A DNA stretch of 64,000 bases from positions 608,001 to 672,000 of the forward strand of contig OZ243961.1 of NCBI GenBank assembly GCA_965214605.1, in the 5' to 3' direction. Position 1 is the first letter of the stretch. Every line of letters begins with the position of its first letter. This document shows, piece after piece, positions 1 to 64,000 of this stretch. Under the pieces are notes generated by a model. It saw only the letters and a program-made list of their open reading frames with translations, made no database searches and was not told the origin of the DNA. The stretch is from an uncultured Candidatus Binatia bacterium. GTDB taxonomy: Bacteria > Desulfobacterota > Binatia > Bin18. A program made the position numbers and the translations under genes.

Positions 1-2
1 CC

Positions 3-3000
3 GCGGCCACTCGAACCTACGACATCACCGAAGGGATTTTATGCGGGAGCTTAATCGGCTTGATATGCGCTGTGCATCTGTCCGGGTTTCGCCTATTTTC
101 CAAGAGCGGGGAGACACGCCAGTTCCGAAATCGAAGTCGATATCCCGAAGACGCATTCACCAAGGCGTTCCGCGCTCATACGGAAATCATAAACCCTGAC
201 ATTACGATTCAGTCAATTGAGGCTGTCTTCGCCGCACCTCCGCGAAAGAAAATAGCCTGGTCAGCGGACACCCTTGGGAAGCGGCTGTTTCAAACCTGGA
301 ACAATCGCTCCCCAAAAGACGCAGAGAGAGAGCACCCAGAATTTTTACTGGCCCAGGGAATCGCTTGCGAAGTCGCCAAACAGTTCTCCGGATGGAAGGA
401 ACTCGCCGACAATGTAAGCGGTGCACTGGCCTGCGCTGACAGATATCTGGCGACCCTGGGAGACTCCTTTCCAAAACTCAGTAACCTGCCACCCGGAACC
501 ACGATCAATCCAGACTCTTGTACGCTTGCCTACGATCCCGAATCGCCCTTCGTTGAGATGGTTGGTAACGAAGAAAACTGGCTCCATCAGGTAGTGGCGG
601 TTTGTGCTGGCAGGCTGAAACGAGACATGCCCGATCGTGACCTATCCTCGTCTGATTTTGCAAAGCGTCTGAACGACGCTGTTGTTACTAGTCAGCACAA
701 TGGACTGTCTTGGTTATTCGGCAACGGCCTACGCTACCTTCGGAAATCAAGCATTGAGCGGATTACCGAAAACCTTGATGTTCCACACGGGAAGCGCCAA
801 CGAGTTGAACAACTCAAAGCCTTTGCCGACGCGCTTCCTGACAATCCATTTTTCGACACCAATGGCTATGCCGAGTTTCGTACCTCCGTCGGTGGCAAGA
901 TCGCCTCATGGGTCTCGAACTACTGGAAGCGCATTTGCGAACTTGCGACGTTGCATTCTCAGCCGCCGGATATCGCTATTCCCGAAACGCTGCAAGATCC
1001 CGATAACGCCTTTCTGTTTTCTGGTCAGCACACCAACGCTGCCGGCCTCATAGACCTCTCTAATCGCATCCCTGAGCGGGTCAAAAAAGCCGGCAATGCG
1101 CTTGTTGTTCTGCGTGGAAGTTGTATTCCTGGACCGGAAGATATCGCCGTCGTTGAATCCGTTGCCGATGAGATGACCGAACTCACTGGGCAACTCTCCA
1201 TGCTCGACAACCGCATTCGGCAGGAAACCGAACGCGCCAAAGACGCCGAAAACGAAAAACGTGCCAAGGTCCTAGAATCCCTCAGGCCAAACATTCCCAA
1301 AGGTCTCAAGGATCTGCCCAAACTAAACAGCATATCAGGCGGCACCGTGGACGCTACCGGTGAGATCAAACGGCTGGAAGCCGACCTGAACTCCGTCATA
1401 CGAGCACGCCGTGAGCACTTCCGGCAACTCTCTGAATGGGCGGACAGTAACGCAGGCGGCCTTGATCCCCTGCCCATCCTTAAAGAACGCGAACAAGAGG
1501 CGCTTTCCGACCGAAACATGGACCTCGATTGTGCAGCTGAATACGCTATCCGGCGTCTGCTTGATCGCATCGGCGTCATGTCGCATCGACTGTCGCCAAG
1601 TGTAGCCGAGCAAATCCGGACCGCCATGACGCCGCTTTTTCGCAGGAAAAAAGAGGCAAACCGCTACTTCTACAATCGCAACGGCAGGATCTATCGGCAT
1701 CCCTTCAGCACCTCACGTCACCAGGCTTATGCCATAGACGTAGAGCGTGCCCACGCAACCGATTGGCTCTTGTGGTTGGAGGAGCGGACGACAGAAATCC
1801 GTAACGCTCTGCGCGCGGATCAGACACGCCTACGCGATCTTCTGTTGATGGAAGCTTTTGTCCTGACGACACGGCTCGGCGGTCTCTCTGATCGTGTACC
1901 GGGGGATCTGGCGAAACCGGAAAACGACTGTCTCAACATTCCTCCCCTGCTCAAAGCGCAGCTCGAGGCTAGGGAGGTTTCGCGCGATGTGGCCGTGCGC
2001 GCCTTCAATCTGTTCAATAGTGCTATCAATGGTCTGTCGTTTCGCGCCTTCCGTGATAGTTTCATTGTTCGCGTTAAGTTTCAGCGCCAAGATCGCGAAG
2101 AAGTATTTTATGTCCCGAAGGAACGCCCCTGGCAGGCACCAGCTGACTATGATTCAGCCAAGGGTGAGATATCTAAGGGCTTGAAGCTCTCCGCAGTCGT
2201 GCGTGACCAAACCGGGGCTGTTCTGCCGCGTGAGACAGCCAAGGGCTTGAGTAAGGCGAAGTTTCCCGAGCCGGGTACGCGTGCCCTGCTGCGTCAATCG
2301 CCTCATGACTGGTTCGTCGAACTCGATGTCCGCTCTACCCAGGCTTCGGAGTTGGCAGGGCTGCCCGTCAAGAAGAACAAAGACGGACTCAAGCGCTGGA
2401 AAGTCCTGAAAAAGCCGGCCTTTCGACTAGTCGGGCCGCCCTCGTTCAAGACGCAGCTCGACCGCGCTCTGACAAGCGGAGAGGTGAAGCTCGGCGACTA
2501 CACGCTCATCATTGACCAGCTCTTCAAACAGTCCTTGTACGTCGAAGGTGAGGAGATACACCTTTTGGCTGAACCGGTAAAGATTCGGGCAGAACTGGCG
2601 GTTCCAGTAATAGACAACCGGCCGTATCCCAAGTCTGAAACCGACTTGATATTTAACAAGATCGTTGCCATAGACCTTGGCGAGCGACGGGTCGGCTACG
2701 CGGTCTTCTCGCTCATAGACTTCGTGGAAAACGGTTGCCAAAATCCGATCAAGGTGGGGAGCGTCGCCATTCCCGCTTTCAGGAAACTGATGGCCGCGGT
2801 CCGCCGCCACCGCGGGTCGCGGCAGCCCAACCAGAAGGTCGACCAAACCTACTCGAGAGCGCTGATGCAGTTCCGAGAAAACGTGGTGGGAGACGTCTGC
2901 TCTCGCATTGAGACCTTGTGCGAATACTTCGGCGGATTTCCCGTACTCGAAAGTTCGGTGGGAAATTTCGAGACAGGGGGCCGCCAGCTGGAGATGATCT

Positions 3001-3650
3001 ATGGTTCAGTCCTGCGCCGCTACACTTTCTCCGAAGTGAAAGCCCATAAAGCCACCCGTAGCCATCATTGGTTCACAGCGGACACCTGGAAGCATCCCTA
3101 CGTCTACACCTACACCTACACCTGGAATAAGAGAGAAAAGCAATATTCCGGCCCATCCAAGCCGCTGAAGATATTCCCCGGCGTCACGATCAACCCGGCC
3201 GGCACCAGCCAGACTTGCCAGCATTGTAAGCGGAATGCCCTTCAGGCGCTGCGTAACATGACGGACAAGGTCGAAGTGGGAGAAGACGGCCGCGTAGTCC
3301 TCGGAAACGGGACGATACGGCTTCTCGAACGAGCCGATTATCTTCCTTCCGAACGAAGAAAATTTCGTCACAACAAAGCAAGGCCGCCGCTAAACGTGCC
3401 TGCCCAGAAAGGATCCCGGCTAAGCCGCGACATCACGCGTATCGCCAGACGAAACATGCGGCAACCCCCATCTTCCACAATGTCACCCGATACCACACAG
3501 TCTCGCTTCAAATGCGTGTACGTTGACTGCGGCTATGAGGGGCATGCCGACGAAAATGCCGCAATTAACATCGGCCGGCGTTTTTTGGAACGGATCGATA
3601 TGGAAACGTCGAGAGGGACGTGCCGGGACTTGACCGGGCAGCGAGAATGA
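3..3650 (+). CDS. cas12c: Type V-C CRISPR effector Cas12c (C2c3), 5' end outside the window
   Basis: Frame is open from position 3 (..TYDITEGILCGSLIGLICAVHLSGFRLF), so the true start is upstream. RuvC-I IVAIDLGE (D codon 2673), RuvC-II FPVLESS (E 2949), RuvC-III GHADENAAINIGRRF (D 3549); Zn-binding CQHC and CVYVDC. Blocks LSGFRLF, NGLSWLF, FRTSVGGKIASWVSNY, LPKLNSISGG, LLRQSPHDW, FRLVGPPSFK, RENVVGDVC and PLKIFPG match my recollection of Cas12c proteins. Adjacent solo cas1 and short-spacer array fit V-C. Confidence 0.93.
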   Translation, partial: AATRTYDITEGILCGSLIGLICAVHLSGFRLFSKSGETRQFRNRSRYPEDAFTKAFRAHTEIINPDITIQSIEAVFAAPPRKKIAWSADTLGKRLFQTWNNRSPKDAEREHPEFLLAQGIACEVAKQFSGWKELADNVSGALACADRYLATLGDSFPKLSNLPPGTTINPDSCTLAYDPESPFVEMVGNEENWLHQVVAVCAGRLKRDMPDRDLSSSDFAKRLNDAVVTSQHNGLSWLFGNGLRYLRKSSIERITENLDVPHGKRQRVEQLKAFADALPDNPFFDTNGYAEFRTSVGGKIASWVSNYWKRICELATLHSQPPDIAIPETLQDPDNAFLFSGQHTNAAGLIDLSNRIPERVKKAGNALVVLRGSCIPGPEDIAVVESVADEMTELTGQLSMLDNRIRQETERAKDAENEKRAKVLESLRPNIPKGLKDLPKLNSISGGTVDATGEIKRLEADLNSVIRARREHFRQLSEWADSNAGGLDPLPILKEREQEALSDRNMDLDCAAEYAIRRLLDRIGVMSHRLSPSVAEQIRTAMTPLFRRKKEANRYFYNRNGRIYRHPFSTSRHQAYAIDVERAHATDWLLWLEERTTEIRNALRADQTRLRDLLLMEAFVLTTRLGGLSDRVPGDLAKPENDCLNIPPLLKAQLEAREVSRDVAVRAFNLFNSAINGLSFRAFRDSFIVRVKFQRQDREEVFYVPKERPWQAPADYDSAKGEISKGLKLSAVVRDQTGAVLPRETAKGLSKAKFPEPGTRALLRQSPHDWFVELDVRSTQASELAGLPVKKNKDGLKRWKVLKKPAFRLVGPPSFKTQLDRALTSGEVKLGDYTLIIDQLFKQSLYVEGEEIHLLAEPVKIRAELAVPVIDNRPYPKSETDLIFNKIVAIDLGERRVGYAVFSLIDFVENGCQNPIKVGSVAIPAFRKLMAAVRRHRGSRQPNQKVDQTYSRALMQFRENVVGDVCSRIETLCEYFGGFPVLESSVGNFETGGRQLEMIYGSVLRRYTFSEVKAHKATRSHHWFTADTWKHPYVYTYTYTWNKREKQYSGPSKPLKIFPGVTINPAGTSQTCQHCKRNALQALRNMTDKVEVGEDGRVVLGNGTIRLLERADYLPSERRKFRHNKARPPLNVPAQKGSRLSRDITRIARRNMRQPPSSTMSPDTTQSRFKCVYVDCGYEGHADENAAINIGRRFLERIDMETSRGTCRDLTGQRE
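3105..3122 (+). repeat. In-frame hexamer tandem repeat (TACACC)x3 in cas12c, encoding YTYTYT
   Basis: Read directly: tacacc tacacc tacacc. Confidence 0.85.
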
Positions 3651-3753
3651 GCCACCATCGTTCCTATTCTCTTCCAGGCCCAAGGACTTATCATCCATAC
3701 CTCAACCTGGAAGACGTCCCCGCCTCCCCGGACGCCCTTCAAAGAGGGGAGGC
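3651..3753 (+). ncRNA. Candidate scoutRNA/tracrRNA for Cas12c
   Basis: Intergenic space between cas12c and cas1. Stem TCTTCCAGG (3670-3678)/CCTGGAAGA (3706-3714) encloses ACCTCAA (3699-3705), whose CCTC is complementary to the repeat 3' GAGG. Hairpin CGTCC/GGACG is followed by CCCTTCA (3735-3741), complementary to repeat TGAAGGG. Alternative stem GCCTCCCC/GGGGAGGC (3722-3753). Confidence 0.65.
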
Positions 3754-3757
3754 ATCA

Positions 3758-4813
3758 TCACCTTACCAGCTTTGAAGAGGAATGGGAGGTAAGGGGAATA
3801 TCGCCTGGCAGCCGATAGGAGACCTTTGGCGGACGCCCGCCTTTACGTTCACCCGCGGCGGGAACGATAAACCGGCGCATGTCGCCGGCCAGGTAAGCCC
3901 GCAGCGCCAACACGCTTCCATGCAACAGATTTTTACGGCGCACAAACTGGTGGGTAGCGGGAACGTAGACAACCTTCTCCATATCGTTCTTCAGCCCGGA
4001 CAAAGTGGCTTTGGTCAGCGAGTCAGAGGCATTGTCCGGGGGATGGGTCCGGCAGGCCCCGGCAACGGCCTCTTCAATCATGTACCGGGCTGGCTCCATG
4101 AGATCGTAGACAAGTCCCATGTAGTCGGTCCCTTCATGCAGGAATCCGTGACTGGGCGAAAGCCGGTGGATTAACAACCAGCGCAAGAGTACCCCAGACA
4201 GGAACATGGACCCTGCATCAAGGGCGGCTGGTAAAGGCCCCTCCCCTCTGCGAGTGATATCAGGGTATCCCATCCGAGTGAAATATCTCCGCCAATATCT
4301 GCGTGATTGCTCGGCTTCCCAGGCCCGTATCTGTCCAAGATTCCGTGTACGCGCCAGCCGTTTGTAGACAGCGCTTGGCATGGGCAGTGTGTTCTCTACC
4401 GCCCGAAAACGTTCACGTACTAGAGTCCGCGCAATATAGGCACGTTTAGATTTATTTGTCCGGGTAACGATCTGTCTGGTCAAAATATCGTCGGCATCGA
4501 CTCTGGGAGCTGGCAAGAAAATCGCTGGGCGGCTGATGTTGCGGCGGTGAACAAGGAGGGGCACTCGGCGAAAGGCAAGTTCGTCAATGAGAGCGACCGG
4601 AATCTGGCCAGTCGCGCCGTAGAACATGATGCAATCAAGCTGCGACAGCTCAGTATCGACCTCGCCTCCGTTATATGTGAACCGCCATAAGTTCTTTTTG
4701 AGCCTTGCTACCTGAGAGACGTATGGTAGCCACAAGGTCGTCTTGCTTCTCCGCTTGGTTGATTTCCATGTCCAAAGAGAATTTGGATGTTGAAATTGAT
4801 CAATTTTAACCAT
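3758..4813 (-). CDS. cas1: CRISPR-associated integrase Cas1, type V-C-like, stand-alone
   Basis: 351 aa with catalytic-type motifs WEAEQSRRYW, PSHGFLH and LVYDLMEP; lies between cas12c and the array; no cas2 or cas4 seen. Confidence 0.92.
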   Translation of the reverse strand: MVKIDQFQHPNSLWTWKSTKRRSKTTLWLPYVSQVARLKKNLWRFTYNGGEVDTELSQLDCIMFYGATGQIPVALIDELAFRRVPLLVHRRNISRPAIFLPAPRVDADDILTRQIVTRTNKSKRAYIARTLVRERFRAVENTLPMPSAVYKRLARTRNLGQIRAWEAEQSRRYWRRYFTRMGYPDITRRGEGPLPAALDAGSMFLSGVLLRWLLIHRLSPSHGFLHEGTDYMGLVYDLMEPARYMIEEAVAGACRTHPPDNASDSLTKATLSGLKNDMEKVVYVPATHQFVRRKNLLHGSVLALRAYLAGDMRRFIVPAAGERKGGRPPKVSYRLPGDIPLTSHSSSKLVR

Positions 4814-4873
4814 ATATGTCCTCAGTAAGAAAATCGAAAAATCATTGTAATATAAATATTTATCTGGTATACC
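4814..4873 (+). promoter_or_regulatory. AT-rich CRISPR leader / divergent cas1-array promoter region
   Basis: Strongly AT-rich against a GC-rich background; TTGTAA(4845)-N17-TATACC(4868); palindromes ATAAATATTTAT (4852-4863) and GGTATACC (4866-4873). Confidence 0.7.
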
Positions 4874-5539
4874 TCCAGTTCTGAAGGGGAATTAGAGGCC
4901 GAAAAATATGAGTTCTGAAGGGGAATTAGAGGGTGTGGAGCATGACGCAATCCAGTTCTGAAGGGGAATTAGAGGCTGAAATACGGGCGTTCCTCCAGTT
5001 CTGAAGGGGAATTAGAGGTTCTCAACAGCATGAGGAGTCCAGTTCTGAAGGGGAATTAGAGGTTCTCAACAGCATGAGGAGTCCAGTTCTGAAGGGGAAT
5101 TAGAGGTTCTCAACAGCATGAGGAGTCCAGTTCTGAAGGGGAATTAGAGGTTCTCAACAGCATGAGGAGTCCAGTTCTGAAGGGGAATTAGAGGTTCTCA
5201 ACAGCATGAGGAGTCCAGTTCTGAAGGGGAATTAGAGGTTCTCAACAGCATGAGGAGTCCAGTTCTGAAGGGGAATTAGAGGTTCTCAACAGCATGAGGA
5301 GTCCAGTTCTGAAGGGGAATTAGAGGTTCTCAACAGCATGAGGAGTCCAGTTCTGAAGGGGAATTAGAGGTTCTCAACAGCATGAGGAGTCCAGCAGGGG
5401 AATTAGAGGTTCTCAACAGCATGAGGAGTCCAGTTCTGAAGGGGAATTAGAGGCACGCGCATGACGCACCCCCCAGTTCTGAAGGGGAATTAGAGGATGG
5501 AAGGCTTCGGGCTGCCCAGTTCTGAAGGGGAATTAGAGG
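4874..5539 (+). CRISPR. CRISPR array: 16 repeats (consensus TCCAGTTCTGAAGGGGAATTAGAGG, 25 nt), 15 spacers (6 distinct), mostly 18-19 nt
   Basis: Repeats start at 4874, 4911 (5'-truncated), 4951, 4994, 5038, 5082, 5126, 5170, 5214, 5258, 5302, 5346, 5390 (20-nt variant), 5429, 5472 and 5515 (last two begin CCCAG). Spacers: CCGAAAAATATG; GTGTGGAGCATGACGCAA; CTGAAATACGGGCGTTCC; TTCTCAACAGCATGAGGAG x10; CACGCGCATGACGCACCC; ATGGAAGGCTTCGGGCTG. Orientation inferred from the leader and the 3' GAGG. Confidence 0.97.
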
Positions 5540-5560
5540 CAGGGAGGGAGGGCTGGAATC

Positions 5561-6286
5561 TCATCGCTGTCCAAGTCGAATCGCCTCGGCCAGGTCTACC
5601 GCGCCGGTGTAGAGGGCGCGGCCGATAATCAGGCCGTGTATACCGTCCGCTTTACATGGCCGCAGCCGCTCAATGTCTTCAAGACTGGCCACGCCACCAG
5701 AGGCAATAACAGGAATCTGAATTGCCCGAGCCAAGAGCCGGGTGGCTTCGATATTCACCCCTAGGGATGTACCGTCACGGATAATATCGGTGTAGACAAT
5801 CTCACCAACGCCCATATCTTGGCACTGTTCGGCAAGTTGCGTCGCCTCAAGCTCAGTCGCTTCAGTCCAGCCTTGGACAGCGACTTTCCCGTCCCGGGCA
5901 TCAATGCCAACCGTAATCCGGCCCAAAAAGCGTCTACATGCCTCAGCTACAATCTGAGGCTGCCGATAGGCTACTGTGCCCAGAATTGCACGCTGTACCC
6001 CGAGTGAGAACATCTGCTCAATCGCCGCTAGGCTGCGCAGTCCACCGCCGAGCTGAACCGGAATATGTAAGGATTGGCAGATTTTTTCTATAGCGTCAGT
6101 GTTCACGCCTGCGCCTGACATGGCGCCGTCAAGATCAACTAGGTGGAGCCGAGCGGCTCCGGCGTCTTGCCAGCGCTGTGCCACGGCGACCGGATCGTCG
6201 GAGTAGATGGTCGCCTGAGCCATATCACCTTGGTAGAGACGCACACACTGACCGGCCTTGAGGTCGATGGCGGGGATAATCTCCAT
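5561..6286 (-). CDS. hisA: ProFAR isomerase HisA
   Basis: MEIIPAIDLKAGQCVRLYQG, HLVDLDGA, VQLGGGLRS, IASGGV, IIGRALY; start at ATG 6286. Confidence 0.96.
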   Translation of the reverse strand: MEIIPAIDLKAGQCVRLYQGDMAQATIYSDDPVAVAQRWQDAGAARLHLVDLDGAMSGAGVNTDAIEKICQSLHIPVQLGGGLRSLAAIEQMFSLGVQRAILGTVAYRQPQIVAEACRRFLGRITVGIDARDGKVAVQGWTEATELEATQLAEQCQDMGVGEIVYTDIIRDGTSLGVNIEATRLLARAIQIPVIASGGVASLEDIERLRPCKADGIHGLIIGRALYTGAVDLAEAIRLGQR

Positions 6287-6291
6287 AGGAA

Positions 6292-6951
6292 TCACAGAGG
6301 AGGGTGGTGGTCGGTCACAAATTTGCCGAAGTTGGCCAAGATTTGTAGGCCGACGGCCTGGCTTTTTTCTGGGTGAAATTGGGTAGCGAAGATATTGCCT
6401 GACCAAACACTCGACGCAAAATGGATGCCGTACTCGGTGGTGGTGGCCACGATGGCCGGGTCTGTTGGGATCGGATAATAGGAGTGAACAAAATACACCG
6501 CCGCGCCCTCGGGTATCTTGGCCAAATGGGGGGCTGGTCGCTCAATGTGGAGCTGGTTCCAGCCCATATGGGGGATTTTTTGTGGACCGTTGTCGGTTGT
6601 CAGCAGAGCAGGATCAAAGCGCTCGACCGTGCCTTTAAGGATGTCCAAACCTTGCTCCCGGCCAAACTCGTAACTTTCTGAAAACAGGATCTGCATACCG
6701 ACACAAATCCCAAGCAGCGGCGTGCCGCTGTTGGCCACCCGATGGACGGTTTCGATAAGCCTACATTTAGCCAGCCCGTCCATACACGCGCTAAACGCGC
6801 CCACGCCCGGCAGTACTACTCCCGCGGCAGCCTCAATGCGGGCAGCGTCCCTGGTGATTTCAGCCGGGTAGCCCATCTTCTCGCAGGCTTTTTGGACACT
6901 CCGCAGATTGCCCATACCATAGTCAATAATCGCAATTGTGCCGAGAGGCAT
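6292..6951 (-). CDS. hisH: Imidazole glycerol phosphate synthase glutaminase subunit HisH
   Basis: IIDYGMGNLRSV, LPGVGAF, LGICVGMQ, PHMGWN, YFVHSY, QFHPEKS; GGAGG RBS before ATG 6951. Confidence 0.96.
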   Translation of the reverse strand: MPLGTIAIIDYGMGNLRSVQKACEKMGYPAEITRDAARIEAAAGVVLPGVGAFSACMDGLAKCRLIETVHRVANSGTPLLGICVGMQILFSESYEFGREQGLDILKGTVERFDPALLTTDNGPQKIPHMGWNQLHIERPAPHLAKIPEGAAVYFVHSYYPIPTDPAIVATTTEYGIHFASSVWSGNIFATQFHPEKSQAVGLQILANFGKFVTDHHPPL

Positions 6952-6977
6952 TCTCTCTCCTCCGCTCCCTCCCTCTC

Positions 6978-7001
6978 CCTCTAATTCCCCTTCGGAGCTG
7001 G
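6978..7001 (-). repeat. Isolated inverted copy of the CRISPR repeat in the hisH 5' region (anti-repeat on the + strand)
   Basis: + strand CCTCTAATTCCCCTTCGGAGCTGG = minus strand CCAGCTCCGAAGGGGAATTAGAGG, 22/24 identical to CCAGTTCTGAAGGGGAATTAGAGG. Confidence 0.93.
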
Positions 7002-7031
7002 CCAGAGATATAGGTATAGGGCATAGGACAT

Positions 7032-7063
7032 CGGCTATTTCACAATCACACTGCAAAATAGCC
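7032..7063. other. Inverted repeat/hairpin CGGCTATTT...AAATAGCCG between the gst gene and the orphan repeat
   Basis: Perfect 9-bp stem read directly; could be a terminator, an operator, or the 3' hairpin of a small RNA. Confidence 0.5.
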
Positions 7064-7085
7064 GTGTATTAAAGTGGCGTGTTGT

Positions 7086-7808
7086 CTATTCCGGAACCGG
7101 CCGCGCCCGCTGGTTGTAGAGCATCTTGCGCAGGCGGTCTTTCTCTTCCTGCGACAGCTTGGAGAAGTCCATGGACAGCTCGCTGCCAACGGCCATGCCT
7201 TTTTTCACCCCGTCCCGTTCCGAGAGTTCCTCAAACCAGCGTTTGAAATATTTAAACTCGTTGATGTCCTGTCCCTGGGCCTCCCAGCTGACCGTCCAGG
7301 GATAACAAATCATATCGGCGATCGTATACTCATCACCGGCCAGATAAGGCTGCCGATAGAGCTGATTATTTAAGACGCCAAACAGACGGTTGACCTCATC
7401 TGTGAAACGCCGCACTGCATATGTCTGATCACCCTGTTCATCGCCCAAGCGCCGAAAATGACCACACTCTCCGCTTTTGGGGCCTTGGTTGGCCATCTGC
7501 CACATGACCCACTGGTTGACGACGTAACGCCCCCGCACGTCTTGGGGATAGAACTTGCCGGCCTTCTCGGCAATATACATCATCATTGCTCCAGATTCAA
7601 AAATACTGATCGGCTCGCCCCCGCCCAAGGGATCGTGGTCGACCATGGCGGGCATCCGGTTGTTAGGACAGATCTGTAGAAATTCGTCCGTGAACTGATC
7701 TCCACGGCCAATGTTGCAGGGGATCATATTGTAGGCTATGTCACACTCTTCGAGCAGAATAGTCACCTTTTTGCCGTTTGGCGTGGGCCAATAGTGTAAG
7801 TCAATCAT
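7086..7808 (-). CDS. Glutathione S-transferase, YfcG/YghU-like (Nu class)
   Basis: YWPTPNGKKV, PNNRMPAMVD, IFESGA, YTIADMICYPW. Confidence 0.9.
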   Translation of the reverse strand: MIDLHYWPTPNGKKVTILLEECDIAYNMIPCNIGRGDQFTDEFLQICPNNRMPAMVDHDPLGGGEPISIFESGAMMMYIAEKAGKFYPQDVRGRYVVNQWVMWQMANQGPKSGECGHFRRLGDEQGDQTYAVRRFTDEVNRLFGVLNNQLYRQPYLAGDEYTIADMICYPWTVSWEAQGQDINEFKYFKRWFEELSERDGVKKGMAVGSELSMDFSKLSQEEKDRLRKMLYNQRARPVPE

Positions 7809-7937
7809 GCTGCGTACCTCCTTTTTTCCGATATCGACCGACCGGACGTTATGCCACCCTACACCGATTCGACTGACTGGAACAAGCAGGTCTGGATGCG
7901 CAAGCGCCGGGATCTTGCCTGTCGCCGAGCGAACGGC

Positions 7938-8540
7938 TTACGCATCTGTCCACTCGGTATTCCAGCGTGGAAAAAAACGCGGCACCCGCCGGCAGTATGC
8001 AGCATAGGCCTGGCCAAAACGCTGGTGTAATTCCCGCTCTTCAAACACGACAATCACATACAACAGGGGCAGACTCAGTGCCGCCCATACGTATAAGATC
8101 AGATAATTGGCCACAAAGGCGAAGCCTAGCACTGATAGAAACACTTCTAGATAGCGCGGGTGTCGTATCCGGGCATAAATCCCCTCCTGTAACAAGCTGG
8201 ACGGTTGGCTCTGAGAGCGCAGTTCGGGGAGACCGATCATGATACGCAGGGTCAAATATTTGCGGTGCTGGAGTGCAAGCGCGCCTGCTCCGCTCAGACA
8301 CACTACGGCCAGTCCCAGACAGACGGCGTTTGTCTCGTACTTGGTGGCCAACAGCGCACCGCGAACTACAAACAGGCCTCCGCCAAGCATGCTCAGCTCG
8401 GCTCCCACCAGACCATACGTCCAGCCCACCCCCCGTTTACGCCAAAATTCGGCAAAAGGGTGGATGCACAGCCAGAACAACAGCCCCGGCGGGAGGCCGA
8501 TCAGAAACGCGAACGCAATCCCGTAGCGCAACTCATCCAT
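7938..8540 (-). CDS. Isoprenylcysteine carboxylmethyltransferase/PEMT-family membrane protein
   Basis: TM helices; GIYARIRHPRY, EERELHQRFGQAYAAYCRRVPRFFP; start placed at ATG 8540. Confidence 0.85.
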   Translation of the reverse strand: MDELRYGIAFAFLIGLPPGLLFWLCIHPFAEFWRKRGVGWTYGLVGAELSMLGGGLFVVRGALLATKYETNAVCLGLAVVCLSGAGALALQHRKYLTLRIMIGLPELRSQSQPSSLLQEGIYARIRHPRYLEVFLSVLGFAFVANYLILYVWAALSLPLLYVIVVFEERELHQRFGQAYAAYCRRVPRFFPRWNTEWTDA

Positions 8541-8747
8541 TAGGTGCACGCCGACCCTCCGCTCCCAACCGACCGCAAGGTCCCCAACTCCATAACAGCC
8601 GATATCACCATTCCTAGGTATGAAGCACCCCCCAATCAGCCCGAGACACCAGGCGGCCTGCCTCCCTCCCCTTGTCTCTTCCCAGATCAGAATAGTACAA
8701 CCGCTTAGAAGACAACATCTTGTTGCGGACATCCGAGATTGGAGGAT

Positions 8748-9803
8748 ATGATGCTGAGGGCACTTGCAGTGTGTAGCGGAAAAGGTGGTGTAGGCAAAAC
8801 GCTGTTATCGGCCAGTCTGGCCCGGATTATTCAGCAAGCAGAAAACTGCAACGTCTTGGCAGTCGATTTAGACCTAACAGTCAGTGGGCTAACCCTCTTG
8901 TCGTTTCACAATAAACTTGAGCTTGATCAAGTCCCAATCTCACTCTTTGACTACCTGACCGGTGATGACAATGCCCAAAGTGCGCTGTTCGGAGCCTTAC
9001 AGGCCGCCGTCACATCAAGGGGCGAATATCCTTCGGCCGTGCTCTACCAGCGTCTAGATCACGTTTTTGTCCTGCCCGCCTCCACAGAAAGTGAGCGTCC
9101 GGACTGGAGCCGGTCTGCCCAGATTGAACTCGACCTGGCGATTGAAAAAATTGCCCAGCTGCGACATTTTGCCGCTGAGTCGCTGGACATCGACTATCTG
9201 ATTTTTGATACTCAAGCTGGCTTGGGCAGCCTCAGTCTGGCCGCGGCAACGCTCAGCGATATGACCCTTATCGTGATGGAAGAAGACGATATCAGCTGGT
9301 TCACCGCGCTGCGCATGTTCACCGAAATTACCGAGTTGAACAGACGCCTCAAAAACCGCTCGCGCAGCTACTTCCTGGCCAACAAAGTCCAAGCTGGGCT
9401 GATGGATATGGCCAGCAAACTGAAAGCCTTTTCCTTTCTGCCACCGATCCCGTTCGATAGCTGGATGCAGCGTCTGGTGTCGAACTCGACCGCCGTTGTC
9501 CTTGAAAAAGAGTTTGAAGACAGCGACTTCTTTCGTCGTTTACAAACCCGGGTGTGGCGAGAAATGGCCAGCCTTTTTGGACTCAGCCAGAGTCCCCAAA
9601 AAAATGCCTCGTTTAGCTGGTGGCGGCAGCTCAAGGGACCGGTCGAGCCAATGCCGAAAGCCAAGCCCACAGCGTCGTCCCCCCCTCCCCGCCTCAGCCC
9701 GAATTTCCAGAACAGTCAGCCAGAAAAAACCACGCCCTCCGCCGCCAAAGCCCAGCCTGCTGACCAACCTCACCGGTTAGACGTCAAAAGTGAAGTCCGT
9801 TGA
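8748..9803 (+). CDS. ParA/MinD-family P-loop ATPase with Pro-rich C-terminal tail
   Basis: Deviant Walker A SGKGGVGKT, AVDLDL, DYLIFDT; GGAGG RBS. Confidence 0.8.
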   Translation: MMLRALAVCSGKGGVGKTLLSASLARIIQQAENCNVLAVDLDLTVSGLTLLSFHNKLELDQVPISLFDYLTGDDNAQSALFGALQAAVTSRGEYPSAVLYQRLDHVFVLPASTESERPDWSRSAQIELDLAIEKIAQLRHFAAESLDIDYLIFDTQAGLGSLSLAAATLSDMTLIVMEEDDISWFTALRMFTEITELNRRLKNRSRSYFLANKVQAGLMDMASKLKAFSFLPPIPFDSWMQRLVSNSTAVVLEKEFEDSDFFRRLQTRVWREMASLFGLSQSPQKNASFSWWRQLKGPVEPMPKAKPTASSPPPRLSPNFQNSQPEKTTPSAAKAQPADQPHRLDVKSEVR

Positions 9804-9804
9804 T

Positions 9805-10782
9805 CTAATGTGACGGAATCAGGACGACTTTCCCCGTCGTACGTCGGGCGGCCAGATAGCGATGGGCATCGGCCGCGTGGGCAAGGGGAAACGTCCGGTC
9901 CATAACAGGCCGCAGGGTTCCGGCTTGAACCATGGCCAGCAGCTCCTGCATCGGCCGACGATGCAGGGCGACGTACCACGGCGGCATGCCCAGATGCAGA
10001 CCGCTGACCGTAATATTACGGATCAAAATCTGAGTGGCATCAAGCATCGGCAGGGAGCCACTCGCCCGGCCATAAATGACCAGCCGGCCCATCGGCACCA
10101 GGCAGTTCAGGCTACGGGTCAACACGTCTCCGCCAACACATTCCAGCACCACATCGACCCCCCGTCGGTCGGTCATACGCAGGATCTCAGACACAAAGTC
10201 GTGCTCAGCATAGTTAATGACTTCCTGGATGCCAAGGTGGCGTAAACGTTCTAGCTTTTGCTCGCTCGAAGCCGTTCCAAATACGCGGGCCCCCCACAGC
10301 TTGGCCAGCTGGACGGCGATTGTGCCGACCCCGCTGGCAGCGGCCTGGACCAACACAAAATCTTGGGGCTGAAGGCGCGCGCTCGTCTTCAGGAGATGAT
10401 AGGCAGTGGCACCGGCAACCGGCATACCAGCCGCAGCCTCAAAACTCAGGGAATCGGGAAGAGGGTAAACCGCCTCCGGCGGTGCCGTGACATACTCAGC
10501 ATAGCCACCAGTCCCAACCCAGGCCATGACCCGATCGCCAGGCCTGACCGTGCTGACCTCAGCCCCGGTCCGAGCAACCCGACCGGCTACCTCCAGACCG
10601 GGTATCAACGGCAGCGGGTAGGCGAACGGGTAGCGGCCCTGCCGCCGACCGAGGTCAGAATAATTGACCCCTGCCGCCGCCACCTTGATCAGAACCTGCT
10701 CGTCTTCGACAGACGGTTCATCCACATCCTCATAGCACAATACCTCGGGCCCGCCGAACTGGTGAAAACGGATGGCTCGCAT
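9805..10782 (-). CDS. NADPH:quinone oxidoreductase (MDR family)
   Basis: GGPEVL, AAGVN, PGLEVAG, AAASGVG, GKVVL. Confidence 0.9.
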   Translation of the reverse strand: MRAIRFHQFGGPEVLCYEDVDEPSVEDEQVLIKVAAAGVNYSDLGRRQGRYPFAYPLPLIPGLEVAGRVARTGAEVSTVRPGDRVMAWVGTGGYAEYVTAPPEAVYPLPDSLSFEAAAGMPVAGATAYHLLKTSARLQPQDFVLVQAAASGVGTIAVQLAKLWGARVFGTASSEQKLERLRHLGIQEVINYAEHDFVSEILRMTDRRGVDVVLECVGGDVLTRSLNCLVPMGRLVIYGRASGSLPMLDATQILIRNITVSGLHLGMPPWYVALHRRPMQELLAMVQAGTLRPVMDRTFPLAHAADAHRYLAARRTTGKVVLIPSH

Positions 10783-10812
10783 GGTTCACTCTGTGCCTGG
10801 AGGACGTATATC

Positions 10813-11751
10813 TTAGAATACGGCCAGCGGATTCACCGGTGAGGCGGTTCCCTTGACCAGCACTAGCGGTGCAATGATCGACAGAAACGTCCAGCGCGAT
10901 CGCTCGGCACACGCTTGAGCGACGGCCTCTAGGTCACAGTTGTCTATCAGGTGCAGGCCCATGGCCACAATTGTGACGGCATGGATGGGTAACATCAGCT
11001 TGTCGTAGCCGCTAGGCAGCACATCGCTAGCACCGTCTCCGGCCATGGCGGCAACTTCGTGGGCATGCAGCCACGGCAGGCAGGCCGCCCCGAGTCCGGC
11101 CATCCCTTCGCTAAACGAGTCCCACGGTCCTTTTGATCTCAGCCGGGCGTGCCGCCCGGTACGAACAAACAGGACGTCTCCACTCTCGACCCGAAAGCCA
11201 CCCGCCTGTTCGGCCTGGTCAAGGTCGGCCGGGGTGATTTCCTCTCCGGGTTCAAGCCACTCTTTGCTCTTCAGCCGAGGGATATCGATCAATACTCCCC
11301 GGGACACGATCCCGTCTTTGAGCGCGTCAATAGCCCCGTTTTTGGCGCCCTTGGTCCCAACGTCTTCTGACGAATAGCCGTTATACATTTGGCCCTTGTG
11401 AAAGACGTGGCACAGCGCGTCCAAATGTGTGTTGGCCAGCCCGTGCGGCGCAATTGCAAAGTAATCGGCACTATATGGAATCGGCGCAGCACTGCTCTCT
11501 CCTTGAGACCCAGTCTGTATCATGAGGTGCATCACCGGAGTCGGATTATCAGGACCGGGTTCGGTCGCTAAAGGCAGAGACATAGACACGGTGTGGCCGT
11601 CTTGGATCAGAGTGGCAGCCTGGGCCCGCTTTTCCGGCGTAATATAGTTGAGCGCTCCCACTTGGTCGTCCTTGCCCCATTTGCCCCAGTTGCTGAGGGT
11701 GATGAAAAACTCGCTGACTTGCGCTTCGCTCAGATCACGATTGGCTACCAT
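10813..11751 (-). CDS. Cyclase family (kynurenine formamidase-like) metal hydrolase
   Basis: NWGKWGKDDQVGALN, HGLANTHLDALCH, RGVLIDIP, GTASPVNPLAVF. Confidence 0.88.
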   Translation of the reverse strand: MVANRDLSEAQVSEFFITLSNWGKWGKDDQVGALNYITPEKRAQAATLIQDGHTVSMSLPLATEPGPDNPTPVMHLMIQTGSQGESSAAPIPYSADYFAIAPHGLANTHLDALCHVFHKGQMYNGYSSEDVGTKGAKNGAIDALKDGIVSRGVLIDIPRLKSKEWLEPGEEITPADLDQAEQAGGFRVESGDVLFVRTGRHARLRSKGPWDSFSEGMAGLGAACLPWLHAHEVAAMAGDGASDVLPSGYDKLMLPIHAVTIVAMGLHLIDNCDLEAVAQACAERSRWTFLSIIAPLVLVKGTASPVNPLAVF

Positions 11752-11867
11752 ACTCGTCCCCCCTTTGGGCGGCATCATAGTCAGCGCTTATTGGAGCTGT
11801 CAAGGAAAATACACTAGCCACTCGGCGGACAGCTATGATACACACAGACATGTTCCAAACGCAGGTT

Positions 11868-12686
11868 ATGATGGATCTTCTGACTCGACTTACGGAGGCG
11901 CTTGCCCCCTACGGACTGAATCTGGTCGGCACCACTACCCGAGCGGCGTATGAGTCGCTCGTACCCACCTCCTACCGTCTTGAACCGCTCCTGCCGCAGA
12001 CCCAAACCGTCATCGTTATCGGCAACGGGGGAAGCGCTTTTTGGACCACCTTCCGCCCCTACGCCGACCGCCATGCGGGCGACCCCCACCCACTGGATGA
12101 CTACACGGTTGAGATTATCGAACACAGCCTGACGCCGATCCTCAAGCCCTCAGGGAGAGGCTATCGCTATGTGTACCCGTTTCGCTTTGGGACCGAACCG
12201 GTCTCGTTTATGCACCTAGCCCAGGCCGCGGGTCTGGCCGGACCAAGTATTCTGGGTATTATGATTCATCCGGTCTACGGTCCGTGGCTAGCGCTGCGCG
12301 CCGCCGTATTAGTGGCCCACGACCTCTCCCATCCGCCCTCAGCACCGGGCTTCAACCCCTGCCCCAGCTGTATCGAAAAGCCCTGCATCCAGGCCTGCCC
12401 AGCGGGTGTGATCGGTGCGCGGCACGGTTGGAACATTTCTGGATGCGCCAAGCACCGCCTCGCCGCGGATCAGTGCGCGGCTTTCTGTCACGCTCGCCAC
12501 AGCTGCGTATACGGTCGGAAGCACCGCTATCCGCCGGATGCCCTACGCCACCATCAAGCCCAGAGTCTAGCCACCATGAGGCAATACGAAGAAGAGGACG
12601 ATAAGTCGTTTACAGCGCACAGGCGCTCTGTTGGGGCTGGAAACCAAAGCAATGGAGCAGTGCAAACCCGTTCGACGATACCTTGA
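11868..12686 (+). CDS. CblC/MMACHC-like cobalamin-processing domain with C-terminal Fe-S ferredoxin motif
   Basis: HPLDDY, HLAQAAGL, IHPVYGPWLALRAA, then CPSCIEKPCIQACP and further Cys residues; start uncertain (11835-11871). Confidence 0.6.
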   Translation: MMDLLTRLTEALAPYGLNLVGTTTRAAYESLVPTSYRLEPLLPQTQTVIVIGNGGSAFWTTFRPYADRHAGDPHPLDDYTVEIIEHSLTPILKPSGRGYRYVYPFRFGTEPVSFMHLAQAAGLAGPSILGIMIHPVYGPWLALRAAVLVAHDLSHPPSAPGFNPCPSCIEKPCIQACPAGVIGARHGWNISGCAKHRLAADQCAAFCHARHSCVYGRKHRYPPDALRHHQAQSLATMRQYEEEDDKSFTAHRRSVGAGNQSNGAVQTRSTIP

Positions 12687-12892
12687 AGTTTTCTCCAACG
12701 CTGTAAGAGAGGGGGGGCAGCCGGCGACAGGGCGGCGCACTCACCAGGAGATCACAGGAAGCCCTGACCGCCACTGTTGCCGACTGACGGACAGGCGAGG
12801 CTGGCACACGTCGCCACGAAGACTGACAGCACTCCTTTGCAGGCTTGAGATGAGCGCGAACTTTCAGGACGTATCAAAAGCCACGCAGTACA

Positions 12893-12927
12893 CGATGCGG
12901 GCAGGGTTTGCCCCTACCCGCATCGGA
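12893..12927. repeat. REP-like palindrome, copy 1
   Basis: CGATGCGGG..AGGG tttgc CCCT..CCCGCATCG hairpin; 26-nt segment 12902-12927 recurs at 33600-33625 with 1 mismatch. Confidence 0.65.
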
Positions 12928-12998
12928 ACGATCATCGGCGCTCGCCTCCCCTTCGTTCGCTACCTGACCTCGTAAGGCACCACATTTTCCTTTTGGCT

Positions 12999-13607
12999 TC
13001 AGGCTTTGGCGCTAGGCCGTGCCGACACCTCCTCGTGCCAACGGGCCAGATTTTTCTGCTCGGGCGCAATGCTAATCTTCGACACCCGACCAAAATCAGT
13101 CGCACACAGAGCGGTAATATCGGCAACCGTGAAGCGCTCGCCGGCAATAAACTGCCGGTCGGCCAAGACCTCGTCTAGCCAGGCCAGGTTTTGGATAGCC
13201 CGCCGCTTGGCCACCTCGGCATACTCCGGGCACTGCTCAATGCGGCCCTTAAAAAACGCGTGGTGTTGGCGAAATGCGTCGGCAATCGGCAGCAGAAGTT
13301 CAAACTCCATACGGCGGTCCCACATGGCCACCACAGCCCTATCTGTGGCGTCAACACCTAGTAGCGGCGGCTCTGGGTGGATTTCTTCAAAATAGCGGCA
13401 AATGGCGGCACTTTCTGCAATACAGGTCCCGTCGTCCAGTTCTAAGACCGGTACGGTACCCAGCGGATTTTTCTGTCGGAATTCGCCCTGACGGTTGACA
13501 GCGTTCACGATATCGACTTCCTCAAACGGCACATCAATCCCTTTTTCAGCCACAAAAATGCGGACCCGACGCGGGTTAGGAGCGGCTTTGCTATCGTGAA
13601 TCTTCAT
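12999..13607 (-). CDS. Glutathione S-transferase family protein
   Basis: APNPRRVRIFVAEKG, NPLGTVPVLE, AESAAICRY, FTVADIT. Confidence 0.92.
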   Translation of the reverse strand: MKIHDSKAAPNPRRVRIFVAEKGIDVPFEEVDIVNAVNRQGEFRQKNPLGTVPVLELDDGTCIAESAAICRYFEEIHPEPPLLGVDATDRAVVAMWDRRMEFELLLPIADAFRQHHAFFKGRIEQCPEYAEVAKRRAIQNLAWLDEVLADRQFIAGERFTVADITALCATDFGRVSKISIAPEQKNLARWHEEVSARPSAKA

Positions 13608-13762
13608 AATAACCTCCTTGCTGAAGACTAGGCTCACTCTATAGGAACCAAGAAACCGAAGCTAGAGAAGCGGGAGACAAGACCGCTCGCGGCCCTGCTA
13701 TCAGGACGGCATGCTTCCGGTGGCAGCGAATGTAGGCTATGCTTCGCCACAGGAGACGCAAC

Positions 13763-14824
13763 ATGCCCTGGTCAGACCCCGCCCTGCAATCGGAAGCCTA
13801 CGAACTGAATGACGCCGGACAGGCCAACGAATTTTACCAAGACAGAGGCTGGACCGACGGACTGCCAATTGTTCCGCCCACCGCCGAAGGAGTGTCTGCC
13901 TGTCTACGGGCGGCCAGCCTCAGCCCGGACACGATCATTGGCACCGAACGCGTTCGGCAGCGGCCTTTGACCGCCGAAAAAGTGGCAATTAATGCCGTCA
14001 TGGCGGGCTGTTTACCCAGCTATATGCCAGTCTTGGTCGCCGTGCTGCAAGCCATGTGTGAAGAACCGTTTAATCTGCACGGGAGTACGGCTAGCACCGG
14101 CGGCAGCGCCCAATTTATTGTTGTCAACGGTCCCATCCGTCAGACCCTGGGCATGAATGCCACCCACAATGTCCTGAGCACCGGTAACCGTGCCAATGCA
14201 ACAATCGGCCGAGCGGTACGCCTGGTGTTAATCAATGTGCTCGGCTGCATCCCCGGTCAGCTGGACCGTTCAACCCTGGGGCACCCAGGCAAGTATTCGC
14301 TGTGCCTTGCCGAAGACGAGGAAGACAGCCCGTGGCTGCCACTGGCCCAACAGCGCGGCGTAGCTGAGGGCGTATCGGCCGTTACCGTTATGGCGTGTGA
14401 GTCTCCCCACCAGACCATGAACGAATGGACGCACGATCCCGAAGAGATCGTCGAGACCTTTGCCGCGGAGATGCGTCACAATATGCTGACGTACTCCATC
14501 TGGCCGGGCAACTATGGGCTGGTCATTCCTAAACAGCTGCGCGAGCTGCTGGTCGCGGCCGGCTGGCAAAAAAAAGAGATCCAGGAGCATATTTACCGCC
14601 GCGCCTGGGTCAAACGGAGCGACTGGGCCAGTGTCGGCAAGGCCAATATCGTCAACCGGGGCGGCGGACCAGACCAAGAATTTAGCGCCTTGCGCGCGCC
14701 CGAGGATCTGCTAGTCGTTGCCGCCGGTGGACCGGCGGGCGGATTTGGCGCGGTTGTGCCACCCTGGTTGGGGTCCAAGGCCCTGGCAGTGACCAAGCCG
14801 GTCAGTCTGCCGAGAGGAGGGTAG
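13763..14824 (+). CDS. Conserved UGSC-associated protein
   Basis: GWTDGLPIVPPT, VAINAVMAGC, NRANATIGRA, TLGHPGKY; this family is typically found next to UGSC proteins. Confidence 0.75.
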   Translation: MPWSDPALQSEAYELNDAGQANEFYQDRGWTDGLPIVPPTAEGVSACLRAASLSPDTIIGTERVRQRPLTAEKVAINAVMAGCLPSYMPVLVAVLQAMCEEPFNLHGSTASTGGSAQFIVVNGPIRQTLGMNATHNVLSTGNRANATIGRAVRLVLINVLGCIPGQLDRSTLGHPGKYSLCLAEDEEDSPWLPLAQQRGVAEGVSAVTVMACESPHQTMNEWTHDPEEIVETFAAEMRHNMLTYSIWPGNYGLVIPKQLRELLVAAGWQKKEIQEHIYRRAWVKRSDWASVGKANIVNRGGGPDQEFSALRAPEDLLVVAAGGPAGGFGAVVPPWLGSKALAVTKPVSLPRGG

Positions 14825-14828
14825 CTGT

Positions 14829-15353
14829 ATGAGTATCCGTGTTCTGAACCCGACCTTTGACCAAATGGTGCGCCAAAACGGACGGACGCCGCGTTTAAGC
14901 TCGTTGCAAGGATGTACAGTCGGATTGTTGGATAACAGCAAAATCAAAGTCTGCGAACTCCTCGACCATATGGAGGATATGCTGCGTACCGAGTATGGTG
15001 TAGCCAGTATCATTCGCCTCAAAAAGCCCGATGCCAGTCGGCCCGCGCCGCAAGAGCTAGTGACCGAGATGGCGCGCTGTGAGGCTGTCATCTCGGCCGT
15101 CGGAGATTGAGGCAGCTGTTCGTCGTGCAGTTTGTACGACGCCCTGAGCGCCGAAAAAATCGGCGTTGCGGCCACCGCAATTATTACCGACCGTTTTGTC
15201 CAAACCGCCCAGGTTATGGCCCAGGTTTCGGGTATGACGGATTATCCATTTGCCGTCATTCCGCACCCGATCGCCAATAATGCACCAACCGTGCTGCGCG
15301 AAAAGGCGCACCAGGCGCTGCGCCAATGCGTCAGGTATTTGGTGCAGGGCTAG
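14829..15353 (+). CDS. UGSC-family selenoprotein (TGA 15108-15110 read as Sec)
   Basis: ORFs 14829-15110 and 15132-15353 are in one frame; readthrough gives AVGD-U-GSCSSCSLYDA; N-terminal VGLLDNSK motif; hairpin follows the UGA. Confidence 0.88.
15121..15141 (+). promoter_or_regulatory. Putative bacterial SECIS hairpin
   Basis: CGTCGTGCA-GTT-TGTACGACG: 9-bp stem (one G:U) starting 11 nt after the UGA, with GU in the apical loop. Confidence 0.75.
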
Positions 15354-15364
15354 GGCCGTAAGCC

Positions 15365-16057
15365 TTGAAAAAAGAGCAAACCAAGAGCGGAAAACACGCC
15401 CTCCGGGAGGAATCCATCCTCCAAGCCGCAGCCGCCTGCTTTGGCGAGTACGGCTACCGCGCCACCACTCTAGAGATGGTTGCTGAACGGCTCGACATCT
15501 CGCGCGTGACCCTCTACCGCTACTGTCCAAGCAAGGAAGAGCTGCTGATTCGAATCTTCGAGCGCTCCATTGCTATCTTTCAACGCGGCCTGCGTCACAT
15601 CTGTGAACAAGATATTCCGCCGGCTGAAAAACTGCGCCAAATTATCCGCCACCAGGTTCGATTGATGGCGGATCATCGCAATTTTTTAACCGTCTACTTC
15701 AGCGAAGAAGGCAATCTGCCACCTGACATGGCCGAACGCTCCCGTACTGAGCGACGGGTCTATGATGGGCTGATCGAGGGGGTGATTCGCGAGGGCGTGG
15801 AGTCCGGTCAGTTTGCGCCACTGCCGGTCAAACTGCTGTCTTTTGCCATCCTCGGGATGTGCAACTGGTTGTATCAGTGGTACCAGTCCGATGGCCCGCT
15901 GGCTGCGGATGAGGTCGCTCGAATTTTTATTGACCTCGTCGAGCACGGCTATCTGCGCGGTGACCCGCAGTACGAGCTGCTATCCGGCCTGGAACGGATT
16001 GAAAAAACCCTCGGTTCCCTCCAACGCCACCTCCAACCCCTCGCCCCCAAGCCCTAA
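15365..16057 (+). CDS. TetR/AcrR family regulator (KstR2-like C-terminus)
   Basis: ILQAAAACFGEYGYRATTLEMVAERLDISRVTLYRYCPSKEELL; ILGMCNWLYQWY. Confidence 0.9.
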   Translation: MKKEQTKSGKHALREESILQAAAACFGEYGYRATTLEMVAERLDISRVTLYRYCPSKEELLIRIFERSIAIFQRGLRHICEQDIPPAEKLRQIIRHQVRLMADHRNFLTVYFSEEGNLPPDMAERSRTERRVYDGLIEGVIREGVESGQFAPLPVKLLSFAILGMCNWLYQWYQSDGPLAADEVARIFIDLVEHGYLRGDPQYELLSGLERIEKTLGSLQRHLQPLAPKP

Positions 16058-16157
16058 TCCTCTTCATAACCCGTTCGCCTGACGTAGACCGCTCCAGGCT
16101 CGGCTGCCTGTAAAGCGGGTAACCCAAACAAGTGGTTGACGGGTCTAAACATATAGC

Positions 16158-16775
16158 ATGGAAAGGATTGGGGTCTTGGAAACTGTCGAGGCGCAGGCCA
16201 AGCAGGCCACCGCTTCGCAGCTAGAGCTGGAACAACGCTTTAGACTGCTTGTTGACTCTCATTGGGAGCGTGCCAGACGCCTGGCCTGGCGTCTCGTCGG
16301 CGGTGAGGACGAGGCGGCTGAGGACATCACCCAAGATGCCTTTGTTAAAGCCTATCGGGGGCTGAATACGTTTCGGCACCAGGCTCGCCTTGAGACTTGG
16401 TTTTACCGCATCCTGGTCCGTCAAGCGCACAGCTATCGTCGTTGGCGCTCAGTGCGAACCCTGTGGAATCACAGGCGGCTCGACCTCGAACCCGCTAGAC
16501 TCCCCGCTTCACCGAGCGGGACGGGCCCGGAGCGCTCAGACCCTTTTGTGAGGCAACGCATAGCCGAGGCACTCGAACGCCTGAGCCGTAGTCAACGCGA
16601 AGCATTTGTCTTGGTCCATCTAGAAGGATTTACTGTTCGTGAATGTGCCGAGCTGATGGGCAAGCCCAGCGGCACGGTGAAAAGCCATCTGCACCGGGCC
16701 CTCTCCCGTTTGCGGACGGAACTGGCCGATCTTAGACCATTGAGCCCTGAGCCGACCAAGGAGCACCGCCAATGA
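16158..16775 (+). CDS. ECF sigma-70 factor
   Basis: AEDITQDAFVKAY (region 2), TWFYRI, REAFVLVHLEGFTVRECAELMGKPSGTVKSHLHRA (region 4). Confidence 0.92.
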   Translation: MERIGVLETVEAQAKQATASQLELEQRFRLLVDSHWERARRLAWRLVGGEDEAAEDITQDAFVKAYRGLNTFRHQARLETWFYRILVRQAHSYRRWRSVRTLWNHRRLDLEPARLPASPSGTGPERSDPFVRQRIAEALERLSRSQREAFVLVHLEGFTVRECAELMGKPSGTVKSHLHRALSRLRTELADLRPLSPEPTKEHRQ

Positions 16776-17188
16776 GCACCGCGGCAAATCACAAACAGCC
16801 CAAGCGAGCCGACGCGGAGTTTATCGAGCGTCTGGCCAGCCACTATGTCCCCCCTCCCCTGACCCCGAACCAGCGGACCGTCTCGCACTTGGCGCTGGCA
16901 GCCCGACTCGAAAAGCGACGCCAACGCCGAGTGCTGTTTGTGCCCGCGCTGGCAACGGCCACGGTCGCTGCCCTCGCGCTGGTATTCAGCCTAGACGGAC
17001 GTTTTAGACTTGAGCCGAGCGAGCCGCCGGTCCGACCCCCACCGCTACAACCCTCAGAATCTGGACGGCGCCCGGACAGCTGGGAGTATCAGTTGCTGAC
17101 TGTTCAGCTGATCGACGACGAGGAGGAGCAACACTCCCTGCTTCCGGACGACTACGCGGCGATCAAAAGCGCATTTTTAGACGGTTAA
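16772..17188 (+). CDS. Putative single-pass membrane anti-sigma factor
   Basis: Overlaps the sigma stop (ATGA); one TM segment (VLFVPALATATVAALALVF). Confidence 0.6.
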   Translation: MSTAANHKQPKRADAEFIERLASHYVPPPLTPNQRTVSHLALAARLEKRRQRRVLFVPALATATVAALALVFSLDGRFRLEPSEPPVRPPPLQPSESGRRPDSWEYQLLTVQLIDDEEEQHSLLPDDYAAIKSAFLDG

Positions 17189-17204
17189 AAGAAAGGAAAA
17201 GCGC

Positions 17205-17822
17205 ATGTTTAGACCTCGTTTTCTGTTCGTTTTTATCAGTATACTAGTCGGCCTGAGTGTCCCAGACTCCAGCAACGGACAGCCGGAAAAGCTCTCCCGC
17301 ACGGGTCCTCTGCACTCTATTGAGGAATACGCCGAGCGGCTCGCGATTGATGAGACCACGCGCGGCGCCATCCGTCTCATCGTTGAGGACACGCGGAGCA
17401 GAGGTCAAGAAATCCGCGCCTCTTTAGCCCAGGCTCGGGCTCAAATGCGCAACCTGCTGACTCAGGACAGCCCGGACGACGCGGCGGTTATGCAGCAGGC
17501 CGAAAAAATCGGGGCGCTCCGAGTTGAGAAGCAGAAAAACCGCCTGCGGGCGATGCTGCAGATTCGGGCCCTGTTAAGCCCCCAGCAGCGCCAAGCGCTC
17601 ACCGCGCTGCGCGAGCAAGAACGGCCCCACCGACGGGGGCGGTCCCACCGGCGGGGGCGTTTTGGCGCGTGTCGGGCCGATGTGGCCGAGCTATGTCCGC
17701 AGGCCGAGCCAGGACAGCCGGCCCTGCAGTGTCTCAACGACAATTGGTCCGCCCTATCCACAGGCTGTCAGGCGATATTTAAACACGGCCCACATAGGGG
17801 CAGACCGGAACAGCGGGATTGA
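17205..17822 (+). CDS. Spy/CpxP-family periplasmic protein with C-terminal cysteine-rich repeat
   Basis: Signal peptide; helical body with LLSPQQRQ (LTxxQ-like); C-terminal CRADVAELC...QCL...LSTGCQ. Confidence 0.7.
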   Translation: MFRPRFLFVFISILVGLSVPDSSNGQPEKLSRTGPLHSIEEYAERLAIDETTRGAIRLIVEDTRSRGQEIRASLAQARAQMRNLLTQDSPDDAAVMQQAEKIGALRVEKQKNRLRAMLQIRALLSPQQRQALTALREQERPHRRGRSHRRGRFGACRADVAELCPQAEPGQPALQCLNDNWSALSTGCQAIFKHGPHRGRPEQRD

Positions 17823-17833
17823 GTTGGGCTGGG

Positions 17834-19315
17834 CTATTTCCCGGACTGAACCGGCGGTGGGCTAGGCTGTGGGGCACCGATCGGCTCGGGATGGGGCTGG
17901 GCAGCCCCGGACGGATTGGTATAGATATCGTTGAGCTGTTGGACATAGCGATCTGCCTCGCTCCGGATCTTGTGGACAAGTGTCCGGGTCCGGGCATTCC
18001 AGGCGGTCGGCTCGGTGCGAAACATACTTCGATACCAGCACGTATTGCGCTGAAAGGCCGCGGCCAGATTGTCCACATAGCGATCAGACTGGTCGGTTTG
18101 GTCTTGACGGAAGGCAGCAATGATCCGCTCACCCACCCGGCGGCGGACCTGCCAGTGCGCATAGCCGGCGAGAAGACACGCCCCCCCAAGGCCCCAGACT
18201 CCAAGTCCAAGGACCACCTCGCCCAAGCCGAGCCAGACCAGAAGTCCGGTCAGGGCAATCCCGACCCCGAGCAGCAGCCCGTCCCGCCACACGATTCCCG
18301 TCCTCCAAGCGCGCAGCATGCTCCGTAACTGGGGAATCACATATCGCTCCAGCTCATCCGCCGAGCGTTCTAAGGCCCCTACCACCCGGTAGGCTTGAGC
18401 GGTCCGAACCTGCTGAATACGAGTCTGGATCTCGGCATAGTCGTGCGCTCGCAGCGCTTCGTAGCGGGCCCGGACCTGCGGATTATCAATGAGAGTAGTC
18501 GCCGAGCGGCTATAGATGTGATAGAAGCGCCCAGCGGTGAGGCCCTTTTGGGCCAGGCTACGCTGCCAGGCGGCTACCACCTGCTCGGCATTATCATCCT
18601 GGGCGGTTGCATCCAGATGGTTCAACACGTACAGAAATTTATTGGAGTCCGAGCGACGGATTGTTTTTTCGACCAGATGGTCGAGCGTATCTCGCATAGA
18701 GCCCGCCTCTGGGTGTCGCGCATCAAAAAAAACGAGGACGAGGTCGGATAAGGCGACGATGTGGTCAGTCAGGCGCAACACGGCCGTGCGTTGCTCATCC
18801 GCATCAAAGCCGGGACTATCAATGAGAATCCGTCCTCGGGCTACCTCGCTGGGACAGGTCTTGAGCTGGAGATAGGCGTCCATACGACCGCCTTCACCCG
18901 GAGCTGAAGACTCGAGGTCCTGGCTGATTTTGTAAAACGGGAAACGTGGGTCTGCGTCTAAGGCTAGGGCTGGCAGAGTTCGGACCTCTTTGCCGTAACA
19001 CACGACCGTAAACTTATCGTCAACGGCTTGGTTGCCGGTCAGCTGTAAAGGATGGTCAAGATAGTCGTTGAGAAAGGTCGATTTGCCAGCCGAATACGTC
19101 CCCAAAACCGCAATAATTGGCCACCACGGCACCTGGCGGGTATAAGATGCTGTGCGAGACAGAAAGCCCAATTCCCGGGCGACCTTATCGAGCTCTCGAA
19201 AGCTGGCCACCACGGCTAAAAAGATCGTCCCCTCTGCCCCCATCTCGTGCTGGATGTGGGATTCGAGAGCCTGTTCGAGACGGTCCGATTGCTCGACCTT
19301 CCATCCAAATAACAC
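17834..19315 (-). CDS. Dynamin-family (EHD-like) P-loop NTPase with C-terminal membrane hairpin
   Basis: VLGTYSAGKSTFLN, ILIDSPG, DLVLVFFDA, YVLNHLD; two TM segments; AGGAG RBS before GTG. Confidence 0.8.
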   Translation of the reverse strand: MLFGWKVEQSDRLEQALESHIQHEMGAEGTIFLAVVASFRELDKVARELGFLSRTASYTRQVPWWPIIAVLGTYSAGKSTFLNDYLDHPLQLTGNQAVDDKFTVVCYGKEVRTLPALALDADPRFPFYKISQDLESSAPGEGGRMDAYLQLKTCPSEVARGRILIDSPGFDADEQRTAVLRLTDHIVALSDLVLVFFDARHPEAGSMRDTLDHLVEKTIRRSDSNKFLYVLNHLDATAQDDNAEQVVAAWQRSLAQKGLTAGRFYHIYSRSATTLIDNPQVRARYEALRAHDYAEIQTRIQQVRTAQAYRVVGALERSADELERYVIPQLRSMLRAWRTGIVWRDGLLLGVGIALTGLLVWLGLGEVVLGLGVWGLGGACLLAGYAHWQVRRRVGERIIAAFRQDQTDQSDRYVDNLAAAFQRNTCWYRSMFRTEPTAWNARTRTLVHKIRSEADRYVQQLNDIYTNPSGAAQPHPEPIGAPQPSPPPVQSGK

Positions 19316-19388
19316 GCGCGCTTCTCCTGTGTCAGGGGAGACGCTCGCATGAGCCTGCTCAGAGCGTCTCGGCCTCGTATACGCTCCT

Positions 19389-21815
19389 TCAGGTCGCGGC
19401 TTGGGCCGACCGCTTAATGATAAAACCCGGCTTGAACAGCGCCACCAGAACCGGCAGCAGGGTCATCGTCGCCAGAAAACTCACTCCCATCCACAGCGCC
19501 AACAATAGCCCCATCTCCCCACTAAAACGGAGGCTCGACATAGTCCAGAACAGGGTTCCCAGAATCATCGTCAGCGCGGTAAACGTGACCGCCTTGCCCG
19601 AGGTCACCAACGCCTGAAAGATGGCCGTGTCCAGGGAGTGTCCGGGCTTTTGCTCCTCAATAATCCGGCTGATAATGTAGAAGGCGTAGTCAATGCCAAA
19701 ACCAACCCCAACCGTGACAACCGGCAGGGTATGGATATTGATACCAATGTCCCGCGCTCCCATATAGGCGTGAATGATCACGTTAGCGATCAGCAGCGGC
19801 AGAATCATGTACATCCCAGCCAGGAGTGACCGATAGGTCACTACCAAGATGAGGAAGATTGTACCAAAGCCAAGGATATTGACCAGAATGTCGTTCTTGA
19901 GCAGCTCCTCATTGGCGGCGGCTAAAACTCCGATCGGTCCGCCGGCAAGGCGGAACTGAGCGGTCTGCAAGGGGTTGGCGGCAATATACTCACGGGCCCG
20001 CTTGATCACGCGGCGTACGGTATCCCCCTTGTGGTCGGTCAAGTAAAAGTGGATAGGAGCGTGGCGGAACTGATAGTCGATAATCCGCGCGCTCTCGCTA
20101 TGCGATACGCCAAAGAAGTAGCCCGAGATGGCCATCAAGATCCGACTACGCGTCCGGGGCAGAACACTCCACTTTGGATCTCCGGTGCCATTCACAGCCC
20201 CCAGAATATCCACAAACGAAAAACTCGCTCCAACCGAGGGGTCGCGTTCTAGGTAGCGCTGGAACTTCTCAATCCACGGCAATACCTCCGGGTTCATTAG
20301 CGATGGCTGGGAGTCGCGTCTCTGGAGAATTTCCCGCGCGCTCAAACCTGCCTCAGCCCCATCTTCCTCTGGGGGCAGGAGGCGCTCGACCATGACCATC
20401 AGGTTCTCCACTCCGCCGAAGGTTTCTTGAATGCGGGCATGAGCGGTATTGTAGGGAGAGTCGCGGTACAGCAGGGGTGAAATCGCGCTGGGATCACCGA
20501 TAACAAGATTTTGCCAAAAATAGATACTCCCGCCCATCAGCCCGATCCAGATGACCAAGGTCAGGGCTTTGCCCACCGGCGACAGCAGACCTGAAGCCAG
20601 ACTGCTCAGCACCCGTTTAAATAGACCGCTTTCACGTTTGACGACGATACGCACGTCGGGTTCACGCAGGTAGTGGTAGACAATCGGATTGAGCAGCAGT
20701 TCGCTGATCATAATGGCTAAAATCCACACTGCCGCGCTAATAGCCAGTTTCTGGAGCAGGACAATGGGGACGAACAGGATCACGAGTACCCCCAACGCGT
20801 CGGTCAGAATGCCCGACAGGGTCGGGACGAACAGCTTGGCAAAAGCCGCCACAATCGCTTGTTCCTTCTGCCAGTCGGCCCTTTGGTACTCCTCGTAGTA
20901 GCGCTCGTGCATCTGCACCGAGTGACTGACCGCCCGGGCGGTAATGAAAAACGGGATGACCAGCGTCAGCGGGTCAAGGTTAAAACCGATCATTTTGATA
21001 AAGCCCAGCCCCCAAATGGCCGACACCACTCCGGTAATAGTCGGTCGCAGCGCGCCCCGAATGTCGTGAAAGTACAGATATAGGAAGACCCACATCAGAA
21101 TGGTGGTCGCCAAGAAGATCACATACACCTGTCTGGCGTAGTAATACACCCAGCCGTACAGAGCCGGATGGCCGGCAATGTGGATCGTGGTGTTATCGTC
21201 GCTAAACGGCTCAACTATCGCGCCCATGATTTCATCAAACAGGCGCCGATGATCGATCCGGCCCTCGATAAACGTGGCTTGCAGTAGGGTGGCTTTTTCG
21301 TCGAGTGAGACCAGCACCCCGTACAAATTCGGCGTGGTATAGACAATCTCCCGCACACGTCGCACATCGTTCTCATTCTGCGGTGCACGTTCCATGATCG
21401 GCTCGATCTCGGTCAGGCCACCGCCCTTGAGCTGGATACGCCGGTTGGTCCGGTGGGCCAAGGAGTTAATCAGATCGTGGTTGATGCCGTAGATCGTATC
21501 GAGCCGCTTGGTCATATCGAAGATTTTGCCCAGCGTCTGGCGAGTAAAGATCGTGCCCTCTTTGACCTCCAACATAATCTGGAGCGTATTCGCTCCGCCC
21601 ACCTCTTGGGCATACTGGTTATGGGTCTTGATGAACTCATGGTTCTGAGGCAGCTGTTCGTCAAAACGGGTGACCAGATCAAGCTGGAAGGCAAAGGCGG
21701 CAAATACCAACGTTGCCAAGGCTACGCTAATCAAAACGATCTTGCGCTGCACGATCAGCTGTTCGCCGAGCCGATACAGAAAAGCCTGATTGGTACTCTC
21801 AGCTGTTTCAGTCAT
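19389..21815 (-). CDS. MMPL/RND-superfamily transporter
   Basis: 808 aa in two repeats, each with a periplasmic loop and TM bundle; RAVSHSVQ, GFGIDY, TSGKAV. Confidence 0.9.
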   Translation of the reverse strand: MTETAESTNQAFLYRLGEQLIVQRKIVLISVALATLVFAAFAFQLDLVTRFDEQLPQNHEFIKTHNQYAQEVGGANTLQIMLEVKEGTIFTRQTLGKIFDMTKRLDTIYGINHDLINSLAHRTNRRIQLKGGGLTEIEPIMERAPQNENDVRRVREIVYTTPNLYGVLVSLDEKATLLQATFIEGRIDHRRLFDEIMGAIVEPFSDDNTTIHIAGHPALYGWVYYYARQVYVIFLATTILMWVFLYLYFHDIRGALRPTITGVVSAIWGLGFIKMIGFNLDPLTLVIPFFITARAVSHSVQMHERYYEEYQRADWQKEQAIVAAFAKLFVPTLSGILTDALGVLVILFVPIVLLQKLAISAAVWILAIMISELLLNPIVYHYLREPDVRIVVKRESGLFKRVLSSLASGLLSPVGKALTLVIWIGLMGGSIYFWQNLVIGDPSAISPLLYRDSPYNTAHARIQETFGGVENLMVMVERLLPPEEDGAEAGLSAREILQRRDSQPSLMNPEVLPWIEKFQRYLERDPSVGASFSFVDILGAVNGTGDPKWSVLPRTRSRILMAISGYFFGVSHSESARIIDYQFRHAPIHFYLTDHKGDTVRRVIKRAREYIAANPLQTAQFRLAGGPIGVLAAANEELLKNDILVNILGFGTIFLILVVTYRSLLAGMYMILPLLIANVIIHAYMGARDIGINIHTLPVVTVGVGFGIDYAFYIISRIIEEQKPGHSLDTAIFQALVTSGKAVTFTALTMILGTLFWTMSSLRFSGEMGLLLALWMGVSFLATMTLLPVLVALFKPGFIIKRSAQAAT

Positions 21816-22864
21816 CGTATTCTCCCTTCTTGCTCGGATTGATCAATCCGCTAGCACTGACCATCCCATCCAAACCAGACCGCGTCAAGCACCGAGGAGG
21901 CGTGCGGCCTCAATATGAGCCTGGGTCCAGTATTGTTTGTAAAGCGCCCAGCAAGACTTCAGGCTGCAACGGCGGCGGCGTGCACGGCCCAAAAGCTCCT
22001 AGTCCGGACGGTCTTGGGCGTTCCGTTGCGCCTTAAGGTCGGGGCGACTCAGAGGAACAGTTTATCCATTTGTGCCGGAAGAATCGGAAGGGACGGTTTG
22101 AACCGATCACAGACAAAGAGTCGGTCATCATGGCTCCGACCGGCTCAAAGAGCGACTGACGAACCGGCAAAATGTTCTACGCTACTTACCCGATCGGGCT
22201 AGAAGAAACAGGGCCGGACTGTCCCGTACCTCGTCCACTAACTGCCCTCTGTCCAACGGGGCAATCCGCTTACCGGAAGAGGACTGGCCTGCCCTCAGCC
22301 CGAGGAAAAAGAGCCGGCTTTGTCCCCTTCTGCCCCAATTCTGCGCTGAAACCGCGCTTAGCGAGGCAACTCTACAGGATAAGATGCAAGAGTATAGTGA
22401 CCATGGCCCACGCCTAGCCTGGCTGCCGGTCCTGCCAATGTTGCGCCTCTGGATGCGCGAAACTTTTCTTGAGCGAGACATGAAAAAGCTAGATGAGAAC
22501 TATGTCCCCAAGGGTAGAGGCGAGTATTGGCTCGACGCCAAACTTCGACCGTCTCATATTGGACGCGACACTCAGGCCGATATCCTCCAGAATCTGCTGC
22601 AAATTTACCTCCACGATCGGTGCACCCTGCGTATCGCCTCTCACCACAAACTCAATACCCACCGTAACGAATTCGACGATTTTCCGGCGCAGTACCGCGT
22701 CAGGGTCAATAACCGTGTCAGTGAGTCGTCGAGGAAGCTCGAGCGCAGGCTGGCAGGCGATCAGGCCTCGGGCGACCAATGGAACCGGCGCCACCCGATT
22801 CGTTCGGCAATACCCTCTGTCTTTAATGTGCCGCTCATTCATCCACCCAGGGGTTCACTTGTGC

Positions 22865-23130
22865 AGGTGTGGCCCGCGCCCGGCTCAATAGTTTTGAGGT
22901 CAATTTCGGCTTGTGTGTCGGGCAGCGCTCCGAAGCGATCGCTAGGCGTCCTTGGCCACTTCTTTCGTATCCCTGGACCTTGGCCTGTATTTTGGCGCGG
23001 TTATTGCGGCCGAAATCGGCACCGAGAATGCCTGCTGCCACTTCTCCGGCTACGCGCTGCCAGGCGAGACACATCTCGGCCCTGTCCCGAGGTTCCCACT
23101 TCGGCTCCTTCGCACCCCAGACCAGCACGC
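22865..23130 (+). pseudogene. Possible degraded IS110-family transposase fragment
   Basis: Across a frameshift reads RIPG / LGLYFGAVIAAEIG...HFSGYA..GETHLGPVPRF..RLLR, resembling the IS110 C-terminal IPGxG..A..I.AEIG...YAG motif. Confidence 0.4.
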
Positions 23131-23625
23131 CTGGACAGCGTCTCGGCGCCGCGTTCTTTGGTCCACCGACTTATCCTCTCAACACCCCGGCCTCCATCTC
23201 CCTAATTCTAGCTCAGGGTCAACGACACGGCTGGCAGGCGAATCTTGAACAGCGGCGCCCTCCTCCAGAGAAAGGACAACTAGAGCGCCCCGCGGACGAA
23301 CTCGTCCCTGATCGGCTCCGCCTGGCCGGCTTGATCGTGGTTTCTCGGTCCAGCGAAGCCCGCCAGTCACAGACAACCTTCTCCGCAGGTTGTCTGATGA
23401 TGGATGCGAAAGCCGCTGGTTGCGACCTTTATGAAAAAGCCCGAGGTTTCCAGGACCGTCGGCCCCGCTGTCGATCGTTGTTGTTTTGCTCTTCGGCTAC
23501 CGACCGCGAAACGCCATGCCGGGAGATGGGCGACCTTGTCCACCTGTCCGCCGGACGACTCGAACTAGGCTTGCTGTGCGACACAGCGGTGGATGTTACG
23601 CCGCTGACGGGCAGCAAGCGCCCGA

Positions 23626-24237
23626 CTAGCGCTCCAACTCGGTGTTCCAATACGCCGCGTCCACCTCGCTCAGGTAGGGCAGCCACTCCCGGTAGTGTTT
23701 AAAACTAAAAGTCTCGATCATAAACGGCGTCCACTCCGGCTGCACGGGGTTCTTGACCAGCCGCATATGGGTCTCTTGGAGCAGCAGACCGCCTTTTTTC
23801 CGGTTGCAGGCAAAACACGAGCACACCACATTATCCCAGCTCGACGTACCGCCTTTGGAGCGCGGAATGACATGATCGAGATTCAGCTCTGAGCGCGGCA
23901 GGCGTTTGCCACAGTACTGACAGGTGTTTTTGTCACGGGCAAACACGTTGAAACGCGAGAAGCGGACACGACGTTTTGGTACGCGGTCGTAGGAAACTAG
24001 GAGAATGACGCGCGGTACTTTAATGGCCTGGTCGACGAGGCCGATGGTTTCGTCGTTCAAGGATGCCGACAGGGCGCTCCAGCTGTCAAAATCAAAGGTC
24101 TGGTACTGATCATTAACAGCTTTGGCAATGCCCTGGTAGAGCAGGGAAAACGCGCGTCGTAGTGGGGTGACATGGACAGGAAAGTAGGACCGATTGAGTA
24201 CCAACACTTTGGTATTGAGGAGACTCATGGCTGCCAT
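23626..24237 (-). CDS. HNH endonuclease (McrA-like)
   Basis: VLVLNRSY, FSRFNVFARDKNTCQYCG, LDHVIPRSKGG, WDNVVCSCFACNRKKG. Confidence 0.92.
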   Translation of the reverse strand: MAAMSLLNTKVLVLNRSYFPVHVTPLRRAFSLLYQGIAKAVNDQYQTFDFDSWSALSASLNDETIGLVDQAIKVPRVILLVSYDRVPKRRVRFSRFNVFARDKNTCQYCGKRLPRSELNLDHVIPRSKGGTSSWDNVVCSCFACNRKKGGLLLQETHMRLVKNPVQPEWTPFMIETFSFKHYREWLPYLSEVDAAYWNTELER

Positions 24238-24492
24238 ATCTTTCCCGAATCGGCCGTTCTTTCCACGGCTTCTAAGTCCTTAACGGACAATAATTTTTCC
24301 CGCCACCGTATCTATCGGCCGATAGGCTGTCAAGATTTGGGGGGCAGATCGGGGTGGAAGAGGAGACACTGGCCACGAAAAATTCACAAAGGAGAGAGGG
24401 GCGCAGATCAGCCCGACGAGCGCGCCCCTCCCCTTCACACTGGCATCAGCTGGCTTCCTTGTGTATAGTTTGCGCATTGTAAAGGCGATAAT

Positions 24493-27366
24493 GTGAAGAC
24501 ACACCACCTCCCCCGCACCACATATCTTCGACAAGCCTATGCCGCACTCTTACCCCTGGTCACCCAACCCGCCCGCTATGCTGGCGGAGAACGGGGGACA
24601 GTGGTCAAAGACCCGGCCCAGGTGCAGCTGCGTTTTGCCCTGGCTTTTCCAGAAGTGTACGAAATTGCCCAGTCCCACCTCGGGCTCCAGATTTTGTACG
24701 GCCTGCTCAACGGGCGCCCGCAGGTGCAGGCCGAACGGGTATATGCGCCGTGGGTGGATATGGAAGCCGCGTTGCGCCAACGCGGTCTTCCGCTCGTCTC
24801 GCTTGAGACCTATACCCCACTATCGGCCTTCGACATTGTCGGTTTTAGCCTCCAGTACGAACTGACGTATACTAACATCCTGATGATGCTGGATTTGGGC
24901 GGCCTCCGGCTTCTGTCTAAGGATCGGGACGAAACCCATCCGTTGATTATTGCCGGCGGGCCGTGCGCCTTTCACCCCGAGCCCATTGCCGAGTATATTG
25001 ACGCATTTCTGCTGGGTGACGGAGAAGAAGCGATCTTTGACATATGCGAGGCGTATCTGGGCTGGGATAAAATAAACCGGGCAGATTTACTGACCGCCCT
25101 GAGTCGTATTCCCGGAGTTTATGTGCCGACTCTTTTCCGGCCTGCGTACAGCACCCAGGACAATAGTCTCCGCGAGATCTCCAGTCTCGTTCCCAACCAC
25201 GCGCTTGTCCACAAGCGCGTGGTCAATGATCTGAACGCGATTCCGCAGCTCACTCAGCAGGTCGTGCCGAACGTCAACATCGTCCACGACCGGATTGCCG
25301 TCGAAGTCATGCGCGGCTGCGTACGCGGTTGTCGTTTCTGTCAGGCCGGCTATATCTACCGCCCTTTGCGCGAGCGCGACCCACGCGCTCTCCAGCAACA
25401 AATCGATACCCTAGTCGAGAACAGCGGTTACGAAGAGGTGTCGCTGCTGAGTCTCAGCACTGGTGATTATAGCTGTGTGAACCCGCTGCTGCGCCAGATC
25501 ATGAACCGTTTTGCCGGCCTCAAGGTGTCGGTTTCGCTGCCGTCCACCCGGGTCGATGCCTTGTCCCCACATATTCTGGAAGAAATCCGCCGGGTACGCA
25601 AAACTGGCTTCACCCTAGCCCCAGAGGCTGGCACCCAGCGGATGCGCGACGTCATCCAAAAAGAGTATAAAGAAGAAGAGTTACTCGAAGCCGCTCGGGT
25701 GCTGTTCGGCCTCGGCTGGAAAAGCGTCAAGCTCTATTTCATGCTGGGCCTGCCTGGCGAAACCGAGCAAGACCTGCTCGGCATCGTGGCCCTGAGCCGC
25801 AAGGTCTCGGCCGTGGGCAAACATCGCCGCCAGGTGACCGCCAGCGTATCGACCTTTGTGCCCAAGCCGCATACTCCGTTCCAATGGGCGGGCCAGGTGA
25901 GCTTGGAGGAGACCGAGGCGCGCCAGCAGCTGCTACGCCGCGAACTGCGCCGGGCCGGCATTCAGTTCAAATGGCACGATGCTCGGCTGTCGTGGCTGGA
26001 AGGGGTGTTTGCACGGGGAGACCGTCGGCTGGCTGGCCCCTTGCTCAGCGCCTACCGGCTGGGCTGCCGGTTTGACGGCTGGACCGACCAATTCCGGCTC
26101 GACCTGTGGCAACAGGCTTTTGCTCAACACGACATTGATCCGGACCGCTACCTGCGCCGCCGTCTGTTAGACGAATGTCTGGCCTGGGATCACCTGGACA
26201 GCGGGGTAACAAAGAAATGGCTGCAACGCGACTTGGCCAAAGCGTTTGAGGGAAAGCTGACCCCAGATTGCAGTGTTGAGCGCTGCTCATACTGCGGAGC
26301 GTGCGATTTTAAAACCGTCCGCAATGTCACCTACCATCTGAACGGGGCAAAAGGGGCAGAGCATCGCGGACCGGACGTTGATGAGTGGGCGAGACGTGTG
26401 CTGCCGGATCACACACAGTGGGGGACCCGGCAGTGGCAGGGGATACAGGAGCAGAAGACCGGGGATGGGGAAAAGTCGAAGGTCAAAGGCCAGCCTCCCA
26501 GCCCTCAGCGCTCCGAACCCGCCTCCAAACTTGCTTCAGGCTTCCCTGTTACCGGCGGTAATGCCGAAGAGTGGCTAGCGGGCGACTCCAACACCATCGT
26601 GGCCAGCCAGGGCGACCAGAAGGTCGGCGTGGTACGTATCCGTATCACTTATAGCCGGCTTGAGGAGGTTCGCTTTTTGGGTGCCCGGGAGATCATCACC
26701 GTCTTTACCCGAGCGGTTCGGCGAGCCAAACTGCCCGTCGCCTACAGCCAAGGCTTCCATCCCAGCCCACGAATGAGCTTTGGCCCTGCTCTACCGCTCG
26801 GTATGGAGAGCGAGGGAGAGTTCTTTGATATTGTCTTGACCGAGGCTCTTGCTCTTACCGAGCTAGTCCGCCGACTGAATGCTCAGCTCCCGTGCGGCCT
26901 GACTATTCAGCGGGCCGAAGCCGTCGACCTTAAGGCGCCGAGCATCGACGCCAGTATCCAAGCCAGCCGCTACCAGGTGGCGCTCGACTCGCTGCCCGCG
27001 GACAAACAGACCTCAGCATTTTGGACCCAATGTTTCAACAAGTTTGCCGCAGCCACGACGTTTCCGCTGCAGAAACGCAACCGCAAGGGAGTCAAAACAC
27101 TGGACGCCAAGCACTGCGTCCGGCATCTGAGGCTGAGCACGCCCCACACGCTGAACCTTGAGATCGTCGTCACACCAAAAGGGACGCTCAATCCTCAGGA
27201 ATTTATTCGGGCCCTGGTAGGCTTATCAGAGGAAGAGGCGAAAACCCTGCGGGTGACAAAAATTCAGACTGTATTTCACCCCCCTGTGGAAGGGGAAGTG
27301 GACCCGACATCAGAGGAGCGGACGGCCGCCTTGATCGATCCGCCAACTTCTGTACGAAATGGATAG
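24493..27366 (+). CDS. TIGR03960-type radical SAM protein fused to TIGR03936/DUF2344 domain
   Basis: RGCVRGCRFCQAG (CxxxCxxC), GFTLAPEAGT, FVPKPHTPFQW; C-terminal YSQGFHPSPRMSFGPALPLG. Confidence 0.92.
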   Translation: MKTHHLPRTTYLRQAYAALLPLVTQPARYAGGERGTVVKDPAQVQLRFALAFPEVYEIAQSHLGLQILYGLLNGRPQVQAERVYAPWVDMEAALRQRGLPLVSLETYTPLSAFDIVGFSLQYELTYTNILMMLDLGGLRLLSKDRDETHPLIIAGGPCAFHPEPIAEYIDAFLLGDGEEAIFDICEAYLGWDKINRADLLTALSRIPGVYVPTLFRPAYSTQDNSLREISSLVPNHALVHKRVVNDLNAIPQLTQQVVPNVNIVHDRIAVEVMRGCVRGCRFCQAGYIYRPLRERDPRALQQQIDTLVENSGYEEVSLLSLSTGDYSCVNPLLRQIMNRFAGLKVSVSLPSTRVDALSPHILEEIRRVRKTGFTLAPEAGTQRMRDVIQKEYKEEELLEAARVLFGLGWKSVKLYFMLGLPGETEQDLLGIVALSRKVSAVGKHRRQVTASVSTFVPKPHTPFQWAGQVSLEETEARQQLLRRELRRAGIQFKWHDARLSWLEGVFARGDRRLAGPLLSAYRLGCRFDGWTDQFRLDLWQQAFAQHDIDPDRYLRRRLLDECLAWDHLDSGVTKKWLQRDLAKAFEGKLTPDCSVERCSYCGACDFKTVRNVTYHLNGAKGAEHRGPDVDEWARRVLPDHTQWGTRQWQGIQEQKTGDGEKSKVKGQPPSPQRSEPASKLASGFPVTGGNAEEWLAGDSNTIVASQGDQKVGVVRIRITYSRLEEVRFLGAREIITVFTRAVRRAKLPVAYSQGFHPSPRMSFGPALPLGMESEGEFFDIVLTEALALTELVRRLNAQLPCGLTIQRAEAVDLKAPSIDASIQASRYQVALDSLPADKQTSAFWTQCFNKFAAATTFPLQKRNRKGVKTLDAKHCVRHLRLSTPHTLNLEIVVTPKGTLNPQEFIRALVGLSEEEAKTLRVTKIQTVFHPPVEGEVDPTSEERTAALIDPPTSVRNG

Positions 27367-27368
27367 AC

Positions 27369-29270
27369 GTGCCGCAGAAAATCATTATTAATGCAACTCC
27401 CTATGAGGCCAGGGTGGCCCTCCTGGAGAACGAAACCCTGGTTGAAATCCATATCGAACGAACCCAACAGCGCAATATCGCTGGGAATATCTATCTCGGC
27501 CGTGTCACCCGGGTGCTGCCCGGTATGCAGGCCGCCTTTGTCGATATCGGCCTGGAAAAGGCCGGTTTTATCCACGCCTCAGACCTGTTTGGCGGGACAC
27601 TTCCGGCCGGCTATGCCGAAGATGATGCTGAGGATGGGGCTGAAGACGAAGCCGACGGTGGCACGGAGAATGGCGAACTGGACACCGCCGCGCTGAGCGC
27701 GGCCTATCGGCAGTATGGGTCGGATGATTCGGACGAACTCGACCAACGAGCCGAGCCCGATGAGTTGCTAGACGGACCGGACGAACCTGAAAACGCACAG
27801 GCCTATGACGAGGGGTCCGACCAGACCAAACAGTCCCTGCCGGCTGCGGCTAAGGCGGGTTCCAGCGGACGTGGTCGGCGCCGGCGCTTCTCGCCCCCCC
27901 TTCTGCCCCTGGAAGACAAGATCAAGAAGAACCAAGAAATCCTGGTTCAGGTCGCCAAAGAGTCGATTGGTACCAAAGGGCCGCGTTTGACTTCCCACAT
28001 TTCCCTGCCTGGGCGACATTTGGTGTATACCCCGACGGCCAGCCATATTGGCGTTTCGCGCCGCATTGCCGATCCCAAAGAACGCAAGCGTCTCCGTCAA
28101 ATCGTCGCCGATATGAAGTCTGAGGGGGGCTTTATTGTCCGCACCGCGTGTGAAGGACTGACGAAGAAAGAAATTCAGGATGATATGCGTTTTTTGTTGA
28201 GGCTGTGGAACGGCCTCAACAAAAAGCGTGAAAACAACGACGCGCCCGCGCTGTTGCACGAGGACATGGACGTCATTTTACGCATTATTCGGGACTTGTT
28301 GACCGCCGAGGTCGATCAAGTGGCGGTCGACAACCCTGACGCCCATAAACGGATCAAAGAGTTCGCGGCTACTTTTCTGCCCCGCTCAAGGACCCGCATC
28401 CAGTACTATGCCCGGCCAGAACCGATCTTTGATTACTACAAGGTCGAACCCCAGATTGCCAAAGCCTTAGAGCGTCGAGTGTACCTCAAATCGGGTGGCC
28501 ATATCGTGCTTGATCAGACCGAAGCGCTGACCGCGATTGATGTCAACACCGGCCGTTTTGTGGGCAAGCGTGACCAAGAAGAGACCATGCTGCGGACCAA
28601 CCTGGAGGCCAGCAAGGTTATTGTTGAACAGTTGCGCTTACGTAATCTGGGCGGGCTGATCATTATTGATTTCATCGACATGGAGCGGACGGCCAACCGC
28701 AACAAAGTCACCGAAACTATGCGGGCGGCACTGAGAAAAGATAAAACGCGCAGCAATATGCGCAAGATCAGCGAGCTGGGCCTAGTCCAAATGACGCGTA
28801 AGCGTACCCGCGAGAGCCTCAAGCAGCAGCTGTGCGACCCGTGTCCCTACTGTAACGGCAACGGCGTGCTACGATCAGTGCCGACGCTTGCCTATAATAT
28901 CTTCCGTCACCTGCCCAACGCCGCCGCCCTGCATCCCAACGCCGCCGCCCTGCTCATTAAAGCTCACCCCGAGGTCGTCACTTTTCTGTACGACGAAGAG
29001 AGCGAACACCTTGAGGACTTGGAACGGCGCTTAGGCAAACGCTTCTTTCTGCGTGCAACGCCTAATATGCATCTGGAAGAGTACAGCGTCGATGTCGTTG
29101 GCCCTGAATCGGCCCTACCGCCGCCGAGCAAGAAGGGCGTGTCTCAGGCTACCCGGCCAAAGATCAAGCCACAGGACCTCCAGTCGGCCGCTCAGGCCAG
29201 CAGACGAGGAACCTCACCTCGAGGACGGCCACGCGGCCGTCGGGCGGCGGCGTCGCCCGACGGCGGTTAA
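27369..29270 (+). CDS. rng: Rne/Rng family ribonuclease (RNase G-like)
   Basis: GNIYLGRVTRVLPGMQAAFVDIG, AIDVNTG, LRLRNLGGLIIIDFIDM, CPYCNGNG; acidic insertion in the S1 domain. Confidence 0.92.
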   Translation: MPQKIIINATPYEARVALLENETLVEIHIERTQQRNIAGNIYLGRVTRVLPGMQAAFVDIGLEKAGFIHASDLFGGTLPAGYAEDDAEDGAEDEADGGTENGELDTAALSAAYRQYGSDDSDELDQRAEPDELLDGPDEPENAQAYDEGSDQTKQSLPAAAKAGSSGRGRRRRFSPPLLPLEDKIKKNQEILVQVAKESIGTKGPRLTSHISLPGRHLVYTPTASHIGVSRRIADPKERKRLRQIVADMKSEGGFIVRTACEGLTKKEIQDDMRFLLRLWNGLNKKRENNDAPALLHEDMDVILRIIRDLLTAEVDQVAVDNPDAHKRIKEFAATFLPRSRTRIQYYARPEPIFDYYKVEPQIAKALERRVYLKSGGHIVLDQTEALTAIDVNTGRFVGKRDQEETMLRTNLEASKVIVEQLRLRNLGGLIIIDFIDMERTANRNKVTETMRAALRKDKTRSNMRKISELGLVQMTRKRTRESLKQQLCDPCPYCNGNGVLRSVPTLAYNIFRHLPNAAALHPNAAALLIKAHPEVVTFLYDEESEHLEDLERRLGKRFFLRATPNMHLEEYSVDVVGPESALPPPSKKGVSQATRPKIKPQDLQSAAQASRRGTSPRGRPRGRRAAASPDGG

Positions 29271-30156
29271 ACGTTAGAGGCTCCGACCCTTCGCCTCCCA
29301 CCTAGCCCGCTATGACACAGGTCAGGCGGCGCGGGTCGGCGGCGCCTGCCAAGACGCCGCTGCGTGGATCGCGTTGCGGGATTACTGACTCCGATACCGC
29401 AAGCGCCAACACGGTTGAGTGTATGCCCGAGGGCGCCTAGCCCCTGCACCTGCAACCTCCTCTTCTGAGGTTGAAGACACCTCAGTGATAGACAGGCGGG
29501 TCATAATGCGTTGACCATGGATCGACAAGCGGGAGCCTTCCACCACCGGAGACCAGAATGTTGAGCGTCAGTTGCCCTGAGTCTGATCGTCGTCACCTGG
29601 CAGCCGAAAATCATGACGGACTAGCCGTCGTGGCAGACCAAGCAATGCACCAACCTTGTACGGAGCCGTTGGCGGCTGCGTCGTCAAGGAAAAACATCTT
29701 GCTCGGGGTGCTCAGCGTACAGCCGGGTTCCGAGACGAAAGCTGATTTCGAAACACGTTACCACCTAGGACGAGAGAGACGATATTGCCCTCGCCATCAA
29801 TCAAGTGGCGTCTTCCTCCGAGGCGTTTGGGCTCTGGACTGCCGCTACCTGGTGGATTTCCATACGCGGAAAGTTCTGGGCACGCCCGTACGCCAACCGC
29901 CTTTCACGCGTTCTGTGGCGTATCCGTCGTCAAGCAGACTCTCGAGTGGCATGGAAGCAAACAACGGAGCACTCTCATAGCATTCGTGGTCAACAAAGGC
30001 GCGCTTGAGCACCTTGGCGCCAGTAGGCACTGGACTGTAGGGGGTTGGGCGTACAGCTAAAGGCTCATGCGTCTTGACTAGGATTACGGTTTGGCAGTAG
30101 CGAAAACAGCCTGCTCCCGTGACGTTTTCCGTCCATGCACCATCAATGGCGGCTGT

Positions 30157-30924
30157 CTAGCCGAGGGTGACCCCGCCGTCAACAATAATATTCTGGCCGG
30201 TCACAAAATCCGAGGCGGGGGCGGCAAGAAAAATCGCGGCTCCGAGCAAATCCCGTGCTTCGCCGACCCGACGCAGCGGGGTTTGGCGGATCATCTCCTG
30301 TTCGACCTCGGGTCGGGCCAGATGCGGAGCCGTCATTCCGGTCCGGATATAACCGGGACTAAAACAGTTGACGTATACCCGATGCCGAGCCCAGCGCATA
30401 GCCAGCACCCGGGTGAGGTGAATCACCCCGGCCTTGGCGACCGAGTAGGTGAGACCCGAGTTGACAACCAGGCCAGAGATGGAGGCAGTGTTAATAATCT
30501 TCCCCCCGCCATGGGCGATCATATACCGCCCAGCCGCCTGGGCACACAAAAAGACCCCGGTCATATCGACATCCAGCTCGGTTTGCCAATCATCCAGACT
30601 GAGATCTTCGGGCTTCACAATCTTGAGAATACCCGCATTATTGAACGCAAAATCAAGGCCGCCGAGCTGCTCGGCGGTAAAATTGATCAGCTCTTCAACT
30701 TCGGCCTGTTGGGCGACATCACTCTGGAGCGGGTAGGCTTTTTGCCCAGTGGCGCGGCGGATCTCCTGCGCCACTTGTTGGGCGCCATCAAGATGTATAT
30801 CGCTGATCACGACCGATGCCCCAGCTTCGGCCAAACCGTGTGCAATAGCCCGGCCTAACCCTGAGCCACCCCCGGTTACATAGCCCCGTTTGCCTGACAG
30901 ATCAAAGAGTGGGTGTCCGCTCAT
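30157..30924 (-). CDS. SDR-family oxidoreductase
   Basis: TGGGSGLG, NNAG, YSVAK, VDGG. Confidence 0.92.
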   Translation of the reverse strand: MSGHPLFDLSGKRGYVTGGGSGLGRAIAHGLAEAGASVVISDIHLDGAQQVAQEIRRATGQKAYPLQSDVAQQAEVEELINFTAEQLGGLDFAFNNAGILKIVKPEDLSLDDWQTELDVDMTGVFLCAQAAGRYMIAHGGGKIINTASISGLVVNSGLTYSVAKAGVIHLTRVLAMRWARHRVYVNCFSPGYIRTGMTAPHLARPEVEQEMIRQTPLRRVGEARDLLGAAIFLAAPASDFVTGQNIIVDGGVTLG

Positions 30925-31076
30925 ATCTCATCCTTTCTCGCTCCCCTTGTAGCCAGCCGCTCGTCGCAAGGCAAGATATGAGGCCAAGCCGCTTTAGATT
31001 GAACAACTCCGACGCATATGTCATACCTGAAACGCTCTGCTCCGACTTTGTCGCCCGGATGCGGGGCCAAGGAGCG

Positions 31077-31340
31077 TTGAGTCCCGTGCGCCAAGAATTA
31101 TTAGACATCCTAGTGTGCCCCGAAACAAAGCAAGCGGTCCACCTAGCCGAGGCGAGTCTCCTTGACCAGCTCAACCAGCGTATCCATCAGGGCACCCTGG
31201 CCAACCGGGGTGGCACAATCCTCACCACCCCCTTGGAAGCCGTACTCGTCCGCGAAGACCGTCAGTATTGCTATCCCATCCGGGCTGACATCCCGGTCAT
31301 GTTGATCGATGAGGCTATCCGGCTAGACGACCTGTCCTGA
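31077..31340 (+). CDS. Trm112-family small protein
   Basis: ELLDILVCPETKQ ... YPIRADIPVMLIDEA; GGAG RBS before TTG 31077. Confidence 0.85.
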   Translation: MSPVRQELLDILVCPETKQAVHLAEASLLDQLNQRIHQGTLANRGGTILTTPLEAVLVREDRQYCYPIRADIPVMLIDEAIRLDDLS

Positions 31341-31518
31341 GAGGGCCAAAAAATCTGAACCTCCGGGGTCCTGAGTTGCGTGGCAGACTAGTCGTCTGAT
31401 AGACTGGCCTGCCTTGAGGCAAGTGTAGATGAGGAGGCGGGTGGCAGTGGAAATGCCTCTCGAACCGTTTTGGGGATATGTCTGTCCAACGCTTTCCTTC
31501 TCCCGATCACAGAATCAT

Positions 31519-32679
31519 ATGTGGAGAAAGGTTGGCCCGAGCAGTCTGCGTCTGATGACGCTGGTAGCAGCAAGCCTCGGCCTGCTGCTAGGGGACGCTG
31601 ATGCGGCTGGGCTTCGCGTCCTCAAACGTATCCACCATACCTCGGTCCAGGAATACACCCGGGTGGTCATCACCCTCTCAGAAGAAACTCCGCATCGCAT
31701 TTTCACCCTACCGGCCGACTCGGCCAGTCGGCGTCCGCCGCGTATTGTCATTGACTTCTCATCCGCCGCTCTCAGCCCACGGACGCCGCGCACCCTCCCG
31801 ATTCATAAGGGCCTACTCAAACAGGTGCGCACCGGGCAGTTTGATCCGACAACGGTCCGGGTTGTCCTGGATGTTGAGCGGCTTGACGCACATCGAGCCT
31901 TTGCCCTCTATGGGCCGTACCGCCTAGTTATCGATATACGCGGACGCCAGCCCCGACCGGCCGCACCAACTGGTCAACAGGCGAAGCGTCAAAAGATTAT
32001 GCTTGATCCCGGTCACGGCGGCAAAGACCCGGGGGCTCTAGGACGCGGCCACGTCAGAGAAAAAGATGTGGTCCTGTCTCTGAGCAAGCAGCTAGCCCGC
32101 AAACTCGAAACCCGTCTGCTGGTTGATGTCCTGTTTACGCGGACGGGCGATACCTTTATTCCTCTGGAAGAACGGACCGCTCGGGCCAATGCGGCCGGTG
32201 CAAGCTTATTCGTATCGCTACACGCCAATGCCAGCCATAATCCAAAGACGCAGGGGATTGAGACCTATTATCTTAACAACACAAACGATCGGGCGGCCAG
32301 ACGACTCGCCGCATTCGAGAATGGCCTGCTCCATCTAGCCAATCCCGTTCCAGCCAAGACCTACGTCTCGAACCTCGTCAGCGTGCTGCTGCAAAACGGT
32401 AAAGAAGATCCTTCGATCGACTTAGCCCGGTATTTACAAACAGCCTTGGTCAACCAGGCAAAAAAGCGTAATCCAGAGGTCCGTAATCTTGGCGTCAAAA
32501 AAGGGCCGTTTTACGTCTTGGTTGGCGCTGATATGCCGTGCGTGCTGGTTGAGACCGGGTTTATCACCAACGCAAAAGAACGCCGACTCTTGCTGTCCGC
32601 GGCCTATCAGAACGACTTGGCCGAGGGACTGTATCAGGGGATTGCCAAGTTCCTCAGTCAGCCGGACAAAAACTTGTAG
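31519..32679 (+). CDS. N-acetylmuramoyl-L-alanine amidase with AMIN domain (AmiC-like)
   Basis: MLDPGHGGKDPGA, EKDVVL, FVSLHANA, VLVETGFITN; start uncertain. Confidence 0.92.
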   Translation: MWRKVGPSSLRLMTLVAASLGLLLGDADAAGLRVLKRIHHTSVQEYTRVVITLSEETPHRIFTLPADSASRRPPRIVIDFSSAALSPRTPRTLPIHKGLLKQVRTGQFDPTTVRVVLDVERLDAHRAFALYGPYRLVIDIRGRQPRPAAPTGQQAKRQKIMLDPGHGGKDPGALGRGHVREKDVVLSLSKQLARKLETRLLVDVLFTRTGDTFIPLEERTARANAAGASLFVSLHANASHNPKTQGIETYYLNNTNDRAARRLAAFENGLLHLANPVPAKTYVSNLVSVLLQNGKEDPSIDLARYLQTALVNQAKKRNPEVRNLGVKKGPFYVLVGADMPCVLVETGFITNAKERRLLLSAAYQNDLAEGLYQGIAKFLSQPDKNL

Positions 32680-32688
32680 ACTGGGCTA

Positions 32689-33303
32689 CTAATCACGGTT
32701 GGTCGGCCGGCCGACCGACCAGAGAAGCAGATAGCTCAGGCCAAAGCTGATGATGAGTACCAGCACAAGCCAAAGTGGCTGAAACGGAATAGACGGCGCG
32801 TGGCCCGATCCGGCCAACATCGCAAAGACGAGCGGCAGCGACAGAAAGGTATTAATCCGGGAGACTAGGAGCGCAGTCTCAGCGCTTGGCCCCCCTTCGG
32901 GTCCAGAACCACCCTGCCCTGTCCGGCCGATAATGCCTTGGTAGGCAGGCCAGATCACGAACCACGCGTTCACCCACATGATCGTCCCCAAGACCACCCC
33001 AAAGCTGATCCATAGTCCAGCACTCGAGCCGATCAGACCGGCCTCGCCAGTCAGGCCGCTGCCGAGCACAAAATACTTCCACACCAGCAACACGTAACCC
33101 GACAAAAATGTCAGCATCGCCCCCCACCGAAACCACAACAGGGTGGGCGGCATAAGCTGCGGGATGAGTTGATCACGGAGCGCGAGGGTGAGCTGGACGT
33201 GGATAAAAGTCAAGAAATAGAGCAGACCGATCCATGTCACTCCGGCCAGAATATGCAGCCAGCGAAACAGTGCCTGGACAAGGTCATGACCATCAACAGA
33301 CAT
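32689..33303 (-). CDS. Urate hydroxylase PuuD / urate oxidase N-terminal-like membrane protein
   Basis: FRWLHILAGVTWIGLLY, LLWFRWGA, LGTIMWVNAWFVIWP, SRINTFLSLP. Confidence 0.75.
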   Translation of the reverse strand: MSVDGHDLVQALFRWLHILAGVTWIGLLYFLTFIHVQLTLALRDQLIPQLMPPTLLWFRWGAMLTFLSGYVLLVWKYFVLGSGLTGEAGLIGSSAGLWISFGVVLGTIMWVNAWFVIWPAYQGIIGRTGQGGSGPEGGPSAETALLVSRINTFLSLPLVFAMLAGSGHAPSIPFQPLWLVLVLIISFGLSYLLLWSVGRPTNRD

Positions 33304-33447
33304 AGGCTTGTTTTGTCACAGCCGGTCGCAGTGTGGCAAGTGTAGGCCTGGGTGTGATTCGTCTGGCAACGGGTTTTGACGGGCTTGGCAGACGCGTCCA
33401 GGATGCGTATGGTAGCGGAATCGCATTCGGACATTAGGAGGAACCCC

Positions 33448-33642
33448 ATGGCCGAAAGAGGAAGAAATAGAAAAGACAAAAGCACGCAGAACAAACGCCC
33501 TTGCCCGGTGTGTGGAGACAGCGCTCGGGTCGTTCAGTATGCGGGTTTTGGTCCAAAGAAGGGCTTCTACTGGGCGTGTGAAAAAAAATCGTGCGATCAC
33601 AGGGCTTGCCCCTACCCGCATCGGACTGCCCGGACCCATTGA
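33448..33642 (+). CDS. Small basic zinc-ribbon-like protein (64 aa)
   Basis: AGGAGG RBS; CPVC ... YWACEKKSC. Confidence 0.65.
   Translation: MAERGRNRKDKSTQNKRPCPVCGDSARVVQYAGFGPKKGFYWACEKKSCDHRACPYPHRTARTH
33600..33625. repeat. REP-like element, copy 2 (half of the palindrome), inside the small ORF
   Basis: CAGGGCTTGCCCCTACCCGCATCGGA vs CAGGGTTTGCCCCTACCCGCATCGGA at 12902-12927. Confidence 0.65.
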
Positions 33643-33675
33643 GTCGCGTCCGGCGGACCGTGACCAGTCACCAGT

Positions 33676-34743
33676 GTGACCCAGGTAGCGGCGCCCGATA
33701 CAATACTCCCCATGCCACATACAAACAGATCCGAATCCCGCCTCCCGGTCGTCTATATCGTCAGTCACGGTCCGGGCTGTCTAGATGGCGTGACCGCCGC
33801 CGTTGCAGTTGCTCGCTACCGGGCTGGGGCCAGGCTGATTCCCCGCTTCGCCGCCAATAGCCGCATCGACCAAGTTCTGCGCTCGATTCACCCGGACGAG
33901 GCCCCTCCGGACAGCGAGGTGTGGATCACCGATATTTCGTGGACCGAAGAAGCGACCAACACGCACCTAGAGCAACTCGCGGCCAAGGGTGTCAGATTGT
34001 ATTGGTTCGATCACCACCGAACGGCCATCGCCCGGCATGCCAGCGGGGCAATTCACGCTCCCTTCACCGACTATAGGCTGAGCGAAGCTGTCTCAGGCGC
34101 CCGCCTCGTGTATGAATATTTGGAGCGCCAGCTGGCGGCCAGCGGCCAACACAACGAGGCTTTTCGCGCCTTTGCCCCGGTTGTGGCTCAGGCCGATGAC
34201 AATGATCGGTGGATCCACGCCATCCCTGGTTCGCGTGAATTAGCCTTAACCGTCAGCACCTTGGCCGGCACTGATGACGATAATCTTGACGCCTACCACG
34301 CCCTACTCGATATTGATGCCAATATCACCTACAGCCCGGCAATGCGGGCGGCCTACGAAAAATCAACCCGCGAGATCAAAGACAGTTTTGCCCTTGCCGA
34401 GCGCAGCAAAATTCGGCGGCCAGCACTGGACGGTGCCTATAGCCTGGTCTGCGCGGTGTGTGATGGTTATCCCAGCGAAATCGGGGACAGCTGGGGCAAA
34501 CAGGCGACCAACACCGTCTTTGTGCTCTACGATCGCAAAAATGGAGGCGTCAGTTTACGTCGCTCCCCAGATTGCCAGGTCGACCTGTCCAAGTTGGCCC
34601 AAATGTTCGGTGGAGGTGGTCACCCCGCCGCTTCTGGCTGCCGGCCGCAAGGACTGCCCGAGTTGATCGCCCAAAGCCTGGCCGGGTTGTTCGCCTCGGG
34701 TCTACAGGACTTGCTCAATCCAGACCACCTGGACCCGAGCTAA
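33676..34743 (+). CDS. DHH/DHHA1 phosphoesterase
   Basis: CLDG, WITDIS, WFDHH, VSLRRS, GGGGHPAASG. Confidence 0.85.
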   Translation: MTQVAAPDTILPMPHTNRSESRLPVVYIVSHGPGCLDGVTAAVAVARYRAGARLIPRFAANSRIDQVLRSIHPDEAPPDSEVWITDISWTEEATNTHLEQLAAKGVRLYWFDHHRTAIARHASGAIHAPFTDYRLSEAVSGARLVYEYLERQLAASGQHNEAFRAFAPVVAQADDNDRWIHAIPGSRELALTVSTLAGTDDDNLDAYHALLDIDANITYSPAMRAAYEKSTREIKDSFALAERSKIRRPALDGAYSLVCAVCDGYPSEIGDSWGKQATNTVFVLYDRKNGGVSLRRSPDCQVDLSKLAQMFGGGGHPAASGCRPQGLPELIAQSLAGLFASGLQDLLNPDHLDPS

Positions 34744-34751
34744 ACAGCTGG

Positions 34752-35546
34752 CTAGTCCTTTTTTCGAGCTTGAGCGAGCTCATACGCATAATCAATAACC
34801 AGCGGCGCATGATCGGAAAAGCGCTGAGCTTTATAAATCCACGTCTGGCGGGCTTTGGCCGCCAGGCCTGGAGTAGCAACCTGGTAGTCCAGCCGCCAGC
34901 CAACGTTTTTAGCCCAGGCCTGGCCCCGGTTTGACCACCAGGTGTATTGCTCGGCGTCTCGATTCAGGCGGCGAAAAACATCGACAAAGCCGATCTCATC
35001 AAAGACGCGTGTCAGCCACTTCCGTTCCTGGGGCAAAAAACCGGAATTTTTTTGATTCGAGCGCCAGTTTTTCAGATCCTTTTGGGTATGGGCAATATTC
35101 CAATCACCGCACACCACCACATGTCTGCGGCTAGCCCGGAGGGCCTGCAGTTCAGGCAGGAGGCGATCCATAAACGCGTACTTGACCGCCTGGCGCTGCT
35201 CTGAACTCGAACCCGACGGCAGATACAGAGAGATAACACTCAACCGGCCAAAATCAGCCTGTAGATACCGCCCCTCAGCATCAATATCGGTATGACCCCA
35301 GCCATACCGCAGCGTGTCTGGAGCGCGCCGGGCATACACCCCAACCCCGGAATAGCCACGCTTTTCGGCTGGATGGAAAAATCCGGTCAGGCCCGTGGGC
35401 TGGCGCAGCGCCGAAGGCAGGTCGCCCTCCTGAGCTTTCAACTCTTGGACACACACCAGATCGGGTCGTTGGTCTGCCACCCAGACAAAAAATCCTTTAC
35501 GGGCGGCCGAGCGGATACCGTTGAGATTGCACGAGATGATACGCAT
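34752..35546 (-). CDS. xth: Exodeoxyribonuclease III
   Basis: NLNGIRS, VQELKA, GYSGV, CGDWNIAH, YTWWS, GWRLDY, SDHAP. Confidence 0.95.
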   Translation of the reverse strand: MRIISCNLNGIRSAARKGFFVWVADQRPDLVCVQELKAQEGDLPSALRQPTGLTGFFHPAEKRGYSGVGVYARRAPDTLRYGWGHTDIDAEGRYLQADFGRLSVISLYLPSGSSSEQRQAVKYAFMDRLLPELQALRASRRHVVVCGDWNIAHTQKDLKNWRSNQKNSGFLPQERKWLTRVFDEIGFVDVFRRLNRDAEQYTWWSNRGQAWAKNVGWRLDYQVATPGLAAKARQTWIYKAQRFSDHAPLVIDYAYELAQARKKD

Positions 35547-35564
35547 GCGTCCTTTTTGAACAGT

Positions 35565-35870
35565 CTATTGGGGGAGGGTGTGACGTGGCCGGGGCACTGG
35601 ATCAAAGCCGCCAGGACAAAAGGGGTGACACCGGCCGAGCCGTTTGAGGATCAAGACTAGGGCTCGAAAAAAAGGGTGGAGTTGAAAACAATCAATGGCG
35701 TACTGGGAACAGCTGGGCGCAAAACGGCAGCCTGCCTGCGGACCGCAAGTAGCGACCAAGAGTGGCGAAACAAGGCGCTGGTAGCCGCGCAGTAGACCGA
35801 TCAAGCTCCGCATCCCAGCTGAGCGCAGCCAGACCTGGATTCTGGACGCCGCTGCAGTGCTATACCCCAT
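35565..35870 (-). CDS. yidD: Membrane protein insertion efficiency factor YidD
   Basis: [35 protein letters not shown]. Confidence 0.92.
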
Positions 35871-35999
35871 ACGCCCAGACTCTACCCTAACCGCTGAAAA
35901 AAAGACACCGCCGCCCGACCCGCTCCGGACGCCTAATCTTGACAGTCTCAGTTACGCTGGATAAGAGGAGAGTAGCAAATTCTAGAGGAGGAGGATCAT

Positions 36000-36923
36000 A
36001 TGGCAACACCTCAACCCGCCGTACTGAACAGGGATATGGGCAAGCATCAGTGGTATGTCCATCTAAGCCGTTTGGACGGCGCAGATCTGGGAGTGATCAA
36101 GTCTGCCGTCTCGCAACTGCGCAAAGACTGCGATGCTCAGGGGATCAATCTTACCATCGGCGTTGGTCCCAGCCTATTGCCAGACCTGACCAACGACGTC
36201 CCCAACGATTTTCAGCCCTACGAAACCTTTAGGTCCATTGATGGGAGCGGTAAAGAGGCCAAGGGAACCCAGGAAGAGCTGCTGTTCTGGCTCAATCACG
36301 ACGACAAAGACAAGGTTTGGAAGACACAGTTCGATGCCCGTGAGGCGCTCAAGGGACACATGCGGGTCGCTCGCGAGACCATGACTTTTATCTATGGGAA
36401 CTCCTTTGATATGACAGGTTTCAAGGACGGAACCGGCAACCCTGAGCCTGAGCGCGACGTCGAGGTTGCCATTGTTCCGGACGGAGAGCCCGGAGCTGGG
36501 GGAAGCTTTATCATCGCCCAGCGCTGGATTCATGACCTTGAGGCGTTTAATCTGCTGCCGGTCGATGAACAGGAAAAAGTCTTTGGTCGGACCAAAGGGG
36601 AGGAGTCAGCCAAGCTCTCCCCTCTCCCTCCCACCTCTCATCTGGCTCATCACGAGTTACGTGAGGGCAGAACAGGCGATGAGAGCACGCCTAAACGTGA
36701 CGAAATCTCCCGCCGTTCGACGCCGTATGCCTTCCACGATGGCACCGTGGGGCTCTATTTTATGGCCTTCTGCAAATCGCAAGCCCCGCTGCGCGAGCGC
36801 ATGCGAGCCATGTACGGCATGGACGGTCAGGTGCGTGACCGACTGACGTCGTACAGCAATCCGGCCTCTGGTTCGTTCTATTTTGCCCCATCGGTCGAGA
36901 CGCTTGATCAAGCGCTGTCGTAA
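36000..36923 (+). CDS. Dyp-type peroxidase
   Basis: GFKDGTGNP (GxxDG), QRWIHDL, QEKVFGRTK, ISRRSTPY, FYFAPS. Confidence 0.92.
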   Translation: MATPQPAVLNRDMGKHQWYVHLSRLDGADLGVIKSAVSQLRKDCDAQGINLTIGVGPSLLPDLTNDVPNDFQPYETFRSIDGSGKEAKGTQEELLFWLNHDDKDKVWKTQFDAREALKGHMRVARETMTFIYGNSFDMTGFKDGTGNPEPERDVEVAIVPDGEPGAGGSFIIAQRWIHDLEAFNLLPVDEQEKVFGRTKGEESAKLSPLPPTSHLAHHELREGRTGDESTPKRDEISRRSTPYAFHDGTVGLYFMAFCKSQAPLRERMRAMYGMDGQVRDRLTSYSNPASGSFYFAPSVETLDQALS

Positions 36924-36945
36924 CGCGACGGTTCGCCAAGAGTCC

Positions 36946-36982
36946 AAACGGGGCATCTCTCGCCGGATGTCCCGTTTCTTTT
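36946..36982. terminator. Intrinsic terminator between convergent dyp and metW
   Basis: AAACGGGGCATC...GATGTCCCGTTT stem followed by CTTTT. Confidence 0.65.
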
Positions 36983-36985
36983 GGC

Positions 36986-37588
36986 TCAGAGTTTTTTCAG
37001 GGTAAACACTGCCGTGGTGGCACGTAAATTTTTATAGCGGAAATTTTTCAAGCGACGGGTATGAGCCAAGTAGCGCTCCTCTGTAATGTGGACTCCCAAC
37101 TGCTGACAAAAGTCGCCAAAATCGGCCACCGTAAAGGCCTGCCAGCGGGGCGCTTCGTACCAGCGTTCGGGCAGGTCAGAGGCCTGCGGGATACGACCGG
37201 TCAACAGCAGCGCAAGTCGACACCGCCAGTAGCCCCAGTTGGGAAAACTGACAATCGCCTGTTTGCCGACCCGCAGCATCTCCTGCACGATCATGGCCGG
37301 ATCGTCGAGAAAGGGCAACGTCTGGCTCAGGATCACGTAGTCAAAGCTGGCCTCAGGATAATCGGCCAGACCCTCTTCGAGGTTGCCCTGGCGCACACTT
37401 AAACCGCGTCGCACACACGTCAGAATCCCGCGCTCACCCAACTCAATGCCGCGTCCAGTTACCAGTTTCTCCCGGACGAGATACTGCAGCAGAGCGCCGT
37501 CTCCACACCCCAGGTCAAGAACACGGACCTGGGAAGGGACCAGATCGGCAATGACGAGGAGATCGGAGCGCAGGCTGATAGAACTCAC
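36986..37588 (-). CDS. metW: Methionine biosynthesis protein MetW
   Basis: VLDLGCGDG, FDYVILSQTL, IVSFPNWG; directly downstream of metX. Confidence 0.92.
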   Translation of the reverse strand: MSSISLRSDLLVIADLVPSQVRVLDLGCGDGALLQYLVREKLVTGRGIELGERGILTCVRRGLSVRQGNLEEGLADYPEASFDYVILSQTLPFLDDPAMIVQEMLRVGKQAIVSFPNWGYWRCRLALLLTGRIPQASDLPERWYEAPRWQAFTVADFGDFCQQLGVHITEERYLAHTRRLKNFRYKNLRATTAVFTLKKL

Positions 37589-37645
37589 AACTTGGCTTGG
37601 AGACAGAGGGTGAGGCGCAGCGGGGTAGAGATTGCCGCTACCCGC

Positions 37646-38854
37646 TCATGCAGCTACCTCGGTCTTGCGCCCCTTTTGATCACGGGGCGGCGATGGGTCG
37701 GGGACAGCAATGGCCTCAGCGTGGACCAAACGGTCAAGAAAACTGCCGAGCAAATTGGTCATAGTCTCGACTTCGAGCAGAAACGCGTCGTGACCCCACG
37801 AGCTCTGGACATCCAGATAGGTGACATCGGCGCCGGCGGCGGTCAGCGCGCTCACCAGCTCTCTGCTGTGATAGCTCGGATACAACCAGTCGCTCGTAAA
37901 ACTGACGACCAGATATTTCAGCGCGGCGGAGTTGGCAAAGGCGGCGGCCAAGGCGCCGGTTGTCGCGCTCAGGTCAAAATAGTCCATCGCCTTGGTGATA
38001 TACAGATAACTGTTGGCGTCAAACCGACGGGTAAAATTGTTCCCTTTATATTTTAAATAGCTCTCGACCTGAAACTCGGTCCGAAATTCATAGCCGTAGC
38101 GGACGCGGTCTTGCAAACGGCGGCCAAACTTCTGCTGCATGGACTCTTCGCTCAAGTAGGTAATGTGACCGACCATCCGGGCAACGGCCAGCCCGGCGTC
38201 AGGCTTGATCTCCGCCCCATAATAGTCGCCATTGTTCCAGGCTGGATCGGCATAAATCGCCTGGCGACCGACCTCGCTCAGAGCGATCAGCATCGGACTG
38301 TGGTGGGCGGTAGTCGCGATCGGTATGGCTGCCCGGACGCGTTGGGGGTAGGTGGCCGCCCACTCCAGGGCCTGCATGCCACCCATTGAGCCACCGGCCA
38401 CACACAGCAGCTTGTCAATCTCTAGGTGATCTAGCAGCCGGACCTGGGCTCGGACCATATCACCTATTGTCACCACTGGGAAATGCATGCCGTACGGCGT
38501 CTGGGTGGCCGGGTCAAGATGAGTTGGACCGGTTGAGCCATAACAGCCGCCTAGGACATTGCTACAAATAACAAAGAACCGATCGGTATCAAAAGCTTTG
38601 CCCGGTCCAATACAATCGTCCCACCAGCCCAGACGTATATCCTCAGGATCATGGTATCCGGCGGCGTGGGCACTTCCGCTCAACGCATGAGTCACCAGAA
38701 TGGCGTTTGAGCGATCCGCATTCAGCCGGCCATAGGTTTCATAGCTAAGGGTTACGGGGCTCAGTGTCGCGCCACTGTCAAGCGGAAACGGGCGCTGCTG
38801 GGCGAAGGTGAGTTCTTGCGGCTGAACAATGCCGACGGAGCCGGGTCTGCTCAT
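37646..38854 (-). CDS. metX: Homoserine O-acyltransferase MetX
   Basis: HALSGSAH, NVLGGCYGSTGP, GGSMGGM, FDANSY, GHDAFL. Confidence 0.95.
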   Translation of the reverse strand: MSRPGSVGIVQPQELTFAQQRPFPLDSGATLSPVTLSYETYGRLNADRSNAILVTHALSGSAHAAGYHDPEDIRLGWWDDCIGPGKAFDTDRFFVICSNVLGGCYGSTGPTHLDPATQTPYGMHFPVVTIGDMVRAQVRLLDHLEIDKLLCVAGGSMGGMQALEWAATYPQRVRAAIPIATTAHHSPMLIALSEVGRQAIYADPAWNNGDYYGAEIKPDAGLAVARMVGHITYLSEESMQQKFGRRLQDRVRYGYEFRTEFQVESYLKYKGNNFTRRFDANSYLYITKAMDYFDLSATTGALAAAFANSAALKYLVVSFTSDWLYPSYHSRELVSALTAAGADVTYLDVQSSWGHDAFLLEVETMTNLLGSFLDRLVHAEAIAVPDPSPPRDQKGRKTEVAA

Positions 38855-38926
38855 GGGTCGTCTCAGTCAGGGGCACACGGGCCAAAAAAGCGTCAAGAGG
38901 AAGGCAAGCGGGGACCGGGGCTTATT

Positions 38927-40225
38927 CTAGCCAGCGGCTGCCTTGAGTGCCTGATCTAGGTCCCACACAATATCATCAATGTCTTCTAACCCGACACTCA
39001 GTCGGACGAAATCTGGTGACACACCAGCACTCACCAACTCATCTTCGTTGAGCTGACTGTGAGTCGTGCTGGCCGGGTGAATAGCCAGACTCTTGGCATC
39101 TCCGACATTGGCCACATGGCTGTGGAGTTTCAGGCTATTGATGAATTTCTCGCCCGTTTCGCGTCCCCCCTTGATCAGAAAACCCAGGATCGATCCGGGG
39201 CCTTTGGGTAGATATTTTTCGGCTTTGGCATGATCCGGATGCTTGGTCAGGCCGGGAAAGGCGACCGAGTTGACGCCGGGGTGGGCGTCAAGAAACTCGG
39301 CCACCTGTTGGGCATTTTCTACATGGCGCTGCATGCGCAGACTCAGCGTCTCGACCCCCAGCAGGGTGGTAAAGCTATCAAACGGAGCCTGACAGCCGCC
39401 CACATCGCGTAGGATCTGGACCCGAGACTTGAGAATCATGGCCGGGGCGCCCAGGTCGGCGTAGACCAGACCATGATAGGACGGGTCTGGCTCGGTAAAA
39501 TTGGGGAAGCGTCCACTGCGCCAGTCAAAATTGCCGCCGTCAACAATCACCCCGCCAATAGCCGTGCCGTGCCCACTCAGAAACTTGGTTGTGCTGTGAG
39601 TGACAATATGCGCCCCCCACTCAAATGGTCGGCACAGGTAGGGCGTGGCAAAGGTATTATCGATCATGATCGGAATATTATAGGCTCGGGAGACCTCGGA
39701 CACCTCGTCGAACGGAAAGACTGTAATGTCCGGATTGCCCAGAGTTTCACCGTATAAAATCCTGGTGTTGGGCCGCACGGCAGCGGCAAATTCTTCGGAG
39801 TTGGTTGGATCAACAAAGGTCGTCGTAATCCCCAGGCGCGGAAAGGTGTGGGCGAACTGATTATACGTCCCGCCATAGAGGCGACTGCTGCTCACAATAT
39901 GGTCGCCCTGACCACACAGAGCCATAATGGCTATCATCTGGGCCGCGTGGCCACTGCTGGCGACCAAGGCTCCAACCCCACCTTCGAGCGAGGCTAAACG
40001 CTGTTCCAAGACATCGTTGGTCGGATTCATAATACGGGTATAAATATTACCAAGCTCTTTGAGCGCAAACAGGCTGGCCGCGTGTTGGGTGTTTTTGAAC
40101 TGATAGCTGGTCGTGTGATAAATGGGGACCGCCCGACTGCCGGTGGTGGGATCGGGCTCTTGGCCAGCGTGCAGTTGACGAGTGTTAAATCCGTATTGGC
40201 GATCCTGTATTTCATTGGCACTCAT
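38927..40225 (-). CDS. metY: O-acetylhomoserine aminocarboxypropyltransferase (sulfhydrylase)
   Basis: YTRIMNPT, IDNTFATP, HSTTKFLSGHG (PLP Lys), ANVGDAKSLAIHPASTTH. Confidence 0.93.
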   Translation of the reverse strand: MSANEIQDRQYGFNTRQLHAGQEPDPTTGSRAVPIYHTTSYQFKNTQHAASLFALKELGNIYTRIMNPTNDVLEQRLASLEGGVGALVASSGHAAQMIAIMALCGQGDHIVSSSRLYGGTYNQFAHTFPRLGITTTFVDPTNSEEFAAAVRPNTRILYGETLGNPDITVFPFDEVSEVSRAYNIPIMIDNTFATPYLCRPFEWGAHIVTHSTTKFLSGHGTAIGGVIVDGGNFDWRSGRFPNFTEPDPSYHGLVYADLGAPAMILKSRVQILRDVGGCQAPFDSFTTLLGVETLSLRMQRHVENAQQVAEFLDAHPGVNSVAFPGLTKHPDHAKAEKYLPKGPGSILGFLIKGGRETGEKFINSLKLHSHVANVGDAKSLAIHPASTTHSQLNEDELVSAGVSPDFVRLSVGLEDIDDIVWDLDQALKAAAG

Positions 40226-40434
40226 GCACTCTTCTCCCTCTGTGGTGTGCAGTTCGTCTTCGCCTCCCTTGCCAGCGGCGACCAAAAGCTTCCAGAGTAT
40301 AGCGGGAGAAGACTGGGAGTAGCAAGAGCAAGCCCCAACTCGACCGGGAGACGCGTTGCGGGACCTCTCACAGCTGGCTATGATGTCCTCTATCCGTCAC
40401 TCAGGGCGGGCTGCAGCGTATAAGGAGGATTCCC

Positions 40435-40797
40435 ATGCCAGGCAAATTCTGTGTTTCCCTTACCTCCGCCAAAGACAACCCAGATAAAGCCACCGTCGCC
40501 TTTGTGATTGCCAATGCCTCGGTTGGCTCCGATCAGGACACTCTGGTATTCTTGAGTACCGAAGGGGTTCGTCTGGCGGTCAACGGCTATGCCGATGACA
40601 TCCATGAAGACGGCTTCCTCCCCCTCAAAGAGCTGATGAGCAACTATGCCGAGGCGGGGGGGACGATCTATGTGTGCTCGCCGTGTTTTAAGAGGCGGGG
40701 TCTGGACGAAAACAATCTTGTCCCAGGAGCAACGATCGTCGGGGGGGCTAAGCTGGTCGAGTATCTGGTTGACGGCACGCCGTGTGTGTCGTACTGA
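40435..40797 (+). CDS. DsrE-family protein
   Basis: VFLSTEGVRLA, IYVCSPCFKRRGL; AAGGAGG RBS. Confidence 0.85.
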   Translation: MPGKFCVSLTSAKDNPDKATVAFVIANASVGSDQDTLVFLSTEGVRLAVNGYADDIHEDGFLPLKELMSNYAEAGGTIYVCSPCFKRRGLDENNLVPGATIVGGAKLVEYLVDGTPCVSY

Positions 40798-40875
40798 TCT
40801 CTCAAGACCCAGGATGTTTTCCCACTTATCGCCCCCAGGTCAGAGACAGGAGTGAGGGCGCAGGAGTTGCAGGGG

Positions 40876-42462
40876 ATGGATGAGCAGACACCGCGGCAGC
40901 ATCCGTACCAACCACACGACAGTTTTGACGGCGGTGACCTCGACTGTGGCAACGGCCTGCTGCTGCTGATCCGCAAATATATCGATCCGCTGACCCCCGG
41001 TCAGCTGCTGGAGATTCTGTCAACCGAATCCTCTGTCGTTGAAGACCTGCCGGCCTGGTGTCGGCTGACCAAAAACGAGCTGGTGTCCCATATTCGGCAC
41101 GGCAAGCAGCATAGTTTTCTGGTCTCTAAGGGACCGTATCACAAGCCGGTCGACCAGGCGCCGGCTCCTCCGCACGTTCAGAAGAGTCGGCGCAAAAAAA
41201 CGCGGCTACCTCGCAGAGAGAGGGAACCAGCACCAATAACCCAGCCGATCAAAGAGGTTGTAATTCCCGGCGAGCTACCGGCCCCCCAACCCGCTCCTGC
41301 CGTTCCCCCCCTGTCGGTTATGAACATCGGCAGCTGGCCGCGTCCGCCGTGGTTGCTTCGGGCGCTGAACGACCGTATCGAAGGCCGGATGTCGGACGAA
41401 GAATTTTCTCAGACTGCCGAAGACGCGGTTCGTCTGGCAGTTGCCGCCCAGCAGCGAGCTGGGGTCCAGGTGTTGACCGACGGGGAGCAGCGCCGCGACA
41501 ACTACGCCAGCTTTGTGGGTGGCCTGCTCGACAACTGTCAGCTCATCCCCATCACTGACCTCCTGTCCTATGTTGATGATCCACACGAATTTGAGCGGGA
41601 GTTACGCGCCCTGGATGTCCCAGCCGGCAAAGTTCGCCATCCGGCCGTGTTTGGTCCCTTAGGTCGCAGCCGCCCGCTCACCGTTCACGAGGCCGACTTC
41701 TTGCGAAGCCTAACCCAGGCGCCAATTAAAATTGCCCTCCCTGGCCCATATCTGTTGACCCGGACGATGTGGATGGAGTGCATTTCAGACCGGGCCTACG
41801 ACAACCGCGAAGACCTAGCTACCGACATTGTTCGGGTTCTACGCGAGGAAATACACTCCCTGCTGGCCGCCGGTGTCTCGTTAGTCCAGCTTGATGAGCC
41901 GGTCCTGACCGAGGTCGTCTTCAGCGGCACGATCAACAACCGCACCTTCATGTGTGGCGCTCTAGGAGAGAAACGCGCACCTGATGCTGAACTGGCATTT
42001 GCCGAGTCACTTATTCAACGGGCCATCGCCGGCCTGCCCCAAGAACGCCTGGCCCTCCACATCTGTCGTGGGAATTGGACCCCGGACGAGAGCGTTGCCC
42101 TGGCTGGTGACTATGTCCCCCTCATCCCGCTTTTGCAAAAGTTACGGGTGGGGACGTTTTTCCTTGAAATGTGCACCCCCCGGGCTGGCGATATGGATGT
42201 CCTCAAAGAGGTTCCAGCCGAGGCGCGTCTTGGTATTGGTGTGGTGAATCAGAAGCACCAAGTGACGGAAAGTGTTGAAGAGGTCCTGACCAGGGCCGAG
42301 CGTGCGGTTAAACTGTTTGGGCCGGAACGGGTACTGTTCAACCCGGACTGCGGTTTTGCCACCTTTGCCGATAACCCGATCGTGTCAGCGCAACAGGCCG
42401 AGCAAAAGCTAGCGGTGATGGTCAAAGCCGCGGCCCTGCTGCAGGAGCGTTATCCGCTCTAG
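40876..42462 (+). CDS. TusA-like sulfur-carrier domain fused to cobalamin-independent methionine synthase catalytic domain
   Basis: N-terminal FDGGDLDCG...EDLPAWCRLTKNEL; basic Pro-rich linker; IGSWPRP, TDGEQRR, VQLDEP, LHICRGN, NPDCGF. Confidence 0.85.
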   Translation: MDEQTPRQHPYQPHDSFDGGDLDCGNGLLLLIRKYIDPLTPGQLLEILSTESSVVEDLPAWCRLTKNELVSHIRHGKQHSFLVSKGPYHKPVDQAPAPPHVQKSRRKKTRLPRREREPAPITQPIKEVVIPGELPAPQPAPAVPPLSVMNIGSWPRPPWLLRALNDRIEGRMSDEEFSQTAEDAVRLAVAAQQRAGVQVLTDGEQRRDNYASFVGGLLDNCQLIPITDLLSYVDDPHEFERELRALDVPAGKVRHPAVFGPLGRSRPLTVHEADFLRSLTQAPIKIALPGPYLLTRTMWMECISDRAYDNREDLATDIVRVLREEIHSLLAAGVSLVQLDEPVLTEVVFSGTINNRTFMCGALGEKRAPDAELAFAESLIQRAIAGLPQERLALHICRGNWTPDESVALAGDYVPLIPLLQKLRVGTFFLEMCTPRAGDMDVLKEVPAEARLGIGVVNQKHQVTESVEEVLTRAERAVKLFGPERVLFNPDCGFATFADNPIVSAQQAEQKLAVMVKAAALLQERYPL

Positions 42463-42588
42463 GTCCGTTGGTCGCGGCCGAGCAATCTCGACGGGGGCGG
42501 CCCAGCCTTTCTTGGGGAGCCGCTTCGTGCTATACGCTTCTCAAGAACACCCGACAACAGACGGCTCTGCTCGTCAGGAGGCGAAAAC

Positions 42589-43074
42589 ATGACGCAGCTA
42601 CGCGTAGAGGGCGAGGTCTCCACCCCGCACGATTTTAGCTTTAACGACCTCACTCGGCTGCCCGGCCAAGTCGCCGATGTCGGGCAGTTTGTCCCCGGCC
42701 GGGACGGCAGTGGCGTTCGCCTGCGATCCCTGCTCGATTGGGTTGGCCCCAAAAATAGCGTTCAGTATATTACGCTAGAGTCCAGCGACGGGAAGTTTTC
42801 GGCCAGCCTGCCGGTCACCGCCGTACAAAACGCCATCGTAGCCTATCGGCTAGGCGATGAACCGCTGCCGGCCCAAAAAGGCGGGCCGTTTCGCTTTTTT
42901 ATTCCCCATGCTCAGGAGTGCACGGTTGGCGAGGTTGACGCCTGCGCCAACGTCAAATTTCTTGGTCGTCTCCACCTAAGCCATGAACGCGGTCGAGATG
43001 TCCGTCCAACCAGCCCAGCTTTGCACCAGGCCCACCACGAACGACCGGGGCATGAACATTTGCCCAAAGAATAG
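42589..43074 (+). CDS. Molybdopterin-oxidoreductase (sulfite oxidase-like) domain protein
   Basis: LRVEGEV, GVRLRSLL, AYRLGDEPLPAQKGGPFR, CANVKFL. Confidence 0.75.
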   Translation: MTQLRVEGEVSTPHDFSFNDLTRLPGQVADVGQFVPGRDGSGVRLRSLLDWVGPKNSVQYITLESSDGKFSASLPVTAVQNAIVAYRLGDEPLPAQKGGPFRFFIPHAQECTVGEVDACANVKFLGRLHLSHERGRDVRPTSPALHQAHHERPGHEHLPKE

Positions 43075-43077
43075 TCG

Positions 43078-43527
43078 ATGGATTCGTCTACACCACCATG
43101 TAGGACAAAGGCTGGCGTTGTTGCCGCCCGAACCAGAGCCGATGCTGAGCTTGAGGTGTTGCTGATCACCAGTCGCAAACATCCTCAGTCCTGGATTTTT
43201 CCGGTCGGAACCGTCGAGGCGGGAGAGAGCCTAGAGCAGGCAGCGGCCCGGGAGTGTGCCGAGGAGAGCGGCTATACGGTTGAGGTCGGTCCTCTGTTGG
43301 CCGAACTTGAGTTACCGGATGAGGCTGACAGGACTGTCCGACGGTTTATTTTCTTTGCCGCCAACATCACCGGCGAGTACGCGACGTATGAAATCGACCG
43401 CCAGCGGCGCTGGGTCCCACTCTCCGAGGTGGGAGAGTCTGTGGCTGCGGTATTCCGCCCGGTTGCCCGAGCAGCGACGGAAAACTGGACGCTGGATAGA
43501 CCGCCCACAGCCGTTCAAAAGACGTAG
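43078..43527 (+). CDS. NUDIX hydrolase
   Basis: VLLITSRK..WIFPVGTVEAGESLEQAAARECAEESG. Confidence 0.9.
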   Translation: MDSSTPPCRTKAGVVAARTRADAELEVLLITSRKHPQSWIFPVGTVEAGESLEQAAARECAEESGYTVEVGPLLAELELPDEADRTVRRFIFFAANITGEYATYEIDRQRRWVPLSEVGESVAAVFRPVARAATENWTLDRPPTAVQKT

Positions 43528-43560
43528 ACTCAAGTCCGCTTTTGTCCATGTGACGATCGC

Positions 43561-45261
43561 CTACTCCTGTGTCACCCGCAGGACTTCGGCCACCGTTGTC
43601 AAGCCCTGAGCCACCGTTCGCCAGCCATCGTCCCGCAGGACGCGCATATTTTGGGTGGCGATGGCACGATTCTTAATCACGTCAGCCGAGGCGCGTTTGA
43701 GGATCAGCTGGCGTATGTCTTCATCGACCGTCATCAGCTCAAAGATACCCCGGCGACCGCGATAGCCGGTGTTGGCGCATGCTTCACAGCCGACCGCGTC
43801 ATACACCAATGCCGGGACAAGAGAGGTGCCATTGTCAGCACCGTTTACCCTGAGTCTCTGTCCGCCGAGCTCTACTCCGCCGCTTTGATCGGGACGGCGG
43901 CACTGGAGACATAATGAGCGGACTAAGCGCTGGGCCATCACCCCCAGCAACGAGGAGGCCAACAGATAGTCTTCAACTCCCATCTCCAGGAGTCGAGAAA
44001 CTGCACCGGCAGCATCGTTCGTATGGAGGGTCGAGAACACCAAGTGACCAGTCAGTGCGGACTGAATCGCAATCTCGGCGGTCTCATAGTCCCGAATCTC
44101 ACCGACCATAATAACATCCGGGTCTTGACGCACGATCGAACGCAGCCCAGAGGCAAAGCTGAGGCCGATTTGGGGTTTGACGTGGACCTGATTCACACCA
44201 CTTAGCTGATATTCGACCGGATCTTCGATGGTAATAATCTTTTTGTCGGGTGAGTTAATTTTGTCTAGGGCACCATACAGCGTGGTCGTCTTTCCACTCC
44301 CGGTCGGACCTGTCACCAGGATCATGCCGTAGGGCTTGGTAATCATGGTCTCGAACAGCCCCAGGGTATCTTCTGGGAACCCGAGGGATTCGAGGCTCAG
44401 CGTAATACTTGAGCGATCAAGAATACGTAAGACAACACTTTCTCCGTACAGCGTCGGCAGAGTTGAGACCCGCAGGTCCACCTCGCGGCCTAACATACGT
44501 AGCTTGATCCGCCCGTCCTGGGGCAATCGACGTTCGGCAATATTCAGCTTCGCCATCAGCTTGACGCGTGAGATGAGGGCGGCCTGCAACCGGCGCGGAG
44601 GCGCCTCAATATCGTGCAGGATACCGTCGATGCGGTAGCGGATACGGAGTTCCTTCTCAAACGGCTCAATGTGAATATCTGAGGCTCGCTGCTCCATCGC
44701 CCGAGAGATCATGACGTTGACCAAGCGAATGACCGGAGCCTCACTGGCCAGGTCACGCAGATGCTCAACGTCGTCCTGATCCTCTTCGAGATACCCATCC
44801 TCTCCGGCCTCATTCTCCAGACCGTTGGCCCTCTCGTCCCCTTCGGCGTAGTAGGTGGTTAAGGCGTCCAACAGCTCGCGTTCACGCGCCAAACGACGTA
44901 CCACCCGCAAACCGGTTGCCTTCTCCAGGGCTTCGACTGCGTCTACATCCCCAGGATCGGCCATAGCGGCTATGAGCTGGCCATCCTGAACGCTCAGCGG
45001 ACAGATACGCGCCTGACGAAAATACGCGGGATTGATAGAGTTCAGATCGGGAGGAGCTTGCGGAAAATCACCTACCCCGATCAGCGGGGTTTGGTAGTAG
45101 TTGGCCAGGACGGGTAGCAAATCATCCTCAGAGATAAAGCCGAGTTCAAGCAGCAGGCGCTCTAGTGGTTCACCGCGTTCTTGCTGGACCAACTGAACTC
45201 GGCGCAGATCGTCGGTCGACAGCTTGCCGGTCGACAGCAGCATTTTATCAAGCCGACTCAT
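43561..45261 (-). CDS. gspE: Type II secretion ATPase GspE/PulE
   Basis: ASDIHIEP, GPTGSGKTTT, TIEDPVE, RQDPDVIMVGEIRD, STLHTND, two CxxC. Confidence 0.9.
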   Translation of the reverse strand: MSRLDKMLLSTGKLSTDDLRRVQLVQQERGEPLERLLLELGFISEDDLLPVLANYYQTPLIGVGDFPQAPPDLNSINPAYFRQARICPLSVQDGQLIAAMADPGDVDAVEALEKATGLRVVRRLARERELLDALTTYYAEGDERANGLENEAGEDGYLEEDQDDVEHLRDLASEAPVIRLVNVMISRAMEQRASDIHIEPFEKELRIRYRIDGILHDIEAPPRRLQAALISRVKLMAKLNIAERRLPQDGRIKLRMLGREVDLRVSTLPTLYGESVVLRILDRSSITLSLESLGFPEDTLGLFETMITKPYGMILVTGPTGSGKTTTLYGALDKINSPDKKIITIEDPVEYQLSGVNQVHVKPQIGLSFASGLRSIVRQDPDVIMVGEIRDYETAEIAIQSALTGHLVFSTLHTNDAAGAVSRLLEMGVEDYLLASSLLGVMAQRLVRSLCLQCRRPDQSGGVELGGQRLRVNGADNGTSLVPALVYDAVGCEACANTGYRGRRGIFELMTVDEDIRQLILKRASADVIKNRAIATQNMRVLRDDGWRTVAQGLTTVAEVLRVTQE

Positions 45262-45273
45262 GGGCTCCCTATC

Positions 45274-45966
45274 CTAGTAAATCAGCGACCCGAGGCGCTC
45301 CCAACGCACCCACCGGTCAGCCCCGTCCCATGACCAGTAAATCAGAAAGGCTTTGCCTTTGACATCCCGCGCGTCGACAAAGCCCCAAAACCGGCTGTCA
45401 TGGCTGTGGTCACGGTTATCGCCCATCACAAAGAGCTGGTTGGCCGGGACCCGAATCGGCCCTACATTATCGCGCGGTCCTGGCCGTTCCTGGCCAGCCT
45501 CGGCAAACGTGGCGTAGGGATCGTCGGCTGCCTGACCGTTGATAAAGAGTCTTTTATGACGGATCTCAACCGTATCCCCGCCAATTGCCACCACCCGCTT
45601 AATGAAGTCTTTGCTATTATCCTTGGGATAGACAAAGACAATCACGTCACCGCGCCGGGGTTGACTCCACTGGACGATGGGCAGCTCGATTGGATAGGGG
45701 AGGCGCAGACCGTACTGAAACTTGTTGACTAAGATGTGATCGCCGACCTGGAGGGTCGTCAGCATTGAGCCTGAGGGAATTTTAAAGGCTTGAACAATAA
45801 AGCTACGGATGAACAGGGCTAGCAGCAGGGCGACCAAGAGGGCTTCGGTGTATTCCCGAATAACAGATTTTTGCCTGCGCTTAACCGATCTGGGAGTTGC
45901 CTTGCCTCCGGCAGTCGGGGTGACTGACTCAAGGGCGGCTTGTACGGACAGTTTGTTCTTGGCCAT
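45274..45966 (-). CDS. lepB: Signal peptidase I
   Basis: FKIPSGSM, FIKRVV, MGDNRDHSHDSRFWG. Confidence 0.95.
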   Translation of the reverse strand: MAKNKLSVQAALESVTPTAGGKATPRSVKRRQKSVIREYTEALLVALLLALFIRSFIVQAFKIPSGSMLTTLQVGDHILVNKFQYGLRLPYPIELPIVQWSQPRRGDVIVFVYPKDNSKDFIKRVVAIGGDTVEIRHKRLFINGQAADDPYATFAEAGQERPGPRDNVGPIRVPANQLFVMGDNRDHSHDSRFWGFVDARDVKGKAFLIYWSWDGADRWVRWERLGSLIY

Positions 45967-46035
45967 GACCCGTCTACTGTCCACGGCGCCGACTGTTCAC
46001 AAGAGGTGGAGGATCTCTTCTTGATGAGGTGGCCA

Positions 46036-47847
46036 TCAGCGTTCACCTTTTTCCCGAACCCGTAGCAGGGCGAGAAAAGCGTCCTGCGGAATCTCAACCC
46101 GTCCAACTTGTTTCATGCGCCGTTTCCCCTCTTTTTGCTTTTCTAGCAGTTTTCGCTTACGCGTCATATCCCCTCCGTAGCACTTGGCGGTGACATTTTT
46201 GCGTAGCGCTTTGACGCTTTCACGGGCAATCACTTTATTGCCAATAGCCGCTTGGACTGCCACCTCGAACATCTGACGCGGGATCAGCTGGCGCATTTTT
46301 TGGACCAGTTCGCGGCCCCGACTATAGGCTTGATCACGGTGGACAATCAACGAGAGGGCATCGACAATGTCGTTGTTGATACGCACGTCAAGCCTGACCA
46401 AATCGGCCGGCCGGAGGTCGAGCAGCTCATAGTCGAACGACGCGTAGCCGCGAGTGATCGACTTGAGGCGATCATGGAAGTCAACCACAACTTCGTTGAG
46501 CGGCAGTTCGTATAACACTATGGCACGCTGGACGCCCGGATATTTCAGCTCGCGCTGGACGCCACGCCGTTCCTGGCAGAGCTGGAGAACGTTGCCGAGA
46601 TACTCGCTCGGGACATGGATGGTGGCCAGAATGAACGGCTCTTCAATCGCCTCAATCTCCTGGACCGGTGGCAGCAGAGCCGGATTATCGACTAGGAGCG
46701 ATTCGCCGGTCGGTTTCCGCACGCGATACTCAACGGTCGGTGTCGTGGTAATGAGATCCAGACCAAACTCTCGCTCTATACGCTCCTGGACAATCTCCAT
46801 GTGCAGCAGGCCTAAAAAGCCGCACCGGAAGCCAAAACCGAGCGCCAAAGAACTCTCTTTTTCATAGCTCAAGGAGGAATCGTTCAGCTGGAGTTTCTCC
46901 ATAGCGTCGCGCAGCGCGTCGTACTGGTGAGATTCGACCGGGTAGAGGCCGCTAAACACCATGGGGTTAACCTCTTTAAAGCCGGGTAATGGCTGCTGCG
47001 TCGGCCGCTCAGCGTCGGTAATCGTATCCCCGACCAGAGCCTCGGTCACTGTCTTAATGTTGGCCATGACAAAGCCGACCTCACCGGGACCAAGCTCAGA
47101 CACGGCTCGTGGCCGAGGGGCAAAAACGCCGACCTGGCCCACTTCGTAGACCTTGCCGGTTGACACAAACTGGATGCGCATCCCCGCGCGCAGCACCCCG
47201 TCAAAGACGCGGACCTGTACAACCGCGCCCTGGTAGGGGTCAAACCAGCTATCAAACAGAAGGGCGCTGAGCGGCAGCTGAACGTCTCCCTGGGGAGCGG
47301 GGACCGTCCGAACAATCCCTTCTAGCACCTCAAGAATCCCGCGTCCGTGTTTGGCACTGGCTAAGACGGCCTCGCTGCCGTCCAAACCGATGACATCCTC
47401 TAATTCGGCCCGCACCCGTTTGGGATCGGCGCCGGGGAGATCTATTTTGTTAATAACTGGCAGAATTTCCAGCGAGTGGTCCAGGGCTAAATAGGTGTTG
47501 GCTAGGGTTTGGGCTTCTACGCCCTGGGCGGCGTCAACAACTAGGATCGCGCCCTCACACGCCGACAAACTACGCGAAACTTCGTAGGAAAAGTCGACAT
47601 GGCCGGGAGTATCAATTAAATTCAAACAGTAGGTCTTACCGTCCTGGGCCTGGTAGCGGAGGCGCACCGTCCGAGCCTTAATCGTAATCCCCCGCTCTTG
47701 CTCCAGATCCATAGTATCCAGAAACTGGGTCGCCTCTTCACGTTCGCTGAGCGATCCCGAATACGACAGCAGCTTGTCGGCCAGCGTCGATTTGCCATGA
47801 TCGATATGGGCAACGATGCTAAAGTTGCGAATCAGGCTGCTATCCAT
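46036..47847 (-). CDS. lepA: Elongation factor 4
   Basis: [39 protein letters not shown]. Confidence 0.98.
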
Positions 47848-47856
47848 GGAGTAATG

Positions 47857-48783
47857 CTATCCATCCCGTCGGTCTCGAAAGAAGGCCACCGTCTGTGCCA
47901 ATCCGTCGGCGATCGCCACCCGTGGGCGCCAGCCCAATATCTGCTCGGCTCGGTCCCCGGCCAAGACACTCCGGCGCTGCTCGCCAGCTTGGACTGGCCC
48001 GTGTTGTTCAGCGACGTCTGCTCTGGTCAGGTGGCACAGCCGCTGAAACAGCGCGTTCACGGTAGTCTCTCGTCCGCTACCAATATTCAGCACCCCCGTA
48101 TAGTCCGTCCACAGAGCTGCCACATTCGCCCGCGCCACGTCGTGGACAAACACATAGTCGCGCGTCTGCTCGCCGTCGCCATGAATCACCGGCTGTTTTC
48201 CAGCCAACATGCGCTGGCTGAAAATCGCCACTACCCCGGCTTCGCCATACGGGTCTTGACGCGGACCGTAGATATTGGCGTAGCGTAACGCCATATACGG
48301 AAGCCCGTACTCGGTATGATAGAAGGACAAATAGTGCTCTCCGCTCAGCTTGCTCACGCCATATGGACTAATCGGCCGGGTGGGATGAGTCTCATCGGCC
48401 GGAAAAATCTGCTGCTCACCATAGACCGTCCCGCCTGAGGAGGCAAAGATGATCTTACCCGCTCCGGCTTGGCGGGCTCCTTCGAGGACGTTCAGAAGTC
48501 CGCAGATATTCACCCGCGCATCAAACAGTGGATCGGCCACCGAACGGCGGACATCAATCTGTGCGGCATGGTGGTTTACGACCTCGATTTTCTCTTCAAC
48601 AATCAGCCGCCTCACGTCCGGATCTTGAATTGCGGCCCGGACAAAACGCGCTTGCGTGTGCAGATTCTCACGCTTGCCGGTCGATAAGTCATCGACCACA
48701 ATAACCTCATGACCGGCTGCAATATAGGCGTCCACAACATGGGAACCGATAAATCCCGCTCCCCCGGTGACCAACACTCGCAT
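47857..48783 (-). CDS. NAD-dependent epimerase/dehydratase (UDP-glucose 4-epimerase-like)
   Basis: TGGAGFIG, YGVSK, LRYANIYGPRQ. Confidence 0.9.
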   Translation of the reverse strand: MRVLVTGGAGFIGSHVVDAYIAAGHEVIVVDDLSTGKRENLHTQARFVRAAIQDPDVRRLIVEEKIEVVNHHAAQIDVRRSVADPLFDARVNICGLLNVLEGARQAGAGKIIFASSGGTVYGEQQIFPADETHPTRPISPYGVSKLSGEHYLSFYHTEYGLPYMALRYANIYGPRQDPYGEAGVVAIFSQRMLAGKQPVIHGDGEQTRDYVFVHDVARANVAALWTDYTGVLNIGSGRETTVNALFQRLCHLTRADVAEQHGPVQAGEQRRSVLAGDRAEQILGWRPRVAIADGLAQTVAFFRDRRDG

Positions 48784-48807
48784 ACCTGATTCTCCTATCG
48801 GACCCGT

Positions 48808-49749
48808 CTATTCGTATTCGAGCTTGTCCCGAAAATAGGCAATGGTTTGGCTGAGTCCTTCTTGGAGGGATACCTGCGGCTCCCACCTCAGCACCCGCTG
48901 TGCCAGGCTAATATCCGGCTGGCGGACCTGAGGATCATCAACCGGCAGCGGCTGAAAGGTGATCTGACTCCGGCTGCCGGTCAGGTCGATAACCAACTTG
49001 GCAAAGTCTAGCACGGACATCTCTTGAGGATTCCCGAGATTGACCGGGTCAGTATAATCAGAATGCAGCAGCCGACAGATCCCCTCGACCAGATCGGTCA
49101 CAAAGCAAAAGCTGCGGGTTTGGCTGCCATCGCCATACACGGTCAGGTCCTCATCGCACAGAGCTTGGCAGATGAAATTAGGCACCACTCGGCCGTCTCC
49201 GAACCGCATCCGCGGTCCATAGGTATTAAAGATGCGCCCAATCCGCGTCTCAAGGCCGTGGCTGCGATGGTAGGCCATCACTAGTGCTTCAGCAAAGCGT
49301 TTGGCCTCATCATACACCCCACGCGGACCGATGGGATTGACGTTGCCCCAGTAGACCTCTTTTTGCGGATGGACGAGCGGGTCGCCGTAGACCTCTGAGG
49401 TTGAGGCCAGGAGGAGGCGGGCACCTTTTTCTTTCGCCAGACCTAGCGCCTTATGGGTACCGAGCGAGCCGACTTTGAGGGTTTGAATTGGCAGCTCAAG
49501 GTAATCAATCGGACTCGCCGGGGAGGCAAAGTGGAGAATCGAGTCCAGCCGGCCCTTGACATACATATACGTCGTAACATCCTGGGGAATGAAGGAAAAG
49601 CGCGCGTCTGAAAAGAGATGGCTAATATTCTCGGCGCTGCCGGTCAGCAGATTATCGACACAGACAACCTCGTGCCCCTCGGCCAGGAAGCGCTCGCACA
49701 AGTGCGACCCGATAAAGCCCCCCCCCCCCGTTACTAAGATACGTGCCAT
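48808..49749 (-). CDS. UDP-glucuronate decarboxylase family protein
   Basis: [41 protein letters not shown]. Confidence 0.92.
49718..49729 (-). repeat. G12 homopolymer in the 5' end of the UDP-glucuronate decarboxylase gene
   Basis: + strand C12; minus strand acG GGG GGG GGG GGc = T-G-G-G-G. Confidence 0.85.
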
Positions 49750-49756
49750 TCCTGCC

Positions 49757-51097
49757 TCAGGCCGCAGACGCCGTGTCTGGAGAGATGTGGCCAACGGCCC
49801 GGCGTCCGACCGAATAGTAGCGAAAGCCCTCTTGGTCCATTATCCTCGGCTCATACAGGTTGCGACCGTCAAAAATGATTGGCGTCTTCATCACCGAACG
49901 CATACGAGCAAAGTCGGGCCGCCGAAACTCGTTCCACTCGGTCACGATCAGCAGGGCATCCGCCCCCTCCAGAGCCTCGTAATTGCCCCAGTGGTAGGAC
50001 ACGCGTGAGCCAAACAGCTGACGGGCCTGGTCAAGCGCTTCCGGGTCGTGCACCGCAAGGCTGGCTCCAGAGGCCAGCAGGGCCTCAATAATCACCACCG
50101 ATGGGGCTTCACGCATATCATCGGTACGCGGCTTAAAGGCCAAGCCCCAGATGGTCAGTTTTCGCCCGCTGAGATCGGCCCCAAAGGTCTGCTGAACCTT
50201 CTCAATTAAGAGCCGCTTCTGCCGGGCGTTGACCGCCTCGACGGCTCTTAACAACGAGAAGTCCACATCATGGCTCTCGGCCGTCCGGATGACCGCCCGG
50301 ACATCCTTGGGAAAGCACGAGCCGCCGTAGCCAACGCCGGGAAACAGGAAGGCGTGACCAATCCGCCGATCAGTCCCAATACCGTGCCGCACGTCGGCTA
50401 CATCGGCTCCGACTTTTTCACACAGTTGGGCAATTTCGTTGATAAACGAAATACGGGTGGCCAGAAACGCGTTGGCCGCATACTTGGTCATTTCTGCGCT
50501 GCGGTTATCCATCACCAGAATTGGATTGTCCGTGCGGACAAACGGCGTGTACAGCTCCTGTAAGATGGAGAGGGCGCGCTCGTTAGTACCGCCCAGGACA
50601 ACACGGTCGGGTTTCATGAAGTCTTCCACAGCCGCCCCTTCTTTGAGAAACTCGGGATTCGAGATAATGTCAAACGGATGCTCGGTGACCGCCGCCATCA
50701 TGTGGCGGACTTCGTGGGCTGTCCCGACCGGTACCGTACTCTTGAGGACCACAATCCGGTAGCCCGGCATGACGCTAGCAATGCCCCGCGCGGCCTCGAT
50801 CACCATCTGCACATCGGCTGAGCCGTCGCTGTCAGGCGGCGTACCAACGGCGATAAAACACACCAAACTGTCCTTAACCGCCCCCTCTAGATCGCTTGAG
50901 AACCGCAGTCGTCCATTCGCCGTGTTACGCTGCATCAGTTCCGCCAAGCCGGGTTCGTAGATCGGCACTCGGCCAGCGTTTAGTTCGGCGATCTTATGCC
51001 GGTCGATGTCGACACACACCACCTCATTTCCGCTCTCGGCAAAACAAATTCCCGCCACCAATCCGACATACCCTGTTCCAATAACGCACAGCCTCAT
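49757..51097 (-). CDS. ugd: UDP-glucose 6-dehydrogenase
   Basis: [42 protein letters not shown]. Confidence 0.95.
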
Positions 51098-51129
51098 AGC
51101 CTCTCCTGAACACGGAGCCTTTGGCTCTC

Positions 51130-52137
51130 TTATTCCAATATGTCTTTAATCCAATAGATAGGTTTCTCTTGGCTCTCGTGGTAGGTGCGGACCAGCATCT
51201 CACCAATCAGGCCGAGAGTCAAAAATTGGACGCCTGTCACAATCAGCAACAGACCAAGCTGCAGCAACGGACGGTTGGACAGTTGGACGGCGAAGAACAG
51301 GCGCTGCCCTCCCAGGACGGCCGTAATGAGCCCCCCGATCAGGAGCGAGAAGAAACCTAGCAGGCCGAATAAATGGCTCGGGCGGGTGGCATAGCTCGAC
51401 AAAAATTTGACCGTTAACAGGTCGAGAATCACCCAGAAGGTCCGCGTTAGGCCATATTTGGAAGTCCCACGGGTGCGCGGATGATGGGTGACTGGTATCT
51501 CGGTAATCGTCGCCCCTAGATCACGGGCTAAGGCTGGGATGAAACGGTGCATCTCACCGTACAGCTTCATATCTTTAGCAATGTGGCGGCGCAAAGCTTT
51601 GAGGGTACAGCCGTAGTCGTGCAACTTGACACGGGTCAATAGCGAGATTATGCGGTTGGCAATATAAGAAGGTAGGCGACGCTGCCAAAACGGATCTTGC
51701 CGATTCATCCGCCAGCCGTTGACCAGATCATAGCCCTCGTTGAGCTTGGCTACCAGTCTGGGGATATCAGCCGGATCATTTTGCAGATCGCCGTCTAGCG
51801 ATACAATCACCTCGCCCTGGGCATAGGCAAATGCGGCCGCGAGCGCGGCGGTTTGACCAAAATTGCGTCGGAAGCGCACGACTTTCAGCCAGCTATAGGT
51901 CCGATGCAGCTCGACCAAGATATCGGCGCTCCCATCGGTGCTGCCGTCATCAACTATGATTACCTCGTAGCTCCAACCAGTTGCGGACAACACCTCAGAG
52001 AGGGTCTGACACAGCGGATATAGATTCTCGATCTCGTTATAGATCGGTACGACCACCGACAGATACGGCTCTTGGCCGCGGTCCAAGCTGGGGGAGACCG
52101 GATCTGCGAGCTGGGGTGTCATCCTGTCATTCGTCAT
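51130..52137 (-). CDS. GT2 glycosyltransferase (ArnC/polyprenol-phosphate type)
   Basis: VVPIYNE, VDDGSTD, RNFGQ, LDGDLQNDP; two C-terminal TM segments. Confidence 0.9.
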   Translation of the reverse strand: MTNDRMTPQLADPVSPSLDRGQEPYLSVVVPIYNEIENLYPLCQTLSEVLSATGWSYEVIIVDDGSTDGSADILVELHRTYSWLKVVRFRRNFGQTAALAAAFAYAQGEVIVSLDGDLQNDPADIPRLVAKLNEGYDLVNGWRMNRQDPFWQRRLPSYIANRIISLLTRVKLHDYGCTLKALRRHIAKDMKLYGEMHRFIPALARDLGATITEIPVTHHPRTRGTSKYGLTRTFWVILDLLTVKFLSSYATRPSHLFGLLGFFSLLIGGLITAVLGGQRLFFAVQLSNRPLLQLGLLLIVTGVQFLTLGLIGEMLVRTYHESQEKPIYWIKDILE

Positions 52138-52148
52138 GGCCGCGCTGC

Positions 52149-53009
52149 TTAGGGGGTGAGATACTTGCCGATCAGGATATCGAGTTCGTGCCTGATCTCT
52201 GCCGGAATCAGGCTACGATCTGTGATAATCGCGTCCTTGAGAGCCTGGGAGCAGGGACAGGTGCGACGATCCGACAGCTGGGTAGCGGCCGTACGGATAA
52301 TGTTCTGAGCGGTTTCGACATTGGTCCTGAGAATCGTCAACACCTCCTCAATCACCACGTCGCCCGCCTCGGTGTTCCAACAGTCGTAGTCGGTGGCCAG
52401 CGCCAGATTGGCAAAACACAGCTCAGCCTCGCGTGCCAGCTTGGCCTCTTGGAGACTGGTCATACCAATCACATCGGCCCCCCAACTGCGGTACAGAAAA
52501 GACTCGGCTCGGGTCGAAAACTGGGGACCCTCCATACACACATAGGTCCCGCCGCCATGGACCGTGGCCCCGAGTCCGCGGCCGACTTCGACCAACAGGT
52601 GCGACAAGGAGACGCACACCGGATCGGCAAAAGACACATGGACAACAAGGCCGCGACCAAAAAAAGTCCCGATCCGACTGCGGGTCCGATCGATGAACTG
52701 ATCGGGAATGACCAGATGGCCCGGCGCAATAGCTTGCCTGAGACTACCGACGGCACCCACCCCAATCAGGTATTCCACGCCGAGCTTCTTCATCCCGTAG
52801 ATATTGGCTCGGAAATTCAGCTCCGAGGGTAAGAGACGATGGCCTCGGCCGTGACGGGGGAGAAAGACTAGCCGTACCTCTCCAAGCTCGCCCACAAAGT
52901 AGTCGTCCGAGGGCGCGCCAAAAGGAGTCTCAACTGACACCCATTGGCCGTTTGTGATTCCCGTCATCTGATATAGCCCACTGCCGCCAATTACGCCGAG
53001 TGTTGTCAT
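52149..53009 (-). CDS. mtnP: S-methyl-5'-thioadenosine phosphorylase
   Basis: IGGSGLY, PRHGRGH, EGPQFSTRAES, VIGMT, TDYDCW. Confidence 0.92.
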   Translation of the reverse strand: MTTLGVIGGSGLYQMTGITNGQWVSVETPFGAPSDDYFVGELGEVRLVFLPRHGRGHRLLPSELNFRANIYGMKKLGVEYLIGVGAVGSLRQAIAPGHLVIPDQFIDRTRSRIGTFFGRGLVVHVSFADPVCVSLSHLLVEVGRGLGATVHGGGTYVCMEGPQFSTRAESFLYRSWGADVIGMTSLQEAKLAREAELCFANLALATDYDCWNTEAGDVVIEEVLTILRTNVETAQNIIRTAATQLSDRRTCPCSQALKDAIITDRSLIPAEIRHELDILIGKYLTP

Positions 53010-53087
53010 GTCTGTGTCCTTAGTACAGATGATGATATCTTCTCATCAATCGCTCATCTTTGTCCATTTTGTTCTCCGAGAGAGGCT

Positions 53088-54113
53088 TTAGCCGCCGGGT
53101 GCCAGCTGTCCGCACGCGGCCAGAACATCCTGGCCGCGGCTTTCGCGTATTGTTGCCAGCACCCCTTTATCCAATAGGATCTGACGGAACCGATCGATGT
53201 GCGGCCGTGGGCTCGCCTCAAAACCCGAGTGAGGAAAGACGTTAAAGGGAATAAGGTTGACCTTGGCACGTATGCCGTGCAGCAGTTTTGTCAGCCGTCT
53301 GGCATCTGCGGGACTATCATTAACCCCGGCCAGCATCGTGTAGGCAAAGGTTAAACGACGCCGAGAGCGGACGGGCAGGCTGCGGCAGGCGTTGAGCAGC
53401 TGTTCGAGTGGATAGCGGCTGTTGATCGGCATCAGCCGAGTACGTAGTTCATCGGTTGTCGCGCTCAGCGAGACGGTCAAGTTGATCGGGGTCTCGTGCA
53501 GCAGGCGGTGCATCTGCGGTACCAGCCCGACCGTGGACACCGTTACCCGGCGGGGAGAAAAATTGAAGCCCCACTTAGCGGTCAGCACCTCGATGGCCTT
53601 CACGACCTGTTCATAGTTGGCCAGCGGTTCTCCCATACCCATGAACACCACATTAGTCAGTTTTTTATCGGAGGACAGGGCGCGCTGGATCTCCCACACC
53701 TGACTGATAATCTCTCCGGCGGTCAGATTCCGAACCGACCGCAGGCGGGCAGTGGCACAGAACTGACACCCCATTGCACATCCGCTTTGGGACGAGACGC
53801 ACAGAGTTTGGCGACCCGGGCCAGGAATCCGCACACTCTCAATCCGTCGCCCATCAGCCAAGGCAAATACATATTTGCAGGTCCCGTCCGCGGCCGCAGA
53901 CGTCCGCACCCAGGTCAGATGATCAATCGAAAAGACTGCTGCCAGCCGCTCACGCAGAGCGGCCGACACATCGCTCATATCGGCAAAGGTATCGCTCCCG
54001 CGCTGATAGATCCATCTGAGGATTTGCCGGGACCGAAAGGCTTTGAGGTCGTTGTCAAGACACCACTGCTCAAGCTCGATCCGGCTGAATTCTTTAATGT
54101 CATGTGACATCAA
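53088..54113 (-). CDS. rlmN: 23S rRNA/tRNA m2A methyltransferase RlmN
   Basis: CVSSQSGCAMGCQFC, VFMGMGEP, VNLIPFN, AACGQL. Confidence 0.95.
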   Translation of the reverse strand: MMSHDIKEFSRIELEQWCLDNDLKAFRSRQILRWIYQRGSDTFADMSDVSAALRERLAAVFSIDHLTWVRTSAAADGTCKYVFALADGRRIESVRIPGPGRQTLCVSSQSGCAMGCQFCATARLRSVRNLTAGEIISQVWEIQRALSSDKKLTNVVFMGMGEPLANYEQVVKAIEVLTAKWGFNFSPRRVTVSTVGLVPQMHRLLHETPINLTVSLSATTDELRTRLMPINSRYPLEQLLNACRSLPVRSRRRLTFAYTMLAGVNDSPADARRLTKLLHGIRAKVNLIPFNVFPHSGFEASPRPHIDRFRQILLDKGVLATIRESRGQDVLAACGQLAPGG

Positions 54114-54536
54114 TTAAGCTGCGTGCAGCTCCATCTCGCCAAAGAAGTAGGCAATTTCCTGACGGGCGGTATCTGGCCCATCAGAGCCGTGGACCGCATT
54201 CTTCTCGATGTCTGTTGCAAAGTCTTTGCGAATCGTGCCCGGATCGGCCTCGACGGGATTGGTTGCGCCCATCAGCCGCCGGTTAGTCTGGATGGCGTCT
54301 TGGCCTTCGAGCACCGATACCAGAATGGGCCCGGACGACATAAACGTCGTCAGACTATCAAAAAAAGGGCGTTCCTTATGGACGACGTAAAATCCCTGGG
54401 CTTCGGCCTTGCTCAGATGTATCATTTTGGCTGCAACGATCTTGAGTCCAGCGCGCTCAAACCGACCCAGAATCTCGCCAAGGACATTTTTTTGGACGGC
54501 GTCCGGCTTAATAATCGAGAGGGTATGTTCTGTCAT
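54114..54536 (-). CDS. ndk: Nucleoside diphosphate kinase
   Basis: [21 protein letters not shown]. Confidence 0.97.
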
Positions 54537-54644
54537 GCTGGTCCTTTCTTCACCATCGGGTCAGCATAGCGGGAGGGCAAAAGAGGGTCAACGCGCTGTT
54601 CGACTCCGAGTCCGGCCATCCGGGCTGTCTCGTTCAAGACGGAT

Positions 54645-55733
54645 TCAAGGTAGGTTCAGCGGTGGGGGCGGCGGGGTGAAGTGCAGCCCGCACTGATGGT
54701 GGACTTTTTTGACCGCAGACCAGTCGGGCGTGTCATCGAGTAACGCTAGACCGGTCCGAGCGTGGCACGCCTCAGCGTGATAGCCGAGGTATTCGGCCCT
54801 TTCCAGACAGCGCCGAAAGGTGTTATGAGCGGTTTGAGGACTACCCCGCAGCAGTGCCAACTCGCCCGTCCCTAGCCGGCAGTAGATGCTGCCGCGGGAA
54901 TCCCGAGTTTCACGGAACAGAACCTGCGCCCGGGCAAAGGTCTCGGCGCTACAGGGGTAATCGCCGCGCATTTTGTGGACAGTCGCCATCGCCCACACAG
55001 TATAGGCAAAGCTGGCGGTGTCGCCAATCCGAGCGTAGACCTTTTCGGCGGTGGCAAACAGTTTCATCGCCGCCGCATAGTCGCCGCGCATGCGCGCAGC
55101 GTTGCCCAATCCACAGTAAGAATAGGCGCGGCCATAGATATCTTTTTCCGCCTCGAATAGAGTGTTTGCCCGCTGATAATAGTCCTGACTATCGGCAAAG
55201 CGGCCCATCAAGCGCGAGGCTCCTCCCAAACCGCACAAGGCATAGCCAGTGCCAGGCCTATCTTCCTGCTGCTGTGCAAGGGTCAACGCTTTTTTGAAAT
55301 GGCCAACCGCTTTGCGTAAGTCGCCACAAAACCGATAGGTGCTGCCAAGCGCCCACAAAACAAATCCCTCACCCTCGACAGCCTCGGCTTGGCGGTACAG
55401 CCGACGGGCGTGCTCAAGGTAGGGCAACGCCCGTTCAGGATTGCCCTGGGCGCGTAGGCTGAGACCGAAACCGGCCTGGCTCTCGGCCAAGCCTTCAGGG
55501 TCGTGCAGCGCCTCGGACAGGCTGACCGCCCTGGCATAGGCCCGTTTGGCCGGAGCGAACTGCCCCAGCATACGCAGACAGTCACCGATACCGATGAACG
55601 CGTCGCGCTCTCCGTCGGAATCTCCCTCATCAGCATAGACGGCCTGAGCCTGGCGATAGAGGTCGAGGGCGGCGGAAAAATGGCTGGTGTGGCGAGCGCG
55701 TTCGGCGCGCTCAAACAGGCGGTCGGGATTCAC
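54645..55733 (-). CDS. Tetratricopeptide-repeat protein
   Basis: Repeated ~40-aa helical units (xLGxxxRxxGxxxxAxxxxxxA). Confidence 0.85.
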
Positions 55734-56611
55734 GAAAGCGATATTCCCATTGCTCTGGCCATGGTCACGCCCATTTCGGCTGGGCTTGGAATCGTGTGTA
55801 CGCCCGCCTTCTCAAAGGCCCGGATCTTTTCCGCGGCCGTACCCGAGCCGCCGGCAATAATTGCCCCGGCGTGGCCCATGCGTTTACCCTTGGGTGCGGT
55901 CTGACCGGCAATGAAGGCAGCCACCGGTTTCGTCATCTCGGCTTTGATAAACGCGGCCGCCTCTTCTTCGGCGCTGCCGCCGATCTCCCCGATCAACACC
56001 ACCCCTGCGGTCTGGGAATCGTCCTGGAACAGACGCAACACATCAACAAATCCAGTCCCATTCACCGGGTCACCACCGATGCCGACGCAGCTTGACTGAC
56101 CAATGCCGAGCTGGGTCAGCTGATGGACCGCCTCATAGGTTAGCGTGCCGCTTCGCGATACCACACCGATGTTGCCCGCCTTGTGAATATAACCCGGCAT
56201 AATCCCGATCTTGCACTCACCCGGAGTGATAACGCCGGGACAGTTCGGCCCGATCAAACGGGAGGCTTTGCCCACCATGTAGTGCTTGACCCGGAGCATG
56301 TCCAAAATAGGGATACCTTCGGTGATACAGATCACCAGCGGGAGCTGAGCCTCAACCGCCTCTAGAATCGCGTCGGCGGCAAAGGGCGGAGGAACATAGA
56401 TCACCGAGGCGTTGGCACCGGTTGTAGCGACCGATTCAGCGACGGTATTAAAGACGGGGATGCCCTCAAAATCGGTCCCGCCACGACCAGGGGTTACCCC
56501 GGCCACCATCTGGGTTCCGTATTCTTTGCAGGCCCGGGTGTGGAGTTGGCCGGTTGCGCCGGTAATGCCCTGGGTGACAACTCTAGTGTCTTTATTAACA
56601 AGAATACTCAC
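55730..56611 (-). CDS. sucD: Succinyl-CoA ligase alpha subunit
   Basis: [28 protein letters not shown]. Confidence 0.97.
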
Positions 56612-56643
56612 GCGACTTTCTCCGCTCGTCTATGGTGGGCCAC

Positions 56644-57813
56644 TCAACCCATCGCCCTGACCGCTTCGACCGCCTTCTTGGCCCCATCGGCCAGGTCACT
56701 GGCCGGAATAATATTGAGTCCCGACCGGGCCAAAATCTGTTTGCCCTGTTCGACGTTTGTGCCCTCAAGGCGGACCACTAAGGGCACGGACAGGTTGACC
56801 TCTTTGGCCGCTTCGACCACCCCGTTGGCCACCACATCGCAGCGCATGATGCCGCCAAAGATGTTGACTAAGACGCCCTTGACGTTCTGGTCGGACAGAA
56901 TGATTTTAAACGCCTCGGTCACTTTCTCGGTTGTGGCTCCGCCTCCGACATCAAGAAAATTGGCCGGCTCAGCGCCGTAATGCTTGATAATATCCATCGT
57001 GGCCATGGCCAGACCAGCCCCGTTGACCATACAGCCGATATTCCCGTCCAGTGCGATATAGCTGAGGTCAAACTTGGCGGCCGCAATTTCTTTTTCGTTC
57101 TCTTCCGACTCATCCCGCAGCTCGCGAACCTCGGGCCGACGGTACAGTGCGTTGTCGTCAAACCCCATCTTAGCATCCAACGCGACCAGATCGTCATCCT
57201 GGGTCAACACCAAAGGATTGATCTCAACCAGCGAGGCGTCAGTTTCGATAAAGGCCTGATACAGACCTTTGACAAAAGCCACCGCTTTGTTAATCGCCTC
57301 CTTGGGGAGACCGAGACCATAGGCGATTTTCCGGCCCTGAAAGTCGCCTACGCCGAGCGCCGGGTCTATCGCTTCACGCAAAATTTTCTCGGGCGAGCGC
57401 GCGGCAACCTCTTCAATCTCAACTCCTCCCTCAGAGCTGGCCATAATGGTGACGCGCGACGTGGCCCGGTCGAGGACCATGCCCAGATAAAACTCTTTGG
57501 CAATAGCACAGCCCTGCTCAACAAAGACCTTCTGGACCTCTTTGCCTTCAGGACCGGTCTGGTGGGTAACCAGCTTGTTGCCTAGCAGGCTGGCCGCAAT
57601 ATCACGCGCTTCTTGAGGAGTCTTCGCCAACTTTACACCGCCCGCTTTGCCCCGCCCGCCGGCGTGGATCTGGGCTTTGACCACACACAGCTCTCCGCCT
57701 AGTTCCTCAGCAGCGGCCTGTGCCGCCTCGGGCGTGGTCGCCATTTTGCCGTTTAGGACAGCAACACCGTATTTCCGCAACAAGTCTTTTGCCTGATATT
57801 CATGAATATTCAT
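56644..57813 (-). CDS. sucC: Succinyl-CoA ligase beta subunit
   Basis: [44 protein letters not shown]. Confidence 0.97.
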
Positions 57814-57887
57814 GGGTCCTCGCTATTACGGTCAAAACGCTGGCAAAATGCCAAAATTCGGCCGACCTGTCTAGAGCTGCAACTCAA

Positions 57888-58604
57888 TCAACCCAGGCCG
57901 GACGGGCGGCGTTTACGGGCCCCCCGCCGCTTCCGCTCAGCCTCCGATAGGCGTACATAGCGCGGCACCAGTTTGCCCACATCGTCCGACTCGCCCGCTT
58001 CCAGCCTCGGCAGAGCTAAACGGGCAACTGCTATCCCACTGGGATGACAGCGAGCCCACGACAAGGACTGGGCCGCGTCGCCGTAGCGGTCTTGAATCAG
58101 TCCGCGATACGCTTCAGCTCCATCGCCGAGAAACAGACAGGGGGGAGAAATATGCGCCCCCAGTTCGTTCGGCGCCAGAACCATATCGGGAGTCAGCCGC
58201 CGCAACCGACGGTGCTGATCGCGGACAAACACAGCCGCGTATACTTCTTTTCTGCGCGCGTCGAGCAGGACACACATTCGGCCCTGCCAGTCATACACAG
58301 TCGCGGCCAATGCCTCGAGCGTAGAAACCCCAACTAGGGCCAGCCCCAACGCGTAACACAGGCCCTTGGCTGTATTCAGACCGACCCGCAGGCCGGAGAA
58401 AGAGCCGGGGCCGATCGACACACCAATGCCATCCAGTTCGGTCAAGCCGATGCCTGACCGAGACACAAGCCGGCGGACGAGCGGCAACAGGACATCCGCA
58501 TGCCCAGTCTGGACGCGGCGTGATTCCTCGGCCAAGATGCCTCCGTCACGCACCAAGCCGACGCTGGTAAACCAGGTCGCCGTATCCAGGCCGAGGACGA
58601 GCAC
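57888..58604 (-). CDS. tsaB: tRNA t6A biosynthesis protein TsaB
   Basis: LGLDTA, GPGSFSGLRVG, DARRKEVY. Confidence 0.93.
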   Translation of the reverse strand: MLVLGLDTATWFTSVGLVRDGGILAEESRRVQTGHADVLLPLVRRLVSRSGIGLTELDGIGVSIGPGSFSGLRVGLNTAKGLCYALGLALVGVSTLEALAATVYDWQGRMCVLLDARRKEVYAAVFVRDQHRRLRRLTPDMVLAPNELGAHISPPCLFLGDGAEAYRGLIQDRYGDAAQSLSWARCHPSGIAVARLALPRLEAGESDDVGKLVPRYVRLSEAERKRRGARKRRPSGLG

Positions 58605-58659
58605 GCTCGCTTCTTCCCTTCTTCAGCAGCGCTGTGATCCGTCTTGGGCTACACCAGAG

Positions 58660-59736
58660 CTATCTCACCAGACGCGCGATGTCGTTATAAAAGACCAGTA
58701 CGACCAGCGAGATGATGACCAGAAAGCCGACCCGAAAGGCGACTTCGCGTGAGCGCACGCTGGGAGGACGGCCGAGTAGCAACTCAATGAACAGAAACAG
58801 CAGATGGCCGCCGTCCAGAATCGGAATCGGCAGGAGATTAAAGATGGCGAGGTTTACATTGATGAGCGCGGTGAAATGCATTAAATAGCTCAGTCCGCGC
58901 TGGGCTTGCTGGCCGGCCACCTGGGCAATGAGGATCGGCCCGCCCAGTTCCTTGGTTGAGACATCGCCTTGGATGAGGTTACCCACGGTCTGCACGATCA
59001 AAACGCTCAAGGCCCAGGTTTGCTCAGCCCCAAGGACTACGGCTCGGCTGGCCGATACCTGTTCTAAACGCGAATCCGGCATAATGCCAATCGCGTACCT
59101 CCCCCCTCCCTCTTGGTCCATTCCCTGGCGAAATTCCGGGCTGACGGTCAACTCAAACGGCTGTAGGCGACCCGCTCGTTTGACCCGCAGGATGAGCTCT
59201 TCGCCCTGACTGCTTCGGATGTGCTCGGCCATTTCCTCCCAGGTCTGCACCCGGCTGCCCGAGATACTCATAATCTCGTCCCCGGCTTGCAGTCCAACCC
59301 GCTGAGCTGGAGAGTCGGGAACGACCGCACCGACCCTGGCCTCCTCAACCGCGACCGGGATACCGAAGCTCACAAAGACTAAGCTAAACAAGACAAATGC
59401 GGTCACAAAATTCGCGCCCGGCCCGGCGGCCACGATCAGAAACCGACTCAGCAGCGATTGATGGGGGAATGACCGCGGAATATCTTCTGCCGCAACCTCC
59501 TCACCCGTTTCTTCCCCGATCATCTTGACATAGCCGCCTAATGGGACGGCACTAATCAAGTATTCTGTCTCCCCAACCGTACGTCCGACGAGCTTCGGCC
59601 CAAAGCCAAGCGAAAACCGCTCAACGCCAACCCCAACCAGCTTGGCTACGCTAAAATGTCCGAGTTCATGAACAAACACGATCAGGCCGAAGACCACGAC
59701 TACTTTCCAAATCACATCAAGGGTTGCCAGATCCAT
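58660..59736 (-). CDS. rseP: RIP metalloprotease RseP
   Basis: HELGH, PLGGYVKM, PDZ domain, NLLPIPILDGG. Confidence 0.95.
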   Translation of the reverse strand: MDLATLDVIWKVVVVFGLIVFVHELGHFSVAKLVGVGVERFSLGFGPKLVGRTVGETEYLISAVPLGGYVKMIGEETGEEVAAEDIPRSFPHQSLLSRFLIVAAGPGANFVTAFVLFSLVFVSFGIPVAVEEARVGAVVPDSPAQRVGLQAGDEIMSISGSRVQTWEEMAEHIRSSQGEELILRVKRAGRLQPFELTVSPEFRQGMDQEGGGRYAIGIMPDSRLEQVSASRAVVLGAEQTWALSVLIVQTVGNLIQGDVSTKELGGPILIAQVAGQQAQRGLSYLMHFTALINVNLAIFNLLPIPILDGGHLLFLFIELLLGRPPSVRSREVAFRVGFLVIISLVVLVFYNDIARLVR

Positions 59737-59762
59737 AACAGCTCCTCATCGCTGGACAATCG

Positions 59763-60554
59763 CTAGGTCCACAGGACACCATAGTAATAAATAAAAGCAG
59801 TCGGGAAAAGTAAACTATCCGCCCGATCGAGCAGACCGCCGTGGCCAGGAAAAAGACGGCCCGAATCCTTAGTTCCACACGCCCGCTTGACCGCCGATTC
59901 ACATAAGTCTCCAATTTGGGCCAAGATCCCGAGGACCACCGCCAGCACACCCAGTTCAATCCAACTCCGCTGCGGCAGCAGCCAAGCCCAGCCAATCCAC
60001 GCTCCTCCCACACTGCCGAGGAGTGCCCCTCCGCTGCCTTCAAGGGTTTTGCCCGGACTGATGTGCGGGATGAGCTTGTGGGTGCCCCAGATTCGCCCAA
60101 CGGCGTAACCACCGGTATCGCCCAGCATAGCAACCAGCAAGAGGAAGAAAACCCAGCCAACGCCGTCCTGCAGCTGTCGAACCCAGACGAGATGGGGCAG
60201 GAGAAAAGCGACGTACACAACCCCAAACAAGGTCAGACTGACTCCGGCCAGCCCCCTGTCGGGCTGAGGCGTGCGTAGGCCGCACGCAAACGTGACAAAA
60301 AACCCGGCGATCAGCACTGCCCCCACAAACGCTCCGGGCCCGATACACATAGTCGCCGCTAGACTGCCGCCCCAGCCGAGCCCCAGGCCAAACGGAAGCG
60401 GATTGTGGCTCCGACTCAGCGAAAAGAATTCGTACAGTCCAAGACAAGTCAGCAGAAAAACGACCGCGGAAAAAACCCAAACCGGGGCACAGCAGATACA
60501 GATAATGAGGAGCGGCAGCGCAAACGCTGTGGTTAGAAGGCGGTCGCGGAGCAC
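59763..60554 (-). CDS. cdsA: Phosphatidate cytidylyltransferase
   Basis: ISPGKTLEG, GDLCESAVKR, KDSG..PGHGGLLDRADS. Confidence 0.95.
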   Translation of the reverse strand: MLRDRLLTTAFALPLLIICICCAPVWVFSAVVFLLTCLGLYEFFSLSRSHNPLPFGLGLGWGGSLAATMCIGPGAFVGAVLIAGFFVTFACGLRTPQPDRGLAGVSLTLFGVVYVAFLLPHLVWVRQLQDGVGWVFFLLLVAMLGDTGGYAVGRIWGTHKLIPHISPGKTLEGSGGALLGSVGGAWIGWAWLLPQRSWIELGVLAVVLGILAQIGDLCESAVKRACGTKDSGRLFPGHGGLLDRADSLLFPTAFIYYYGVLWT

Positions 60555-60562
60555 ACCTGAGC

Positions 60563-61444
<882 letters not shown>

Positions 61445-61484
61445 GCACTGAGAGTCGCTCAGGACAGCGCCCTTACGGCTTTAT

Positions 61485-62042
61485 TTACACCGACAGCAAA
61501 TCCTCCTCTTTAACCCGAAGGATCTGCTCAATCTTACCGATCGACTCGTTGGTCATTTTCTGGATCCGCTCTTGCGTCGCCCGCGCCTCATCTTCGGACA
61601 TTTCTTTGCTCTTTTGCATTTTTTTGACGCGGTCGTTGATGCTGCGCCGGTGGTTGCGCATCGAAACCCGATAGTCTTCGGCTACTTTCCGAATATGCCG
61701 CACCAGCTCTTTGCGGCGTTCCTCGGTCAGTTCGGGCAGGGGCAGCCGGACGACCTTACCGTCGTTGACCGGGGTCAGCCCGAGGTCTGCCTTATAGATC
61801 GCTTTCTCAATATCGCCGATGATATTCTGATCATAGGGCTGGGCCACCAACAAACGGGGCTCAGGAGCCGAGAGGGCAGCCACCTGATTCAGAGGCGTCG
61901 GAGCCCCGTAGCAGTCAACCAGCACCCCCTCGATAAGATCCACCGAGGCTCGCCCGGCGCGGACCTTGCGAAATTCTTTGTTGAGAGAATCAATGGTATG
62001 GGCGGCTTCTTTTTTCAATTCGTCCAGCAGTTGCTCATTCAT
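61485..62042 (-). CDS. frr: Ribosome recycling factor
   Basis: [25 protein letters not shown]. Confidence 0.95.
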
Positions 62043-62803
62043 GCTGCCCCTCCATGCACCAGGGTTCCGACCTGCTCTCCCAGCACGGCTCGTTTGATAT
62101 TGCCCGTCTCCAACATGCTGAACACCAAAATCGGCAGGGCGTTGTCCATACACAGAGAAATCGCGGTCGAATCCATGACTTTGAGGTTTTTTTGTAAGAC
62201 CTCAAGGTAGCTAACCTCTTGATAGCGCTTGGCATCAGCGACGTGGACCGGATCCGCATCGTAAATGCCATCGACCTTGGTTGCCTTAAAAATGACCTGC
62301 GCCCCAATTTCCATGGCCCGTAAACTGGCCGCCGTATCCGTGGAGAAATACGGATTGCCCGTCCCCGCCGCAAAAATAACAACCCGCCCCTTTTCCAGAT
62401 GACGGGTCGCCCGGCGTCGAATATACGGCTCCGCCACCTGCGACACGCTCAGGGCCGACATCACCCGAGTCTGGACCTTGATCGTTTCCAGGGCCTCCTG
62501 CATGGCTAAGCTATTCATCAGGGTGGCCAACATCCCCATGTAATCGGCCGTGGCCCGGGCCATGCCGCGGGCGCTGGCGGCCAAGCCGCGAAAGATATTC
62601 CCACCGCCGACGACCAGCGCGATTTCACAGCCAATGTCACGGACCTCTCTGACCTCGTCAGCCATCCGGGACAAGACCACCTCGTCAATCCCATAACCGC
62701 TGTCTCCAGCCAGCGCTTCGCCGCCGATTTTCAACAGCACGCGTTTATAGGGGAGCGTACAAGAATCAGCAGCCATCATTCCCGCTGAGCGTGAATCGCC
62801 CAC
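62039..62803 (-). CDS. pyrH: UMP kinase
   Basis: [33 protein letters not shown]. Confidence 0.97.
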
Positions 62804-62809
62804 CCTCGC

Positions 62810-63430
62810 CTACTCGGCAGCTTCCCTAGTCTCGCCAATCTGGAAGCGAGAAAAGCGACGGACGACAATATTTTCTCCAGTTCGGGCCACCATCTCTTTG
62901 ACTAGCTGTTCAACCGTCTTTGCCGTATCGCGGATAAAGCTCTGTTCAAGCAGACAGTTCTCACCGTAGTACTTCTCCAGACGCCCATCAACGATCCGGG
63001 CGATAATCTTCTCAGGTTTGCCTTCGGCCAGCGTCTGGGTGCGGTAGATCGCCCGCTCTTTTTCGACTTCCTCGGCTGGGACATCATCGCGTTGCACATA
63101 GCGCGGCTGAGAGGCCGCAATCTGCATGCCGAGATCTTTGACCAACTGCTGGAACTCCTCGGTACGCGCCACAAAATCGGTCTCGCAATTGACCTCAACC
63201 AGCACCCCAATCTTGCCACCGGCATGAATATACGAGCCAACCACACCCTGAGCAGCCGCCCGTCCGGCTCGTTTGGCGGCTGCGGCAAGACCTTTTTCAC
63301 GCAGAGACGTGATCGCCTTGTCAATGTCGCCGCCGCTCTCGTTCAAGGCTTTTTTACAATCAACAACTCCGGCTCCGGTCCGCTCGCGGAGCTCCTTGAG
63401 TTGGGCCATAGTGGTGCTCTGAGCACTCAC
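62810..63430 (-). CDS. tsf: Elongation factor Ts (short form)
   Basis: [24 protein letters not shown]; 206 aa. Confidence 0.97.
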
Positions 63431-64000
63431 GCGTCACCTCCGTCTTTACCTGCATCAGCGGCCTGCTCGGCTAAGGGGGTCGGAGCCACCTCCACCGCCT
63501 GGGAAGCGGTGTCGGTCGGCGGCATGTCCGCTTCTTTAACGGCCACACCTTCCCCCTCGACAGCGGTCGGACTGAGATCGGTCGTGGCGGCCTCAGCCGC
63601 GTCTTTTACCTCAGCCTGCTGGCGCTCCTCAAGCCGTGCCCGACCCTCAAGAGCAGCTTCCGCCACCGCGTTGGTGAACAGCCGGATCGCCCGAATAGCG
63701 TCATCGTTGCCCGGTACTTTGTGGGTAATCGTATCGGGATCACAGTTGCTATCAACCGCAGCCACGACCGGGATCCCAAGCTTATTCGCCTCACGGACCG
63801 AAATTTCTTCTTTTTTGGTATCAACGACAAACATGGCATCCGGCAGTTTACGCATGTTCTTGATGCCACCTAGGGTAATCATCAACTTGTCGCGTTCACG
63901 GCTAATACCCAACAGTTCTTTTTTGGTCAGGGCCTCATTGATTGAAGGGGTGTCGAGCATTTCATCGAGCTTTTTCAGCCGTTCAATGGACTTCTTGATC
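63427..64000 (-). CDS. rpsB: 30S ribosomal protein S2, 5' end outside the window
   Basis: [35 protein letters not shown]; acidic C-terminal tail. Confidence 0.95.

Follow-up and report, generated by a model that had tools for sequence, protein, structure and literature searches.

Genes and features of the locus

We analysed a window of 64,000 nt (G000:C1:608001–672000) from a soil-type Binatia genome. It contains cas12c, cas1 and a CRISPR array, flanked by a thiolase gene and, on the array side, by hisF/hisH. The GC content of the host is 58%, which is what the high-GC host of the preliminary description amounts to. The features are as follows, in window coordinates.

1..3650 (start 135 nt before the window), + strand: cas12c, from NCBIfam, PADLOC and PDB matches
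2674–2676, 2950–2952 and 3550–3552, + strand: RuvC codons D937, E1029 and D1229, invariant in 17 Cas12c proteins
3217–3531, + strand: zinc cysteines C1118, C1121, C1217 and C1222, invariant in 17 Cas12c proteins
about 3666..3741, + strand: putative tracrRNA core, a conserved block between cas12c and cas1
3666–3669, + strand: anti-repeat 1 (ATTC) of the putative tracrRNA core
3670–3678 and 3706–3714, + strand: stem 1 arms of the putative core
3700–3703, + strand: dock (CCTC) of the putative core
3715–3719 and 3730–3734, + strand: stem 3 arms of the putative core
3735–3741, + strand: anti-repeat 3 (CCCTTCA) of the putative core
3758..4813, − strand: cas1, 351 residues, convergent with cas12c (Pfam Cas_Cas1, 51.9 bits)
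4814..4873, no strand assigned: AT-rich leader of 60 nt separating the cas1 start from repeat 1; conserved motif TTG[T/A]AATATA
4874..5539, + strand: CRISPR array with 16 repeats of 25 nt, repeat [T/C]CCAGTTCTGAAGGGGAATTAGAGG
6976..7000, − strand: detached, degenerate terminal repeat with two mismatches, just upstream of the hisH start

Within the window, the effector frame (3..3650, + strand) is open at the 5′ edge and its stop codon ends at position 3650. The N-terminus, which lay outside the preliminary description, is intact: the ATG is located 135 nt 5′ of the window at G000:C1:607865, with AGGAGAG just ahead of it. The full product (P0003) comprises 1261 residues and is uninterrupted, with no stops inside the profile match.

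The cas1 product has its E168, H226 and D237 motifs aligned to a solved Cas1. As first described, cas1 is convergent with cas12c and is the sole adaptation gene of the locus, where cas2 and cas4 are absent. The rest of the genome has seven Cas2 matches and one Cas4 match, all at least 77 kb away, and the nearest cas1–cas2 pair is situated at C1:530,090–531,294, a distance of ∼77 kb. The available part of PMC6977970, which covers the ‘mini-integrase’ of Wright 2019, describes V-C Cas1 as needing no Cas2 for integration and as having lower site specificity. The enzyme described here resembles it in being a lone Cas1 beside a 25-bp repeat target and short spacers, but this host has three full cas1–cas2 pairs elsewhere, which makes independence from Cas2 less certain in this cell.

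The leader, correctly placed by the preliminary description, is conserved in six loci. A promoter scan of the region finds two sigma-70-like sites (1.4 expected), both within cas1, and none in the leader or ahead of the putative tracrRNA.

Effector subtype and putative tracrRNA

Type V-D systems likewise have a lone Cas1, a scoutRNA and 17–19-nt spacers. Since this architecture is common to V-C and V-D, and since the effector gives weak matches to Cas12d models (100 bits in NCBIfam and 44 bits in PADLOC), we considered a type V-D locus with a Cas12d (CasY) effector. However, the match to the NCBIfam Cas12d model NF033951 falls below the cut-off of 250 bits and covers the C-terminal RuvC part only. 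It is ten times lower than the near-full-length match to the Cas12c model NF033950, which reaches 1037.5 bits (cut-off 250) over model positions 39–1244 of 1246 for the part inside the window, and 1072.6 bits over positions 1–1244 at the genome level. PADLOC likewise scores Cas12c far ahead, at 1268 bits. Cas12c2 (7v93) is the best PDB match and Cas12c1 (7vyx) the second, and there is no Cas12d chain among the five PDB sequences listed up to E = 1. We therefore give the Cas12d assignment practically no chance and treat the effector as Cas12c.

RuvC and zinc motifs were recognised at the outset in this effector of more than 1200 residues, and all seven of their key residues are invariant among 17 aligned Cas12c proteins with identities of 28–72%. 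A match to Pfam Cas12f1-like_TNB, a zinc-binding target-nucleic-acid-binding domain, scores 33.8 bits.

Cas12c2 (Cas12c_4; PDB 7v93; Kurihara 2022, PMC9522604; Huang 2021, preprint 10.1101/2021.12.06.471469) aligns over the full length with an E-value of 1e-146 and 494 bits over ∼1190 residues, and the identity is roughly 30% as estimated from similar-scoring database hits. D937 aligns with the catalytic aspartate D928 of Cas12c2, and the zinc cysteines are kept. We mapped R137 and R351, given as PAM-reading residues in the accessible portion of PMC9522604, by hand, and checked the numbering offset of 14 via D928, which is D942 of the chain. Both arginines are kept, as R127 and R339. R339 is nearly invariant among the 17 Cas12c proteins, and R127 lies outside the columns that are invariant or nearly so in this alignment. 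By the same hand mapping, T291 of the Cas12c2 PAM pocket is replaced by Asn in P0003. The match to Cas12c1 (PDB 7vyx; PMC9723637) is also full length but more distant (E = 2.6e-119, 403 bits); the position of the RuvC-I motif is the same, and the D969A site aligns with D937.

P0003 is thus not nearly identical to a characterised Cas12c. A new ortholog had been proposed, and the distance to the solved Cas12c1 and Cas12c2 agrees with this, but the novelty is modest: we found 74 relatives, the closest database proteins are 71–72% identical, and one 66%-identical relative has already been named Cas12c by NCBI. The nearest group is a Cas12c clade in MAGs of Binatia, Nitrospirales and Bryobacterales (including NCBI ‘Cas12c [Desulfurellaceae bacterium]’), with 62–74% protein identity and the same gene order, leader motif and tracrRNA.

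The preliminary description expected a scoutRNA or tracrRNA for a Cas12c. Among relatives, conservation extends over the block between cas12c and cas1 but not over the sequence ahead of cas12c; the block contains a predicted tracrRNA gene on the + strand. Its 14 stem pairs are 100% paired over 122 cells, compared with 29–55% when the partners are slid, and four pairs are altered on both sides. The score of the stems was reached by none of 500 shuffles. G–U pairs fit the + strand reading only, since they become A–C mismatches on the other strand. Three predicted segments pair with repeat positions 9–15, 16–19 and 22–25, and all 15 of these pairs are kept in each of the eight loci with arrays. 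Compensated changes in repeat and tracrRNA occur at four positions: 11 (loci L003 and L006), 18 (L004 and L005), 16 (L037 and L039) and 14 (L039). The model also matches eight further loci. These covarying stems and four compensatory changes point to a predicted tracrRNA gene as a new element of the locus.

The order of anti-repeat, stem 1, dock, stem 3 and anti-repeat corresponds to the X-junction scaffold of Cas12c2, as far as this is given in the available text of PMC9522604. The predicted anti-repeat contacts are one nucleotide closer to the spacer (repeat −17 to −11 and −10 to −7, compared with −18 to −12 and −11 to −8 in Cas12c2).

The array and its repeated spacer

With 25-nt repeats and 18–19-nt spacers, the array matches the short-spacer array first described and is similar to that of Cas12c2 (25-nt repeats, 17–19-nt spacers). 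Its content is poorer than that description implies. Ten of the 15 inter-repeat stretches are one identical 19-nt spacer (starts between 5019 and 5410), and the others are four unique 18-nt spacers and a 12-nt stub following repeat 1, so that only five distinct normal spacers are present. Two units are malformed: repeat 2, which the stub precedes, lacks its first 3 nt, and repeat 13 (5390–5409) has 1 nt in place of 6 nt. The other 14 of the 16 repeats are intact.

The preliminary description gave the locus its own repeat, but relatives across the MAG clade have nearly the same one, with one to three changes. Position 1 is T or C here, compared with G in the consensus repeat of seven of eight array-bearing relatives (A in L034). 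The same repeat with 18-nt spacers is found at five genome loci. The 52 metagenome loci yielded 27 arrays, all with a period of 42–44 nt; for 22 of these, the call was a 25-nt repeat and 17–19-nt spacers. An orphan leader with two repeats is present elsewhere in the genome.

A tenfold spacer and irregular units might be assembly errors of a 44-nt tandem repeat, because tandem arrays are hard to assemble. However, G006 and G007, congeneric species whose arrays were assembled independently, also have duplicate spacers (in G006 in the order A-B-A-B, next to the leader), and so do 5 of the 27 metagenome arrays. Fewer than five of the latter may be independent, since L069 and L074 share both their repeat and the duplicated spacer, and the same is true of the pair L054 and L059. 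Furthermore, the tenth copy comes after the uniquely damaged repeat 13, an arrangement that collapse or expansion in assembly would not generate. We consider assembly errors quite unlikely and read the array as assembled. The malformed units here and in L004 would fit the less site-specific integration by V-C Cas1 described in the accessible part of PMC6977970.

We did not find a convincing target for the spacers: one of three matches exactly in a viral contig of 41.5% GC, at a site without T at −2. One spacer is a single mismatch away from a squalene-hopene cyclase gene. Since an effector that occupies DNA instead of cutting it needs more guide per target, amplification of a spacer would make the repression of a single persistent element or host gene stronger. 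The tenfold spacer and the recurrent duplications in V-C arrays of sister species might then represent a selected dosage device, although we rate this as highly unlikely. Weaker still is the notion that the spacer near squalene-hopene cyclase might mediate self-regulation by a binding-only Cas12c.

Inheritance, decay and proposed function

The order thiolase–cas12c–cas1–array–his–GST is identical in G006 and G007. In both, the ancestral order array–hisH–hisF–GST is observed. In the present window, the hisH–hisF segment is inverted, and the detached repeat at 6976..7000 lies at its distal boundary. Within the clade, this inversion, the tenfold spacer and a unique 1.1-kb insert upstream of cas12c are found in the present copy only. 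dS is 0.58–0.76 in all four genes compared, and dN/dS is 0.25 for cas12c, 0.12 for cas1 and 0.05 for the flanks. As judged from synteny and these rates, the locus has descended vertically in the host genus, with cas12c under purifying selection that is weaker than in its neighbours (dN/dS ∼5 times that of the flanks).

The locus most probably represents a complete type V-C CRISPR-Cas system encoded on the chromosome, as its gene and repeat content indicates: the Cas12c, solo cas1, 25-nt repeat and 18–19-nt spacers of the proposed V-C architecture are all present, together with the predicted tracrRNA or scoutRNA. By analogy with studied Cas12c enzymes, the array would be transcribed from the leader, the tracrRNA would pair with each repeat, and the RuvC site of Cas12c would cut the pre-crRNA 3′ of the spacer. 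The complex would locate DNA beside a PAM with T at −2, read by R127 and R339, and would then block or cut its target. Cas1 alone would insert short spacers at the leader end. As stated in the available part of PMC9522604, Cas12c1 cleaves DNA in vitro, whereas Cas12c2 and OspCas12c do not, and Cas12c2 binds DNA without DNase activity.

Recent adaptation in this genome is doubtful given the few distinct spacers, the leader-adjacent stub and the damaged repeat. It could be argued that the system has been retired despite its intact genes: the array would be a decaying relic that neither gains spacers nor protects the cell, approaching the pseudogene state of its relatives. Besides the one-copy dominance of the array, its malformed leader-proximal unit, damaged repeat 13 and the terminal repeat moved by inversion, the raised dN/dS of cas12c would agree with this. 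In the family, cas12c is broken in three of the five other genomes holding it (G007, G014 and G033), only a 57-residue cas12c remnant is left in G034, and cas1 carries a truncation in L003 and a frameshift in G033; the system is thus easily lost. Nevertheless, cas12c and cas1 are full length here with every catalytic residue present, a dN/dS of 0.25 still indicates purifying selection, and the predicted tracrRNA, the leader and most repeats are intact. Also, the array of this genome and those of G006 and G007 have no spacer in common, so they have turned over after the species split. We consider retirement unlikely and prefer to regard the type V-C system as complete.

Cas12c effectors are rare and recognise a PAM of one or two bases, and some members at least silence DNA without cleavage. 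Study has so far been confined to three closely sampled enzymes of marine and gut metagenome origin, and according to the accessible source text Cas12c was first found in such metagenomes; the present copy comes from a soil-type Binatia genome. The locus described here belongs to a distinct clade, found on complete chromosomes whose host lineage is known. Existing knowledge of type V-C is unchanged by it; the ortholog is new but its kind is known. With protein, predicted tracrRNA, repeat and leader, the parts required for its reconstruction, all mapped, it could serve as a further ortholog for the question of cutting versus binding-only Cas12c and for Cas1-only integration. The comparison within the genus shows that such loci are inherited with their neighbours, that the evolutionary rate of the effector is about five times that of the flanks, and that decay is frequent.

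The type V-C effector and its Cas1

The locus is a complete type V-C system with a Cas12c ortholog of known kind, and both the preliminary description and its V-C reading were correct. As far as sequence can tell, its parts are all intact and fit one another:

3-3650, + strand: cas12c, frame open at the window edge, with its ATG 135 nt upstream of the window behind AGGAGAG
between the stop codons of cas12c and cas1, 107 nt: gap hosting the putative tracrRNA
3758-4813, - strand: cas1, 351 aa, converging on cas12c
4814-4873: leader, 60 AT-rich bases between cas1 and the array
4874-5539: CRISPR array, 16 copies of the 25-nt repeat [T/C]CCAGTTCTGAAGGGGAATTAGAGG

The preliminary description had proposed recovering the upstream sequence and comparing the effector with HMMs of Cas12c and Cas12d. 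Read in the genome, the cas12c frame is uninterrupted, the N-terminus is intact and the product has 1261 residues, in line with the more than 1200 claimed. The window part scores 1037.5 bits with the NCBIfam Cas12c model NF033950 (cut-off 250), covering model positions 39-1244 of 1246, whereas the Cas12d model gives 100 bits, under its own cut-off of 250; PADLOC likewise gives up to 1268 bits with Cas12c models versus 44 with Cas12d. Among solved structures it matches Cas12c2 best (7v93; E 1e-146, 494 bits), followed by Cas12c1 (7vyx; E 2.6e-119). These sequence matches to solved Cas12c proteins are unambiguous. The RuvC D/E/D and zinc motifs noted earlier correspond to D937, E1029 and D1229 and to C1118, C1121, C1217 and C1222, and all seven residues are invariant in an alignment of the effector with 16 relatives of 28-72% identity.

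According to the passages of PMC9522604 on PAM recognition, Cas12c2 reads the PAM thymine by two arginines, R137 and R351. We mapped PAM residues by hand on the 7v93 alignment, with a chain numbering offset of 14 that was verified via the catalytic residue (D928 = chain D942). In the full effector protein, R137 of Cas12c2 as so described corresponds to R127 and R351 to R339; T291 is replaced by N, and S294 is retained as S.

The cas1 product scores 51.9 bits with Pfam and 81.4 bits with PADLOC, and its E168, H226 and D237 motifs align with those of a solved Cas1, which identifies it at the sequence level as a divergent Cas1.

A putative tracrRNA between cas12c and cas1

The 107-nt gap is the best-conserved non-coding part of the locus across six relatives. 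The putative tracrRNA has two stems of 9 and 5 pairs, which are paired in 122 of 122 cells over nine sequences; four pairs are altered on both sides, and the covariation score was reached by none of 500 shuffles. Slid partners of the stems pair in only 29-55% of cells, and the folding z-score of the RNA alone is -2.6. Since the G-U pairs sit on the plus-strand reading, the tracrRNA would be made from the cas12c strand. Three segments complement the repeat:

3666-3669, + strand: anti-repeat ATTC, complementary to repeat positions 16-19
3700-3703, + strand: CCTC, complementary to repeat positions 22-25
3735-3741, + strand: CCCTTCA, complementary to repeat positions 9-15

All 15 tracrRNA-repeat pairs are kept in each of the eight array-bearing loci, and repeat and tracrRNA have changed jointly at four repeat positions: 11 (relatives' loci L003 and L006), 18 (L004 and L005), 16 (L037 and L039) and 14 (L039). 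A covariance model recovers the same RNA in eight further metagenome loci, immediately 3' of cas12c and on the cas12c strand, and its matches extend to loci with Cas12c proteins of about 30% identity. The order of elements (anti-repeat, stem 1, dock, stem 1, stem 3, anti-repeat) matches the Cas12c2 guide scaffold as far as that is set out in PMC9522604. Scanning window 1-9000 against Rfam with E values up to 1 gave no matches, and the tracrRNA is thus without a curated family. The predicted location of the tracrRNA gene is what this analysis newly adds to the locus.

Consensus promoter and terminator scans found neither at the leader nor at the tracrRNA; by eye, a weak candidate promoter is seen in TTGACC (3630-3635), followed 17 nt on by CACCAT. 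A tracrRNA site 5' of cas12c was rejected because the stretch is not conserved among six loci, is single-copy and holds ORFs without a Pfam match. Outside the window, this stretch of about 1.1-1.2 kb from the thiolase gene to cas12c (G000:C1:606631-607780 of the source genome) has no recognisable gene. It is missing from the same-genus genomes G006 and G007, which have a gap of about 220 nt there, and conservation 5' of cas12c is restricted to the last ~90 nt before the start.

By analogy with described Cas12c systems, the array would be transcribed from the conserved leader, the tracrRNA would pair with the repeats, and the RuvC site of Cas12c would cut on the 3' side of each spacer. The complex would then seek DNA in which a thymine stands two bases ahead of the protospacer, and block or cut it; within the portions of PMC9522604 that treat cleavage, Cas12c1 cuts DNA in vitro, and Cas12c2 and OspCas12c do not. 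Spacers of about 18 bp may be integrated at the leader-proximal repeat by Cas1 alone, by analogy with the integration outlined in PMC6977970.

Amplification and rearrangement in the array

The AT-rich leader at 4814-4873 is 60 nt long, the length given in the preliminary description. One identical 19-nt spacer fills 10 of the 15 inter-repeat stretches, its starts spanning 5019-5410, and forms a block of tandem 44-nt units (5019-5428). The tenth copy is preceded by a damaged repeat (5390-5409) in which 6 nt are replaced by 1. Repeat 1 is followed by a 12-nt stub, with no match longer than 9 nt within the non-coding parts of the locus, and repeat 2 is without its first three bases. Duplicated spacers are likewise seen in G006 (A-B-A-B beside the leader), in G007 and in five of 27 metagenome V-C arrays; a tenfold amplification is found in none of the arrays of G006, G007 or the metagenomes, and an assembly artefact is a possible but unlikely source of it in our genome. 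The arrays of the source genome, G006 and G007 have no spacers in common. Among the papers listed, none connects Cas12c with spacer duplication. A malformed unit, in which the repeat is truncated and the spacer is ~4 nt long, is also present in the array of a Bryobacterales relative (L004:11180-11250); irregularity of this sort may be characteristic of integration by Cas1 alone.

Most units have T at repeat position 1 (4874, 4951 and 4994 onward), and both leader-distal units have C (5472 and 5515). A terminal repeat detached from the array has G there, as does the consensus of seven of eight array-bearing clade relatives, the eighth (L034) having A. Position 1 seems to have changed step by step along the array. 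The detached copy lies beyond hisF-hisH (within window 5540-7000), two genes whose orientation is reversed compared with G006 and G007:

6976-7000, - strand: degenerate CRISPR terminal repeat, immediately upstream of the hisH start

Since this terminal repeat is on the opposite strand, one inversion breakpoint falls within the array.

An orphan piece elsewhere on the contig (G000:C1:176170-176512) is what remains of a second V-C adaptation end, with ~95 cas1 codons, a leader, two repeats and a single 19-nt spacer; its identity to window 4601-4932 is 89.5%. A regulatory mini-array role for the orphan spacer is unsupported: none of its matches to the non-coding parts of the locus exceeds 9 nt.

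No spacer has an exact match in the source genome outside the array. The spacer at 5497-5514 matches G000:C1:3815640-3815657 (- strand) with one mismatch, within a squalene-hopene cyclase gene and with a 5' flank of TT; because 4.6% of 2000 shuffled spacer sets gave a self-match as good, it is probably due to chance. Three of the five distinct spacers were scanned against IMG/VR: two had no match, and the third had a single exact 18-nt match, on a contig of 41.5% GC with CG (not T) before the protospacer, probably also a chance hit.

Descent and genomic setting of the locus

The window corresponds to C1:608001-672000 of the source genome G000 (4.37 Mb, 9 contigs, 99.99% complete, 58% GC). This genome is rich in CRISPR-Cas systems: outside the V-C locus it has three full cas1-cas2 pairs, of which one includes cas4, as well as several remnants. 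The cas1-cas2 modules lie on the same contig at 0.530, 1.690 and 3.929 Mb, and cas1/cas2 fragments at 2.308, 3.262 and 3.644 Mb. All are at least 77 kb from the V-C locus, in agreement with the claim that the locus has cas1 only, with neither cas2 nor cas4.

The effector matches 74 database proteins, about 47 of them at 54-72% identity and the remainder at 45% or less; one 66%-identical relative carries the NCBI name Cas12c. Relatives of 62-74% occur in five species-representative genomes (two Candidatus Binatia, one Nitrospirales and two Bryobacterales), of which L003 (genome G035) and L006 (genome G014), matched by their coordinates, belong to the host's family; the host is accordingly placed in the Binatia. 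All five loci have the same gene order, the same leader motif and a nearly identical repeat. The effector is a new ortholog, as proposed, but one with close relatives (up to 72%) in public databases, and the repeat is not peculiar to this locus as had been supposed. We found no paper linking Cas12c with Binatia; supplements may list orthologs of the clade.

Among 61 genomes of the host and its relatives, source genome included, a cas12c match above the cut-off is present in six, every one from the host's family. Three of them (G007, G014 and G033) have a broken cas12c, and G034 keeps only a 57-residue remnant; the cas1 of L003 is truncated, and that of G033 has a frameshift. In G006 and G007 the locus has the same position, with the thiolase gene on one side and hisH-hisF-GST on the other.

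Divergence of the locus and its neighbours between the source genome and G006
Gene; protein identity; dS; dN/dS
thiolase; 93%; 0.66; 0.054
cas12c; 71.5%; 0.70; 0.254
cas1; 87%; 0.58; 0.116
GST; 92%; 0.76; 0.055

As dS is alike in all four genes, the locus descended together with its neighbours. Judged by dN/dS, the effector evolves several times faster, yet remains constrained. A standard annotation pipeline would name this locus; only the spacer amplification and the higher rate at which the effector evolves might lead further.

Follow-up and report, generated by a model that had tools for sequence, protein, structure and literature searches.

A predicted tracrRNA (scoutRNA) gene directly downstream of cas12c in a type V-C CRISPR-Cas locus of an uncultured Candidatus Binatia bacterium

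In a stretch of 64,000 nucleotides from an uncultured Candidatus Binatia bacterium (the window), the segment from about 3664 to 3760 on the plus strand very likely encodes the tracrRNA (scoutRNA) that serves a type V-C CRISPR-Cas12c system, as judged from its sequence and that of its relatives. The predicted RNA of about 95 nt (3664..3760, +), for which both ends are estimates, is recognised by a covariance model, R1, and is a fresh example of an already known RNA type, the Cas12c tracrRNA. The initial annotation had proposed a candidate scoutRNA right after the cas12c stop codon. This is supported by the identity of the effector, the scaffold-like order of elements, the presence of the element in 12/12 close loci, matches of R1 in distant loci and the covariation of two anti-repeats with the repeat.

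Results

The cas12c locus

The cas12c gene, encoding the type V-C effector (3..3650, +), has its 5' end outside the window. Its entire frame is open in the genome, where the stop-free Cas12c match reached 1072.6 bits. The product scored 1037.5 bits against NF033950 (cut-off 250) and 1268 bits against PADLOC Cas12c, and it matched the PDB chains 7v93 (Cas12c2; E 1e-146, 494 bits over about 1200 residues) and 7vyx (Cas12c1; E 2.6e-119, 403 bits). Residues D891, E983 and D1183 and a cluster of four cysteines were invariant in an alignment of 25 Cas12c sequences. By these sequence comparisons the effector is Cas12c and, because its match to Cas12c2 goes no further than the values given, it belongs to a different clade from that protein. 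Close relatives were found in MAG records labelled Candidatus Binatia, Nitrospirales, Alphaproteobacteria and Bryobacterales.

Convergent with cas12c lies cas1 (4813..3758, -; Pfam Cas_Cas1 E 7.9e-14, PADLOC Cas1 E 1.6e-23), with tandem stop codons at 3755-3760. Next in coordinate order lies an AT-rich array leader (4814..4873, +), and a similar AT-rich stretch abuts the first repeat in relatives. The CRISPR array (4874..5540, +) comprises 16 repeats, one of them truncated, with a period of 43-44 nt (repeats 25 nt, spacers 18-19 nt), and shares its strand with cas12c and the predicted tracrRNA. The repeat reads (T/C)CCAGTTCTGAAGGGGAATTAGAGG, so that GAGG forms its 3' end, and UGAAGGG occupies positions -17..-11. 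An A/G polymorphism at position -5 falls on a base that is left unpaired in the scheme described below. The type V-C assignment is based on a Cas12c with RuvC residues, on Cas1 as the sole adaptation gene identified nearby and on the short repeats and spacers. No cas2 or cas4 was identified in a Pfam scan downstream of the array; the upstream ORF list held only two small ORFs of >100 aa, which lie outside this family scan. Genes of histidine biosynthesis follow downstream of the array according to Pfam.

Anatomy of the predicted RNA

The element starts 16 nt past the cas12c stop codon on the array strand, and conservation among relatives begins at its first anti-repeat, AUUC (3666..3669, +), predicted to pair with GAAU of the repeat (-10..-7). 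Next comes the 5' strand of stem 1 (UCUUCCAGG, 3670..3678, +), which pairs over 9 bp with the 3' strand (CCUGGAAGA, 3706..3714, +). The stem 1 loop of 27 nt encloses the stem 2 hairpin GGA(CUUAUCA)UCC (3684..3696, +), with invariant pairs and at the position of stem 2 of Cas12c1 and Cas12c2, as well as AUCCAUACCUCAA with the second anti-repeat, CCUC (3700..3703, +), complementary to GAGG, the four bases that end the repeat (-4..-1). The stem 3 hairpin (3715..3734, +; CGUCC 3715-3719 with GGACG 3730-3734) is followed directly by the third anti-repeat, CCCUUCA (3735..3741, +), which matches UGAAGGG of the repeat (-17..-11). Total pairing with the repeat amounts to 15 bp over three duplexes, leaving repeat positions -6 and -5 unpaired. 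The loop of stem 3 also holds the 5' strand of a further helix, S2 (GCCUCCCC, 3722..3729, +), whose 3' strand (GGGGAGGC, 3746..3753, +) lies past the third anti-repeat. It runs into AUCAUCA, a degenerate U-tract, and in relatives into AUUUUCA, AUUUUUA or UUUUCUUUU.

The stems, the CCUC within AUCCAUACCUCAA facing GAGG, and the second hairpin followed by CCCUUCA matching UGAAGGG were all found where the initial annotation had placed them. It had described the repeat complementarity as bipartite, which is right for CCUC and CCCUUCA but misses AUUC on the 5' side of the 9-bp stem; since AUUC, CCUC and CCCUUCA each pair with the repeat, the complementarity is tripartite.

When the interval 3651-3757 was folded with RNAfold, the MFE structure of the plus strand consisted of the 9-bp stem 1 and the 8-bp S2 (-32.9 kcal/mol), with z = -2.75 and none of 200 shuffles equally stable, versus z = -0.79 and 46 of 200 shuffles for the minus strand. 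An RNA from the minus strand was rejected because of this z value, because the G-U pairs contained in stems 1 and 3 would become C-A mismatches on that strand, and because complementarity to the array transcript exists on the plus strand only. Two minus-strand ORFs (3483..3698 and 3533..3742) were also rejected; they cross the cas12c end, and the alignment is devoid of coding-type conservation. An Rfam scan of 3300-5700 with E up to 10 returned no tracrRNA family and three sub-threshold chance matches (mir-2, a snoRNA and an lncRNA). Public sequencing runs listed for this sequence comprised four of DNA type, all of one study, and none of RNA.

On its own, the 7-mer CCCTTCA is at chance level, with 22 occurrences in the window (15 antisense to the array, 7 elsewhere) against 9.7 expected. 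The composite ATTC-N25-40-CCTC-N25-40-CCCTTCA occurred once beyond the antisense strand of the array, against 0.01 expected per window. RNAduplex of the element with the repeat gave at best -18.7 kcal/mol. This does not surpass shuffled sequences, 9% of 500 being as good, and the long-loop duplex that it predicts is not meaningful.

Conservation and covariation across loci

The element was present 3' of the cas12c stop codon in 12/12 close loci, whose Cas12c proteins are 62-74% identical. In the genome of the window, R1 gave a sole match, of 122.7 bits over 3658-3768. Outside the loci used for building the model it matched L067/L068 (69 bits), L049/L050 (53.5), L033 (46.9), L034 (24.2), L039 (23.9) and L069 (21.8). 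Across the taxonomic family (55 genomes), R1 matched once, with at least 89.5 bits, in each of exactly the 6 genomes with a Cas12c above the cut-off. The remaining 49 genomes, without cas12c, contained no R1 match above 25.5 bits, and weak matches of 22-25 bits in six of them were counted as noise.

In the alignment of 12 loci, 95.5% of 287 cells were paired, compared with 38-57% when partners were slid, and 6 of 25 pairs had changed on both sides, which none of 500 shuffles reached. In an alignment of 18 sequences, fitted to the model and including one dubious row (L017, antisense inside an array), pairing extended to 98.7% of 300 cells, and both partners had changed in 13 of 17 pairs. Stem 1 was paired in 100% of cells with 3 compensatory pairs across the 12 loci, and 8 of its 9 pairs were compensatory among the 18 model-aligned sequences. 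For stem 3 the values were 98% of cells and 2 compensatory pairs in the 12 loci and 5/5 compensatory pairs in the 18 sequences; RNAalifold predicted this stem independently. Stem 2 and the CCUC/GAGG duplex never vary and for this reason provide no covariation evidence. In L022 an insertion lengthens the stem 2 helix.

The first anti-repeat was a perfect complement of the repeat in all 11 loci with arrays, as AUUC/GAAU in 9 loci and ACUC/GAGU in 2, and a third variant pair, ACUU/AAGU, was found in L049. The second, CCUC/GAGG, was invariant (11/11 loci), and the motif C(A/G)UACCUC around it is present in distant loci too. The third anti-repeat complemented the modal repeat over all 7 nt in 9/11 loci; its variant pairs were CCCUUCA/UGAAGGG and CCCUACA/UGUAGGG in close loci, and CCCAUC/GAUGGG and ACCACAA/UUGUGGU in distant ones. 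As far as the aligned sequences tell, two of the three anti-repeats, the first and the third, change in step with the cognate repeat. CCCUACA was confined to one genus and ACUC to two Bryobacterales-titled loci, and each anti-repeat variant among the related close loci may represent a single evolutionary event.

Comparison with known systems

The scoutRNA concept for Cas12c and Cas12d reportedly goes back to Harrington et al. 2020. Likeness of the predicted RNA to those of Cas12c1 and Cas12c2 was judged from published descriptions of their architecture. As described there, a scoutRNA is a short non-coding RNA beside the effector with 3-5-nt docks for the repeat, and Cas12c, to process pre-crRNA, needs the scoutRNA and no RNase III (PMC9522604, PMC9723637). 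The solved scaffolds are described in the order anti-repeat (4 nt), 5' strand of stem 1, stem 2, anti-repeat (4 nt), 3' strand of stem 1, stem 3 and anti-repeat (7-8 nt) (PMC9522604, PMC9723637), with three disjoint repeat:anti-repeat stems of 4-7 bp according to the published account. For the predicted RNA, the three disjoint anti-repeats at about the published registers, the stem order, the locus position and the co-evolution of anti-repeats and repeat (the second anti-repeat being invariant) were all found. In the stem order, stems 1 and 3 are backed by covariation and stem 2 by its invariant pairs and the L022 insertion only.

According to its published description, the Cas12c2 RNA (PDB 7V93/7V94, cryo-EM; Kurihara et al. 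2022, PMC9522604) shares with the window PK1, the 5' strand of stem 1, a linker, stem 2, a linker, PK2 (-4..-1), the 3' strand of stem 1, stem 3 and a 7-nt anti-repeat, and in both, stem 1 adjoins stem 3, which in turn adjoins the last anti-repeat. The 7-nt anti-repeat of Cas12c2 (R:AR-3), the equivalent of CCCUUCA at -17..-11, pairs with about -18..-12, and PK1 pairs with -11..-8 in Cas12c2 versus -10..-7 for the first anti-repeat in the window. The Cas12c2 RNA accounts for 71 nt in the sgRNA, compared with 76 nt in the window (3666 to 3741). In contrast to Cas12c2 as described, the window has two unpaired A's between CCUC and stem 1, and the 3' helix S2, native in the window, is absent from the engineered Cas12c2 sgRNA (PMC9522604).

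The Cas12c1 RNA (PDB 7VYX, crystal; Zhang et al. 2022, PMC9723637) is likewise described with three separate anti-repeats and three stems, its duplexes 1, 2 and 3 corresponding to the positions of CCCUUCA, AUUC and CCUC. The reported crRNA registers, -18..-11, -10..-7 and -4..-1 (PMC9723637), equal those in the window except for -18..-11 versus -17..-11, and bases -6/-5, flipped out in Cas12c1, are the ones left unpaired here. At 92 nt the Cas12c1 tracrRNA has longer stems 2 and 3 (21 and 23 nt versus about 13 and 20 nt in the window; PMC9723637). The Cas12c proteins of L049, L051, L034 and L033 show no more than distant relatedness to the PDB chains (427-556 bits), and none of these is the locus of a solved protein.

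With 15 bp in three duplexes, the RNA fits the argument, as described for Kurihara et al., that such a molecule is better named tracrRNA (PMC9522604). It has in common with the tracrRNA of type II Cas9, which enables crRNA maturation and joins the effector complex, that it is trans-encoded with an anti-repeat. Whereas the Cas9 RNA forms one long imperfect repeat:anti-repeat duplex that is cut by RNase III, the RNA of the window would form three disjoint duplexes of 4-7 bp and, by analogy with Cas12c1 and Cas12c2, would be processed by the effector.

An RNA component is hereby predicted for an uncharacterised Cas12c clade and, since docking sites, stems and registers are defined, a dual-RNA or single-guide design for the enzyme can be drafted. 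For two of the three duplexes with the repeat, the comparative set includes naturally occurring compensatory 'mutants', which lend evolutionary support to the pairing scheme of the Cas12c1 and Cas12c2 structures.

Discussion

Proposed model and transcript origin

In our working model, a sigma-70-like promoter belonging to the tracrRNA itself (-35 TTGACC, 3630-3635; -10 CACCAT, 3653-3658) probably starts its transcription at or just before A3666. The RNA would end past S2, which would provide an intrinsic terminator or a 3' cap. By sequence and comparison, the predicted RNA folds into stem 1 around the small stem 2 and the single-stranded CCUC, followed by stem 3, and its three anti-repeats dock on each pre-crRNA repeat (AUUC on -10..-7, CCUC on -4..-1, CCCUUCA on -17..-11). 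By analogy with Cas12c1 and Cas12c2, the three duplexes may build a junction-shaped scaffold that is bound by Cas12c, whose RuvC site would trim pre-crRNA on the 3' flank of the 18-19-nt spacer and which would then use the dual RNA for finding DNA.

That the element is a mere 3' UTR or terminator shared by the convergent cas12c and cas1 genes, with coincidental complementarity to the repeat, appears highly improbable. Its position between convergent genes, the GC-rich hairpin at the 3' end of the MFE fold with a U-rich tail after it in relatives, and the chance-level frequency of the single 7-mer would agree with such a role. However, the single-stranded segments AUUC, UCCAUACCUC and CCCUUCA are invariant or covarying, the variants AUUC/ACUC/ACUU and CCCUUCA/CCCUACA track repeat changes more than 1 kb away, the order of elements is that of the solved Cas12c scaffolds, and the minus strand has no U-tract. 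Moreover, the element sits upstream of both array and cas12c in L033 and L034, where it is not flanked by convergent genes. A genuine tracrRNA might also lack its own promoter and be cut out of the cas12c mRNA at its 3' end, TTGACC-17-CACCAT then being a by-product of coding. We regard this as unlikely, even though the element is only 16 nt away from the stop codon, the predicted -35 box (3630..3635, +) lies in the last cas12c codons and overlaps conserved Leu-Thr codons, and the predicted -10 box (3653..3658, +), 17 nt after it, matches weakly (3 of 6). A promoter/terminator scan of the window called neither feature at this element, so that the case for the promoter is built on relatives and hexamer scoring across loci. 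TTGACC or TTGACA is found at the same position in 12/12 loci, and the Leu codon within it is TTG in all of them despite their GC-rich genomes. The two boxes are 17 nt apart in 11/12 loci. In 12/12 loci the -10-like hexamer past the stop codon, although non-coding, has A as its second and T as its sixth base, and 5-9 nt separate its end from the first anti-repeat. In addition, the promoter scan called the site in L017 and L028, against 0.0-0.1 expected. These observations argue for a promoter embedded in the 3' end of cas12c.

The S2 helix

S2 was counted by a direct per-locus helix search instead of the MAFFT alignments; because the latter misplace S2 strands in some rows, the 12-locus count (86-88% paired) understates it. 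The search returned a perfect Watson-Crick helix of 6-8 bp in 16/16 loci, in 10 sequence variants, and in 15 of these loci its length was reached by at most 32 of 2000 shuffles. By sequence comparison, S2 is a conserved part of the predicted RNA. The initial annotation had presented it as mutually exclusive with the second hairpin (stem 3) and as a possible terminator for the convergent genes. The helix itself proved real and conserved, but it has no nucleotide in common with stem 3, so exclusivity holds in nested folding only and S2 may coexist with stem 3 as an H-type pseudoknot or serve as a terminator. Termination by S2 is possible on the plus strand; it would not serve both genes, since the U-rich tail is found on this strand only.

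One possible reading, which we hold with some doubt, is a switch in which stem 3 and S2 never coexist: S2 would form first, as a terminator that sequesters the third anti-repeat in its loop, and stem 3 would follow on binding of Cas12c and the repeat. In agreement with this, nested folding renders the two helices exclusive, stem 3 gives way to S2 in the MFE structure of the free RNA, both for the window and for 9 of the 17 loci folded, and the solved sgRNAs are described as functional without the S2 3' strand (PMC9522604, PMC9723637). Against it stand the lack of shared nucleotides, the covariation of both stem 3 and S2, and a strand spacing that, by automatic parsing, is kept in 13/16 loci: 1-2 nt from the 5' strand of stem 3 to S2, 0 nt from S2 to the 3' strand of stem 3, and 9-11 nt, including the third anti-repeat, before the 3' strand of S2. 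Such spacing is the classical geometry of an H-type pseudoknot.

Rather tentatively, and on the unlikely side by our own estimate, native Cas12c tracrRNAs may end in a conserved H-type pseudoknot, in which pairing between the stem 3 loop and the tail past the longest anti-repeat holds CCCUUCA in the third loop; the module would be a terminator as well as a gate or presenter for the first repeat contact, opening when Cas12c assembles. In the published descriptions of Cas12c1 and Cas12c2, a module of the S2 type is absent from the engineered sgRNAs and solved structures, and no description of the S2 helix or of an embedded promoter was found there, the primary RNA papers (Yan 2019, Harrington 2020) lying beyond this comparison. 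S2 interleaved with stem 3 and the predicted promoter within the cas12c 3' end are of possible interest for the engineering of Cas12c guides. If the pseudoknot reading is true, restoring or removing the S2 module could alter guide loading or stability in Cas12c tools.

Architecture of the tracrRNA candidate downstream of cas12c

The long plus-strand frame at window positions 3..3650, open at the window start, is a Cas12c by family profiles, scoring 1037.5 bits against NCBIfam NF033950 (cut-off 250) and 1268 bits against the PADLOC Cas12c model, and its only two solved relatives are Cas12c2 (7v93, E 1e-146) and Cas12c1 (7vyx, E 2.6e-119). In the whole genome (source assembly of 4.37 Mb, 99.99% complete) the frame is free of stops and reaches 1072.6 bits. 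D891, E983 and D1183 as well as four cysteines show no variation across a 25-sequence Cas12c family alignment; by analogy to Asp928/Glu1014/Asp1201 in Cas12c2 (PMC9522604), they are taken to indicate that the RuvC site and zinc cluster are intact. Convergent with cas12c lies cas1 (4813..3758, minus strand), and beyond it follow an AT-rich leader (4814-4873), a plus-strand CRISPR array (4874-5540) with 25-nt repeats (T/C)CCAGTTCTGAAGGGGAATTAGAGG and 18-19-nt spacers, and histidine-biosynthesis genes. This layout is typical of type V-C.

The candidate tracrRNA (scoutRNA) is located between cas12c and cas1, at about 3664-3760 on the plus strand. The initial annotation had described a 9-bp stem with an anti-repeat in its loop and a second hairpin followed by CCCUUCA. 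Both were found, the former (stem 1) at 3670-3678/3706-3714 with AUCCAUACCUCAA in the loop, the latter (stem 3) at 3715-3719/3730-3734, adjoining stem 1 and in turn adjoined by CCCUUCA (3735-3741). The two proposed matches to the repeat also hold: CCUC (anti-repeat AR2, 3700-3703) complements GAGG at repeat positions -4..-1, counted from the repeat 3' end, and CCCUUCA (AR3) complements UGAAGGG at -17..-11. The complementarity is not bipartite as claimed, however, because a third site had been overlooked: AUUC (AR1, 3666-3669, plus strand), directly 5' of stem 1, complements GAAU at -10..-7. Repeat positions -6 and -5 are left without a pairing partner.

The plus strand folded with -32.9 kcal/mol (z = -2.75) and none of 200 shuffles was equally stable; the minus strand fold was no better than shuffles (z = -0.79, 46/200 equally stable). 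Taken alone, the CCCTTCA 7-mer is not evidence, with 7 copies outside the array versus 9.7 expected (window including the array). The composite ATTC-N(25-40)-CCTC-N(25-40)-CCCTTCA matched twice in the window against 0.01 expected, once in the element and once on the antisense strand of the array itself.

As published, the Cas12c1 tracrRNA has three separate anti-repeats and three stems, in the order 4-nt anti-repeat, stem 1 5' strand, stem 2, 4-nt anti-repeat, stem 1 3' strand, stem 3 and 8-nt anti-repeat; the anti-repeats pair with crRNA positions -18..-11, -10..-7 and -4..-1, and -6/-5 are flipped out (PMC9723637). The order is the same in Cas12c2, with registers -11..-8, -4..-1 and -18..-12 (PMC9522604), and type V-C has been summed up as 'three 4-7 bp disjoint R/AR stems' (PMC11246509). 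The candidate matches the published descriptions of Cas12c1 and Cas12c2 at each element, in order and contiguity.

Conservation and co-occurrence with Cas12c

Cas12c was found above cut-off in 6 of 55 genomes of the same taxonomic family, and the five other family loci were retrieved. A genome-wide scan with one genome per species yielded 27 loci, nine of them close (62-74% identity), four of which duplicate family loci already in the set; a metagenome scan yielded 54 loci, with one 66% identical (L048), four at 44-45% and many near 30%. The 12 distinct close loci comprise the window, five Binatia-type loci, L048, L022, L026, L023, L024 and L028. The cas12c stop is followed by the element in each of them; the bases from the stop codon to AUUC vary, and conservation sets in sharply at AUUC.

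A covariance model (R1) was built from the 12 close loci with stems 1-3 and searched over 63 sources (524,815 bases). Elements were found in loci left out of model building, after the stop in L067/L068 (69 bits), L049/L050 (53.5 bits), L039 (23.9 bits) and L069 (21.8 bits), and upstream of array and cas12c in two distant Cas12c loci of 33% identity, L033 (1383-1496, 46.9 bits) and L034 (1354-1468, 24.2 bits). With homologous RNA at this upstream site in L033 and L034, the tracrRNA gene does not keep one position within the Cas12c family. Across the 55 family genomes, R1 gave one match each, at 89.5-122.7 bits, in exactly the six Cas12c genomes; among the 49 Cas12c-negative ones, six had only matches of 22.4-25.5 bits and 43 had none. 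The R1 search gave no match to the regions past the cas12c stop in the Cas12c-like loci L036, L037 and L038 (27-28% identity). These loci carry a different RNA-like region in the first ~130 nt past the stop, which terminates in a strong GC hairpin plus U-tract and in L036 contains CUACACAAU, complementary to AUUGUGUAG of the repeat.

The MAG record titles of the close loci name Candidatus Binatia, Nitrospirales, Alphaproteobacteria and Bryobacterales, and the same tracrRNA and near-identical repeats accompany the 62-74% identical Cas12c (L021-L029, L048) across these differently titled MAGs. This suggests horizontal movement of the whole locus between phyla. Of the five related family genomes, three (G026, G018 and G034; among loci L016-L020) match cas12c in 2-3 separate frames, which suggests frameshifted pseudogenes. 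Despite the split frames the tracrRNA element is intact in all three; arrays are kept in G026 and G034, and only two repeats are left in G018.

Covariation within the element and with the repeat

In a MAFFT alignment of the 12 loci 95.5% of 287 cells pair, versus 38-57% with the partners slid, and 6 of 25 pairs have changed on both sides (shuffle mean 2.2; 0/500 reach 6). Pairing is 100% in stem 1, which has three compensatory pairs, and 98% in stem 3, which has two; RNAalifold, run on the 12 loci, independently gives stem 3 and seven of the nine stem 1 pairs. Stem 2 (GGA/UCC) is invariant, its sole comparative support being a helix-extending insertion in L022. In the model-fitted alignment of 18 matches, which is biased towards the model and holds one dubious row (L017 6782-6926, antisense inside a relative's array), the paired share is 98.7% of 300 cells, and both sides have changed in 13 of 17 pairs. 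Read on the opposite strand, the G-U pairs of stems 1 and 3 become C-A mismatches.

Element and repeat were compared in the 11 close loci for which an array could be reached; the 3-kb flank of L048 holds none. AR1 is fully complementary in all 11, as AUUC/GAAU in nine and as ACUC/GAGU in two Bryobacterales-titled loci, and AR2 pairs as CCUC/GAGG in 11/11 without variants. AR3 is a perfect 7-mer complement of the modal repeat in nine of the 11 loci, as CCCUUCA/UGAAGGG or, in one Binatia genus, CCCUACA/UGUAGGG. The exceptions are G018, where one of the two remaining repeats is degenerate and one matches, and L023 (6/7 paired); AR3 pairs over as many as 10 bp in L022 and L026. Among the distant loci, L049 shows AR1 ACUU versus AAGU and AR3 CCCUUCAA versus UUGAAGGG, L034 CAUC versus GAUG (-11..-8) and ACCACAA versus UUGUGGU (-18..-12), and L033 CAUU versus GAUG, with one G-U pair, and CCCAUC versus GAUGGG. 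The repeat is polymorphic (A/G) at -5, within the unpaired kink. Because the close loci are kin, each anti-repeat variant may represent a single evolutionary event.

Predicted promoter and 3' end

TTGACC or TTGACA occurs within the final cas12c codons of all 12 close loci, with the Leu codon TTG in 12/12. The spacer that follows includes the stop codon and is 17 nt long in 11 loci, 18 nt in the twelfth. After it comes a hexamer whose second base is A and whose sixth is T (12/12), AR1 beginning 5-9 nt further. A promoter scan called the site in L017 (9/12, 0.0 expected) and L028 (10/12, 0.1 expected); in the scan of the window itself, where the -10 reads CACCAT, it was not called. The RNA would start at or just before A3666, leaving a 5' overhang ahead of AR1 as short as in the published scaffolds.

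At the 3' end, the helix S2 (3722-3729/3746-3753), put forward in the initial annotation as a mutually exclusive stem, is present and has no base in common with stem 3. Its 5' strand lies within the stem 3 loop and its 3' strand 2-4 nt past AR3. A direct helix search found S2 as a perfect Watson-Crick helix of 6-8 bp in 16/16 loci, with 10 strand sequences and at least two pair types at each helix position. When the 17 nt past AR3 were shuffled, the observed length was reached in at most 32 of 2000 cases in 15 loci and in 244/2000 in G018. The spacing is constant, 1-2 nt from the stem 3 5' strand and 0 nt to the 3' strand (13/16 loci when parsed automatically; L025 carries an insertion, and L023 and L028 had to be read by eye), as in classical H-type pseudoknot geometry. 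Given this spacing and the lack of a shared base, stem 3 and S2 may coexist instead of alternating. S2 could not show up in the Cas12c1 and Cas12c2 structures because their engineered sgRNAs stop just past AR3 (PMC9723637, PMC9522604).

Most relatives have a U-rich tail past S2 (AUUUUCA, AUUUUUA, UUUUCUUUU); in the window this tail reads AUCAUCA, and the minus strand past the helix has no U-tract. The proposal of a terminator for both convergent genes thus finds no support; with a U-rich tail on the plus strand and none on the minus strand, S2 looks like a plus-strand terminator or 3' cap and not a bidirectional one. In G018 (L019 4215-4260 = L029) a second strong hairpin, GCCUCCCCGG...CCGGGGAGGC plus UUUUU, lies past the element; the hairpin loop contains CCCUACGA, in which AR3 is partially copied.

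Relation to known Cas12c guide RNAs

RNAs of this class are known already, as are their tripartite pairing and their role. By analogy, Cas12c would cut pre-crRNA at the spacer 3' side, in its RuvC site, and the downstream repeat would contribute to this cut through its first six bases; here these bases, (G/T)CCAGU, are conserved and lie outside the tracrRNA pairing. For the present element, our analysis shows the architecture, its conservation, the co-occurrence with cas12c and the covariation both of the stems and between repeat and anti-repeats. Three features may be new: a series of natural compensatory changes in two of the three duplexes, the conservation of an S2 helix that interleaves with stem 3, and the predicted promoter embedded in the cas12c 3' end. 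None of them was found in the passages on Cas12c covered, among them those of PMC9723637, PMC9522604 and PMC11246509.

Irregular array units

The spacer TTCTCAACAGCATGAGGAG occurs ten times in tandem in the window array (5019-5428), only five other spacers being full-length; with up to 2 mismatches allowed, it matches nowhere else in the 4.37-Mb genome. The tandem copies could stem from true duplication of units or from the assembly. At 5390-5409 a repeat is 5 nt short (TCCAGCAGGGGAATTAGAGG) and without the UGAAGGG that AR3 pairs, and the same spacer TTCTCAACAGCATGAGGAG follows. The leader-proximal unit (4874-4932) is odd as well, with a first spacer of only ~9-12 nt and a second repeat that diverges at its 5' end, reading ATGAG instead of TCCAG. 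In the array of the related genome G036 (L017 6841-6897) one 'spacer' (GTCCAATTCCCCTTCAGA...) consists of the repeat in reverse complement, so that it and the repeat before it make up a near-perfect palindrome; this 'spacer' also draws an antisense R1 match of 23.9 bits. Unit duplication seems common in these 43-nt-period arrays, since two spacers occur twice each in G036 (L017) and likewise two in G034 (L020).

Follow-up and report, generated by a model that had tools for sequence, protein, structure and literature searches.

The window analyzed here, a stretch of 64,000 nucleotides from an uncultured Candidatus Binatia bacterium (genome G000), contains a type V-C CRISPR-Cas locus and, outside of its array, a solitary copy of the CRISPR repeat in the 5′ leader of the histidine biosynthesis gene hisH. 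This raises the question whether the orphan repeat is an element through which Cas12c controls a biosynthetic mRNA, or a remnant of the array next to it. With a probability of about 0.85, we regard it as the old, slightly degenerate terminal repeat of the neighboring array, which was displaced by an inversion, and as a scar rather than a dedicated regulator. The features around hisH are the following (positions of the window):

5561 to 6286, minus strand: hisA, single copy (TIGR00007, 269 bits)
6292 to 6951, minus strand: hisH, single copy (TIGR01855, 220 bits)
6952 to 6977, minus strand: purine-only leader of hisH with a GGAGG Shine-Dalgarno sequence, as read from the sequence; the purine stretch at this place is shorter in the sister genome G006
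6978 to 7001, minus strand: orphan repeat, 22 of 24 nt identical to the array consensus, probably the former terminal repeat of the array
7033 to 7065, no strand assigned: stable hairpin between the stop codon of the GST gene and the orphan repeat (-19.8 kcal/mol, z -4.3)
7086 to 7808, minus strand: glutathione-S-transferase-like (GST) gene, YfcG-like (NF010579, 3.2e-60; Pfam GST_N and GST_C)

Read on the minus strand from 7001 to 6978, the orphan repeat is CCAGCTCCGAAGGGGAATTAGAGG, and the array consensus is CCAGTTCTGAAGGGGAATTAGAGG. The two mismatches are located at repeat positions -20 and -17, and the 3′ 16 nt (positions -1 to -16) are identical to the array repeat. It is followed by 26 nt (6977 to 6952) consisting of purines only (GAGAGGGAGGGAGCGGAGGAGAGAGA) and then by the hisH ATG (6951 to 6949); the GGAGG lies 7 nt before the ATG and 14–18 nt after the repeat. 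The first-pass annotation had reported the same match, the perfect 3′ part and the distance of 26 nt to the ATG, all of which are borne out by the sequence. Its statement that the next 18 nt correspond to one spacer length does not hold, as the spacers of the array have 19, 20 or 10 nt and none has 18. A tblastn search of the genome found one hisH and one hisA as well as, elsewhere, a hisF-like gene with 33% identity.

The 16-nt core of the repeat, searched with up to two mismatches, has 17 matches in the window, namely the 16 repeats of the array on the plus strand and the orphan on the minus strand. By chance 0.09 matches are expected (100 shuffles), and 17 were reached in none of the 100; by our own arithmetic, a 24-mer with at most two mismatches is expected about 1e-6 times in 128 kb. 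The orphan is a true repeat of the adjacent Cas12c array on the sense strand of hisH, far above chance, as had been claimed. The same search of the 4.37-Mb genome returned 20 matches: the 16 array repeats, the orphan, two repeats of a mini-array remnant (G000:C1:176453 and 176497) and one match with two mismatches, which equals the rate of the reversed-pattern control (1 match). A dispersal over the genome independent of CRISPR, which the first-pass annotation had named as a refutation of its idea of Cas12c control, was not seen, the core being confined to these places.

The array itself belongs to a locus with the following features:

1 to 3650, plus strand: cas12c (NCBIfam Cas12c NF033950, 1037 bits)
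3660 to 3745, plus strand, ends approximate: tracrRNA/scoutRNA-like intergenic RNA, conserved in 8 loci
3758 to 4813, minus strand: cas1 (Pfam Cas_Cas1, 7.9e-14; TIGR00287)
4814 to 4874, plus strand: AT-rich CRISPR leader with TTGTAA-N17-TATACC (found by eye), duplicated at a mini-locus
4875 to 5539, plus strand: CRISPR array with 16 repeats of 24 nt, one 20-nt spacer being present 10 times

Because of this order of elements, the array runs head-on into the 3′ end of hisA, and the orphan repeat stands reversed at the far end of the his gene pair, 1.44 kb from the array and inverted relative to it.

The origin of this arrangement becomes apparent from the relatives. The genes hisH and hisA are present in all seven other genomes of the genus; in six of them hisA and the GST gene are convergent, opposite to the window, and in G002 the two are unlinked. 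An array together with cas12c was found in two of the seven only, the sister genomes G006 (at least 55 repeats) and G007 (13 repeats). In both it is located directly upstream of hisH, with array, hisH and hisA in the same orientation. The degenerate terminal repeat of G007, CCAGCTTTGAAGGGGATGGGGC, joins the hisH start (ATG ATT GCG) without a gap, and the terminal repeat of G006, CCAGTTTTGAAGGGGAATTGGAGAA, is followed by 12 nt and then by the hisH start GTG ATT GCG. At position -20, the orphan and the terminal repeat of G007 have the same T-to-C change. In line with a link to the cas locus, for which the first-pass annotation had proposed this comparison, the same-genus genomes without the cas locus are also without the orphan sequence. 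The four other Cas12c loci inspected (G046 and three MAG loci) contain no such element next to hisH.

A blastn comparison of 24 kb against G006, G007, G003 and G004 showed that the left flank and the part from the GST gene onward (starting at 7052 or 7086) are collinear, and that the cas block (window -224 to 5540) is collinear in G006 and G007 only. The segment from 5553 to 6952 is the only inverted one in each of the four comparisons, which makes the inversion a derived state peculiar to this genome. The GST gene, collinear with G003, G004, G006 and G007, here lies upstream of hisH in the same direction. The sequence GATTCCAG after the hisA stop codon is common to this genome, G006 and G007; here it abuts the array, being followed by 13 nt (5540–5552, plus-strand coordinates) and then the last array repeat. 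The two junctions are:

5540 to 5552, no strand assigned: left inversion junction, 13 nt (CAGGGAGGGAGGG); homology to the hisA 3′ flank of G006 and G007 starts at 5553
7002 to 7032, no strand assigned: right inversion junction, 31 nt, which may include the old last spacer

No homology of 7002–7032 to the relatives was found, and in a comparison of this stretch with the CRISPR leader 226 of 500 shuffles scored equally. A 10-nt part of the left junction, AGGGAGGGAG, also occurs in the hisH leader (4 of 500 shuffles scored equally), and the last array repeat with its flank (5512–5553) forms a 42-nt inverted repeat of 79% identity with the orphan and its leader (6964–7005). The inverted repeat and the shared AGGGAGGGAG hint at a duplication or an inverted-repeat-mediated event beyond a simple two-break model, and the unassigned source of the 13 nt at 5540–5552 and the 31 nt at 7002–7032 counts against an exact placement of breakpoints and mechanism. 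The hairpin at 7033–7065 is homologous to the hairpin between hisA and the GST gene in G003 and G004 and is followed by no U-run on the minus strand. Its loop, a further point against the simple model, has the opposite sense compared to G003 and G004, with the 21 nt towards the GST gene keeping their orientation, and may have been turned by a palindrome-mediated loop flip.

The arrangement was also found in contigs assembled from sequencing runs. A 51-kb contig of run X1 covers 5424–7400, two contigs of X5 (5514–5850 and 6759–7287) bridge both junctions, and a contig of X6 covers 6906–7056, each with 0 differences. These runs belong to three studies, X1 possibly being the sample of origin, and contigs can hide rare inversions; as far as the contigs of the three studies show, the arrangement is real and fixed.

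Because the arrays of the sister genomes end at hisH and the cassette is inverted only here, the most likely explanation of the orphan is that it was once the terminal repeat and has remained joined to its leader. In an ancestor shared with the two sister species, a module of cas12c, tracrRNA, cas1 and array would have been inserted directly upstream of hisH, replacing the native hisH promoter, and the last array repeat would therefore have become part of the hisH 5′ leader. Subsequently, in this genome alone, a 1.46-kb segment comprising the terminal repeat, the purine leader, hisH, hisA and about 8–21 nt after the hisA stop codon would have been inverted, with breakpoints within 5540–5553 and 7002–7032. 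The repeat would have been kept with hisH, now facing away from the array and lying behind the co-directional GST gene. The identity of the repeat, synteny and orientation, the sequences at the junctions and the lost native promoter motif are direct observations; hisH-hisA would now be transcribed from upstream, either by read-through of the GST hairpin or from a promoter in the 84-nt gap.

One finding speaks against a mere scar: no mismatch is present in the 3′ 16 nt of the orphan, but the terminal repeats of the two sister genomes G006 and G007 have degenerated in their 3′ parts. The perfect end could be due to recent separation, gene conversion or selection, and an origin as a scar does not exclude a function acquired later.

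Degenerate terminal repeats, as known from CRISPR arrays, deviate from the consensus by substitutions, stand at the trailer end and are followed by chromosomal sequence that is no spacer. The orphan resembles this type in its substitutions, its presumed former place at the trailer end and the chromosomal sequence next to it, but it lies 1.44 kb off the array, inverted, and forms the 5′ leader of a gene for biosynthesis. Repeat-like sequences that stand alone beside CRISPR loci have been ascribed to the recombinogenic nature of repeats and regarded as raw material for later exaptation (bioRxiv 10.1101/2023.03.03.530964, in excerpt). Like these, the orphan lies outside the array and beside the locus and matches over the 16 bp used there as a criterion. 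The standalone repeats of that report are kept as such in related loci, whereas the sister homologue of the orphan is the terminal repeat of an array; they also often form mini-arrays of two repeats, the spacer of which partly matches a cas or cargo promoter. Compared to such a mini-array of the crlRNA or CreR type, the orphan is a single repeat with no second one, and a search for a target with fewer than three mismatches over the full length found none. The excerpted text of the report deals mostly with types I and V-A and mentions V-C once, in another context (10.1101/2023.03.03.530964). We take the orphan for a standalone repeat which arose by recombination in a V-C locus and which is unusual in its position, the leader of a biosynthetic operon. 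It offers a worked example of the birth of a standalone CRISPR repeat by a local inversion with one end at the array trailer. The inversion has put a repeat that is tracrRNA-competent by its sequence into the leader of an essential biosynthetic operon, and such repeats are the kind of raw material thought to be recruited into regulatory cr-like RNAs.

The promoter of hisH was compared among the same genomes. The CRISPR-less genomes G001, G003, G004 and G005 have a conserved TTGATT-N17-AATAAT upstream of hisH, ending at its start, and G002 has a variant form. This motif was called by a promoter scan in G003, the sole CRISPR-less genome scanned. It is absent in the present genome, G006 and G007, where CRISPR sequence takes its place. 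No promoter was called on the minus strand between the GST stop codon and hisH (6952–7088), nor on the hisH strand within or after the arrays of G006 and G007. These negative results are weak, because the scan, which uses consensus promoters, also misses the TTGTAA-N17-TATACC of the CRISPR leader. A leader-like promoter upstream of the orphan was considered and rejected, as this stretch does not resemble the CRISPR leader (its score is reached by 226 of the 500 shuffles).

For G006 and G007 these results allow the tentative and rather doubtful idea that the array is the transcription unit of hisH-hisA, which would be transcribed as the 3′ tail of the pre-crRNA. The same state would formerly have existed in the present lineage, a Cas12c cut just upstream of the terminal repeat would make the 5′ end of the mRNA, and the effector could occupy the repeat abutting the ribosome-binding site. 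The inversion seen here would then be an escape, rewiring hisH-hisA to the GST operon and leaving a Cas12c-bindable tag in the leader. The terminal repeats lie 0–12 nt from the hisH start in G006 and G007, which leaves no room for a promoter, the native promoter motif is lost with no promoter-like site called on the hisH strand within or after the arrays, and the arrangement has been kept over about 17–23% nucleotide divergence. On the other hand, a long array that is not translated is ill suited to read-through, the promoters of this phylum may evade a sigma-70 scan, and cas12c of G007 is split into two frames. A coarse search of the literature found no precedent for arrays driving downstream genes. 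The Cas12c array at the former site of the hisH promoter, flush with the start codon, is the more interesting by-product of this analysis and raises the question whether a CRISPR array can be the transcription unit of a housekeeping operon, the mRNA of which is shaped by the naturally DNase-free, RNA-processing Cas12c. If the array does not transcribe the his operon, the finding is an ordinary genome rearrangement.

In G014, too, a gene begins directly behind the trailer end of a V-C array (L039, around 11837, minus strand): the terminal repeat is followed by 18 nt and a co-oriented ORF beginning VDDPKVYLAGPEVF. A metagenome scan for more repeat-to-hisH junctions, with a pattern which allowed gaps of 9–39 nt and leaves a 49-nt distance like that of the window outside, gave 28 stretches, 0/28 with a CRISPR repeat. 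These stretches apparently represent the 3′ end of the gene preceding hisH, which we take to be hisB and in which GAAGGGGA occurs.

Even if the orphan is a displaced terminal repeat, it is conceivable that Cas12c binds it. The gene cas12c starts about 105 nt before the window (G000:C1:607895), and its match in the whole genome covers model positions 1–1244 with no internal stops, i.e., it is full length. The residues D, E, and D of its RuvC domain align with those of Cas12c2 and Cas12c1. The tracrRNA-like RNA has 42 invariant columns in an alignment (A1) of 8 loci, records labelled Candidatus Binatia, Nitrospirales, and Bryobacterales among them; Rfam gave no match in 1–12000 at E up to 1. The CCCTTCA of the tracrRNA-like RNA is the complement of TGAAGGG in the repeat; in G014 and G046, where the repeat has TGTAGGG, the RNA has CCCTACA, a compensatory change which supports the pairing. 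The prerequisites for binding, namely the inferred pairing positions (-17 aside), the tracrRNA and the RuvC triad, are intact. Because the orphan keeps all bases pairing with the tracrRNA except the terminal one at -17, binding by Cas12c and tracrRNA is plausible if the repeat is transcribed as part of the mRNA, and may take place as an incidental event.

The first-pass annotation had gone further and proposed the repeat as a possible functional cr-like element, by which hisH would be controlled in this genome in a Cas12c-dependent manner. Cas12c with its tracrRNA would bind the repeat in the hisH-hisA mRNA, the ribosome-binding site would be occluded or cut, or a guide would be released from the leader, and histidine biosynthesis would be tied to the level of CRISPR-Cas. 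Its material basis stands: full-length Cas12c with the RuvC triad, the conserved RNA and the 16 intact 3′ bases, which include all inferred pairing positions, only the terminal pair at -17 being lost. The orphan also lies in the coding strand, with the GGAGG 14–18 nt and the ATG 26 nt behind it. Between it and the co-oriented GST gene there is no canonical terminator, and an effect on hisH or hisA would have consequences for the cell, as neither gene has a second copy. The dedicated regulatory role is not supported, since synteny provides a sufficient non-functional origin, the inverted terminal repeat, which fully accounts for the presence of the orphan. In addition, it is not kept as a standalone element in the sister loci. 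We therefore consider such an element unlikely.

The proposed cut one spacer length downstream of the repeat follows an earlier ruler model of Cas12c cutting. This model is contradicted by a report in which processing by Cas12c2 depended on the six bases that begin the downstream repeat and failed on a substrate whose downstream repeat had been replaced by polyA (PMC9522604, in excerpt); this requirement was established for Cas12c2, a different ortholog from the Cas12c here. The orphan is not followed by CCAGTT at a distance of 17–22 nt, and its 26 nt downstream contain no repeat-like sequence. Because the downstream repeat start needed by Cas12c2 is missing, cleavage at the ribosome-binding site is unlikely. 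Like the pre-crRNA substrate of Cas12c (PMC9522604, in excerpt, with reference to Harrington et al. 2020), the orphan has the tracrRNA-pairing bases of an upstream repeat and then about 18 nt, but it lacks the downstream repeat and is predicted as a possible substrate for binding only.

The release of a guide is similarly disfavored. The would-be guide of 18 nt has no other match in the genome with fewer than three mismatches, and its 10 other sites at exactly three mismatches (full-length matching) include none near the cas locus. In its own DNA the PAM position is occupied by GG, not by the TN described for Cas12c (PMC9522604, in excerpt). The hisH leader shows no fold beyond chance (z -0.16 and +0.46); a z of -3.2 obtained for a longer piece is due to the GST hairpin. 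To our knowledge, nothing comparable to non-canonical guides derived from mRNAs has been shown for Cas12c. In the Cas9 case, where host mRNAs with repeat-like sequence can likewise be loaded as guides, Cas9, tracrRNA and RNase III are involved (PMC8224270, in excerpt), whereas the would-be guide here is without a target found. Solitary repeat units of phages act as RNA anti-CRISPRs (PMC10651486, in excerpt), and the orphan could titrate the effector in a similar manner; those units are virus-encoded, while the orphan is chromosomal and its origin is traceable to the host array.

The 42-nt inverted repeats could also make hisH-hisA an invertible cassette that flips between an array-driven and a GST-driven orientation, and species of the genus do show both orientations. 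This is very unlikely. In four runs of four studies, the contigs over the junctions have the orientation of the window only and no strand-changing joint is listed, an argument which is weak because contigs drop rare variants. Furthermore, recombination between these repeats would keep one copy at each end of the cassette whichever way it points, yet downstream of hisA an inverted copy is missing in G006 and G007, and no invertase or recombinase was present among the seven neighboring ORFs scanned (Cas12c, Cas1, HisA, HisH, GST, methyltransferase-like, and ParA-like). That the orphan is a chance resemblance or an assembly artefact has next to no probability, as no point in favor of it turned up, 17 core matches stand against 0.09 expected with 0/100 shuffles giving as many, and independent contigs of other studies match both junctions exactly.

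Solitary core matches in the other genomes of the family are about as common as in the reversed-pattern control, except for one exact 16-mer in G057. This lone core (L041, position 3082) lies in another genus and far from the broken cas12c of that genome, with no further repeat similarity in its surroundings, and may be due to chance, as by our own arithmetic about 0.25 such matches are expected over 55 genomes. Matches to the Cas12c model were obtained in 6 of the 55 family genomes. Those of G007 (C1:680370-684028), G014 (C1:3134370-3137937), and G057 (C1:3529346-3533069) are split over two to three adjacent frames, representing frameshifts, decay or assembly errors, and those of G000, G006, and G046 look intact.

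Between a thiolase-like gene and cas12c, about 1.15 kb are found in this genome (L043 6631–7776, window -1370 to -224) compared to about 137 nt in G006; two small ORFs in this piece have no Pfam match. At G000:C1:176150-176512 (L044, around 4150–4512), the 5′ end of cas1, the leader of the array and a repeat-spacer-repeat unit occur a second time in degenerate form, inside an ORF with a match to the BKACE family and upstream of an alpha/beta-hydrolase gene.

The array comprises four spacers of 19 nt, the 20-nt spacer present 10 times and a first spacer of 10 nt. The 20-nt spacer and its repeat form 10 tandem copies at 5019–5429, one of the repeats carrying a 5-nt deletion (5391–5409). In run X1 the amplified unit is assembled as a 74-nt contig with a depth of 685, compared to 80 for the flanking 51-kb contig, and because of this difference the 10-fold amplification is real and no assembly artefact. 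With up to three mismatches allowed, the genome contains no further match to this spacer, and viral contigs contain 0 exact matches. At 4899–4912, the first spacer has only 10 nt and the second repeat begins with TGAG rather than CCAG. In the contigs of X1 and X5, 9 additional bases follow position 4910; with these, the spacer would have 19 nt and the repeat would start normally, so the anomaly in this genome is either a 9-nt deletion or an assembly error.

Finally, the last spacer (5497–5515) matches the own chromosome with one mismatch at G000:C1:3815639 and with two at a second site, C1:181630; by our own arithmetic, about 0.002 one-mismatch matches are expected per spacer by chance. The one-mismatch site lies inside a 680-aa ORF, which by its motifs may resemble a squalene-hopene cyclase, and is preceded by TT, which fits the TN PAM. 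With a Cas12c that only binds DNA, this self-match could be a case of self-repression rather than autoimmunity.
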